Source: an uncultured Candidatus Saccharibacteria bacterium
Lineage (GTDB): Bacteria; Patescibacteriota; Saccharimonadia; Saccharimonadales; JAGPDM01
Length of the DNA: 43,114 nt
Assembly (NCBI GenBank): GCA_964519575.1
Contig: CAZFKV010000001.1
Coordinates: 1 to 43,114, forward strand
Direction: 5' to 3'
Part shown: positions 1 through 43,114 of the stretch, piece by piece
Layout: each line of letters begins with the position of its first letter
How positions within the stretch are numbered: the stretch's first letter is position 1
Notes under the pieces: model-generated
Told to the model about the DNA's origin: nothing
The model's input: only the letters and a program-made list of their open reading frames with translations
Databases searched by the model: none
Program-made: the position numbers and the translations under genes

Positions 1-680
1 GTCCATTTGCCGAATGGATCGTCAACGCGAGCTGGCCAGTCCAGGCGCCAATTTAGTTTTGCCTGACCTTTTGCATAGCTCTTGCCGCCAATGGTCTGAT
101 TTTTCTTATCCCAGCTATCTGCAGTCGCGTTGAAATAGCGATTGTCATCACCCAGTACTTGAATCGGCGTCCAGTTTTCATCAAGGTCCCGATTGGACAC
201 GTCTTTAAATATTTTATAAATTTGCGGTAAGTGGGTAAGAACATCTTCGAATCTTTCTGTCATACGGCCTGTCGAATACAGGTCTTCATAGCTCTTAATA
301 ACCGTCGGCTCAATGCCAAGAATATGTATGTATTTCTCAAACGTAGAATAATAATGATCGGCGTATGTGGGATGGCAGTCACCAACCGGGTCAGGAATAA
401 GTGCAACTGGCCAGCCAACATATTTTTCGAATTCCTCAGGTAAAAATGGATACCTCTTGCGAAGCGGGTCAAAATTATCAACGACATGAATGTGCTGGGC
501 TTCTCGCCCTGCCTCTTTTAGTCCCCATGTTATTGCTTCTACGGTGAGGATTTCTCTAAAATGACCAATATGGTACTCCGCCGATGGCGAAATACCGCTT
601 GAGGTAATGATTTTACCGGTTGGAATTTTTTCACATACATAGGCTATAGCTTGGTCTAGCCAGTAGGTTGATTCATTCAT
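1..680 (-). CDS. lysK: Class I lysyl-tRNA synthetase, N-terminal ~226 codons (continues beyond the left window edge)
   Basis: Absent from the ORF track because no stop lies in the window. My hand translation of the minus strand from ATG at 680-678 stays open to position 1: MNESTYWLDQAIAYVCEKIPTGKIITSSGISPSAEYHIGHFREILTVEAITWGLKEAG...GQAKLNWRLDWPARVDDPFGKW. GISPS..HIGHFRE (HIGH-type signature), DNFDPLRK and KLxWRxDWPxR are hallmark blocks of class I LysRS. Confidence 0.8.
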   Translation of the reverse strand, partial: MNESTYWLDQAIAYVCEKIPTGKIITSSGISPSAEYHIGHFREILTVEAITWGLKEAGREAQHIHVVDNFDPLRKRYPFLPEEFEKYVGWPVALIPDPVGDCHPTYADHYYSTFEKYIHILGIEPTVIKSYEDLYSTGRMTERFEDVLTHLPQIYKIFKDVSNRDLDENWTPIQVLGDDNRYFNATADSWDKKNQTIGGKSYAKGQAKLNWRLDWPARVDDPFGKW

Positions 681-714
681 AGCAAACAGTATAACTGATT
701 TGAAACTATAAAAT

Positions 715-1170
715 TTAGGTTATTTGCTTAATTTTGTACTTTTTTGCGCCTGCAGGAAGTGTGATGACAACTTCTTCACCGACTTTCTTGCCTATCAAGG
801 CTTGGCCGATTGGAGATCTATCGCTTATTTTACGCTCTGCCGGATTGGCCTCAACCGAACCAACAATTTGATAACTGATTGTTTTTTGATTGGCGATAAG
901 CTGAACTATACTGCCAACTGAAACAAAATCTCGTTTCTTGTGAGTAATAATGACTGCATTATGCAATATGTGATTGATTTCTCTAATCCGCTTTTCGAGA
1001 TCTTGCTGATCGCGTTTAGCGTCATCATATTCAGCATTTTCGGAAAGATCCCCATAACCTCTGGCAATAGCAAGACGTCGAGACACCTCACCTCGTTTGG
1101 CAATAAGCGTATTTAGCTCTGTTTCAAGCACAAGTTTACCTTCTTTAGTGATTTGTAAATCATTACCCAT
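715..1170 (-). CDS. greA: Transcription elongation factor GreA
   Basis: 151 aa. N-terminal coiled coil with the acidic tip GDLSENAEYDDAK. C-terminal globular domain (SPIGQALIGKKVGE). Confidence 0.9.
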   Translation of the reverse strand: MGNDLQITKEGKLVLETELNTLIAKRGEVSRRLAIARGYGDLSENAEYDDAKRDQQDLEKRIREINHILHNAVIITHKKRDFVSVGSIVQLIANQKTISYQIVGSVEANPAERKISDRSPIGQALIGKKVGEEVVITLPAGAKKYKIKQIT

Positions 1171-1222
1171 AGCGCGAGTATTCTAACAACTACTCCGTTT
1201 GGGCGCAATGGATATATTTTAA

Positions 1223-3136
1223 TTAATTTTCCTTAAAGTATTCTCGGAAAACATCTGCAGCTACCGGTCCTAAATACAAGCCGCTTCTTCGACCATTTTC
1301 TATCATTGCAACGATAATTATTTCTGGATCTTCGTATGGTGCATGTGCGGCTATCCAAACGTGTGGTTCTTTACTCTGAGATCTTGTTACTGTTTCGGCG
1401 GTACCAGTTTTTGCAGCAACTTTAACACTTAATCCTTGGAAATATGATGGCCCTAAAGTACCGTATTCGACCACCGCTCTCATGCCTTCTCTAACCGTGT
1501 TTAGGTGCTTAATATCAGCACCTAGGGTATCAATAACCTTTTTATCACCTTGTTTGAGGTGCGGTTGTAAAATCTCTCCCCCATTGATTATTGCTGACTG
1601 AGCTACCGCCAACTGCATTGGCGAAATCTGTAGATTTCCCTGCCCGATAGAAATATTGTAAGAATCTCCTGTGTACCAGTCGGCATCGAGTGTGCGTTTG
1701 TTCCAATCAGGGTCTGGAACTAGACCTTTCGATTCAACTGGAAGGTCGATTCCTGTTTTTCTGCCTAAACCGAATTTTTTATACCATGATGTAAGTCGGT
1801 AAGGTCCTAGTCCTTGCTGTCCTGCGAATCCTCCGCCTATCGTCATAAAATAGACGTTTGAACTTTTTGCAATTGCATCCTTAAGCTGAATTGGTCCGTG
1901 CGACTGACCTTCGAAGTTACTAAAGCTTATTGAGTCCGCCGAATTATATTTATTAACTAGCGTTATTTTGCCTCTGTCGATGATTGTCGTCTGAGGTGTA
2001 ATAATGTTTTCCTGTAAAGCAGCTGTTGCTACCAAAGGTTTAATTGCTGAACCAACAGGATAACCACTAGAGGTAACTCTGTTAAAAAGAGGTGTTAGAT
2101 TATTGTTAATTAGTCTGGAATAGTCACTATCACTTATCCCACCAGAGAATATATTGTTGTCGTAGCCAGGAATTGAGACCATTGCTAATACCGAACCATC
2201 TTTAGGATTTAGAACCACTGCACTTGCCACTTTACCGCCGGATTTTTCCATCTGCTCATTAAGTGAGCGATTAAGAACTTTTTGTATTTCATTATCAATT
2301 GTTAGTTTGATATCCCTGCCTGCCTTACTGGGATTGTTTGCAAGAACTCTTATCGGTCTCCCGGCAGCATCTATTTCAGTACGTTGCCCACCGTTAACGC
2401 CCCTTAATTGGTCATCATAATACTGCTCAATGCCCGCTTGACCAACGAAATCAATTGGTAGTATGTTTTTCCTAGTCTTTACATCGTCTTCGCTGGCTCT
2501 GCCGACATAGCCAAGTACGCTGGATAGATTACTGTCGGCTAGATATTTTCGAACTGGAATTGGATCTAACGAAAATCCATTGACATTGGGTAAAATCAGA
2601 TCTAGTTGTAAAACCTGTTCATGGCTAAGACGACTATCGACAAGAATAGGAAGGACATAATCAAGCCCTTTTGACTCGGCTATTTCTTGGATTGATTTAG
2701 GTCCAACTCCAATAATTTTGGAAATCGCAACATAATCGTCTAGTCGATCTTTTTTATTCTGATCTAGAATATGTGGGCTAACGATAAGCTGAAAACTTGC
2801 AGTGTTACTGGCTAAAACTACTCCATTCCTGTCTAATATTTTACCTCTTTGAGCAAAGCTAACATTGTCTCTAATTCTGTTGCCATTGGCGATACCAACA
2901 AACTCCTGACCTTGGACGATTTGTAGCGATCCAAGTTGTAATATATAGATTGTAAATATCAACCCAATACTAAGTAGCAAAGCCCAAATAGAAGCTGGTT
3001 TTTGTTTTGTATAAAGTCTGGTCTTACTTAGCCATCCAGGATTAAGTGAGATAGTCCACGCTTCAGCAGCATAAATTTTAGATTTCTTGAGCTTTCCTAG
3101 ATTAGACATGTGGTCATTTTTAAATGGATTATTCAT
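1223..3136 (-). CDS. mrdA: Penicillin-binding protein 2 (elongasome transpeptidase)
   Basis: 637 aa. N-terminal TM helix. Transpeptidase motifs SxxK (GSAIKP), SxN (KSSNVY) and KTG (AKTGTAE). Start overlaps the mreD stop, immediately downstream of mreBCD. Confidence 0.88.
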   Translation of the reverse strand: MNNPFKNDHMSNLGKLKKSKIYAAEAWTISLNPGWLSKTRLYTKQKPASIWALLLSIGLIFTIYILQLGSLQIVQGQEFVGIANGNRIRDNVSFAQRGKILDRNGVVLASNTASFQLIVSPHILDQNKKDRLDDYVAISKIIGVGPKSIQEIAESKGLDYVLPILVDSRLSHEQVLQLDLILPNVNGFSLDPIPVRKYLADSNLSSVLGYVGRASEDDVKTRKNILPIDFVGQAGIEQYYDDQLRGVNGGQRTEIDAAGRPIRVLANNPSKAGRDIKLTIDNEIQKVLNRSLNEQMEKSGGKVASAVVLNPKDGSVLAMVSIPGYDNNIFSGGISDSDYSRLINNNLTPLFNRVTSSGYPVGSAIKPLVATAALQENIITPQTTIIDRGKITLVNKYNSADSISFSNFEGQSHGPIQLKDAIAKSSNVYFMTIGGGFAGQQGLGPYRLTSWYKKFGLGRKTGIDLPVESKGLVPDPDWNKRTLDADWYTGDSYNISIGQGNLQISPMQLAVAQSAIINGGEILQPHLKQGDKKVIDTLGADIKHLNTVREGMRAVVEYGTLGPSYFQGLSVKVAAKTGTAETVTRSQSKEPHVWIAAHAPYEDPEIIIVAMIENGRRSGLYLGPVAADVFREYFKEN

Positions 3137-3578
3137 GTTTTGGCTCGTAAATTAACAACGAAATAAAGAAGGCTGATGTTAAATGAACCAAAACAAATAC
3201 AAGTATAATCATCAAGGCTTCAGCATGTATTCCGCCACTTTTTAAAGCAATTATAATCTCTAGTAGACAAACAGATAATAGAGCTGCCAAAGACCTAATC
3301 CAATTAAGAGACCACCACGGTAGAAAAATGACTACACTTAGACTCAGACCAATCACTAGACCAAAGACAGTGTTTAGAAAAATATTGTCCCCAGTAAGTA
3401 TTGCGAGCGTCCATCCAAAAATAGTGCCGATTAACGGCAAGAGTTGGGGCTTGAAGTAGAAGCCTAACAAAACAAAAACTAGCCATGAAAACTGTGGATT
3501 AATGCCGTAAATCTCAATATTATTCAGAAAATATGCTTGAATGAATACTATTACTCCAAGAATTCCGTATGCTTTCAT
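3129..3578 (-). CDS. mreD: Rod shape-determining protein MreD-like membrane protein
   Basis: 149 aa, almost entirely hydrophobic and multi-pass. Has a 4-nt overlap with mreC and an 8-nt overlap with PBP2. Assigned by position and topology, not by a motif. Confidence 0.6.
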   Translation of the reverse strand: MKAYGILGVIVFIQAYFLNNIEIYGINPQFSWLVFVLLGFYFKPQLLPLIGTIFGWTLAILTGDNIFLNTVFGLVIGLSLSVVIFLPWWSLNWIRSLAALLSVCLLEIIIALKSGGIHAEALMIILVFVLVHLTSAFFISLLIYEPKHE

Positions 3579-4270
3579 AATTTCACTACTTGCACATAGC
3601 TTAAACGATCTAGATCAATAGGACTTGCGAAATGAATTTGCTGAAATATCTTCTCTGGAGATTTAAGCCTACCGACTACTCTCCCAACTGGCAGATTAGC
3701 TGGAACCAAGTTGCTACCAGCAGTTGTAACGATCTGATTTCGTTTTAACACAGAGTCTGGTAGTACCCTATCAATGATTGCTCCATTAATTGATCCTTTC
3801 AGTATCCCCCGATTACTACCAAAGCTAACCTCTAGACGAAATTTCTGATCGTCAAGTAGTGTAACCACAGATTCTTTTAAACTCGTAGAAGCCACCGTCC
3901 CTACAACCACACCATCAGCTAAAACCACCTGATCTTTGCTGATTCCACTTGACGACCCTTTATTAATACGCACTCTATTTGATGCCGTATGGGGGGCATG
4001 GCTTACGACTTTGGCAATTATTGTCGACTCTAATCGTGAATCAACTTCCATTAGCCTTCTCAATTCCGTATTTTCTTTTTCAAGTTTCAACAACTTAGAT
4101 GATTCGACTAGTTCTTTAGTGTCACCACGAGATCTATTTGTATTGACTATAGAGCTAGCGGTAGATCCCATCATCATCCGCACCCTATATTCAATGGGGT
4201 CCAGTGTACCTAGGCCGACAAAGACTAGAAATGCTACACTATACAAAAGATAGCGCACTCGATTCTTCAT
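3575..4270 (-). CDS. mreC: Rod shape-determining protein MreC
   Basis: 231 aa. N-terminal TM, then a coiled-coil segment (LLKLEKENTELRRLME), then a beta-rich C-terminal domain. Has a 4-nt overlap with mreB. Confidence 0.8.
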   Translation of the reverse strand: MKNRVRYLLYSVAFLVFVGLGTLDPIEYRVRMMMGSTASSIVNTNRSRGDTKELVESSKLLKLEKENTELRRLMEVDSRLESTIIAKVVSHAPHTASNRVRINKGSSSGISKDQVVLADGVVVGTVASTSLKESVVTLLDDQKFRLEVSFGSNRGILKGSINGAIIDRVLPDSVLKRNQIVTTAGSNLVPANLPVGRVVGRLKSPEKIFQQIHFASPIDLDRLSYVQVVKL

Positions 4271-5313
4271 GCTTGATAACCGGTTTTTACTAATATTTCC
4301 CGCAAAGATTCGACATCGTCTAGAACCATTCCACAGCCTTCTACTACAGCCGATAATGCATTTTTAGGTACTTTAACCCTTAGGTTTGTTTCTTGCTCAA
4401 TTAACTTATCCAAGCCTTTTAGTTGAGAGCCTCCTCCGACCAGCATAACTCCATCTTCACTAATATCAGCTGCAAGTTCGGGTGGAGATTCTTCTAACGT
4501 GGCTTTAATCGCTTCAATGATTGGTCGGACCTGCTTACTTAAAGTCGATCGTAGATGATCATTACTTAGTTTTATTTCTTCAGGCAGTCCAGAAATTAAG
4601 TTTCTACCACGAACTGTCATTTTCTTTGTTTTACTGCTTGGGAAAACTCGTCCGATGGTTAATTTTATGGTTTCTGCTGTAGCTTCGCCTATGTAGAGAT
4701 TATGCTCGTCTCGAGCAAATTGCATGATACTTTCTGTTATTTCGTCACCAGCAATCCTTAGGCTTTTTGAAACAACTATCCCACCGAGTGAGAGTACGGC
4801 TACTTCCGTTGTGCCACCACCGATATCAATTAGCATACTTCCCCTTGCGTCCTTAACTGGTAAATGAGTCCCCAGTGCCGCAGCCATCGGTTCTTCGATC
4901 AAAAATACCTTTCGGGCACCAGCACTTTTGGCTGCTTGCTCAACTGCCCGTTTCTCGACTTCGGTTACACCGCTTGGGAGCCCGATTACAACTCTAGGAT
5001 GAGCCCACAGCACACGATGTTCCTGATGTGCTTTATCGATAAAATACCGTAGCATATGCTCAGTTATTTCATAATTACTAACAACCCCATCAACTAGGGG
5101 CCTGGCTGCCTGAATCCCTTTTGGAGTACGCCCTATCATCGCTTTAGCTTTAGTCCCTATCGCAACAACTTGTTTCGATTTTCGATTAATAGCTACGACA
5201 GACGGTTCATTGATAATTATCCCCACACCCTTGATATAGACCAAAGTATTCGCCGTTCCTAGGTCGATACCAATATCGTGGGAGAGTCTCCTTTTAATTT
5301 CTTTGATACCCAT
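4267..5313 (-). CDS. mreB: Rod shape-determining actin homologue MreB
   Basis: 348 aa. Actin-fold motifs DLGTANTLVY, IDIGGGTTEVAV and VGGGSQLKGL. Confidence 0.95.
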   Translation of the reverse strand: MGIKEIKRRLSHDIGIDLGTANTLVYIKGVGIIINEPSVVAINRKSKQVVAIGTKAKAMIGRTPKGIQAARPLVDGVVSNYEITEHMLRYFIDKAHQEHRVLWAHPRVVIGLPSGVTEVEKRAVEQAAKSAGARKVFLIEEPMAAALGTHLPVKDARGSMLIDIGGGTTEVAVLSLGGIVVSKSLRIAGDEITESIMQFARDEHNLYIGEATAETIKLTIGRVFPSSKTKKMTVRGRNLISGLPEEIKLSNDHLRSTLSKQVRPIIEAIKATLEESPPELAADISEDGVMLVGGGSQLKGLDKLIEQETNLRVKVPKNALSAVVEGCGMVLDDVESLREILVKTGYQA

Positions 5314-5350
5314 ACTAATAGTCTACGGTGTAGGCTACGATGAACCAAAC

Positions 5351-5785
5351 TTAAGCTTTTATCAGAATTTTTTTAAACGCGTAACCGGCTTTTTCGTATC
5401 CCAAAGATTCGTAAAATGCATGAGCATCTGTACGATCGCGATCCGATTCAAGACTAATCATGTAGTAGTTTTTTTGCTTTGCTAACTTTTCCATTTTTTT
5501 AAAGAATTCCTTCGCAACACCTTTTCGACGGTGCGGCGGGTTTACATACAGTTCTTCTACTTCCAATATTGGATGTGGTTTACGAACAACCGATCGGACA
5601 CTAAAGGCAATAAAGCCGATGATTTCTTTTTCATATTCCGCAACCCATAAGTGTGATGACGGGTCATGAATTACTTCATTAAAACTATCATCACTTGCAT
5701 TTTTAAATCTATTTTCTTTAACAAATAAGTTGTAAAGTTCCATCACTGGTTCATAGTCAGCGATGGTGGCATCGCGAATGTTCAT
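5351..5785 (-). CDS. GNAT family N-acetyltransferase
   Basis: 144 aa. Acetyl-CoA binding motif region VNPPHRRKGVAKEFFKKMEKLAK (R/Q-x-x-G-x-A type). Typical GNAT length. Confidence 0.8.
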   Translation of the reverse strand: MNIRDATIADYEPVMELYNLFVKENRFKNASDDSFNEVIHDPSSHLWVAEYEKEIIGFIAFSVRSVVRKPHPILEVEELYVNPPHRRKGVAKEFFKKMEKLAKQKNYYMISLESDRDRTDAHAFYESLGYEKAGYAFKKILIKA

Positions 5786-5786
5786 A

Positions 5787-7490
5787 TTATTTTGAAAATT
5801 CTGCTAATATTTGGTCTGTTGTAAGGTTCATAACTTCACCACTACCCCGAGTTGTTAGTTCGTGTTCGCCTGATTCACAGGTTCGCTTACTGACTACTAA
5901 ACGATAAGGAACTCCTATCAGATCAGCATCTGCCATTTTTACCCCGACTCTTTCATCGCGGTCGTCAAACAAGACTTCAATTCCTTTTTCTTTAAGCATC
6001 TCATAGATTAAATTCGCTTCTCGAATTACTGGCTCATCTGTTCCGATTGTCACTATATGAAGATTAGCAGGAGCAATTGCAGTTGGCCAGACAAGGCCTT
6101 TATCATCTGAAAATAGCTCTGCAATCACACCCATTAATCGGGTAATTCCAATTCCATATGAACCTAGGACAACAGGCTTATCCCGCCCATCTTCATCGGT
6201 ATAATAGAGACCGAGTTGTTCACTTTTAATTGTTCCAAAACTAAAAGTATTACCGACTTCAGCAGTTTTAATGATTTCGTATGTTTTATCTGTAGCTGGA
6301 TGTTTATCACCTGGTTTTGCTTCTTTAATATCAAAAAATTTCGGAGGTTCATTAATGTCTCTTCCAAAATTAACATTTATTGAATGAAAATTTGTTTTGT
6401 TTGATCCCATTTCAAAGTTCGTTCGTCCTTGCATGGAATCATCCATTACAATCTGTACTGAATCCGGTAAGTTGAGTAATCCTGCATAGCCTACTTCAGC
6501 ACCTGTTATTTGTTTAACTGTATCTGCAGATGCAAGTTTGAGATTATTATCTCCAATTTCAGCTTCTAGTTTATTAACGTTTATGTTGTAGCCTCCTCGT
6601 ACGGCTGCAGCAATAACCTTACCCTGGCTGTTTTCAAACAACATAGTTTTTGTGGTTTGTTCGACCGGAATCTTTAAGAATTTTGCTAGTTCATCAACGC
6701 CGATTATGCCTTTGCCTTCAATTTCTTCTATCGGAGCAGGCTCTTGGTTTCCCTTAATTTCTGGTGCTTTTGATGGCGCAACTTCCCTATTAAAGAAAAG
6801 ATTTTCGTCACGCACTGCAAAAACAAGATCTTCCCCTGCTTCACACTCGGTTTGAAATTCATGACTAAATTGCGTAAAGGCTCCGCCAGAAGCAAGAGTA
6901 ATGTGGGTCTTGTCTCCAATTCCTATTCGTTTGTAAATACGTACATAGGCATCAGTAAGCTCTTGATAGATTTTGTCATGTTCATCATCTGTTCTGACAT
7001 ATGAATATAAATCTTTCATAACAAACTCTCGTCCACGCATAATTCCACTCTTGGCCCTAAGTTCATTTCTAAGCTTTGTTTGGAACTGATAAACCAATAC
7101 TGGAAGGTCCCGATAACTAGATATGTGGTTCTTCATCATATCAGTTATAGGCTCCTCGTGAGACCAAGCTAGTCCTATGTCATTGCCATTTTTAAGTTTC
7201 GACTTAAACCAAATATCAACCTTTTCATCATCCCAGCGATCAGTCTGTTTCCACAGTTCAGGTCGCTGTAGACTAGTCATGATAAGCTCTTGCCCATGAA
7301 CGGCATTCATCTCTTCCCTAACTATTGATTTAATATTTTCTATAACACGGAGACCAAGCGGTAAGTAAGCGTAGACACCGGCCATTTCTTTATGTATGAA
7401 ACCGGCTTGAATAAGCAGACGAGCATTTTTTGAAGCCTCGCCCCTAGGTTCGTCTCGTGAAGTTTTGCTCATTAAATTAGATAGTTTCAT
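5787..7490 (-). CDS. proS: Prolyl-tRNA synthetase (bacterial type)
   Basis: 567 aa. Class II aaRS core (REFVMKDLYSY, GSYGIGITRLMGVIAE) with an internal editing-domain-sized insertion and a C-terminal anticodon-binding domain. Confidence 0.9.
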   Translation of the reverse strand: MKLSNLMSKTSRDEPRGEASKNARLLIQAGFIHKEMAGVYAYLPLGLRVIENIKSIVREEMNAVHGQELIMTSLQRPELWKQTDRWDDEKVDIWFKSKLKNGNDIGLAWSHEEPITDMMKNHISSYRDLPVLVYQFQTKLRNELRAKSGIMRGREFVMKDLYSYVRTDDEHDKIYQELTDAYVRIYKRIGIGDKTHITLASGGAFTQFSHEFQTECEAGEDLVFAVRDENLFFNREVAPSKAPEIKGNQEPAPIEEIEGKGIIGVDELAKFLKIPVEQTTKTMLFENSQGKVIAAAVRGGYNINVNKLEAEIGDNNLKLASADTVKQITGAEVGYAGLLNLPDSVQIVMDDSMQGRTNFEMGSNKTNFHSINVNFGRDINEPPKFFDIKEAKPGDKHPATDKTYEIIKTAEVGNTFSFGTIKSEQLGLYYTDEDGRDKPVVLGSYGIGITRLMGVIAELFSDDKGLVWPTAIAPANLHIVTIGTDEPVIREANLIYEMLKEKGIEVLFDDRDERVGVKMADADLIGVPYRLVVSKRTCESGEHELTTRGSGEVMNLTTDQILAEFSK

Positions 7491-7523
7491 TGGTTTTCCT
7501 GATTAAAAACTACTTAAATCCTA

Positions 7524-8264
7524 TCATAGCCCACTGAGATTGGTGAAAAATATGAGGTAAAATGCAATGCCGTTTTTTAGAGAATGCAGAGCAATTGATA
7601 CCCAAATTGAAGATGTTTTTTCATACAGATAGCACAGGAACAGACCTAACGAAAAAGTGTCTAGAGCAACATTAAGCTGCCCATGAACTATCCCAAATAT
7701 CAGACTGGAAACAAAAGTGGCTCCAATAAACCCAAAACTCTTTCTTAACCCTTTGAAGATAAATCCTCTAAAGATCAGCTCTTCGGCTATTGGTGCAACT
7801 ACGATTAGTGCAACACCAGAAATAGCCAGATCAATTAAATTTTTTGAATTCTTGAATGGCAAGTTCTGTACTTGATTCATATCAAAAGAGGGAAATATGA
7901 AGCTTGCAAGAGCAGTAAGTGAAATAGTTAAAATCAAATAACCCATCCCGGCAGGTATCAGGTACAGAATAGTCTTAGCCTTTAGGGGTAAAATCAATCC
8001 AAGACTGCTTAAACTGTATTTTTTGGCGAGCAGAAAAAGATATACTACAGCCAGAAAAGATGCGTCAGCGATAACCAATAAAATGAGATTAAATGCTATA
8101 TTTTTCGCTATATCTTGACCAAAAATCGCAAAACCTGCAAGAACGGTTGGGATTGTTATGAGCACGGAAAATGCATAACCTAGAAATCCAACTAAAATGG
8201 TGTTTAACCATCCCCAGGAATAATCTGATTTAATACCGAGATTTGAACTGTTATTTATTGTCAT
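7524..8264 (-). CDS. CPBP (CAAX-type) intramembrane metalloprotease family protein
   Basis: 246 aa, polytopic. Motifs EELIFRG, FGIVHG and a distal H (ALHSLKN). Has a 4-nt overlap with the upstream rseP. Confidence 0.75.
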   Translation of the reverse strand: MTINNSSNLGIKSDYSWGWLNTILVGFLGYAFSVLITIPTVLAGFAIFGQDIAKNIAFNLILLVIADASFLAVVYLFLLAKKYSLSSLGLILPLKAKTILYLIPAGMGYLILTISLTALASFIFPSFDMNQVQNLPFKNSKNLIDLAISGVALIVVAPIAEELIFRGFIFKGLRKSFGFIGATFVSSLIFGIVHGQLNVALDTFSLGLFLCYLYEKTSSIWVSIALHSLKNGIAFYLIFFTNLSGL

Positions 8265-9346
8265 AATATTCTGGTGATATCTAGGTAGGTAACCAGTATT
8301 GCCAAGAGCATTAGGGCTGCAAAACCAGTGCCATGAATAGTATTTTCTGTTTTTTCAGTTAGTGGCTTTTTCAACCATTGGAAAATCGCTGTTACGGCTA
8401 ATCGGCCACCGTCTAATGCTGGTAAAGGTAGGGCATTGAAAACAGCTAAGGCAATTGATATTGTCCCCATCAAAAATACAATCAGGCTAAGTGACTCAAT
8501 TTTAGTCAATATATAGACAATTAAAACGGGACCACCTAGTTCGGCACTAGCGTTTGCTGTATTACCTGTAAAAGGAGAGATAACCAATGATCCTAGTCGA
8601 GTTAACGTCTCAAGAAACAATTGACCCGAAAATACCAATCCAACTATTGGAGCCGACCAAGTGTATTGATGTTGTATATTGTCTTGAGTTGCCACTCCCA
8701 AATAACCACTATTATTCTTGTTGTCTTTATTGAGTTCCACCGCAACCGATTTTAATTGATTGCTTCGATCGAAGTATTTAATCTCGACCAACTTACCAGC
8801 ATTTTTTTCTGTCACTACCGAAACTTGATCTGATTTGTTTATCTTCACACCGTTAATAGAAATGATTTTATCTTCCGCTTTAAGACCGGCCTTATCCGCG
8901 GGGGTGTTATTGCCAACATAGCTAATAAGCACGTCGTCTTGTAGGATTTTAGTGTCACTCTCAATATGAAATTGATTGTTAATAACTATCGGCATACGTA
9001 CAAAACCAACAAAACTAAACAGTAAAATCGCCATAACAAAATTAGCTACCACACCCGCAAGAATTATCTTCGTTTTAACCCATAGGCTAGTCGCTCCGAA
9101 TGATCCAGTTCGCTTATCAGAACTACTCTCCCCTTTTAGACGGACGAAGCCACCCAACGGTAAGAGGTTTATAGTATAGAAAGCTCTGAAAATACCCTTA
9201 CCCAAAATTTTTCCGGCAATTCTTGGTGGAAAACCAATACCGAACTCTTCTACCTCAACATTATTTCTTCTGGCCACTAGAAAATGCCCATATTCGTGAG
9301 CTACTACCAACATAAGAAACAGAAAGATTCCAAGTGCTATTAACAT
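8261..9346 (-). CDS. rseP: RIP site-2 metalloprotease (RseP/M50 family)
   Basis: 361 aa. HEYGH zinc motif in the first TM, a central PDZ domain, and the NALPLPALDGG motif. Confidence 0.88.
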   Translation of the reverse strand: MLIALGIFLFLMLVVAHEYGHFLVARRNNVEVEEFGIGFPPRIAGKILGKGIFRAFYTINLLPLGGFVRLKGESSSDKRTGSFGATSLWVKTKIILAGVVANFVMAILLFSFVGFVRMPIVINNQFHIESDTKILQDDVLISYVGNNTPADKAGLKAEDKIISINGVKINKSDQVSVVTEKNAGKLVEIKYFDRSNQLKSVAVELNKDNKNNSGYLGVATQDNIQHQYTWSAPIVGLVFSGQLFLETLTRLGSLVISPFTGNTANASAELGGPVLIVYILTKIESLSLIVFLMGTISIALAVFNALPLPALDGGRLAVTAIFQWLKKPLTEKTENTIHGTGFAALMLLAILVTYLDITRIL

Positions 9347-9401
9347 AATTAATTTAAAGTATAGAGATTAACTGTAATTAAGTAAACGAAGTTTGACCCT
9401 A

Positions 9402-9956
9402 CTAAATTTTGAGTACTTCGGTTTCTTTAGTCTTGCTCAAATTATCAATTTTTAGGTTGAATTGTTCTATTTTTTTATTCAAATCTGATTCAGCATATTT
9501 TACGTCTTCTTTACTGACGTTTCCTTGTTTTTCAAGGTTTTTAATTCCATTTAGAATTTCGTGTCGAATATTTCTTAAGCTAATTCGCGCTTCTTCAGCT
9601 TTTTCACCAATGTGTTTAACTATTTCTCTACGACGTTCTTCAGTCAAAGGTGGAATCGGTACCCTAATCACCTTGCCGTCATCAGCAGGGTTAAGTCCAA
9701 GTGACTGGTCTTCGCGAATTGCAGCCGTGATTACAGCTAAATTATTCGGATCGAAAGGAGTTATTTGTAACATTTGAGAATCGACTGCGTTTACTGTAGC
9801 AGCGTGTAGAAGTGGGGTCTTTTGACCATATATTTCTACATTTATACCTTCCAGTATGCCGGCATTTGCTCGACCGGTTCTGATTTTTTTTAATTCATCA
9901 ATATAATGATCCAACGCTTTTTGCATGCGCTGTGAAGCTTTTTCAGTATTATCCAT
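9402..9956 (-). CDS. frr: Ribosome recycling factor
   Basis: 184 aa. Typical RRF blocks (LKKIRTGRANAGILEGI, IRVPIPPLTEERRREIVK). GGAGG Shine-Dalgarno upstream. Confidence 0.95.
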   Translation of the reverse strand: MDNTEKASQRMQKALDHYIDELKKIRTGRANAGILEGINVEIYGQKTPLLHAATVNAVDSQMLQITPFDPNNLAVITAAIREDQSLGLNPADDGKVIRVPIPPLTEERRREIVKHIGEKAEEARISLRNIRHEILNGIKNLEKQGNVSKEDVKYAESDLNKKIEQFNLKIDNLSKTKETEVLKI

Positions 9957-10001
9957 TTCTTACCTCCATAAAGACAATCCCATTGTATCAAACTGTTTAG
10001 T

Positions 10002-10592
10002 CTACGAACCTAATTCGATACGACTAAATTGCCGTAAGACGATATTTTCACCGAGTTTTGCGATAGCTTCTTTAATTAAAACATCAATGCTAATGTCTGG
10101 ATTCTTTATAAAAGCTTGTTCCATTAGCACAACTTCATTGTGCCATTTTTTGATCTTGCCTTCGGAAATTTTTTCAATCATATCTGATGATTTACCTTGT
10201 TCTTTCAGTTCTGCATAGATAAGTCTCATTTCTTTGTCTTTGTCTGGAGATGGAATATCATCAACGGTTAAGTATTTGGGATCACTGGCGGCAATGTGTA
10301 AAGCAAGATCATTAGCTAATTGCATAAAATCTTCTGTTCTAGCTACAAAATCGGTCTCACAGTCCAATTCAACTAAAACACCGATTTTGCCACTGTGTAC
10401 ATACGAATGAATTACTCCGACCGTAGCTTCACGATCGGACTTCTTGTCGGCTTTTGCCAGACCTTTGATGCGCATGGCTTCAAGAGCCTTATCAAAGTCA
10501 CCTTTTGACTCTTCTAGCGCCTGCTTTGCAGTCGTCAGACCGACACCTGTCATATTCTTAAGTTTTTTAATTTGTGAAATATCAATAGCCAT
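10002..10592 (-). CDS. tsf: Elongation factor Ts (short form)
   Basis: 196 aa. N-terminal UBA-like LKNMTGVGLTTAKQALEES and the core GVLVELDCETDFVART. Directly follows rpsB. Confidence 0.9.
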   Translation of the reverse strand: MAIDISQIKKLKNMTGVGLTTAKQALEESKGDFDKALEAMRIKGLAKADKKSDREATVGVIHSYVHSGKIGVLVELDCETDFVARTEDFMQLANDLALHIAASDPKYLTVDDIPSPDKDKEMRLIYAELKEQGKSSDMIEKISEGKIKKWHNEVVLMEQAFIKNPDISIDVLIKEAIAKLGENIVLRQFSRIELGS

Positions 10593-11333
10593 CTAACTAT
10601 TTTCCTTCTTACTGTCTTTGTTATCTTCATCGTCACCAGTAGCTTTCATTTTAGAAGAACCACTTGCGAGTGAGTTGCCAATTTTTTCTAGGATAAACTC
10701 AATGGTTTTTATAGCATCGTCATTTGCGGGAATTGGAAAATCAATATTTGACGGATTTACATTAGTATCAACGATAGCAATGATTGGAATACCTAACTTG
10801 CGGGCTTCATTAATAGCAGTCTCTTCGCGATTTACATCAACAACAAAGACCAATCCTGGATATCCCTTCATCTCTTTTACGCCACCAAAAACATGGTTTA
10901 AGTGATCAATTTCTTCCTGAAATCGCTGAACTTCGAGTTTGTTGTATTTTGCTTCAAGTTCACCATTAAGCATTTGTTCTTCGAGTTTCTTGAGTTTTTT
11001 AATTCGACCAGACATGGTGTTCCAGTTGGTCATCATTCCGCCAAGCCATCTTTCGACAACATATGGTTGGTTGTGTTCTTTGGCGATCTTTCTGATTGGA
11101 TCTTGAGCCTGTCGTTTTGTTCCTACTAGAAGTACTTGTTTGCCACTGGAGGCAGCTTTTTCAACAACTTCAAGAGCTTTATCTAACATTTTCGCAGTTT
11201 GTATTAAGTCTATAACGTGGACATCCCCGCGCACACCATGAATATAGGGTGCCATTTTAGGATGCCATCTGCTAGTTTTGTGTCCGAAATGTGCTCCGGC
11301 TTTTAATAAATCCTTTGGATCAACTGATGCCAT
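10593..11333 (-). CDS. rpsB: 30S ribosomal protein S2
   Basis: 246 aa. LLKAGAHFGHKTSRWHPKM and VVDVNREETAINEARKLGIPIIAIVDTN blocks. Acidic C-terminal tail. Confidence 0.95.
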   Translation of the reverse strand: MASVDPKDLLKAGAHFGHKTSRWHPKMAPYIHGVRGDVHVIDLIQTAKMLDKALEVVEKAASSGKQVLLVGTKRQAQDPIRKIAKEHNQPYVVERWLGGMMTNWNTMSGRIKKLKKLEEQMLNGELEAKYNKLEVQRFQEEIDHLNHVFGGVKEMKGYPGLVFVVDVNREETAINEARKLGIPIIAIVDTNVNPSNIDFPIPANDDAIKTIEFILEKIGNSLASGSSKMKATGDDEDNKDSKKENS

Positions 11334-11352
11334 ATCGATATCCTTTCATCTT

Positions 11353-11404
11353 CGTAGGTACGATGAATATCAGGAGTCGATATTCAAGGATCTAACTGCA
11401 CCTA
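11353..11404 (-). promoter_or_regulatory. Structured 5' leader of rpsB-tsf (nested hairpin)
   Basis: On the minus-strand RNA, GUAGGU...ACCUAC (11404-11399 with 11358-11353) encloses a perfect 7-bp hairpin GAAUAUC-GACUCCU-GAUAUUC (11384-11364). It lies about 20 nt upstream of the rpsB start. Confidence 0.4.
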
Positions 11405-11462
11405 CTGCTTTAATTAATTACTAACTATTACTCAGTTAGGTCATGTTATCATGCACAAGACC

Positions 11463-11492
11463 TTGACGCAAGGAGTTAAACACTGGTAAAGT
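11463..11492 (+). promoter_or_regulatory. Candidate sigma70-type promoter of rpmE-prfA-prmC (extended -10)
   Basis: TTGACG (11463-11468), 18-nt spacer, then TGgTAAAGT with the -10 at 11487-11492. The ATG lies only 11 nt downstream and has no Shine-Dalgarno. Confidence 0.4.
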
Positions 11493-11503
11493 AGGTCATC
11501 GTT

Positions 11504-11887
11504 ATGAAGAAAGATATCCATCACAAAGATTATCGTCCTGTTGTGTTCAAAGACACAACCAATGATTTTGCGTTTTTAACGCGGTCTACGGCTGCAACCG
11601 AACAGACAATCAAATGGGAAGATGGAAATGAATACCCCCTAATTGAGATGTATATTAGCAGTGCCTCACATCCTTTCTACACTGGTAAAGAGAAGCTTGT
11701 TGATATTGAAGGTCGTGTCGACAGATTTAAAGCAAAAGCTGCCAAGGCTGACAGCCTCCGATCAAAAGCTGCCGCCAAAGCAGCCAAACAAGTTCAGCGA
11801 CGCAATAAATCATCTTCATCTGAGGAATCAATGAAACTTACCGACACTAAAACGACAGCAACTGAAGCCTCAGACAACGACAAATAG
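11504..11887 (+). CDS. rpmE: 50S ribosomal protein L31, type B (no CxxC zinc knuckle), with a C-terminal extension
   Basis: 127 aa. The first ~80 aa match L31 type B ([14 protein letters not shown]...[27 protein letters not shown]) and lack the Cys pairs. They are followed by an Ala/Lys-rich tail that then turns Ser/Thr/acidic. Confidence 0.85.
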
Positions 11888-11933
11888 CTAAGTAGAGATT
11901 ATGTTAAACCTGATATTATGAGGACGGTTAGCT

Positions 11934-12992
11934 ATGGATAATGTTTTAAACAATGAACAATCACTACGCAATGAACTAAATGCTATTGCGAAGGTTTTAA
12001 GTGACCCAAATGCATATGCTCTGCCCGATTATGCAACTACAGCTCGTCGAAATATTGAATTAGAAAAAATCATAAATCTTTTTGATTTGTACCATAAAGT
12101 TTCAGATCAGATTGACAGCAATCGCTCAGTGTTAAATGACCCTGAACTTGGTCTCTTGGCTAAAGAAGAGCTAACTGATTTAGAAGGAAAACTGTTAAAA
12201 CTTGATAAAGAATTAAAATCATTATTAATCCCAACTGATCCAAATGACAATAAAGACGTAGTGGTAGAAATACGCGCTGGTGCTGGGGGTGATGAAGCAT
12301 CACTATTCGCTGGCGAATTATATCGTATGTATGTTCGCTTTGCAGATACTCAAAACTGGAAGGTTAATTTAATTAGCGAAAGTCCTTCCGAAGTAGGTGG
12401 ATTTAAAGAAATAATTTTTGAAGTATCCGGCACACAAGTTTATAGCACTCTGAAGTACGAATCGGGCGTCCATAGAGTGCAACGTATCCCAGCTACCGAA
12501 TCGCAAGGACGCGTTCATACCTCTACCGTTACAGTGGCAGTTATGCCAAAGGCTGAAGAAACAGAGATGAAGATTGATGCCAATGATCTACGTATAGATG
12601 TTTTCCGCAGTGGTGGTCATGGCGGACAAAGTGTTAATACGACAGATTCAGCAGTGCGCATAACTCATATCCCAAGCGGAATTGTTGTGACCTGTCAGGA
12701 CGAGAAAAGTCAGATTAAAAACAAAGAAAAAGCCATGGGTGTTCTGCGGGCGAGGTTGCTGGCAAAAAAATTAGAAGCTGAAGCATCTGCCGCTGCTACT
12801 GTCCGACGAAGTCTAATAGGGTCAGGCGATCGAAGTGAAAAAATTCGTACCTACAACTTCCCTCAAGACCGGATAACTGATCACAGAATAGCCTATTCAA
12901 GAAGCAATATTCCAGGTGCCTTGAACGGTGAATTTAGTGACATAACTGAGGCTCTACATGAATTTGAACAAACCGAATTATCAAGGCAATAA
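11934..12992 (+). CDS. prfA: Peptide chain release factor 1
   Basis: 352 aa. PAT tripeptide ([14 protein letters not shown]) and the GGQ motif ([12 protein letters not shown]). Confidence 0.95.
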
Positions 12993-13824
12993 TCTTCTGA
13001 CAATTCAGAAATATCTTGATGAGACCAAGGATAAATTTGAAAATAGTGGCATAAAATCAGCAAGACTAGACAGCTTATTATTACTTGAGCATGTCTATAG
13101 CAGGCCTCGCAGCTGGCTTCTAGCACATCAAGACCAACAAATATCGGCAGCAAACGCTAAACAGCTACATGATTTAGTTAACAGGCGTTTGTTGCGAGAA
13201 CCAGTGGCATACATAGTCGGACACTGTGAATTCTTTGGACTCGAACTTATTGTTTCAAGCAGTACACTAATTCCAAGACCGGAAACAGAAGATCTTGTTG
13301 CGGTGGTTATTGATGAATCTCCTCCTAATGCAAATCTGTTAGAAGTCGGCACTGGAAGTGGCGCTATCGCGTTGGCAGTTCGGACAAATCGACCCGATAT
13401 ACAAATAGTTGCAACTGACTCCAGCGCAGAAGCTATAAAGATAGCAAGAACTAATGCAGTTAAACATAGCATAGATGATATTGAGTTTAGAATATCTAAT
13501 CTCATGGATGATATTGACGGTTTGTATGACGTTATTGTCGCTAACCTACCTTATCTTGATGAAAGCTCTTACAGTCATCACTACGAGATATCTTTCGAAC
13601 CCAAAACAGCCCTTTACAGTACTGACGCTGGACTCAGCCATTACAAAAGGCTAATGGAACAGATTTCAGCTAAAAACCAGTTAGTCGATGGAGGAATTGC
13701 GATAATTGAATTAGAGCCAAGTCAGAGAGATAGCTTAATTCGGTTTGCAGTTGAGCATGGATTTACAGAGATTAAAAATACTAGCTTTAATAAATTTACT
13801 CTTTTACTTAAATATAACAAATAG
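12958..13824 (+). CDS. prmC: Release factor glutamine N5-methyltransferase PrmC/HemK
   Basis: 288 aa. SAM-binding [13 protein letters not shown] and the catalytic NPPY-type motif as NLPY (VANLPYLD). The longest-ORF start overlaps the prfA end, so the true start may be slightly downstream. Confidence 0.85.
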
Positions 13825-13841
13825 AAATATCTTTACTTAAA

Positions 13842-15008
13842 TTAGAATGGAGCTTCTTCAAGAATTGCCGTTAATCGAAGCTTTTGACCATCACGATTTA
13901 TACTGATAGTTATTTCGTCGCCGACTTTATTTTCATTTATTAGGGTGGTAAGAGTGTAATTTTTGGAAATATCCTTTTTACCAATACTAGTAATTATGTC
14001 ACCCGAACGTATTTTAGCTTTATCGGCAGGACTCCCCGGGAGAACAGCATCACCATCGTTTGCAATAACCAGCACACCCTTATCTTCTTTCAGGTCAAAC
14101 TCTCTAATAAGTTCTTTGGTAACTGTAACGAATCTTACCCCTAGATAGGGCCTGATAATTCTACCATTATCAATAACGCTCGCGAAAAGTGGCTTTATAT
14201 CATTAATGGGAATTGAAAACCCGATGTTCTCTGCCTTATCGGCAATCGCAGTATTTATACCTATTACCTGTCCTTGGATGTTAACGAGAGGACCACCTGA
14301 GTTCCCGGGGTTTATGGATGCGTCAGTTTGCAATAAGTTGCTTAGACTTTCTGAACCTTCATTGCTAGTTGCAACAATTGGTCGTCCAGTACCAGAAATT
14401 ATTCCTGATGTTACAGAGTTACTGAATTGACCCAAGGCATTTCCAATGGCAACTACCCGCTCGCCCACTCTGACCCTGTTGGAATCACCTAATGATGCTG
14501 GTTTGAATCTATCGGAGCTGTTTATTTTAAGAAAAGCGACATCGTTGATCTCGTCGCGATCAATTACTGTAACATCATCATATGACTTACCATCTGATGA
14601 GACGATATTTATCTTGCTGCCCGTAGTTGGTATTACGTGCCGATTTGTAACGACAATGCCTTCTTTAGTGAGTACCAGACCTGTCCCCGCACTCTGCTGA
14701 ATCGCAGTATCTGATAGTAGACTCTGGAAGATACTAGGTGATTCTACTTTAATACTTACTACTGATGGACTAATTTCATCGGCAATATCAGCAATAACCT
14801 GCCCTTCCTGAATAATTGTTTCTGTTACTTGATTTTGTTGAGTTATGAACGGATTATTCAAATTCGGAATCGTCATCGCGACCAGCGCACCAACAAACCC
14901 ACTAGCAAATCCAAAAAATAAGGTCGATGCTAATAATTTAGAATGATGATTATTATCTGTTATGGAAGCTTTTTGGGGTTCTTGATTATTTTTGTCCAAC
15001 TCTACCAC
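13842..15008 (-). CDS. HtrA/DegP-family serine protease with PDZ domain
   Basis: 388 aa. N-terminal TM anchor. Catalytic triad contexts TNRHV, DVAFLK and GNSGGPL. C-terminal PDZ domain. Confidence 0.88.
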   Translation of the reverse strand: MVELDKNNQEPQKASITDNNHHSKLLASTLFFGFASGFVGALVAMTIPNLNNPFITQQNQVTETIIQEGQVIADIADEISPSVVSIKVESPSIFQSLLSDTAIQQSAGTGLVLTKEGIVVTNRHVIPTTGSKINIVSSDGKSYDDVTVIDRDEINDVAFLKINSSDRFKPASLGDSNRVRVGERVVAIGNALGQFSNSVTSGIISGTGRPIVATSNEGSESLSNLLQTDASINPGNSGGPLVNIQGQVIGINTAIADKAENIGFSIPINDIKPLFASVIDNGRIIRPYLGVRFVTVTKELIREFDLKEDKGVLVIANDGDAVLPGSPADKAKIRSGDIITSIGKKDISKNYTLTTLINENKVGDEITISINRDGQKLRLTAILEEAPF

Positions 15009-15022
15009 CTCATTTATTATTG

Positions 15023-15784
15023 CTACACCTGACCTGTCCAGCTTGTAAACTGGATTATCAGGCTAACTATCGCGATCAGAAATACGCCTTGCTGTACGAT
15101 AAATCTATTTGTAATTAGTCCTTTTTGTGATCTTTCAAAGACAGCTCCTCCTATGTAACTTAGGATGGAGACAAGAAGAGCTATTAGGGGAATCGCAAAT
15201 ATGTTCTGGGGCAACGTATAGATAACATTCCAAACCCAAAAAACCCAAGCCAGTTGAACAACGGCAAATCCCCAGAGCGAAATTACCACTTGTCTTGCTT
15301 CATAATCAGGGTAAATACTTAGGAAGTGCCTAGCTGCCGATCGTCCAACCAGCCAAGCTAATAGAATAACGACCCATCCAAAATTTGTAGGAATTGCTTG
15401 GTCTAAGAGCAGGTATAGACTGGCCAATCCTAAAAATTGAGCGATGATTGCCTGGATTATAACAATTGTTGCGCCAGATCTTGGCTTAATAACAAGAAGC
15501 CAAATCGCATACATGAAAACCAAAATTGGATTGATAATTTGAGTATTGGCTACTGGTGCACTACTCATAAGTGCCACCGTACTTAAACCAACAATTATGT
15601 CACATGCGTTACTCCTTAAGTTGGGTAACCAAAAATGAGGTCCAACAGCAACTATTCGCCACTTACTAATCAAAACCGTTGCGTAGGCAATCAGGGCTAG
15701 ATCCCGTCCAACTAAAAAATAAACCACGATGGGTACCGCAAGATTCTGGAGAATATAAACAGTGTTGGCAATTTGTCGTTTCAT
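15023..15784 (-). CDS. Uncharacterised polytopic membrane protein
   Basis: 253 aa, Trp-rich, multi-pass and hydrophobic. I recognise no motif. Its start overlaps the stop of the upstream LCP gene by 4 nt (15781-15784), and it ends 14 nt before htrA. Confidence 0.55.
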   Translation of the reverse strand: MKRQIANTVYILQNLAVPIVVYFLVGRDLALIAYATVLISKWRIVAVGPHFWLPNLRSNACDIIVGLSTVALMSSAPVANTQIINPILVFMYAIWLLVIKPRSGATIVIIQAIIAQFLGLASLYLLLDQAIPTNFGWVVILLAWLVGRSAARHFLSIYPDYEARQVVISLWGFAVVQLAWVFWVWNVIYTLPQNIFAIPLIALLVSILSYIGGAVFERSQKGLITNRFIVQQGVFLIAIVSLIIQFTSWTGQV

Positions 15785-17253
15785 CGTGTTTTGTAATCCG
15801 TCCCTATTATAACAACGTAATCAGTTTTTACCGTCACCGTACTAGGAAACTTATCTTTGGATAGATTTGCGTTCAATCGTTTTTTAAGAAGCGCGCTTGT
15901 AAAAGGTGTCTTCTTTTCTGATAATTTATAAATCTTAGTTTTCGGCTGATTCTTATCAACATAATCACCAACCGTTTCAATTTTGTATCCATACGAAGTA
16001 AGATTAGCGGCTGCCGACGTTGCTAAACCAGTAGTTAAGGTCCCGTTCAGAACTGTAATAGTTGCATTCTCTTTGGCAAGAAAGCCATCTCTAAATAATT
16101 CACCTCTCAAAAAATTTTGTATCTGTGAAAAATTTCCTACCCCAGCTATTGGAACCAAGACGGATGCACCACCGACGTTTTTACCAGTCAGATAATTACC
16201 TTCATCCGTACTTAACACAAAATTCTTGGGTTTAATCTTTTTATCCTGAAGTCTTTCAGCAATAGTGATTAACTTCATCATCACAGTTAAGTTCATATCA
16301 GTTCTTGAATGGTCGCCGGCTGCGTCAAGTAGCTTTGACACTTTCGAAGGGCTTGATACAGTGCCGGTACTTAGCGCTTTATCCTTTAGCGCCTCCATTA
16401 CCAACTGCTGACGATCACCGCGACCAAAGTCATCACCACAGGTTCCCTTTCGACATCTAACGACTTTTAAAGCCGTCTTACCATCAAGGTGATGCTTGCC
16501 TGCCTTTAACTGAAATACCTCTACACCCTTCATGTTTCGAGTTGGGTATTGAGAATCATACAAGTTTTCTTTAATAGTTACGTCAACTCCGCCTACGGCA
16601 TCGATGGCTTGTTCAAAACCGGTGAAATCAACTCGAGCATAGTAGTGAATAGGAATACCCAAGTTTTTTTCAATTGTCTTTTCGACTAGCTGGGGTCCAC
16701 CACCTCCATCCTGCTCTCCGAACGCATGAGCAGCATTAATTCGCGTCGAATAAAATCCAGGTATTGGAACATAAAAATCTCGGGGTATACCTAAGATCGA
16801 CACTTTATCGTTGAATGGATCTATACTCAAAACATGATTAACGTCGCTTAAGTTACCAGCTTGATGGCCTTCACCGCCGACACCGATAAGTAATATATTT
16901 ACACGCCCATCTCCTTCTGTCTTGAGCTGGTTTGGTGTGATACTTTTTTCTAAGGCAAGTGCGTCAGGTTTGCCGCTTCGTTCTATGACAGCAAATGTAG
17001 TAGAAAACAGGCGAAATGAAGCGTACCCAATAACGACAACAACGAGTAGTCCCACTAGTTTGAGTGTTTTTCCAAGTCTATGCTTTCTGGATCCAAAACT
17101 TTCATGTTCAAGGTTGGTGCGTTTTCTAAATAATCGTCTACCTGAGTCATTATCTTCAATATCCAAGTCAATAAGAACTCCACCGTTTGATTTCTCACGA
17201 TTGGTTATTCCTTCTTGCTCTTCATCTGTATTGTGGCGTTTTTTTGCAAACAT
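15781..17253 (-). CDS. LytR-CpsA-Psr (LCP) family cell-wall glycopolymer transferase with a LytR_C-like C-terminal domain
   Basis: 490 aa. Charged cytoplasmic N-terminus and a single TM. LCP core (NILLIGVGGEGH...LSDVNHVLSIDP...ILGIPRD...RINAAHAFG). C-terminal ~90 aa resemble a LytR_C domain (ITVLNGTLTTGLA...). Confidence 0.85.
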   Translation of the reverse strand: MFAKKRHNTDEEQEGITNREKSNGGVLIDLDIEDNDSGRRLFRKRTNLEHESFGSRKHRLGKTLKLVGLLVVVVIGYASFRLFSTTFAVIERSGKPDALALEKSITPNQLKTEGDGRVNILLIGVGGEGHQAGNLSDVNHVLSIDPFNDKVSILGIPRDFYVPIPGFYSTRINAAHAFGEQDGGGGPQLVEKTIEKNLGIPIHYYARVDFTGFEQAIDAVGGVDVTIKENLYDSQYPTRNMKGVEVFQLKAGKHHLDGKTALKVVRCRKGTCGDDFGRGDRQQLVMEALKDKALSTGTVSSPSKVSKLLDAAGDHSRTDMNLTVMMKLITIAERLQDKKIKPKNFVLSTDEGNYLTGKNVGGASVLVPIAGVGNFSQIQNFLRGELFRDGFLAKENATITVLNGTLTTGLATSAAANLTSYGYKIETVGDYVDKNQPKTKIYKLSEKKTPFTSALLKKRLNANLSKDKFPSTVTVKTDYVVIIGTDYKTR

Positions 17254-17263
17254 AGACCACGAT

Positions 17264-17316
17264 AGTATACCAAAAATACCCTAGCTTATGTGAGCAGTTT
17301 TGATATAGGTTATAAT
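17264..17316. promoter_or_regulatory. Back-to-back candidate -10 elements of the divergent LCP and lepB genes
   Basis: Minus strand: TGgTATACT (hexamer at 17269-17264), 10 nt upstream of the LCP ATG (17253). Plus strand: TATAAT (17311-17316), 6 nt upstream of the in-frame ATG at 17323 of lepB. Neither start has a Shine-Dalgarno. Confidence 0.35.
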
Positions 17317-17946
17317 GCCCTAATGGAATCAGAGAAAACAAAACAACTAGAGCCTAAATTAAAAGAACCTACACAGAGAAAATCTGTCATTAAAAAAGTG
17401 CTGTCAGCGTTCGAATTCGTAATTACTGTTGCTATCATGGTTTCGGTTATATTAATGTTCGGTCTACAGTCATATAGAGTAGAGGGCCAGAGCATGGTCC
17501 CAACGTTGCAACAGGATGACCGTTTAATTGTTTCTAAACTCGGGAAGACTTGGTCTCGGATTAATAGTAAAAACTATATTCCAGATCGTGGCGAAATAAT
17601 TGTTTTTAACAGTCCCCGTGAAAATAATATCCGAATCATTAAACGAGTTATTGGCCTTCCTGGCGAAAGAGTCGTTATAGAAAACGGCAAATATGTCGTT
17701 TACAACAAGGAGAATCCACAAGGATTCGAGCCTGATAAGCTTTACGACAAAGAACATAGATTCAAATTTACTACCGGATCCACCGATACTAAAGTACCCA
17801 AAGGTGAGGTATTTGTAGGGGGTGACAATCGTACTTTCGGAGGTTCGCAAGACTCAAGAAACGACTTAGGCACAATCCCGGCGGAGAATATTATCGGTAA
17901 ATTGATTATTAGGGTTTTGCCATTTACTGAAGCTCAAACTTTTTAA
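17290..17946 (+). CDS. lepB: Signal peptidase I
   Basis: 218 aa from GTG 17290. Catalytic Ser box GQSMVPTL, Lys box RIIKRVIGLPGE and GDNRTFGGSQDSR. An in-frame ATG at 17323 (MESEKTKQ...) sits 6 nt after a perfect TATAAT and may be the real, leaderless start. Confidence 0.9.
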   Translation: MSSFDIGYNALMESEKTKQLEPKLKEPTQRKSVIKKVLSAFEFVITVAIMVSVILMFGLQSYRVEGQSMVPTLQQDDRLIVSKLGKTWSRINSKNYIPDRGEIIVFNSPRENNIRIIKRVIGLPGERVVIENGKYVVYNKENPQGFEPDKLYDKEHRFKFTTGSTDTKVPKGEVFVGGDNRTFGGSQDSRNDLGTIPAENIIGKLIIRVLPFTEAQTF

Positions 17947-18828
17947 TTATTCACTGATCAAAAAGTCACTTATTCGATTAAACTCATCATCATTTTTAAA
18001 TTCGATAATTAAGTGATTAGTTTTAGCCATATGTTTTATGTGAACTTTTGTTCGAAATTTCTTTGCTATTTTCTCGGTCATATCATTAGTTGCTAGTACT
18101 CTCTTAATTGCTTGCTCGGTCGTTGCGTTCAACTCTTTGAATTTTTTAACGAAGTTCTCGGCTTGCCTGACGGACCATCGATATTTAACAATATATTCTA
18201 ACAATTGTGCTTGTTTCTCCGGCTGTCCATCTAATGCCATGATTTGACGAGCATGTCCTTCGCTGATTGTTCCCTCTGCTAAAGCATTCTTAGCTGCTTC
18301 AGGTAGCCCAAGTAACCGTACGATGTTATGAACACTTGAAGGGCTTCGACCAACACGTTTGCCAACCTGTTTGTTATCTAGGCCGAACTGATTACCAAGC
18401 TTATATAATGCTGTCGCAACCTCGAGAATATTCAGATCTTCTCGTTGTAAATTCTCGATTAAGGCAAGCTCCATCTGGGTTTGCTCTTCGGCTGTTCGTA
18501 TCAAAGCAGGTATTGTTTCTAGTCCGAGTTTATTAAAAGCTCGCAATCGTCTTTCCCCTGCAATCAAACGATATTTATCTTTGTGTCTTATGATAATTAT
18601 TGGCTGAAGAAGACCATGTTCTTCAATTGATAATGCTAAAGCCTCAAGGGCTTCATCTTTGAAATCCTTACGGGGTTGATGTGGGTTCGGTTCAATATCG
18701 CGAACCAAAATAGATTCAACTATCTTACCGTCTAGTGATGCGGTTGAGTCATACTTTTCATCAATAATAAGTGTTGGAATAAGACTTTCCAATCCTTTAC
18801 CTAATCCACGGTGTTTATTACTAGTCAT
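17947..18828 (-). CDS. parB: Chromosome partitioning protein ParB (Spo0J)
   Basis: 293 aa. ParB boxes GLLQPIIIRH and LIAGERRLRA. HTH region. Has an 8-nt overlap with parA. Confidence 0.9.
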   Translation of the reverse strand: MTSNKHRGLGKGLESLIPTLIIDEKYDSTASLDGKIVESILVRDIEPNPHQPRKDFKDEALEALALSIEEHGLLQPIIIIRHKDKYRLIAGERRLRAFNKLGLETIPALIRTAEEQTQMELALIENLQREDLNILEVATALYKLGNQFGLDNKQVGKRVGRSPSSVHNIVRLLGLPEAAKNALAEGTISEGHARQIMALDGQPEKQAQLLEYIVKYRWSVRQAENFVKKFKELNATTEQAIKRVLATNDMTEKIAKKFRTKVHIKHMAKTNHLIIEFKNDDEFNRISDFLISE

Positions 18829-19603
18829 TTTTATTACTCCTTTTGTTTTTTACCCGATTATGCACTTCTTTGGCAAGTTTTTTATAACTTCTAGCCCCTT
18901 TACTGAAACGATCATGAACATGTATTGGTGTGCCGTAGCTTGGAGCTTCGGCTAATCTAATGTTACGGGGAATAATTGCATCAAATACTTTGTTGGGGAA
19001 ATGCTTTATCACTTCTTCGTGAACTTGAGTTGACAGTGTCATTCTCGAGCTGTGCATCGTTAACAAGACCCCTAGAAGGTTGAGGCTAGGGTTCAGGGCT
19101 TGCTTGACTCTTTTCATTGTCTCCAGTAAATGACTCAAGCCTTCCAGCGCATAATACTCAGCCTGAACAGGAATTAGCACGTGGTTCGCTGCGGTTAATG
19201 CATTTATGGTAAGCAAGCCTAGGCTCGGTGGGCAATCAATAATTACGTAGTCGAAAGCATAGTGTTCCAACAATTGCTTTAATCTAAATTCACGTAATTG
19301 TTCACTAACCAGTTCAATTTCTGCTGTGGCAAGCTCCGGACTCGAAGGTATCAAACTAACACCATGTGCTGTGTCACGAATGACATCTGGCGCCTGTTCA
19401 TGGTCAAAAAGACCGTTGTAAACAGTACTCGTAATCGAACCTCGATCAGTGCCAAGCCCGCTCGTAGTATTTGCTTGGGGATCTAGGTCAACTATCAATA
19501 CCTTATTACCCAGCTGTGCGAGATACGCACCTAGGTTAATTGTTGTAGTGGTTTTACCAACACCACCTTTTTGGTTAGCTATGGCAATTACCGATTGAAC
19601 CAT
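18821..19603 (-). CDS. parA: Chromosome partitioning ATPase ParA (Soj)
   Basis: 260 aa. Deviant Walker A NQKGGVGKTTT and the Walker B context YVIIDCPPSLG. Confidence 0.9.
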   Translation of the reverse strand: MVQSVIAIANQKGGVGKTTTTINLGAYLAQLGNKVLIVDLDPQANTTSGLGTDRGSITSTVYNGLFDHEQAPDVIRDTAHGVSLIPSSPELATAEIELVSEQLREFRLKQLLEHYAFDYVIIDCPPSLGLLTINALTAANHVLIPVQAEYYALEGLSHLLETMKRVKQALNPSLNLLGVLLTMHSSRMTLSTQVHEEVIKHFPNKVFDAIIPRNIRLAEAPSYGTPIHVHDRFSKGARSYKKLAKEVHNRVKNKRSNKND

Positions 19604-19669
19604 ATAAATCTCCAGCGTTTTTGCTTATGCTTTAGCATAGCATAAAATTAGCCTAGAACAGATATGTAT

Positions 19670-19975
19670 TTAGTTTATGGTCGTTATTTCTATGCGTGAT
19701 AACGATTGTTTATGTCCGTGTATTTTATGGACACGTTTTTTTGCTTTGAAACGGATTGCTGTGACTTTATCAGCACGAACATTCTCTAATATTTTTGCCT
19801 TAACGGTTGCGTCTTTGACTTCGGGGGTTCCGACTTTGGTATCTTTGCCATCCGTAACTAGTAAAGGGGTGAATTGAATTGAGTCTTTGTCTGCATCAAC
19901 CAACTCCACATCAAGCACATCTCCTTCGCTAACGAGATATTGTTTTCCGCCTGTTCTGATTACCGCTCTTTTCAT
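19670..19975 (-). CDS. rplU: 50S ribosomal protein L21
   Basis: 101 aa. MKRAVIRTGGKQYLVSEGDVLDVE...RFKAKKRVHKIHGHKQ is typical of L21. It is not followed by rpmA here. Confidence 0.9.
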   Translation of the reverse strand: MKRAVIRTGGKQYLVSEGDVLDVELVDADKDSIQFTPLLVTDGKDTKVGTPEVKDATVKAKILENVRADKVTAIRFKAKKRVHKIHGHKQSLSRIEITTIN

Positions 19976-20027
19976 AACTGTGGTAGATACTACCAGACTT
20001 CGCCGCCCCTGTAAACCATTGAAATTA

Positions 20028-21125
20028 TTAAGACGAAAAAGCCAACCCTTGTCGGTGCTTACTAATTGACTGCAAAATTCCGACCATAATGAAACTAATT
20101 ATGATATGTGTCCCTCCATAAGAGATGAAGGGTAACGGAATACCAGTCACAGGTAGAAGACCAATATTCATGCCTATGTTAACTACAGCGTGAAAGGATA
20201 TTAATCCTGAGATTCCAACTGCTACATACATTGTGAAGGAATCATCTGTGTTCCAAGCAATTAGTATTGAACGACTAATAAGTGCAAATAGACTAACTAG
20301 TACTAACAGACTGCCAACAAAACCTAATTTTTCAGCAACAACTGCAAATGCGAAATCTGTATGTTGCTCAGGAAGAAAATTGAGTTGACTTTGACTTCCT
20401 CCGCTTAATCCACGACCGAATAGTTGTCCACTACCGATAGCAATTGTAGCTTGCAGTGAATTATATCCAGATCCTTGCGGATCGGCAGTAGGGTCCAGAA
20501 AGCTAGCTACTCTTTGTTGTTGGTATGGTTCAAGATTTTCGTAAGCAAAAGGTAGTATCGCCAACCCAATCAAGACAAGAACGACTAAATAATATTTTTT
20601 TACAGGTGTCATGCTTATCATTACTAACCATATGACCATAAAGACAAGTGCAGTACCGAGGTCTGGCTGTATTAGCACTAGTCCCGCCGGAAGCAGCGCG
20701 TAAAAAATCGATAGGAAAAATATCCAAAGCTTATTGATATTCTTCCCTCGTCTGTTAAACAGCCTAGCTAGTAACAATATTTCGGCTAACTTCATAATTT
20801 CTGAGGGTTGGAATTGGAAGAAACCTAGATCTATCCAACGTCGCGAACCTTGCACAGGGTCAAGCAATAAAACTGTACATAAAAGACCTAGTGACAGAAC
20901 ATAAAACCATCCTGAATATCTAGCAATCCTGGATATTTCCGAACGACTGATGAGTGTCATGATAACGACGCCAACGATGACATAAAGAAGCTGGTTCCAG
21001 GCACTGAAATCTAACAGCAGACTATCTACTTTTAAGTTAATCGAAAATAGTATCACCAGACCGATAGTTACAAGTGTTAAACTAGGAACAACCATCCCGT
21101 AATCAATTGATCTTGGTAGCTTCAT
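20028..21125 (-). CDS. SEDS-family peptidoglycan glycosyltransferase (FtsW/RodA)
   Basis: 365 aa, about 10 TM. Conserved blocks FQPSEIMKLA, QPDLGTAL, LPEQHTDFAFAV and PLPFISYGGT. I cannot tell FtsW from RodA by context. Confidence 0.85.
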   Translation of the reverse strand: MKLPRSIDYGMVVPSLTLVTIGLVILFSINLKVDSLLLDFSAWNQLLYVIVGVVIMTLISRSEISRIARYSGWFYVLSLGLLCTVLLLDPVQGSRRWIDLGFFQFQPSEIMKLAEILLLARLFNRRGKNINKLWIFFLSIFYALLPAGLVLIQPDLGTALVFMVIWLVMISMTPVKKYYLVVLVLIGLAILPFAYENLEPYQQQRVASFLDPTADPQGSGYNSLQATIAIGSGQLFGRGLSGGSQSQLNFLPEQHTDFAFAVVAEKLGFVGSLLVLVSLFALISRSILIAWNTDDSFTMYVAVGISGLISFHAVVNIGMNIGLLPVTGIPLPFISYGGTHIIISFIMVGILQSISKHRQGLAFSS

Positions 21126-23999
21126 TTAAACCTTCTGTAGACTTATAGTCACTTCACCATTGCTTACGTTTTCACTAGTTGTAAATGCATAAGTGGTTTT
21201 TGTCAGAGTCTTTGAGAGAGTTTCCTGCATAATTTCATCCTTGTGATTATCGAATGCTCTCTGTAAATCAATATCAGTGGTAGCAAGGCTAAGGTTGATG
21301 CGATTCTCAATGTCGAGACCACTTTTTTTGCGTAGACTTTGAATCCGTCTAATAACATCTCGTGCCACGCCTTCATCAATCAGTGCTTGGTCGAGTTCAA
21401 GGTCCAAGACTATTGTTGGTCTATTACCTTTTTCAACAATTATCGACTTAACATTAATTTCTTCCTGCATAATATCAATCAGTTGATCATCGAATGTTTG
21501 CTTAGAAACAATTTTTGCCGATCTGAGCGGTTGTCTTGTTTTAATCATTGCACTTGCTCTCTGTGATAGTGCGTCTGCAATGAGAATCCTCAAGGTGCTC
21601 ATTTCATGTATTAGTTCATCATCCACTGCTCCGTTTTCGGGCCAATCAAGAAGATGTACTGAATCGGTGTCATCAAGTTTTTGATATAGTTCCTCAGATA
21701 GGAATGGGGTAAAAGGCGCGAGCACGGTACTTAGTCGTACAAGAACATAGTGTAGAGTTCTATATGCGCTATTTTTATCATCATCGTCTTCCGTCTTCCA
21801 GAATCGTTTACGGCTTCGACGAACATACCAATTGCTGGCATCTTCGATAAATACAAGAATTGGCCTCATGGCACTAGGGATATCATAGGAATCCATGTTC
21901 AGTGCAACTTCCTTTGTAAGCTCGTGGACTCGAGAAACTACCCATCGATCGAGTAGATTAGTAAGATCATTTAGTGGATCATCTAAATTGCCATCCCATT
22001 CCCAGTTATCAACCTCAGCATAGAGTGAGAAGAAATCGTACATATTCCAAATCATATTTAGCTTCCTCGATATATCCCCAACATCTTTATCTAGTAAAGA
22101 ATAGTCTTCGCCGTTAAGTAGTGGCGATGAAAGAAGTAGAAATCTCAGCGAGTCTGCACCGTATGTATCCATGAGCTGATTTGGATCAGTATAATTACCA
22201 AAACTTTTACTCATTTTTCGACCGTCATTACCTGCGAGTGTTCCTGTAACGATTACATTATTGAAAGCATGTTTATCAAACAGTCCGACATTAACTGCGT
22301 GTAAATAGTAGAACCAAGCTCGTACTTGTCCGACATATTCCGCAACGAAATCACTCGGGAAACTACGATCAAATTTATCTTTATTTTCAAAAGGATAATG
22401 AAACTGAGCAAAAGGCATCGATCCACTCTCGAACCAACAATCCATCACCTTATCAATTCTTTTATACAGTAATCCGTCAATCGTAAATGTAATATCATCA
22501 ACCCATGGTCGGTGATAATCGTCCAATTCAACCCCGCTTAGTTTCTTCAGCTCAGCGTAGCTTCCAATAACCTTTATGTGTTCTTTCCCTGTACCATCGA
22601 CCGCCTTCCAAACAGGCATTGGAGTCGCCCAGAATCGATCACGACTCAAGTTCCAATCAGGGGCACTTTCAACAGTTTTTTCAAATCGACCATTTTTTAT
22701 ATGTTCTGGGAACCAATTAATGTCCTCGTTATGGGCAAGCATTTGTTTACGTTGTTTCTCAATACGCATGAACCAACTCGGGTGAGCACGATACATAATC
22801 TTTGTGCCACAACGATGACAATGCGGATAGCTGTGCGTAATATAATCAATTTTCCAGACAATTCCCTTTGCATGTAGTGTTTTTGCTATGTCTTTATTAA
22901 CATCCCAGATCTGGTAACCTTTCCAGTCACCGCTGTTGTAGAATCCATTTTCGTCGATCATGCTCACGATAGGCAGATCTTTCTCTTGAGCTAACAGAAA
23001 ATCTTCCTCGCCATATGCAGGAGCTAAATGCACAATACCACTTCCTTCTTCAGTGGATACATAATCAGCTTCATGCACAAAATGTGCTTTCTCGCCTCTG
23101 TTTTCAAACAATGGTTCATAGCGCTTTCCGACAAGTTCACTGCCTTTGAATTCGCGAATTATTTTAAATGATAACAATGCATGCTTTTCGTCAGTCAGGA
23201 CTGATTCAACTCGATCTTTGACAAGGATAAATCGATCTCCGTTAACTTCAATTTCGTTATAAATTAGGTCTTTATTAACAGCCACAGCTGTATTAGCTGG
23301 CAATGTCCAAGGTGTGGTTGTCCATGCCAGTAAACTAGCGTCGTTGTCCACTAGTTTAAACTTTACGAAAACACTTGGATCAGTTACATCTTGATAGGAA
23401 TTATCCATGGCTATTTCGGCTTTGCTCAAAGGTGTTGCACAACGGATGCAATACGGCAGCACCTTTTCGCCTTCGTAAATCATGTCTTTGTGGTGAAGTT
23501 CTTTAAACGCCCACCAAACAGATTCCATATAGTCGCGATCCATCGTTTTATAGGCACCCTTAAAATCGACCCAACGACCAATTCGATCTATGGTGTCTTC
23601 CCATTCGCTCCCCGTCTGAACCATGCTTTCACGACAGGTGTTGATATAGGTCTCTAGCCCTACCTTTGCCACATCGCGCTTGTCCTTGATGCCAAGTTTT
23701 TTCTCGACAAAGTTCTCAGCAGGCAAACCATGGCAATCCCAGCCCCATACACGCTCAACTCGTTTGCCTTTCATAGTCCAATAGCGAGGAATAGCATCTT
23801 TTACAATCGAACTCAGAAGAGTTCCGTGATGAGGTACTCCTGTTATAAACGGTGGACCATCATAAAATACATATGCATTAGTCTTCGGACGCTGCCGTAC
23901 AGAACGTTCAAAAATCTCATTTTTCTTCCAGTACACTACAAGATTCTTTTCATATTCTATTGGCTTTTTCCGACTGTTCTTTTTGAAGCGTTTTGCCAC
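21126..23999 (-). CDS. ileS: Isoleucyl-tRNA synthetase (type-2 / eukaryote-like architecture)
   Basis: 957 aa. YDGPPFITGVPHHGTLL (HIGH-type), WDCHGLPAE, a CP1 editing insertion and KMSKS (GRKMSKSFGNY). No Cys-rich zinc C-terminus. GTG start at 23999 with AGGAG 6 nt upstream. Confidence 0.95.
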   Translation of the reverse strand: MAKRFKKNSRKKPIEYEKNLVVYWKKNEIFERSVRQRPKTNAYVFYDGPPFITGVPHHGTLLSSIVKDAIPRYWTMKGKRVERVWGWDCHGLPAENFVEKKLGIKDKRDVAKVGLETYINTCRESMVQTGSEWEDTIDRIGRWVDFKGAYKTMDRDYMESVWWAFKELHHKDMIYEGEKVLPYCIRCATPLSKAEIAMDNSYQDVTDPSVFVKFKLVDNDASLLAWTTTPWTLPANTAVAVNKDLIYNEIEVNGDRFILVKDRVESVLTDEKHALLSFKIIREFKGSELVGKRYEPLFENRGEKAHFVHEADYVSTEEGSGIVHLAPAYGEEDFLLAQEKDLPIVSMIDENGFYNSGDWKGYQIWDVNKDIAKTLHAKGIVWKIDYITHSYPHCHRCGTKIMYRAHPSWFMRIEKQRKQMLAHNEDINWFPEHIKNGRFEKTVESAPDWNLSRDRFWATPMPVWKAVDGTGKEHIKVIGSYAELKKLSGVELDDYHRPWVDDITFTIDGLLYKRIDKVMDCWFESGSMPFAQFHYPFENKDKFDRSFPSDFVAEYVGQVRAWFYYLHAVNVGLFDKHAFNNVIVTGTLAGNDGRKMSKSFGNYTDPNQLMDTYGADSLRFLLLSSPLLNGEDYSLLDKDVGDISRKLNMIWNMYDFFSLYAEVDNWEWDGNLDDPLNDLTNLLDRWVVSRVHELTKEVALNMDSYDIPSAMRPILVFIEDASNWYVRRSRKRFWKTEDDDDKNSAYRTLHYVLVRLSTVLAPFTPFLSEELYQKLDDTDSVHLLDWPENGAVDDELIHEMSTLRILIADALSQRASAMIKTRQPLRSAKIVSKQTFDDQLIDIMQEEINVKSIIVEKGNRPTIVLDLELDQALIDEGVARDVIRRIQSLRKKSGLDIENRINLSLATTDIDLQRAFDNHKDEIMQETLSKTLTKTTYAFTTSENVSNGEVTISLQKV

Positions 24000-24011
24000 T
24001 TGTTTCTCCTA

Positions 24012-24250
24012 AAAATTAAAAAACCGAACTCTCTTTTGTCGAGAGTCCGGCCTAATCGCCAGACGGTACCATCTCCACTTTCACTTGATTCTCCGGTAAC
24101 GACGGATGAACTCGGCAGGTTCTAATTTGCTTCTTGTAAATTACCCTGAGCTTGTCGAATGGGTAGTTGCCTTAAGCAGTTCTTCCTGCTGCGCTGTCCC
24201 CGAGAGAACATCGTGGTCGATAGCCACTGCAAACGCATTTCCAGTACTAA
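24012..24250 (-). promoter_or_regulatory. T-box riboswitch leader of ileS (transcription-attenuation type)
   Basis: The minus-strand RNA contains the T-box sequence AGUGAAAGUGGAGAUGGUACCGUCU (24085-24061). The canonical antiterminator is GAGA-[UGGUACC bulge]-GUCUGGC-GAUUAG-GCCGGAC-UCUC (24075-24041). The mutually exclusive terminator is CCGGACUCUC-GACAAAA-GAGAGUUCGG followed by UUUUUU. An F-box-like CGUUA lies upstream. Ile codons AUC (24221-24219) and AUU (24160-24158) are specifier candidates. Confidence 0.8.
24018..24050 (-). terminator. Intrinsic terminator of the ileS T-box leader
   Basis: 10-bp stem (24050-24041 pairs with 24033-24024, one G-U), 7-nt loop, U6 tract (24023-24018). The ileS SD and GTG follow immediately. 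Confidence 0.8.
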
Positions 24251-24252
24251 CT

Positions 24253-24281
24253 AGTATAAGACGCAAGATTTGTTTACACAA
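24253..24281 (-). promoter_or_regulatory. Candidate promoter of the ileS T-box leader
   Basis: TTGTGT (24281-24276), 17-nt spacer, TATACT (24258-24253) on the minus strand. The -35 element abuts the 3' end of RNase P RNA helix P1. Confidence 0.4.
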
Positions 24282-24772
24282 GATGGCTGTCGGTAAGCCG
24301 GATTCTGTATGCACGAGCTCAGTATGCATTTGCTTGTTTCAGATTACAGATGAAATAAGCGAAAAATAGTTTCTTCTTTTGAAGCTTAATTGAACATTAC
24401 GTTAATGAAGAAAAACAATTTTGCAGCCCTTCATCTGTGAGCTGAAGCTGTGAATGCACATTGAGCTCGTGCACGGTAGTCATCTATCTGGGATGCACAT
24501 TGCTGCACACCTCGTTGCGGTCTAATCATCGACTTCGAGTGAGCACTCGTATGAAATCGATCGCCTTGCAGCGGACAGGGTTTACCTCCTCATGCCGTCA
24601 CCGACATGAGCTGCGGGCTCTTACCCCGCTCTTTTCACCCTTACCACGTAAACGCGGCGGTATTGTTTCTGTGGCACTTTCCCTACGATTACTCGCGGTT
24701 GCCGTTAGCAACTGTCCTGCTCTATGCTGTCCGGACTTTCCTCCCTATCGGGCGACTACCTCGACAGCCATG
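24280..24772 (-). ncRNA. rnpB: RNase P RNA (bacterial type A core) with a large insertion
   Basis: On the minus strand, P4 5' strand GGAGGAAAGUCCGG (24744-24731) and P4 3' strand ACAGAAUCCGGCUUA (24308-24294). P1 is AUGGCUGUCG (24771-24762) pairing perfectly with CGACAGCCAU (24292-24283). P2 is GGUAGUC/GACUACC. Conserved blocks include GGGAAAGUGCCACAGAAA, GGUAAGGGUGAAA, GGUAAGAGC and CAGAUAGAUGACUACC. About 490 nt because of a ~164-nt insert (24310-24473). Confidence 0.9.
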
Positions 24773-24798
24773 TGTAAGTATAGGTCGTTTTTACGCTT

Positions 24799-27576
24799 CT
24801 AGCTACAACCAGTAGTGGTTCCGCAGACACCACAGACATAACAACTTCCTGCTCGCATAGTCATTGCGCCACATTCGACACAGAGAGGTGCAGTCGATTC
24901 ACCCTGTTGTGGCAAGTTACTTTTATGTGTTGACTCTTCAACTGGTTCAATTGCTTCTTTGATCTGATCAGTGATTGGTTTCTCTAATCTTGCATCTGGT
25001 TCGGTTGCCAATAAGGTTGTCTGTTGAGCTTTCAAGTCATCGAGATTACTGATGCCTACCTCGATTTGGTCATCGAAACTCAAATAGTCTTTGCCAATTC
25101 GTTTGAACACATAGTCAACCAGTGAGCTGGTTGTACGAATCTCGACATCATCGGTCAAACCACTTGGAGCAAAACTCATACTAGTAAACATTCGAACATA
25201 AGCTTTGAGAGGTACACCGTACTGCAAACCATGACTAACACTTATCGCAAGACTATCCATTACTCCAGCTAGAGTAGATCCTTGCTTAGCAACCTGCATG
25301 AATAGTTCCGCTGGCGTTCCATCCTCAAACTCACCGACCGTGAAGAAGCCTTTAAGACCGGCAACTCTAAATTCGTAGGTTCTACTGTTTCGAACTTTTG
25401 GAAGCTGCCGGCGATGTGGACTTTTAACCATAAAGCCAGCCTGTGGGGTGTTTACTGCAGCTGTTGCGTCTTGTTCTTCGGCACCATCTTTCTTTGCCAT
25501 GGCGAGAGGCTGAGCAACCTTACAGTTGTCTCGATAGATGGCGACGGCTTTAAGCCCCAGTTGCCAGGCTTCTAAGTGAAGCTGTTCAATTTCTTCAACA
25601 GTCGCTTCTTCTGGCATATTGACCGTTTTACTAATCGCACCAGATAGAAACGGCTGCACTGCACCCATCATCTTGACATGGCCACGATAATGAATAGCAT
25701 TATCACCCATCGAGCAAGCAAATACTGCTTCATGATCTTTCTTTAAGTGAGGTGCACCGAGGATTGATTTCTCGGTATCGATATATTTGACGATATCCTG
25801 CACTTGGCTCTCGTTGTAGCCAAGCTGTCGCAGTGCTCGAGGCACTGTCTGGTTAACAATAATCATGTTTCCACCGCCTACCAGAGTTTTCAGCTTCGCA
25901 AGACCCAGATCTGGCTCAATACCAGTCGTATCACAGTCCATCATAAGTCCAATTGTGCCTGTTGGCGCCAACACACTGGCTTGCGCGTTACGAACTCCAT
26001 ACTGCTGAGCGAGCTCATTAGCGTCATCCCAAGCCTCAGCAGCTGCATCAAGCAAGTCTTCAGCGACAAATGCTGGATTGATGTTATCTACTTCTTCTCG
26101 ATGCATTTTGAGAACATGAAGCATACCTTCTCGGTCGTTGTTATAACCGGCGTGTGGACCAACTCGACGGGAAAGTTTGGCACTTGTTGCATAGGAATGA
26201 CCTGTCATCACAGCTGTGATGGCAGCAGCCTGTGCTCGTCCTTCATCAGAATCATATGGTAAACCTTGTGCCATCAGCAGCGCACCAAGATTAGCGTAAC
26301 CGATACCAAGTTCACGGTAAGCTTTAGCATTCTTAGTAATTTTTTCTGTTGGATACTCCGAATATCCAACCAAAATTTCCTGTGCAGTGAAGACTGTTTC
26401 TACTGTGTGCTTAAAGGCAGGTATATCGAAGCTACCATCGTCATTGAGAAACTTTAGCAGGTTCAACGAAGCGAGGTTACAAGCAGAGTTATCAAGATGC
26501 ATATACTCACTGCAAGGATTACTACCATTTATGCGACCAGCATTTGGTGATGTGTGCCATTTGTTAATCGTGGTATCGAATTGGAGCCCAGGATCAGCGC
26601 ATTCCCAAGCTGCTTCAGCAATCTGTCGCCAAATGTCTCGAGCTGGCTTTGTTTCAATCACTGAGCCATCGGTAACCGCTGTTAGATTCCACGGCTTATC
26701 ATCAACAACCGCCTGCATAAATTCATCTGTTACTCGTACAGAGTTATTAGCATTCTGATACTGAATTGAGTGAATATCGCTTCCGTTGAGATCCATATTG
26801 AAACCTGCTTCTCGCAAGGCGCGGGCTTTGCGTTCTTCGCGCGCCTTACACCAAATAAACTCTTCTACATCAGGGTGATCGACATTCATGATGACCATTT
26901 TCGCAGCACGACGCGTTTTACCGCCGCTCTTAATAGCGCCAGCACTGGCATCCGCACCTCGCATGAAAGAAAGCGGACCTGAAGCATAACCAGCACTTCC
27001 ACCAAGTCTTTCTTTAGATGAGCGAATGCTACTAACATTAAGTCCTGAACCTGACCCGCCCTTGAAGATTAGGCCTTCTTCGGTGTACCAATTCAAGATC
27101 GCTGGCATTGTGTCTTCAACAGCTAGGATGAAGCATGCACTTGCTTGTTGACGTCGGTCTTTGGCGCCGATATTGAACCACACTGGGGAATTAAATGAGG
27201 CTCTTTGGGTTGCCAAAATGTATTTCAGTTCTTGATTAAAGATTTCTGACTCGTCTTCACTAACAAAATATCCTTCTTGGGTGCCATGTCGAGTAATGGT
27301 ATCAACTACCCGATCAATAAGAGTTTTGAGTGATGCCTCGCGATTAGGATCTCCAGGTGTTCCGGAGAAATATTTTTGCGCTACAATATTGGTCGCGTTC
27401 TGTGACCAGTCTTTAGGAAATTCAATATTTTTCTGCTCAAATACTACCTTCTTGGTCATTGGATTCTCAATAAGTGAATCCCGGTGATCCCATTCCATCA
27501 TGTCGTATGGATGAGTACCGGCTTTAGTAAAATAACGGCTCATTCCGAGTGCCGTCGCTAGATCCTGTGGTGACAT
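24799..27576 (-). CDS. nrdJ: Adenosylcobalamin-dependent (class II) ribonucleotide reductase
   Basis: 925 aa. Active-site loop SNPCSEYMHLDNSACNLASLNL and thiyl-radical barrel blocks. Cys-rich C-terminal tail CVECGAMTMRAGSCYVCGVCGTTTGCS. No small-subunit gene nearby. Resembles the long actinobacterial-type NrdJ. Confidence 0.88.
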   Translation of the reverse strand: MSPQDLATALGMSRYFTKAGTHPYDMMEWDHRDSLIENPMTKKVVFEQKNIEFPKDWSQNATNIVAQKYFSGTPGDPNREASLKTLIDRVVDTITRHGTQEGYFVSEDESEIFNQELKYILATQRASFNSPVWFNIGAKDRRQQASACFILAVEDTMPAILNWYTEEGLIFKGGSGSGLNVSSIRSSKERLGGSAGYASGPLSFMRGADASAGAIKSGGKTRRAAKMVIMNVDHPDVEEFIWCKAREERKARALREAGFNMDLNGSDIHSIQYQNANNSVRVTDEFMQAVVDDKPWNLTAVTDGSVIETKPARDIWRQIAEAAWECADPGLQFDTTINKWHTSPNAGRINGSNPCSEYMHLDNSACNLASLNLLKFLNDDGSFDIPAFKHTVETVFTAQEILVGYSEYPTEKITKNAKAYRELGIGYANLGALLMAQGLPYDSDEGRAQAAAITAVMTGHSYATSAKLSRRVGPHAGYNNDREGMLHVLKMHREEVDNINPAFVAEDLLDAAAEAWDDANELAQQYGVRNAQASVLAPTGTIGLMMDCDTTGIEPDLGLAKLKTLVGGGNMIIVNQTVPRALRQLGYNESQVQDIVKYIDTEKSILGAPHLKKDHEAVFACSMGDNAIHYRGHVKMMGAVQPFLSGAISKTVNMPEEATVEEIEQLHLEAWQLGLKAVAIYRDNCKVAQPLAMAKKDGAEEQDATAAVNTPQAGFMVKSPHRRQLPKVRNSRTYEFRVAGLKGFFTVGEFEDGTPAELFMQVAKQGSTLAGVMDSLAISVSHGLQYGVPLKAYVRMFTSMSFAPSGLTDDVEIRTTSSLVDYVFKRIGKDYLSFDDQIEVGISNLDDLKAQQTTLLATEPDARLEKPITDQIKEAIEPVEESTHKSNLPQQGESTAPLCVECGAMTMRAGSCYVCGVCGTTTGCS

Positions 27577-27700
27577 AGCTCCCCCTTTTATTATTTTTTA
27601 GAGTGGTCAATGATAAATCCGTTCTCTAGGCGGATTATCATTAGCGACTACTCTCTCACAACTTTTTGTTTGGTCTTTTTGTCTCTTTATGACCATTAGC

Positions 27701-27729
27701 ATTGTATGCTACAAAAAGATGCGAGACAA
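27701..27729 (-). promoter_or_regulatory. Candidate promoter of nrdJ
   Basis: TTGTCT (27729-27724), 17-nt spacer, TACAAT (27706-27701) on the minus strand, just after the nrdR stop. A perfect 15-bp palindrome TAGCATACAATGCTA (27711-27697) overlaps the -10. Confidence 0.4.
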
Positions 27730-27749
27730 GAGTCTTTAATATTAAATAT

Positions 27750-28205
27750 CTAAGATGATTTTCTTAATCGATCGAGTTCTTTTTCAAAACTCTCAACATC
27801 GTCAAAACTCCTATATACACTTGCGAAACGTACATATGCAACTTCATCAACAGATGCCAATTCACGAAGTACCAACTCTCCAAGTTCACTTGTCACCACT
27901 TCGCTCTCGCCTGCTTGACGCAAGGTTTGCTCAATCCTAGCGACTAATTCCTCTAGCTGCAAACTACTCATTGGTCTTTTTTCAAACGCCCTACTAAGTC
28001 CTGCAAGTAGCTTGTTGCGATTGAAAAGCTCTCTCGTGCCGTCCTTTTTAACTACGACAAGATTAGGTAACTCAATTCGCTCATAGGTAGTAAACCTGTG
28101 TTTGCAATTGAGGCATTCTCTTCGACGTCTTATTGCTCCGGCATCACCAACATCACGTGATTCGATTACTTTGCTTCGCTCTTCATTACACTTAGAACAA
28201 TGCAT
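27750..28205 (-). CDS. nrdR: Transcriptional repressor NrdR
   Basis: 151 aa. N-terminal zinc ribbon MHCSKCN...CLNCKHRFTTYERIE, followed by an ATP-cone domain. Confidence 0.95.
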   Translation of the reverse strand: MHCSKCNEERSKVIESRDVGDAGAIRRRRECLNCKHRFTTYERIELPNLVVVKKDGTRELFNRNKLLAGLSRAFEKRPMSSLQLEELVARIEQTLRQAGESEVVTSELGELVLRELASVDEVAYVRFASVYRSFDDVESFEKELDRLRKSS

Positions 28206-28292
28206 ATAATATCTCCATTTAACCTTTAAAGTACGGTAGTGCTGATATGAGTAAATTCTTGATATTAGCCATATTTAGCGTACCTGGTAATG

Positions 28293-28323
28293 ATTATAGC
28301 TCTACCTATGGTGTTTTTGTCAA
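28293..28323 (-). promoter_or_regulatory. Candidate promoter of nrdR
   Basis: TTGACA (28323-28318) and TATAAT (28298-28293) on the minus strand. The spacer is 19 nt, longer than optimal. Confidence 0.3.
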
Positions 28324-28394
28324 CATAATCATTATTGTGGTTTATACAATAGTAGTAAATTAAGGGGCTAAATACACCTGAGTATATTATTTGT

Positions 28395-29663
28395 TCAATC
28401 TTCTTTTTTCTTGCCGTCATTGTCGTCATTGTCGTCATTGTCATCATTGTCATCATCGTCATTTTGTTGACGTCGAACGAAAGCGGGAACATCGTAATCA
28501 TCATCGTCATCTATCGCCCATACATTTGAGGATGCTATCGGACTTTGCATGTCATCGTCATTCTGGGCAGAACTTGCTCCGCTACCGAGTGACATATCTA
28601 CGTTACTTATATCAGAATTATTAATGTCGTTGATGGAATCATCACCGTGATCGGGTTTATTAAAATAAGCCAAACCATTATTCCCTTGTCGGTTAGTTTC
28701 AGCGAAATATGCCGCATCAAATCCCGTAGCAATCACTGTGATTTTAATTTGATCAGACATCTCAGGATCAAGCGTTGCACCGAAGATTATATTTGCTTCG
28801 GAATCAACTGCCGCCGTAATTGCTTCGGCAGCTTCATTGATTTCATGCATAGACATATCAGGACCGCCAGTAACATTGAACAGAACGCCCCTTGCCCCAT
28901 CAATTGATACTTCAAGCAAAGGTGAAGCAATGGCTTGTTGGGCCGCTTCGAGAGCTCTATTTTCACCGCTAGCATGCCCAATTCCCATAAGAGCAGAGCC
29001 TGCATTTTGCATCACAGCTTTAACGTCTGCAAAGTCTAAATTGATAAGACCGTGAGTCGTAATTAGATCGGAAATTCCTTGAACACCTTGTCGCAATACA
29101 TCGTCTACCACCGTGAATGCTTCCATTAGTGGTGTTCTTCTATCAATTGTTTGGAGAAGTTTATCGTTTGGAATTGTAATAAGCGTGTCTACACTTTTTC
29201 GTAAATTCTGGATTGCGACTTCAGCGTTTCGGCGTCTTCGCTCTCCTTCAAATGCAAATGGCTTCGTTGCAATACCGACAACCAGTATATCTAGTTCCTT
29301 GGCAATTTCTGCTACGACAGGCCCAGCACCGCTACCCGTACCGCCACCTGCTCCAAACGTTACAAATACCATATCAGAGCCCTCAAGAAGCTTCTTAAGC
29401 TCGTCACGTGACTCCTCAGCGGCTTTCTTGCCAACTTCAGGGTCCGCTCCTGCACCCAAGCCTCTGGTAGTTTCTTTGCCAATATGAACTTTGGTGTTTG
29501 CTTCTGAGTGATGAAGGGCTTGAGCATCGGTGTTTACTGCGACAAAATCAATGCCTTTGACATTGGCACCAATCATTCTGTTAACTGCAGCACCACCGGC
29601 ACCGCCTACCCCGATGACTCTAATCCGTGCAAATGTTTCAACTACTGGTTTGATTTCAGGCAC
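28395..29663 (-). CDS. ftsZ: Cell division protein FtsZ
   Basis: 422 aa. Tubulin signature [16 protein letters not shown] and T7 loop NLDFADV. Long linker, then a C-terminal FtsA-binding peptide [11 protein letters not shown], then an acidic tail. GTG start at 29663 preceded by GGAGGTG. Confidence 0.95.
28415..28459. repeat. Five tandem copies of a 9-bp unit (cgtcattgt, degenerating to catcattgt and catcatcgt) inside the ftsZ 3' end
   Basis: Direct reading of 28415-28459. In the ftsZ frame it encodes the NDD/DND-type run ...[16 protein letters not shown]... Confidence 0.9.
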
Positions 29664-29694
29664 GTGTTACACCTCCTCACTATATTTGTGTGCA

Positions 29695-29723
29695 ATTATA
29701 TATTGCTTGTGATGAGACAGCAA
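29695..29723 (-). promoter_or_regulatory. Candidate internal promoter for ftsZ in the ftsA-ftsZ spacer
   Basis: TTGCTG (29723-29718), 17-nt spacer, perfect TATAAT (29700-29695) on the minus strand, about 30 nt upstream of the ftsZ GTG. Confidence 0.45.
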
Positions 29724-29778
29724 CATTTGACTAAATCATTTATGAAAAATTCTATGGTTGAACAAAATTTGTAAAGCG

Positions 29779-31029
29779 TTAGGGTTTAAATCTTTCTACT
29801 AAACCACGAACAAAGGAAGTGCCTTTGGAAATTGACCGATCTAAATTCCATTTTGGAGCCGTACCAGATGTCATGTGCATATCTTCGAGCATTAAACCGA
29901 CTGCAGTGCATAGCTCTGGCGATCCAGCAGCTTCAATAATTCCTGAAAAATCAGTTGGTTTTGAAATCTTTGCGTTTAAGGCTAAGACAGATCGAGCAAT
30001 TAGCTCAATTCCCTCAAGATTGGCTCCACCACCTACAATCACAACCCCACCTGGTAGCTTGCCAGCTCTGTTAACTTTCTTAAGTTCTGAATTTACCAAA
30101 TTAAACAATTCTATCAACCTTGCTTCAGCTATATGATCGATATCTTTTTGCTTAAAACTTCTTTCCGTCGAACTGTCTTTTTCTGTAACTAGGTGAGTTG
30201 TTGAAGATTTTTTTGAACTTCCTATCTGGGTTTTAGTACGTTTTACATGTTCAGCAGTATCAAGATCGGTTTTTAAACCTATAGCTAGGTCATTAGTGAT
30301 ATGAGCAGAACCTACTGGAATCACTGCCGTATGGAGAATCTCTCCTTCTTCATAAACAGCCAGTCCAGTTGTGCTGCTGCCGATATCAATTACAGCAGTC
30401 CCGCTCTCGCGTTGTCTTTTGTCCAATACTACCCCTGAGGCTGCAATCACGTTTACAACAAACTGATTAGCTAAAATTCCCGTTTGATTAAGACATCGTT
30501 CAATATTTTTTAAAGCTGGAGTCGATCCGGTAATGATATGTGCATCAACTTCGAGACGAACGCCACTCATGCCGACTGGGTCTTTAATATTATCCTGACC
30601 GTCTAGACGATAGCTGCGTGGAAAAACTTGTAATATCTCTCGATTAGGTGGTAGCTGTACTACTGTGGCTGCCTCCTCAACACGATGGACATCTTCAATC
30701 GTAATTTCCTTATCAATTCCGCCAACCGCTATCACTCCCTTGGAATTCAAACTTAAGATGTTAACACCTCCTACTCCGACGGTTGCGCTGTCGATTGCAT
30801 AGCCACTGATACGTTCCGCTTCATCAATCGCAACACTAATAGCATGGACTGTGTCTTCAATATCAACAACTTGACCTTTACGCATCCCGGCGTTTGGTGT
30901 TATTCCAACTCCAATAATACTAGGAACCGGCATCGTATCTTCTTTAACACCGATTACACAGGCAACCTTACTATTGCCTATATCAAGACCTACATATGCT
31001 TGAGATAAATTTGTTTTACGATTTGCCAT
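29779..31029 (-). CDS. ftsA: Cell division protein FtsA
   Basis: 416 aa. Actin-like ATPase motifs LDIGNSKV, IDIGSSTTGLAVY and VIVGGGANLEGI. Immediately upstream of ftsZ. Confidence 0.9.
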   Translation of the reverse strand: MANRKTNLSQAYVGLDIGNSKVACVIGVKEDTMPVPSIIGVGITPNAGMRKGQVVDIEDTVHAISVAIDEAERISGYAIDSATVGVGGVNILSLNSKGVIAVGGIDKEITIEDVHRVEEAATVVQLPPNREILQVFPRSYRLDGQDNIKDPVGMSGVRLEVDAHIITGSTPALKNIERCLNQTGILANQFVVNVIAASGVVLDKRQRESGTAVIDIGSSTTGLAVYEEGEILHTAVIPVGSAHITNDLAIGLKTDLDTAEHVKRTKTQIGSSKKSSTTHLVTEKDSSTERSFKQKDIDHIAEARLIELFNLVNSELKKVNRAGKLPGGVVIVGGGANLEGIELIARSVLALNAKISKPTDFSGIIEAAGSPELCTAVGLMLEDMHMTSGTAPKWNLDRSISKGTSFVRGLVERFKP

Positions 31030-31048
31030 ACAGGCATCAAGTATACTG

Positions 31049-31813
31049 CTAACCCTTATTGACTGGCAATGCTGTTAAGATTTCATAGCCATCTTCTAAG
31101 ACAAGTACAGTATGTTCGGCATGAGCCGCTAGGCTACCATCTTTGGTTTTTACGGTCCAACCATCATGTGAGATTATCACCTCACGACTTCCTAAAGTCG
31201 CCATTGGTTCTATAGCAATTGTCATTCCGGCTTTTATTTCAACGCCTGTTCCGCGAGTTCCATAATTAGGAATGTTAGGTTCTTCGTGCAATTCGTGTCC
31301 AACTCCATGACCTACCAGTTCTTGAACTATCCCAAACGACTTTGAGTCCAATACATCGGCTATCGCCGCACCAATATCACCGATTGTAGTGCCGTCTTTT
31401 ACGACATCTATACCTGAATAAAGTGCCTGTTCGGTAGTTTTAACTAAGCCCTGAGGGTCTTCGCCACGACCGACAATAACAGTTTTGGCAGCATCAGTAA
31501 TCATTCCTTCGTAACTTACCCCGAAATCAAGTCCGACAAGATCGCCACTTTCGAGTTTTCGATCAGATGGTATACCATGGACGATTTCATCATTAACAGA
31601 TATACATATGACATCAGGAAATCCAAGATAACCATAAAAAGCTGGTTTACCGCCAAGTTTAGTTAGTTCTTTTTTGGCATTTTTAGCTATTTCGAGAGTA
31701 GTTATGCCTGTCTCGATTGATTTTTCAGCGATGCCGAGAACAGTCGCTAGCATCCTACCTGATTCTCGCATTTTCTCAATTTCAGAAGCTGTTTTAACTC
31801 TTGTAAATGCCAT
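31049..31813 (-). CDS. map: Methionine aminopeptidase, type I
   Basis: 254 aa. Pita-bread fold metal ligands in VNDEIVHGIP, DFGVSYEGMITD, VGHGVGHELHEEP, IAIEPM and AHAEHTV. Confidence 0.95.
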   Translation of the reverse strand: MAFTRVKTASEIEKMRESGRMLATVLGIAEKSIETGITTLEIAKNAKKELTKLGGKPAFYGYLGFPDVICISVNDEIVHGIPSDRKLESGDLVGLDFGVSYEGMITDAAKTVIVGRGEDPQGLVKTTEQALYSGIDVVKDGTTIGDIGAAIADVLDSKSFGIVQELVGHGVGHELHEEPNIPNYGTRGTGVEIKAGMTIAIEPMATLGSREVIISHDGWTVKTKDGSLAAHAEHTVLVLEDGYEILTALPVNKG

Positions 31814-31816
31814 GGC

Positions 31817-32347
31817 TTATAACTTCAAAGCATCCTTTATTTGCTGAGCCACTTGTTCGACAGTTCCACTACCGTCAATTTCATGTAAGACTTTTCTCTC
31901 CTTATAGAAACTTACGACCGGTAATACTTGCTCCATGTAGGTTTTATTGCGTTGTGCGATTGCTTTTGCCGAATCGTCATGACGTCCACGATCAGACATT
32001 CTTTGGATCGCAGTTTCCTCATTTAAAGTCAGATGAAGCACATGATCTACTGTACGCTTCAGGTTTACTTGCATTGATTCGAGCCATTCCGCTTGAGAAA
32101 TACGTCTTGGAAAACCATCAATAATCACTTCTGTTTCTTGCGGTATTTTTGCAATTGCCTCACTAATTAATCTTTTTACCGTATCGTCATCAACCAATTT
32201 GCCGCTATGCAATAGCTCTCGAATTTTTGGGTCAGTGGTTTTTCGTAATAATTCACCTGTGGATACCCACGAGAATCCATAGTTTTCTACTAAAATATTT
32301 GCTTGAACGCTTTTTCCGGCTCCGACTGGACCAAGCATTACAATCAT
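31817..32347 (-). CDS. adk: Adenylate kinase (short form without a LID insertion)
   Basis: 176 aa. P-loop GPVGAGKS, then STGELLR, GKLVDDD, IIDGFPR and RGRHDD. Next to map, as in spc-operon ends. Has a 4-nt overlap with the yqeY-like gene. Confidence 0.8.
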   Translation of the reverse strand: MIVMLGPVGAGKSVQANILVENYGFSWVSTGELLRKTTDPKIRELLHSGKLVDDDTVKRLISEAIAKIPQETEVIIDGFPRRISQAEWLESMQVNLKRTVDHVLHLTLNEETAIQRMSDRGRHDDSAKAIAQRNKTYMEQVLPVVSFYKERKVLHEIDGSGTVEQVAQQIKDALKL

Positions 32348-32790
32348 GATGTTTTACTTAGTTTTTCTTTAGTCAGTCTTGCTATGGTTGCGCCGTCTGC
32401 GCGTCCGGCTGTATCTGCTCTTACTTGAGCAATCACCTTGCCCATGTCAGACACTTCGGATACGCCTTGTTGTGCAATAACATCCTCGATTATTGATTCC
32501 AGTTCGGTTTGATTTAACTGTTCAGGTAGGTATTTTTCGATAATACCCTTTTCTCTGAGTTCCTTTTGTTCCCGATCATCAGCCCCACCTTGTTTAAACA
32601 TTTCTGCTGCTTCAAGTCGTTTTTTGACTTCTTTTTGCATTAGATTAATCAAATCCGAATCATCGAGCGAAGCTTTTTTTGCTATTTCCGCGTATTGAAT
32701 TGATGTCAGTAGTGCACGTAAAACCATCACTTGCTCTTTATCACCAGCAAGCATGGCTGTTTTTAGATCCTTATTGATGTCTTCAAGCAT
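32344..32790 (-). CDS. GatB/YqeY domain-containing protein
   Basis: 148 aa. LKTAMLAGDKEQVMVLRALLTSIQYAEI...EIIEKYLP...MGKVIAQVR pattern typical of YqeY. Its ATG overlaps the rpsU stop (TAATG). Confidence 0.8.
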   Translation of the reverse strand: MLEDINKDLKTAMLAGDKEQVMVLRALLTSIQYAEIAKKASLDDSDLINLMQKEVKKRLEAAEMFKQGGADDREQKELREKGIIEKYLPEQLNQTELESIIEDVIAQQGVSEVSDMGKVIAQVRADTAGRADGATIARLTKEKLSKTS

Positions 32791-33005
32791 TAACGCTCAC
32801 CGAGTTTAATGCGGCGTTGCTTTTCGTTTTTACGATCTTTCTTGATAATTGCTTTAATCCGACGTTCTCGCTTACTAATCGGTTTTTCAAAATACTGATT
32901 ACTACGAGCCTCAGCCATTACTCCGGACTGTTGAACTTTCTTGTTGAAACGTCTTATAAGATTCTCGAGCGATTCCTTAGCGTCTTTTCTGGTTACATTA
33001 ATCAC
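32790..33005 (-). CDS. rpsU: 30S ribosomal protein S21
   Basis: The track ORF extends to 33062. However, a GTG at 33005 is preceded by AGAGGAAAAACA and gives a 71-aa protein, (M)INVTRKDAKESLENLIRRFNKKVQQSGVMAEAR..., matching the usual S21 N-terminus and length. Confidence 0.85.
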   Translation of the reverse strand: MINVTRKDAKESLENLIRRFNKKVQQSGVMAEARSNQYFEKPISKRERRIKAIIKKDRKNEKQRRIKLGER

Positions 33006-33071
33006 TGTTTTTCCTCTTAGTAGTACTTGAGATATGCTACTCGAGTACGGAGATATTTGCAAGATTGAAAA

Positions 33072-33350
33072 TCAATTAGGTCTTTTGGAGCGTTGACTCT
33101 TCATAACTATAGACTGGAGTTCACGAAATATCGGAAACTGTTTATTAGCGCTATAAACCTTGGTGTTAGTTTGTTTTTCAGAAATTACAAATCCAACTTT
33201 TTCTAATCTTTTTAGCTCCCGTTGAATATTTCCAGCATCTTCTTTTATGAGTTTTGCAAGGCCGCGTACATGAGTCTTAAAATCGGGATACTTTGCGTAG
33301 ACAACGATAATTTTCCGGCGAACTCTTGATGTGATGAAAACGTCTAGCAA
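33072..33350 (-). CDS. Small winged-helix (ArsR/MarR-like) DNA-binding protein
   Basis: 92 aa from a TTG start. HVRGLAKLIKEDAGNIQRELKRLEKVGFVISEKQTNTKVY looks like an HTH plus a beta-wing. Confidence 0.6.
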   Translation of the reverse strand: MLDVFITSRVRRKIIVVYAKYPDFKTHVRGLAKLIKEDAGNIQRELKRLEKVGFVISEKQTNTKVYSANKQFPIFRELQSIVMKSQRSKRPN

Positions 33351-33425
33351 TTTAGTAAGTACCTTTCATTGTCTATGATACAACACATTCAATTGTAGTC
33401 AGCTACAGCGCTAAGTGTCAATCTA

Positions 33426-34085
33426 TTATTCCCACTTATCAATAATGTCGTCGATTTTATTCATGAGTTCGTCGTGATCTGCTATTGTTGGATCCTCGTA
33501 ATAGTGATCTGTACTAACATAATTTTGTGCTACAGATAAACAATGTAGTTCATCGAACAACACGTGGAGTCTGTCAACTGCCATTTCAGACGCAACTGGA
33601 ACTGCCGCAATAACCCGATCCACCGCTATGGTCTTAAGGTAAGAAATCGCCGCATCGAACTGTGCTCCAGTTGGAGCCCCATCCGTCGTGACGATAACAT
33701 TGTGCCCTCTTAGAATATCTGGAGAGGCCTTACCTGCTCGGCTAATTAGCGTGTTCAAATAATGCATTTTTTCAATTCTCTGTTGATCAAAAAATCCATG
33801 AAATTCTGTAATAAATTCGTCTAATTGAGCCGTCGGAATCATCTTGTCGTATGTCATATTCCCACTTTGATCAATTGTGCCTACGATCGTTTTTCCATCA
33901 CCTGGCAAAACAATAGGATCTGTATAAAGCATGGTAATAGAACAGTGGAGTCTTCTCGCTATTTGCTCTCCAATTACAATACCCCCATCGCTAAGTGACA
34001 TTACAACAGTATTCTCATAGCGATATTTTGCTTCTAACTCTTTTGCAAGCCTAATTCCTGCATCAACACGGTTTTTAAAATACAT
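33426..34085 (-). CDS. Phosphoribosyltransferase-like protein (two-lobed putative PRTase family)
   Basis: 219 aa. N-terminus F-x-N/D-R-x-DAG-x-x-LA...GG..IG..IA is typical of this family. The PRPP-loop position reads VIVTTDGAPTG instead of an acidic-pair loop. Confidence 0.6.
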   Translation of the reverse strand: MYFKNRVDAGIRLAKELEAKYRYENTVVMSLSDGGIVIGEQIARRLHCSITMLYTDPIVLPGDGKTIVGTIDQSGNMTYDKMIPTAQLDEFITEFHGFFDQQRIEKMHYLNTLISRAGKASPDILRGHNVIVTTDGAPTGAQFDAAISYLKTIAVDRVIAAVPVASEMAVDRLHVLFDELHCLSVAQNYVSTDHYYEDPTIADHDELMNKIDDIIDKWE

Positions 34086-34135
34086 ACTGTCATTTTACTT
34101 CAGATAGTAGTCCAACACTATATAATTGAACTTAT

Positions 34136-36067
34136 ATGGCAAATTACTACGAGATTGTCCCCTACTCAGCCGGTTTCGCAAACCGAGAGCTAACTTACTC
34201 ATCAGATTTAAATCTGGATTTGGGATCATGTGTTGAAATTGAACTCCGGAGCAAGCCAGTCATGGGAATTGTTTATGCAAAAGTCGAAAAGCCTCCATTT
34301 ACTACTAAAGAAGTTATTAGAACCATAGACGAGCCTACGCTTCCTAAGCATTTATTATCCCTTTCAAAGTGGATTTCGGAGTACTATTCAACACCACTAT
34401 CAATCGTCTTAAAGTCGATTATGCCTAGGGGCGTCGGCACCATAAGGCGTAAAGTATTATCCTCGACATCTAGCAGAGCAAATCAGCGAAGCCAGATTGC
34501 TATGAATAGTCACCAGCAGATGGCAGTAAAAAAGATAGTTGAATCTACCAGCTCGGTTTGGCTACACGGCACGACTGGCTCCGGAAAAACCAGAATATAC
34601 GTTGAGCTTGCAGATATGACCATATCAAAAGGCAAGGATTGTTTGATTCTTGTACCAGAAATCAGCCTGACTCCTCAACTACTGGATCAATTTAAAACAC
34701 TATCTTCATCAAACAATATACACATAGTTCATTCAGGCCTTACAGAAAGCCAACGCCATACTTTATGGCGTAAGGCGATTAATGCGACAGAACCAATGAT
34801 AATTATCGGTGCCCGCTCAGCACTTTTTGTACCGTTAAAGAATATTGGCCTTATCATCCTTGATGAAGCTCATGACCAGAGTTACCACCAAGACCAACAG
34901 CCTCGCTATAGCTCAATCCGGGTCGCTTCTTATCTTGCGAAATTAACAAATTCAAAGCTTATTCTTGGTAGCGCGACACCCCCCGTAGACGAAATATTTC
35001 TCGCGACGACTAAGAGATTAACAATTATTCGGCTTCACGAACCCGTTTTTCCTAGATCTCAGACATCTAATGTTATTAACTTAGCAAACAAATCCGATTT
35101 CACTAAGAACCGATGGTTATCAGATCAACTATTGGATAGTATCGAAAACGGCATAAAACAAAATAAAAAAAGTCTGCTGCTTCTAAATCTCAGGGGTACT
35201 AGGCAGAGTATTTTTTGCGGAAACTGCGGATGGTACGCTCAATGCCCAAACTGCCAAATCCCTCTCAAGTATCATCATGATTATCATAAATACCTATGTC
35301 ATATTTGTGATTTTCAGATTAAAGCTGTTGTAACTTGCCCTGACTGCAAGCAACCTGAATTGCAATACAAAGGAATAGGTACTAAACAACTGGAAGTTGA
35401 TTTGAAGAAAATCTTCGCTGGAGTGAGAACAATTAGATACGATCGCGACAGCACCTCTAAATCAGTATCACATGACGACATATATCAGAAAATGGTTGAT
35501 GCAAAAACACAGGTTATTATTGGTACCCAGCTTGTTAGCAAAGGGCTCGACATTGCCGAGCTTACGACCATTGGCATCGTAAACGCAGACACAAGTTTAC
35601 AAATTCCCGATTTTACTTCCCAAGAGCGGACTTTCCAGATGATTTATCAAGTATCTGGGCGAGCCGGTAGACAGGGTGAGAAGTCTAAAGTATTTGTTCA
35701 AAGTTTTCTCCCAACACACCCAGCTGTTCAATTTGCCGTCAATCGAGATTATGACAGTTTTTATAGATACGAGATCGAATCTCGAAAGACTGGACAGCTT
35801 CCACCTTTCATTTTTTTAGCAAAATTAATTGGCCAGTTTAGTAGCGTAGCAATTGCCGAGAAGAAATCGCTGGAATTGGCAGGGCAGCTTTCGACAGATA
35901 CAACCTTGAAAGTTCTTGGCCCTGCACCGGCCTTTCAAGAATACTCGAGAGGTAAATATCGCTGGCAAATTATCTTAAAATCTAAGCATCGAACCAGTCT
36001 AATCAATGCTGTCGAATCGCTCCCGGCATCATGGAGTTTTTATTTAGATCCAGATACCTTACTCTAG
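34136..36067 (+). CDS. priA: Primosomal protein N' (replication restart helicase PriA)
   Basis: 643 aa. Walker A GTTGSGKT, DEAH box (ILDEAHD), and the Cys-rich zinc insertion CGNCGWYAQCPNCQ...CHICDF...CPDCK. Confidence 0.9.
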   Translation: MANYYEIVPYSAGFANRELTYSSDLNLDLGSCVEIELRSKPVMGIVYAKVEKPPFTTKEVIRTIDEPTLPKHLLSLSKWISEYYSTPLSIVLKSIMPRGVGTIRRKVLSSTSSRANQRSQIAMNSHQQMAVKKIVESTSSVWLHGTTGSGKTRIYVELADMTISKGKDCLILVPEISLTPQLLDQFKTLSSSNNIHIVHSGLTESQRHTLWRKAINATEPMIIIGARSALFVPLKNIGLIILDEAHDQSYHQDQQPRYSSIRVASYLAKLTNSKLILGSATPPVDEIFLATTKRLTIIRLHEPVFPRSQTSNVINLANKSDFTKNRWLSDQLLDSIENGIKQNKKSLLLLNLRGTRQSIFCGNCGWYAQCPNCQIPLKYHHDYHKYLCHICDFQIKAVVTCPDCKQPELQYKGIGTKQLEVDLKKIFAGVRTIRYDRDSTSKSVSHDDIYQKMVDAKTQVIIGTQLVSKGLDIAELTTIGIVNADTSLQIPDFTSQERTFQMIYQVSGRAGRQGEKSKVFVQSFLPTHPAVQFAVNRDYDSFYRYEIESRKTGQLPPFIFLAKLIGQFSSVAIAEKKSLELAGQLSTDTTLKVLGPAPAFQEYSRGKYRWQIILKSKHRTSLINAVESLPASWSFYLDPDTLL

Positions 36068-36100
36068 CCTTAGGATTTCATCTCAGTTATTCTAGTAGTA

Positions 36101-36676
36101 ATGAATGACCGACATCAAATTATTACCCTTCCTAATCCATCACTTCATAAGAAGTCAGCTAAAGTTTTTCCGATTACAAAAGTTACTCAACAAACTATTG
36201 CAAATATGACAACGATTGGATTGGATTGGGAGGATCACCATGCTCATGAAGTGACCGTAGGACTTGCTGCCGTTCAGATCAATAAATTAGAGAAAATCAT
36301 CATAATACGTAATGATTTTGACAACAAAAGTGACCGTACATTTCGAGCTCTTATTAATCCGGTGCTATTAAAAGCTGATGGAAAAAAAGTATACGAGCTG
36401 GAGGGTTGTCTAAGCGTGGCTGGATTCTACGGTCGTGTAAAACGATATTCAAATGTTAGAATTCAAGCCTTGGACGAGCAAGGAAGTGTAGTTAAAATAT
36501 CCGCCACAGGCTTTCTTGCGCGATTATTGCAGCACGAAATAGATCATATTAACGGCAAAACTTATCTAGATAGACTAGACGAAAATGGTGAGCTGTATCG
36601 AATGCTCCCCAATGGAAAACTTGAACTACTCGCAGATGAAGAAGCAAAATCTATTTTGAGCGAATTGAGTAAGTAA
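36101..36676 (+). CDS. def: Peptide deformylase
   Basis: 191 aa. Motifs GLAAVQI, EGCLS and HEIDH. Confidence 0.9.
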   Translation: MNDRHQIITLPNPSLHKKSAKVFPITKVTQQTIANMTTIGLDWEDHHAHEVTVGLAAVQINKLEKIIIIRNDFDNKSDRTFRALINPVLLKADGKKVYELEGCLSVAGFYGRVKRYSNVRIQALDEQGSVVKISATGFLARLLQHEIDHINGKTYLDRLDENGELYRMLPNGKLELLADEEAKSILSELSK

Positions 36677-36679
36677 AAA

Positions 36680-37660
36680 ATGGCACAGTTTATTGCCCAA
36701 CCATTTTCAAACGCTAGTGAACTTGAATCAATAATATTTTTTGGCATGGGACCTGTCAGCTTAAAGTCACTGGAAAAGCTGAGCGGTTCATTTCTAATTG
36801 AAGCTATTATAACCAAGCCAGACTCCTCCAGAGGTAAAACTCCTGGCGAAAGTGTGAGTTCCTGGGCAGAAAAAAATAAAGTCCCCTTTTATAAACCCGA
36901 TTCATCTGACGCAATTTATGAACTTTTTGAAAATCATGGTTTTGTTAGTAAAGTCGGTGTAGTGATTGATTATGGTCTTATCATTCCTGAAAAAGTGATT
37001 AATTCTTTTCCTAAAGGGATTATTAATTCACATTTTTCCTTGTTACCGAAACTTCGAGGCGCGGATCCCATAACTTTCGCATTACTCTCAGGACAAAACT
37101 CCACAGGGGTGAGTCTTATGAAAATACAACCTGGCTTGGATACGGGAAATATTCTCGTCAGTCAGGAAGTTCCGATTACTGCGAATGAAACAAATGAATC
37201 TTTGACAAAAAAACTCATCGCTACGAGTAGTGAATTATTAATTAGTATCCTTCCGTCCTACATATCTGGAAAGAACTCCACTCTTACTAAGCAAGACGAT
37301 AGACAAGCTACCTACAGTAGAAAACTCAGTAAATCCGACGGGCAATTGATTTGGTCAAAATCGGCCTTTATCTTAGAACGCGAGATAAGAGCATTCAAAC
37401 CTTGGCCGGGTAGCTTTACGATGATAGACGGAGAACGAGTCGTTATTGATGAAGCGCACGCTGAAAAGGCCGACAAGACGACTGATGATATTGGTAAAAT
37501 GCTCATCAGTCAGGATAGGAATCTGGTAGTAAGATGTGCCGATGATACGATTCTGGTCATTGAGCGCCTGAAGCCGGCTGGTAAAGGCTTGATGGAAGCA
37601 AAGGCTTTTCTAGCCGGCCGACAGTTGTTCATGAAGACTCTGACTAAGATTACAATCTAA
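36680..37660 (+). CDS. fmt: Methionyl-tRNA formyltransferase
   Basis: 326 aa. Formyltransferase core INSHFSLLPKLRGADP plus a C-terminal beta-barrel domain. About 17 extra N-terminal residues relative to the usual start, so the start is uncertain. Confidence 0.9.
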   Translation: MAQFIAQPFSNASELESIIFFGMGPVSLKSLEKLSGSFLIEAIITKPDSSRGKTPGESVSSWAEKNKVPFYKPDSSDAIYELFENHGFVSKVGVVIDYGLIIPEKVINSFPKGIINSHFSLLPKLRGADPITFALLSGQNSTGVSLMKIQPGLDTGNILVSQEVPITANETNESLTKKLIATSSELLISILPSYISGKNSTLTKQDDRQATYSRKLSKSDGQLIWSKSAFILEREIRAFKPWPGSFTMIDGERVVIDEAHAEKADKTTDDIGKMLISQDRNLVVRCADDTILVIERLKPAGKGLMEAKAFLAGRQLFMKTLTKITI

Positions 37661-37662
37661 AT

Positions 37663-38004
37663 CTATTGAGGATTTTGTGAATTATTCTGGCGAAAAGTTT
37701 CTAGAATTGTTGATGCGTCTTTTTTGATCTCATTTTTAAGTTTTTCAAGCTCTTCAGCTACAACGTCTTTATAATTAGGGAAATTAGATTCCAGCCATTT
37801 TAGAGCACCAGCTTCATCATTACTATCAATAAACTGCTCAAACTCATCCAACTGTTCATCAGACATATTCTCAGCCAAACGCATACCGACTCTAAGCTCT
37901 AAGGTTTCATAGATTTGAGCCAGCAATTTATTGCGCTCTTCAGCCGGAAGTTCAAATAATCCAAGTTCTTTTAGGAGATTGTCGTCGATTTTTAACATTG
38001 CCAT
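37663..38004 (-). CDS. Small acidic helical protein of unknown function
   Basis: 113 aa, no TM, predicted all-helical (LPAEERNKLLAQIYETLELRVGMRLAENMSDEQLDEFEQFI). Convergent with fmt, with 2 nt between the stops. Confidence 0.5.
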   Translation of the reverse strand: MAMLKIDDNLLKELGLFELPAEERNKLLAQIYETLELRVGMRLAENMSDEQLDEFEQFIDSNDEAGALKWLESNFPNYKDVVAEELEKLKNEIKKDASTILETFRQNNSQNPQ

Positions 38005-38076
38005 TAATCTATTGTTACTAAGTTCGCCAGAAACTGCAATACCTTAATGTCGATAGGTAGAAATTAATTCTTAAAT

Positions 38077-39846
38077 CTAGTCTAATTTCCGCTGTATTTC
38101 TTCTCTGGTAAACAAATCGAGAACGTCACCCTCTTTTAGGAGTATTTTCTTATTCGTCTTTAGCTGGAGGCCACATAATTCGCCTTCAAATACCTCTTTA
38201 GCTTCTGATTCTTCTCTCTTAACACTTGTAACTGTCACTTCGGCTAATTCTGCTTTGTCTCGACTTATCCGTACCAGCGCGTTGGGTTGGACTTTACCCT
38301 TTGTTACCAGACCACCACAAATAATTTCGTTTTTCGTCGTCCGAAAGATACCCTTTATTTTAAGTCGTCCAATATCAGTTTCGACAATTTCCGGAGGCAA
38401 CATTTTGCTCAGGAGAGCTTTTACTTCATCTATTAATTCATAGATAACGGTGTAGAGCTTGATTGATACCTGTTCTCGTAAAGCTAACCGCTTAATTGCC
38501 ACCGGAATAGGAACACTAAAGCCCAATACTAAGGCATTGCTAGTTTTTGCCCTGGTTACATCTGTTTCATTGACCGGTCCAACACCACTAGAGACTATAT
38601 CGACGGAAACTTCTTCGCTTTTAATTGACTCGAGACTCTGTATGACCGATTCAAGCGAACCCTGAACATCAGCCTTAATGATTATCGGTAGAGTGTTGGT
38701 ATCTTGTGCGGCAAGCAACGAATCAATCCCTTCGCTATCAGTAATCGATTTGATTGAATCTGATTGACGCGTAGCTTGCTGTTGTCGTGATACACTCGCT
38801 AGTTTCCGAGCTTCTTTTTCGCTATTTACTACCATAAATACATCACCAAAAGCAGGCAGGTCTTTAAAGCCAGTCACCGTTGCTGGAGTTGATGGACCGG
38901 CTGATGTAATCTCGTTTCCTTTATAGTCTTCGAGGTTGCGAATCTTGCCATAGCTAGAGCCAGCCACAACAACATCACCTTTTTCTAAACTTCCATGCTC
39001 AACTAGAATTCTGACTAACGGTCCCCGCCCAGGTTCCATGTACGATTCAATAACTATTCCTTCAGCGTCACCACTGTTATCGCCTTTAAGTTCTTCTATA
39101 TCTGTAACCAAAAGAACGATATCGAGCAACTCCGTAAGTCCCTTTTTTTCTTTTGCAGAGACATCAACAACTACGGTGTCACCACCCCACTCCTCAGGAT
39201 TAAGTCCGATTTCTGAGAGTTCTGTACGAACCCGCACTGGATCTGCACCTGGTTTATCGATTTTATTTATAGCAATTACCATTTTAACCCCAGCGCGTTT
39301 GGCAAAATTAATTGCTTCTTTAGTTTGTGGCTTAATCCCGTCATCAGCAGCAATTACCACGATCGCGACATCGGTAAGCTGAGCGCCATGCTGTCTGAGC
39401 GCCGCGAAGGCTTCATGCCCTGGTGTATCAAGAAAAGTTATCAGTCTTTTCTTATGAGTAACCTGATAGGCTGAGATATGCTGAGTAATACCACCAGCTT
39501 CTCCCTGGGCTGTATCGGCCTCTCTAATGGCATCAAGCAAACTAGTTTTACCATGATCAACATGACCCATAACTGCAACTACTGGCGGACGAGATAACGC
39601 TGTATCAACTTCAGATCTCTCGGCTCGCTTCTGTTTTTGGCTTTTTTCCGCAACTACAACAATATCAAATTCGCTAGCTATAATTTCAGCCGTATCTCGA
39701 TCGATACTCTCGTTAACTGTCGCCATAACGCCGTTTTTAATCAAACTCGACATTACGCTACCGATGGGCTCGTTCAGCACACGCGCAAAATCGCCAACGG
39801 TAATGGATTCTCCTATTTCAACAGTTTTTTGCTCTTCTTCGGCCAT
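38077..39846 (-). CDS. infB: Translation initiation factor IF-2 (short N-terminus)
   Basis: 589 aa. G domain VMGHVDHGKTSLLD, DTPGHEAF and NKID, then the C-terminal IF-2 domains. Confidence 0.95.
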   Translation of the reverse strand: MAEEEQKTVEIGESITVGDFARVLNEPIGSVMSSLIKNGVMATVNESIDRDTAEIIASEFDIVVVAEKSQKQKRAERSEVDTALSRPPVVAVMGHVDHGKTSLLDAIREADTAQGEAGGITQHISAYQVTHKKRLITFLDTPGHEAFAALRQHGAQLTDVAIVVIAADDGIKPQTKEAINFAKRAGVKMVIAINKIDKPGADPVRVRTELSEIGLNPEEWGGDTVVVDVSAKEKKGLTELLDIVLLVTDIEELKGDNSGDAEGIVIESYMEPGRGPLVRILVEHGSLEKGDVVVAGSSYGKIRNLEDYKGNEITSAGPSTPATVTGFKDLPAFGDVFMVVNSEKEARKLASVSRQQQATRQSDSIKSITDSEGIDSLLAAQDTNTLPIIIKADVQGSLESVIQSLESIKSEEVSVDIVSSGVGPVNETDVTRAKTSNALVLGFSVPIPVAIKRLALREQVSIKLYTVIYELIDEVKALLSKMLPPEIVETDIGRLKIKGIFRTTKNEIICGGLVTKGKVQPNALVRISRDKAELAEVTVTSVKREESEAKEVFEGELCGLQLKTNKKILLKEGDVLDLFTREEIQRKLD

Positions 39847-39925
39847 ATTTCCTCACATAAACACTTATAAACAGCTCATCACATCATACGTGGTAGCTGA
39901 CTTCTTATCAACTGAGGTAAATTAT

Positions 39926-41020
39926 CTAGCTTTTAAAGCTTAGAGAAATTTTTCGTGCTTCTGTATCAATACTTAGAATCTTAAAGGTCTTAGTCTCGTG
40001 AAGCTTAAACACATGTTCTGGATCAGCTTTTTCCTCACTGCCTTCATTTAATTCAGATACATGCACCAATGCTTCAACGGCTGGGCTAATCTGAATAAAC
40101 GCTCCGAATGGTGTAATTCGGGTTACTCGCCCTTCGACTTCAGCACCGATTTTATACTTGGCTACTTCCTTTAGCCATGGGTCCTCTTGCAGTTGTTTTA
40201 GGCTCAAACTGAGTCGATCCTTATCAATCGCAATAACCTTGGCTTCCACGCTTTGACCAATCTTTAGGTAATCAGAAGGGTTATCTACCCTGTCCCAGGA
40301 AATTTCAGATATATGTATTAGGCCTTCAATTCCGTTTACATTTACGAATGCTCCGAAATCAACAACTCCTGTAATCGTTCCGCTAACAGTTTCACCAGCT
40401 ACCAACTTCTCGAGTCGCTTCTGCATATCCTCACGAACAGCCTCTTTTTCACTAAAGATAAGCTTATTCTCTTTGCGATCAACGTCGAGTATACGAACGC
40501 GAAGTGTCTGACCAATTAAGCTGTTTAACCTCTGTAATATCTCATCCTTATCTGCTCCAGCAACTCTTGGATAGTGTTCAGCTGATAGCTGTGACACAGG
40601 TAGAAAGCCTCTTACACCCAGTAGTTCAACAAGTAGTCCACCTCTGTTGGCATCGTACGGTACGACCTCAACTATTTCACCTTTTTCGTTTTGCTGAACT
40701 AAATCATCCCAGCCTCTGTCTTTTGCTGCCTTGCGCAAACTCAAGAGAGCCTTGCCTGGCTCAAACTCTGGTTCAATTACACTTGCAGTAACAGAATCAC
40801 CTACCTTCAGATCCTTATTGCCAAATCCGATTTCACGACGCATGACCACACCAACACCTTGAGCGCCAAGATCTATCCATAATTCGTTTTTCTTAACCGA
40901 GAGGACTGTCCCCTCTACTACTTCTCCGGTTGCAAACTCGCCCATAGGCTGATCCTTGAGCAAAGTCTCCATAGTTACAGCTTCTTCAGCTTTTACCATA
41001 TTAAATTGTTCTCCTTTCAT
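39926..41020 (-). CDS. rpsA: 30S ribosomal protein S1 (four S1 domains)
   Basis: 364 aa. Four repeats of the S1 OB-fold pattern (G.V..G.V......G..V.L....G..H.SE). An internal ATG at 40999 preceded by AAAGGAG is an alternative start. Confidence 0.88.
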   Translation of the reverse strand: MKGEQFNMVKAEEAVTMETLLKDQPMGEFATGEVVEGTVLSVKKNELWIDLGAQGVGVVMRREIGFGNKDLKVGDSVTASVIEPEFEPGKALLSLRKAAKDRGWDDLVQQNEKGEIVEVVPYDANRGGLLVELLGVRGFLPVSQLSAEHYPRVAGADKDEILQRLNSLIGQTLRVRILDVDRKENKLIFSEKEAVREDMQKRLEKLVAGETVSGTITGVVDFGAFVNVNGIEGLIHISEISWDRVDNPSDYLKIGQSVEAKVIAIDKDRLSLSLKQLQEDPWLKEVAKYKIGAEVEGRVTRITPFGAFIQISPAVEALVHVSELNEGSEEKADPEHVFKLHETKTFKILSIDTEARKISLSFKS

Positions 41021-41258
41021 TGACAGAGCTCACTTAGAGTTTTCTGTTCGTCTAGCGATATATTGTATCTGTAAGCGACTTCGAAGTCAAAACACCCTCC
41101 CCCACTCGACAACTACGATTATCTACAGGTTGCTAGGCGGTAAATATAGTAGACTATTAGTAGTGCAAATGAGTGAGTGATTTACGAGGGAGAGATGTTA
41201 TGGCTAGTAGCCTGAAAAGATCAACAATCATCATGACTACAATTAATAGAGAGGTTAT

Positions 41259-41702
41259 ATGGATATAATTGATGTTTATAAGTCTACGTTTTCTTTTGTT
41301 CCCTCAGATGTATTCCACTGGTCTCCTGAAAGTAATACAATATTTTTCAATAATTCAGAAATCACTAGTGCTACCGGTAAATTATCTTTGTTACACGAGG
41401 TAGCCCATGCGCTCTTACATCACACTACTTATAGATATGACATTGATCTAATCAAAATAGAATCTGACGCATGGCAAAAAACCAAGTTTCTTGCATCAGA
41501 ACGTAATGTTGTTTTTAACGATGAACACGCCCAGGATTGTTTGGAATCTTACCGATCATGGCTACATAAGCGTGCGACCTGCCCCAATTGTGATCAGGTA
41601 ACCTTAGAGTCTAAGCCTCAGATATATGCATGCTTTAATTGTGGAGTGCAATGGAACGTATCTCGTAATCAATTATGCCAAATACAAAGAAAGCGTCTTT
41701 AA
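41259..41702 (+). CDS. ImmA/IrrE-like HExxH metallopeptidase domain fused to a C-terminal zinc ribbon
   Basis: 147 aa. LLHEVAHALLHH, with a downstream acidic ligand candidate in IESDAWQKTKFLA. C-terminal CPNCDQ...17 residues...CFNCG. GAGAGG Shine-Dalgarno 4-5 nt upstream. Confidence 0.55.
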   Translation: MDIIDVYKSTFSFVPSDVFHWSPESNTIFFNNSEITSATGKLSLLHEVAHALLHHTTYRYDIDLIKIESDAWQKTKFLASERNVVFNDEHAQDCLESYRSWLHKRATCPNCDQVTLESKPQIYACFNCGVQWNVSRNQLCQIQRKRL

Positions 41703-41716
41703 TGACGCTTTCTTGA
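41688..41716 (+). terminator. Hairpin overlapping the stop codon of the HExxH gene (weak terminator candidate)
   Basis: GAAAGCGTC (41688-41696), loop tttaat containing the TAA stop, GACGCTTTC (41703-41711), followed by a short and poor T-tract. Confidence 0.35.
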
Positions 41717-41913
41717 GAGTCTACTTTATGATCTTTTTTCGATCAGTTAAATCGCATTTTCAGATACGAGATGTGCATTTTCTTGTGACAAAGGGTAATT
41801 AATATTACCTTGCGAAACAAAAAATGTGCAGATTATGTTTGAAATGAGCTTTGACCGAAAGAAAGATCTTCAAGTAGACACACAACAAGTCTCTTAATTC
41901 TTATGTATCTGTT

Positions 41914-42108
41914 CTAGACAGCTTTTGTTCGACGGCTGATTTTGCCGCCTTTGGCACCAGCAGCTCTTGCTAGTTCTCGGTTGGCGAAGAAACCACCAGT
42001 AGTGCCGTTCTTTCCACCTTTTGCACCAATACGAGCATAAAAATCCTTGCCGTATCGAGTCTTGTTAGTATTAGCAGCAGCTTTGCCGCCATCTTTAGTT
42101 CCTGACAT
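41914..42108 (-). CDS. KGG-repeat general stress protein (YciG/GsiB-like)
   Basis: 64 aa. Repeated GAKGGK/KGG units (RIGAKGGKNG, AAGAKGGKISRR). AGAGGAG Shine-Dalgarno upstream. Confidence 0.7.
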   Translation of the reverse strand: MSGTKDGGKAAANTNKTRYGKDFYARIGAKGGKNGTTGGFFANRELARAAGAKGGKISRRTKAV

Positions 42109-42300
42109 ATTCTATCTCCTCTTGTGGTAAACACTAGCACCCACCTGAAGTTGCTCACACATTTACATTAATACTTAAATACACTAACACGCTATAGTTT
42201 ATATGTCAATATTATTATGTTAATAATACTTCTTATGGTAATTACCACAACACAAGCATGCCAAACACTGGCCACCGTCAGATACGTTCGTGCAATTTTT

Positions 42301-42346
42301 ATTAAAAAATAATAAGGACAGCTGAATTCATTTCAGTTGTCCTTAT
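42301..42346 (-). terminator. Intrinsic terminator of the rRNA operon
   Basis: On the minus strand, a 15-bp stem (42346-42332 pairs with 42326-42312, one A-C mismatch) with a 5-nt loop, followed by UUAUUUUUUAAU. Preceded by a second hairpin CCACAAGA...UCUUGUGG (42380-42359). Confidence 0.75.
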
Positions 42347-42398
42347 ACATTATTCTAGCCACAAGAGAGGATTCTTGTGGCTAATGTCTTGTGTACTC

Positions 42399-42512
42399 TA
42401 TGCCGGCGTCGACCTACTTTCCCCATAAAGAGTATCATCGGCGCAGGAGAGCTTAACTTCCGAGTTCGGTATGGTATCGGGTGTGGCCTCTCCGCCATTA
42501 ACACCAGCATAG
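42399..42512 (-). rRNA. rrf: 5S ribosomal RNA
   Basis: The reverse complement reads UAUGCUGGUGUUAAUGGCGGAGAGGCCACACCCGAUACCAUACCGAACUCGGAAGUUAAGCUCUCCUGCGCCGAUGAUACU...GGGAAAGUAGGUCGACGCCGGCAUA. Helix I pairs the two ends. Conserved CCGAACUC and GCGCCGAUG blocks are present. Confidence 0.9.
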
Positions 42513-42791
42513 AAAACACAATTTCAGAACTTACACATCACAACAGTCTGCTGATCCGCCTGAGGCGGACCACGCCACTGTTGTTCTTGGTTCATTTTGA
42601 ATTTTTTATCTCCGGTACGCAGTCGCAATATTACTCATATAGCTTCTTTGCGTTCCTCGATAAGAAAATACAAACTGAACTCAAGTGTGTAGCTTCTGTT
42701 TACTAGGTGACATCTTTAGTAAACACAAAATTTACTAGTCATAAGCTCAGGACATACACACGTTTAACGGCGTGTAGATCCTGAAGCACGA

Positions 42792-43114
<323 letters not shown>

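Follow-up and report, generated by a model that had tools for sequence, protein, structure and literature searches.

The RNase P RNA gene (rnpB) of a wastewater Candidatus Saccharibacteria (TM7; CPR) bacterium carries a 164-nt hairpin between the 3' strands of helices P2 and P4. The P2/J2-4/P4 region of RNase P RNA adjoins the active site and the protein subunit, and the locus raises the question of what such an insert is. An initial annotation of the 43,114-nt stretch of DNA analyzed here (the window) had offered three readings: a lineage-specific expansion domain, a MITE-like insertion, and an intervening sequence (IVS) removed by RNase III-like cleavage.

The rnpB locus

A covariance-model search identified a bacterial type A RNase P RNA that matched Rfam RF00010 over the full model (positions 1 to 367) with a score of 220.9 bits (E = 1.6e-70; gathering score, 100). 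The score exceeded the curated threshold across the full model, and P1 to P4, CR-I to CR-V, and P18 were in place, which assigned the RNA to type A; GGAGGAAAGUCCGG, ACAGAAA, GGUAAGGGUGAAA, AGAUAGAUG, and ACAGAAUCCGGCUUA were all found in the gene. The core is as unambiguous as initially described; its P12 and P3 helices are very short. The sequences and positions first reported for the junction were exact, running from GACUACC (24481 to 24475) and G24474 through UGCACGAGCUCA and UGAGCUCGUGCA to U24309 and ACAGAAUCCGGCUUA (24308 to 24294). The features of the locus, all on the reverse strand, are as follows.

24799..27576, reverse strand: nrdJ, class II ribonucleotide reductase (RNR; Pfam PF02867 / PF08471), 27 nt upstream of rnpB
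24279..24771, reverse strand: rnpB, bacterial type A RNase P RNA, 493 nt including the insert (core, 329 nt; Rfam RF00010)
24475..24481, reverse strand: P2 3' strand GACUACC (cmscan alignment, model positions ~313 to 319), preceded by the conserved J18/2 CAGAUAGAU
24310..24473, reverse strand: rod hairpin of 164 nt at J2/4, the P19 position (insertion in the covariance-model alignment)
24462..24473, reverse strand: basal stem 5' arm UGCACGAGCUCA, forming a perfect 12-bp stem (inverted-repeat search)
24430..24446, reverse strand: middle stem 5' arm UUCAGCUCACAGAUGAA, pairing with 24338 to 24354 (17 nt, 88% complementary)
24370..24413, reverse strand: apical part, a UUUCUUC/GAAGAAA stem and a terminal AACGUAAU-GUUCA-AUUA(A/C)G(C/U)UU hairpin (fold and repeat search)
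24323..24330, reverse strand: second stem 3' arm AAUGCAUA, pairing with 24453 to 24460 (UGUGCAUU; fold and repeat search)
24310..24321, reverse strand: basal stem 3' arm UGAGCUCGUGCA, the exact complement of UGCACGAGCUCA (inverted-repeat search)
24294..24308, reverse strand: conserved J19/4 (ACAGAA) and P4 3' strand UCCGGCUUA, intact, together ACAGAAUCCGGCUUA (cmscan model positions 336 to 351)
24010..24270, reverse strand: leader of the downstream class I aminoacyl-tRNA synthetase (aaRS) gene (context, outside the insert)

The position of rnpB was constant in every relative sharing the nrdJ-rnpB-aaRS order. The synthetase gene lies at 21126 to 23999, and its leader, which ends in a terminator-like hairpin (24053 to 24021), was considered as a T-box; this identity was rejected, with no Rfam match at E ≤ 1.

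Structure and composition of the insert

In the covariance-model alignment, the whole segment was an insertion at model positions 320 to 335, between the P2 3' strand and ACAGAA/P4 3' strand, and not in P15 to P18, which agrees with the placement first proposed; every conserved core nucleotide was untouched. Helix P19 occupies this position in type B, many type A, archaeal, and eukaryal RNase P RNAs and usually measures 5 to 10 bp. The view that no bacterial RNase P RNA with a large helix at this site had been described is wrong as far as the site is concerned, since a helix there is well known; only its size is unusual. P19 is variable in length, is sporadically gained and lost, and lies between the P2 3' strand and J19/4 plus the P4 3' strand (PMC12974513). 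Like P19, the insert immediately follows the P2 3' strand and is itself followed at once by ACAGAA and the P4 3' strand, and it is a simple hairpin able to stack coaxially on P2/P3. Unlike a P19 of modest length inherited within a lineage, it holds ~60 bp in 164 nt, has a GC content far below that of the core, is polymorphic within the species rather than lineage characteristic, and arose in a clade in which the default is a P19-less AAA linker.

The insert folded as a single rod of 60 bp (ΔG, −59.4 kcal/mol; shuffled sequences, −33.3 ± 4.1 kcal/mol; z = −6.41), which was the most stable 180-nt fold within the window and which, in a fold of the entire rnpB (493 nt), again formed a domain of its own. 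The basal stem (12 to 13 bp) and the second stem (8 bp) form a duplex of ~22 bp with one A/C mismatch, and G24474 and U24309, which flank the insert, are able to add a G-U closing pair. By inverted-repeat search, the arms reached 21 nt with 90% complementarity. The inner stems (24338 to 24354 with 24430 to 24446 and 24370 to 24379 with 24404 to 24413), already described as continuing the rod, were recovered by repeat search and by the fold. The GC content of the insert was 37.2%, compared to 54.4% for the rnpB core and 40.8% for the window on average, so that the insert, initially described as AT-rich, is so relative to the core only, and its composition matches that of the genome.

No Pfam-annotated ORF was found in the insert, and a search for a promoter within it found none. 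A 62-aa ORF (24141 to 24329, reverse strand) called in several contigs starts inside the 3' arm of the insert and runs across the rnpB 3' end; its start is lost in insert-free alleles, it has no Pfam hit on record, and it was treated as spurious.

Distribution among strains and relatives

Strains were compared with nrdJ as the relatedness marker. Eighty Saccharibacteria loci found in GTDB via the RNR protein (≤72% identity) had no rnpB beside nrdJ and were therefore useless for the comparison of rnpB; closer relatives were obtained through a protein index search. Contigs L001 to L010 encoded identical NrdR, and among contigs with identical NrdR, the insert was present in seven rnpB alleles and absent from two (L001 and L009). 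The seven insert-bearing contigs were independent assemblies from different samples and assemblers and were a few single-nucleotide polymorphisms (SNPs) apart, which excludes misassembly. In L001 and L009, rnpB was 333 nt long; insert-free alleles scored 248 to 255 bits against RF00010, higher than the allele in the window. The nrdJ genes of these two contigs differed from those of the insert-bearing contigs L003, L005, and L010 at 16 to 33 of 2,778 nt (≤~1%). The site was also empty in L091 (99% RNR amino acid identity), L093 (94%), and L095 and L104 (81%). The comparison of related genomes that had been suggested as a check thus found the insert in some genomes and not in others that were nearly identical.

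The empty site reads ACC-AAA-ACAG and the filled site reads ACC-G[...]U-ACAG; AAA was replaced, and the junction is not that of a clean insertion. The ACG linker between P2 and P4 that had been assumed is inexact here, where insert-free alleles of the clade have AAA followed by the conserved ACAGAA. The presence of the insert was independent of neighboring rnpB helix variants and of the downstream flank, and the pattern of divergence along the locus was mosaic. Between two clades, the insert was 1 to 4% diverged, while the 3' half of nrdJ and the 5' end of the synthetase gene differed by 11 to 24%. As judged from these sequences, such low divergence would fit recent recombinational spread and would fit purifying selection on a functional domain equally well. 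The insert had five distinct alleles and eight variable sites, a sample too small for covariation analysis; five of these sites were in the apical third of the rod (~24372 to 24417).

Because close relatives do not have it, the insert resembles the optional intervening sequences of rRNA rather than a fixed new domain. It is probably a dispensable, strain-variable insertion of this kind, exchanged by recombination and making a giant P19. An extended hairpin, a long basal duplex, the replacement of few nucleotides, and a sporadic occurrence among strains were all found, as expected of an IVS. Among the readings first offered, the IVS agrees best with the anatomy and distribution of the insert and with the kind of element found in related DNA (a rod in helix 45 of 23S rRNA, described below), with the excision that it implies remaining putative.

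The presence/absence polymorphism among near-identical strains leaves the proposed lineage-specific expansion domain unsupported as a fixed feature. A functional, selected domain, in which a long P19 would be retained in the mature RNA and would serve, e.g., to stabilize the P2/P3 stack, bind a protein, or compensate for the reduced periphery of a small RNA, is unlikely. It would account for the 96 to 99% conservation of the insert between clades with diverged flanking coding DNA and for a substitution in the second stem of the L005/L010 allele (A to G) that keeps pairing by changing A-U to G-U. The site is a natural one, where P19 stacks on P2 (PMC12974513), large helix extensions are known in CPR RNase P RNAs (PMC8172020), and P12 and P3 of the window rnpB are very short. 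Against it stand the near-identical strains and the relatives with 99% and 94% RNR identity that do without the insert, a U-to-C change in the middle stem of the L005 allele that breaks a pair, the unrelated sequences at the same site in relatives, and the optional inserts at other helices.

Inserts at other sites in rnpB and in 23S rRNA

The rnpB genes of the clade and the 23S rRNA gene of a related contig carry optional long hairpins at surface helices. The J2/4 site itself held unrelated sequences of 24, 77, and 144 nt in relatives, and other rnpB genes sharing the P2 strand had short P19 hairpins (16 to 28 nt) between the same GACUACC and ACAGAA. Kinship of the insert with one such short P19 (L098; GCAC...GUGC compared to GUGCAC...GUGCAU) was weak (z = 3.0; 4 of 400 shuffles) and is treated as a lead only. 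The L091 rnpB had a rod of 166 nt in P3 and, in P9, an insert of 300 nt containing an intact 84-aa GIY-YIG ORF. A 143-nt P12 insert and an unrelated 77-nt perfect hairpin at J2/4 were found in L096. A 123-nt P9 insert in L104 and the P12 insert of L096 had homologous ends (z = 12), placing one element family at two different helices. The J2/4 hairpin of L096, which has no ORF, and the P9 insert of L091, which bears the GIY-YIG ORF, had a closing stem in common, CCC(U/A)GCACCUUU (z = 5.3).

The related contig with 23S rRNA (L157) was placed in the strain group of the window via an identical S1-domain protein and its sample and has no overlap with rnpB. Its 23S rRNA contained a 152-nt AT-rich rod in the loop of helix 45 and an 88-nt rod further on. 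Local alignment of the insert to these hairpins did not exceed shuffled sequences, 52 of 300 and 12 of 300 of which reached the respective scores, and a 9-mer common to both (ACAGAUGAA) was treated as chance. Since the insert has no sequence similarity to the 23S hairpins, their kinship is one of kind and not of descent.

Searches for mobile elements and introns

A MITE-like nonautonomous element, moved in trans by a transposase or nuclease into a tolerant spot of rnpB, with the 12-bp arms as its terminal inverted repeats, is quite unlikely. The perfect 12-bp repeats, the presence/absence polymorphism, and the sister elements with homologous ends at different helices (P12 of L096 and P9 of L104) are as such an element would have them, and the closing stem common to the L096 J2/4 and L091 P9 inserts resembles a pair of an autonomous and a miniature element. 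The junction argues otherwise: comparison of filled and empty sites found no target-site duplication, with AAA replaced, and the complementarity of the hairpin spans the whole element rather than the ends alone. The 12-mer of the basal stem occurred at two places in the window only (at least two matches in 0 of 100 shuffles), and no transposase gene adjoined the insert. No second copy was found in the 43-kb window, and blastn against 161 fetched records (1.47 Mb of related loci) found rnpB copies only; by its junction and by copy number within this scope, the MITE-like insertion first suggested was without support. The arm pattern TGCACGAGCTCA-N{125,155}-TGAGCTCGTGCA had 0 matches in GTDB representative genomes, JGI metagenome contigs, and IMG/VR, and a blastn search of phages and plasmids with the insert was likewise negative. 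The metagenome collection did not include the L091 and L093 contigs, and the insert-bearing contigs of the species are evidently missing from the public collections covered; the lack of matches is therefore hardly informative about the host genome, in which further copies may exist.

A self-splicing intron or self-cleaving ribozyme element, after whose removal religation would give a continuous P19-less RNase P RNA, is very improbable. Group I and group II introns are frequent in CPR rRNA and tRNA genes (PMC11270868, PMC8172020), and the sister P9 insert of L091 contains a GIY-YIG ORF. A simple rod of 164 nt is too small for a group I or II core, however, and the GIY-YIG ORFs of CPR rRNA occur in non-intron-like insertions (PMC11270868). 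No Rfam intron or ribozyme family was matched at E ≤ 1 over positions 23900 to 24900, where, apart from rnpB, the scan gave only a weak small RNA (sRNA) match in the core and hits to two hairpin microRNA models that are spurious (31.7 and 18.3 bits; thresholds, 171 and 200).

An assembly artifact or dead rnpB pseudogene, which had been named as a refuting outcome, can be dismissed almost outright: palindromes can in principle come from assembly errors, for which no actual support was found, but seven independently assembled contigs carry the insert, and the rnpB core is intact at 220.9 bits, with all conserved regions and the same gene place as in relatives.

Putative processing and comparison with known systems

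The preferred reading, an optional IVS-like insertion, suggests a course of events in which an ancestrally P19-less rnpB would have acquired the insert once. It would then have passed from strain to strain as the intervening sequences of rRNA spread, with the conserved rnpB sequence on either side serving for homologous recombination. As a giant P19, the rod is predicted to continue the coaxial stack of P2/P3 and to point away from the active site, which would let the ribozyme tolerate it.

The basal duplex of ~22 bp would be a plausible substrate of RNase III, and CPR bacteria keep RNase III (rnc) (PMC12641178). Putative excision of the rod appears slightly more likely than its retention; the RNase P RNA would then consist of two pieces that P1, P4, and the P19 stub keep together. 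By analogy with 23S rRNA, the insert could tentatively be taken further, as a true IVS in the gene of a ribozyme: after cleavage of the basal duplex by RNase III and loss of the rod, a two-piece RNase P RNA would be active, with the rnpB genes of the clade colonized at P3, P9, P12, and P19 by a mobile hairpin family of which one member carries a GIY-YIG nuclease gene. This fuller reading is possible but somewhat doubtful. If true, a 5' piece of ~300 nt and a 3' piece of ~35 to 45 nt (P4 and P1 3' strands) would be associated noncovalently, and sister strains would make one piece. No description of a fragmented bacterial RNase P RNA was found in the literature searched.

Helices 25 and 45 of 23S rRNA are the classical IVS sites, where RNase III excises the sequence without religation, and some of these IVSs carry an ORF. 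The rnpB insert is likewise an AT-rich hairpin of 100 to 200 nt that takes the place of a few nucleotides on the surface of an essential structural RNA, with a long near-perfect basal duplex and a sporadic strain-level distribution consistent with lateral exchange, and its sister insert in P9 of L091 carries a small GIY-YIG ORF. It differs in its gene, rnpB, in the putative status of RNase III excision, and in its sequence, which is not similar to the 23S hairpins.

Brown et al. reportedly described insertion sequences in the rRNA genes of CPR bacteria in 2015. In Saccharibacteria, rRNA insertions are nearly all short (≤250 bp), nonintron, and without homing endonuclease genes, mostly lack an ORF, are located at the tops or bases of stem-loops, and include GIY-YIG ORFs in the nonintron class (Tsurumaki et al. 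2024, PMC11270868). The host group is the same at the phylum level, but the target here is rnpB, while the text of that study makes no mention of RNase P, and presence and absence are resolved here between strains with ~99% identical flanking genes. Optional insertions in CPR rRNA genes would in this way be extended to a third essential structural RNA, with inserts at four rnpB sites in the clade. The near-identical genomes provide a natural pair of alleles with and without a 164-nt rod at the P19 site, so that two questions become open to direct test: the amount of additional RNA that the catalytic domain can accommodate, and the ability of a bacterial RNase P RNA to function in vivo in two RNase III-processed pieces, like 23S rRNA.

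In heterocyst-forming cyanobacteria, STRR repeats are said to lie inside helix P12 of rnpB (Vioque, 1997); these are reportedly genome-wide tandem heptanucleotide repeats that are retained in the RNA and lengthen P12 without loss of function. Both cases place extra, nonconserved, strain-variable sequence inside the RNase P RNA gene and lengthen a peripheral helix, but the insert is a unique palindrome at the P19 site of the catalytic domain, not tandem repeats in P12.

Very long extensions of a single helix, such as P15, are known in CPR RNase P RNAs, which covariance models miss or detect only at relaxed thresholds (Lui, Nielsen and Arkin 2021, PMC8172020). Unlike the inserts described here, those extensions were from single genomes, with no within-species presence/absence, no mention of P19, and no ORF-bearing insert. 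Inserts in the present clade also impaired detection by the covariance model, with the rnpB gene of L091 scoring 137 bits in a partial alignment and that of L116 missed altogether, which is of consequence for estimates of CPR genome completeness that rely on rnpB.

RNase P RNA gene and position of the insert

The rnpB gene, for a type A bacterial RNase P RNA, lies complete at 24279-24771 on the reverse strand (220.9 bits and E = 1.6e-70 against Rfam RF00010, covering model positions 1-367). In the covariance-model alignment, the entire stretch from 24310 to 24473 falls between the P2 3' strand and ACAGAA as inserted sequence, and not in P15-P18, which upholds the placement in the initial annotation. 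The coordinates that the annotation gave for the P2 3' strand, the two arms, and the flanking G and U all matched those read from the sequence:

24481-24475 (-): P2 3' strand, GACUACC
24474 (-): G after the P2 3' strand
24473-24462 (-): 5' arm of the insert, UGCACGAGCUCA
24321-24310 (-): 3' arm of the insert, UGAGCUCGUGCA, exact complement of UGCACGAGCUCA
24309 (-): U after the 3' arm
24308-24294 (-): ACAGAAUCCGGCUUA, beyond the insert

The 12-mer arms were unique to the insert within the window (two matches in 0 of 100 shuffles), and their complementarity reached 21 nt at 90%, with two more inner stems beyond. The insert was predicted to fold into one rod of 60 base pairs (dG, -59.4 kcal/mol versus -33.3 ± 4.1 kcal/mol for shuffled sequences; z = -6.41), to stay a separate domain when the whole 493-nt RNA was folded, and to be the most stable 180-nt fold of the window. 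Conserved rnpB nucleotides were left unbroken. The insert has a GC content of 37.2%, the rnpB core 54.4%, and the window 40.8%; the insert is thus AT-rich, as first described, when set against the ribozyme core, but matches the genome in composition. An ORF of 62 amino acids (24141-24329, reverse strand), annotated as a gene on several of the related contigs, starts within the 3' arm and passes through the 3' end of rnpB into the downstream leader. It had no Pfam hit on record, its start is lost in insert-free alleles, and it is probably a gene-calling artifact.

Occupancy of the P19 site

The insert lies at the site of helix P19, which is found in bacterial RNase P RNAs of type B and many of type A, as well as in archaeal and eukaryal ones (PMC12974513). 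Metagenome contigs were scanned with the 18-mer CCCAGATAGATGACTACC (J18/2 and the P2 3' strand), which returned 31 rnpB genes. The stretch from GACUACC to ACAGAA was usually 4 nt (no P19) or a hairpin of 16 to 28 nt, such as CCGGGCAAUAGCCCGA; the two exceptions were 76 nt (contig L097, from a relative) and 144 nt (L116, from an unrelated organism). With P19 known at this site and short hairpins present in the scanned genes, it is wrong that bacterial RNase P RNAs lack any helix at this position; the initial annotation had known of none described with a large one. The unusual feature of the insert is its size, not the existence of a helix.

Host and distribution of the insert among strains

Genes flanking rnpB included nrdR, nrdJ (class II ribonucleotide reductase [RNR]), a class I aminoacyl-tRNA synthetase gene, ftsW, ftsZ, and ftsA, and the window also carried the housekeeping genes parAB, rpsB, tsf, and prfA. 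The best matches of the RNR protein among GTDB representatives were all “Candidatus Saccharibacteria”/Saccharimonadales MAGs, at ≤72% identity, so that protein similarity assigns the host to Saccharibacteria (TM7, CPR/Patescibacteria) without a close GTDB representative genome. An exact-NrdR protein look-up yielded ten metagenome contigs (L001 to L010; ENA, NCBI, and Logan assemblies); one related contig was labeled as wastewater metagenome.

Two of these contigs, L001 and L009, contained a 333-nt rnpB reading GACUACC-AAA-ACAGAAUCC, whereas the others read GACUACC-G-(164 nt)-U-ACAGAAUCC. DNA distances in nrdJ separated the contigs into two clades, approximately 9% apart. The insert was present in every member of clade A (the window, L002, L004, and L006), and within clade B it was present in L003, L005, and L010 and absent from L001 and L009, with only 16 to 33 differences in 2,778 nt of nrdJ between insert-bearing and insert-free members. 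Presence was uncoupled both from the neighboring rnpB helix variant (L003 matches L001, and L005 matches L009) and from the downstream flank. In some clade B strains, rnpB and the synthetase leader were separated by a further ORF, for a 155-amino-acid AAA_33/Zeta-toxin-like kinase (L001:9789-10256 and L005:5919-6386; also L009 and L010); it was missing from the window and is another strain-variable indel at the rnpB locus.

Divergence along the locus was mosaic, at 2 to 3% in nrdR and the 5' half of nrdJ, 12 to 20% in the 3' half of nrdJ, and 11 to 24% at the 5' end of the synthetase gene. When window positions 21126 to 28300 were compared with L003, L005, L001, and two more distant relatives (L091 and L093), blocks of 2 to 3% divergence adjoined blocks of 12 to 40%. 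This mosaic points to frequent homologous recombination between these strains of Saccharibacteria, a route by which the insert may have spread. Between clades, the insert itself diverged by only 1 to 4%, which fits either recent exchange by recombination via the conserved rnpB core or sequence constraint. The low divergence would also support a selected functional domain, a reading contradicted by the dispensability of the insert. Among more distant relatives, found via RNR homologues, the site was empty at RNR identities of 99% (L091), 94% (L093), and 81% (L095 and L104), and the absence of P19 is therefore likely to be the ancestral state and the insert a gain.

Other hairpins in rnpB of relatives

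Extra rnpB segments were located by anchoring on conserved blocks and were then folded. In this clade, optional hairpins recur at peripheral positions of rnpB.

Extra segments in rnpB of relatives (RNR identity to the window) and of one unrelated organism
L091 and L092 (99%): L091:6808-7587 (JGI 3300009873, Ga0131077_10000499; same in L092); 166-nt rod in P3 (6828-6993) and 300-nt insert in the P9 loop (7044-7343)
L098 (83%): short 24-nt P19
L096 and L097 (81%): L096:6282-6817 (same in L097 and L115); 143-nt insert in P12 and 77-nt almost perfect hairpin at J2/4
L104 to L106 (81%): L104:3128-3575 (same in L105 and L106); 123-nt insert in P9
L116 (unrelated organism): L116:6000-6640 (Ga0315297_10008518); 144-nt branched P19

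The L091 gene, which lacks the J2/4 insert, aligned only partially to the Rfam model (137 bits). Its P9 insert, closed by the stem CCCAGCACCUUUCAG/CUGAAAGGUGCUGGG (also in L092), holds an intact 84-amino-acid GIY-YIG ORF (7077-7331; Pfam PF01541, E = 7.5e-14), a predicted protein gene nested within an RNase P RNA gene; full-text literature searches found no description of an rnpB with a GIY-YIG ORF in P9. The L116 gene was not reported by Rfam at the curated threshold; it also has a large P9-region insert, with short repeats of the GAACA/GAAGAAC type around it.

The ends of the L096 P12 and L104 P9 inserts, with 30/36 and 27/35 aligned positions identical (end-score z of 12), are clearly homologous, so that one element family occupies two helices. 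The J2/4 hairpin of L096, which has no ORF, and the P9 insert of L091, which carries the GIY-YIG ORF, have matching closing stems except for one compensatory A-U/U-A swap (0/400 shuffles; z = 5.3, a value inflated by the nonindependence of the two arm scores). The L096 hairpin occupies the same site as the insert in the window and is unrelated in sequence, and sequence comparison found no significant similarity between the window insert and the inserts of these relatives.

Sister elements moving between rnpB helices, together with the arms of the insert, would suit a miniature inverted-repeat transposable element (MITE). Against this, comparison of filled and empty alleles revealed replacement of AAA and no target-site duplication, and the search for further copies proposed in the initial annotation returned none in the sequence covered (the window, fetched related loci, and public collections), the host genome being incomplete. 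An intron is disfavored by the absence of a core structure in the insert, and an Rfam scan around rnpB found no intron or ribozyme signatures. Assembly artifact was excluded by the occurrence of the same insert, a few SNPs apart, on seven independently assembled contigs.

Hairpins in the 23S rRNA gene of a related contig

Contig L157, which we take to be from the strain group of the window, shares an S1-domain protein with it and reaches the rRNA operon without overlapping rnpB. Its 23S rRNA gene contained two rods and approximately 220 nt of further extra length:

L157:4251-7619 (also in L155): 23S rRNA gene, ~3,370 nt
L157:5595-5746: AT-rich rod hairpin, 152 nt, dG -61.9
L157:6246-6333: second rod, 88 nt, dG -41.8

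The covariance model placed the 152-nt rod in the helix loop at LSU position ~1218, which we take to be helix 45, where 23S intervening sequences (IVSs) processed by RNase III are classically located. Its apical part differed between strains by indels of 37 and 48 nt. This IVS-type rod, apparently from the same organism, shares its anatomy but no sequence similarity with the rnpB insert. The 16S-23S spacers of two closely related strains (L157:2600-4250 and L155:3300-4240), with two tRNA genes and long inverted repeats, differed by indels of 204, 55, 246, 175, and 30 nt.

Interpretation and published parallels

The evidence best supports reading the segment as an optional, IVS-like insertion, one that gives a giant P19 to an RNase P RNA that otherwise has none. 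Beside the position, fold, intact core, and strain-level polymorphism of the insert stand the unrelated hairpins that recur at this site and elsewhere in rnpB and the IVS-like element in the 23S rRNA gene of a related contig. The giant P19 would stack coaxially on P2/P3 and point away from the substrate. The basal duplex (12 to 13 bp plus 8 bp, with one mismatch) spans approximately two helical turns, as long as the smallest RNase III substrates, and excision by RNase III into a two-piece ribozyme is accordingly rated as slightly more likely than retention. Such processing would make the finding of greater interest.

The gene for RNase III, rnc, is kept in CPR genomes (PMC12641178). In Saccharibacteria, 64 of 66 rRNA insertions were short (≤250 bp), not intron-like, and ORF-less; CPR rRNA insertions lie at stem-loop tops or bases, GIY-YIG ORFs occur only in nonintron insertions, and short insertions at known IVS sites are probably of the RNase III type (PMC11270868). 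Large helix extensions have been noted in CPR RNase P RNAs, with P19 unmentioned in the text (PMC8172020). Essential structural RNA genes with optional hairpin insertions or expansions, above all those of CPR, are already a known kind; full-text searches of the literature brought up no report of an IVS-like insert, polymorphic between strains, at the P19 site of a bacterial rnpB.

Leader downstream of rnpB

A leader of approximately 260 nt (24010-24270, reverse strand) lies between rnpB and the synthetase gene. No T-box was matched in it by Rfam, even at E ≤ 1. One of its motifs, GGUGGAGAUGGUACCG, resembles the T-box sequence, and a terminator-like hairpin with a U-run (24053-24021) lies just ahead of the start codon; the leader may be a divergent T-box or other attenuator.
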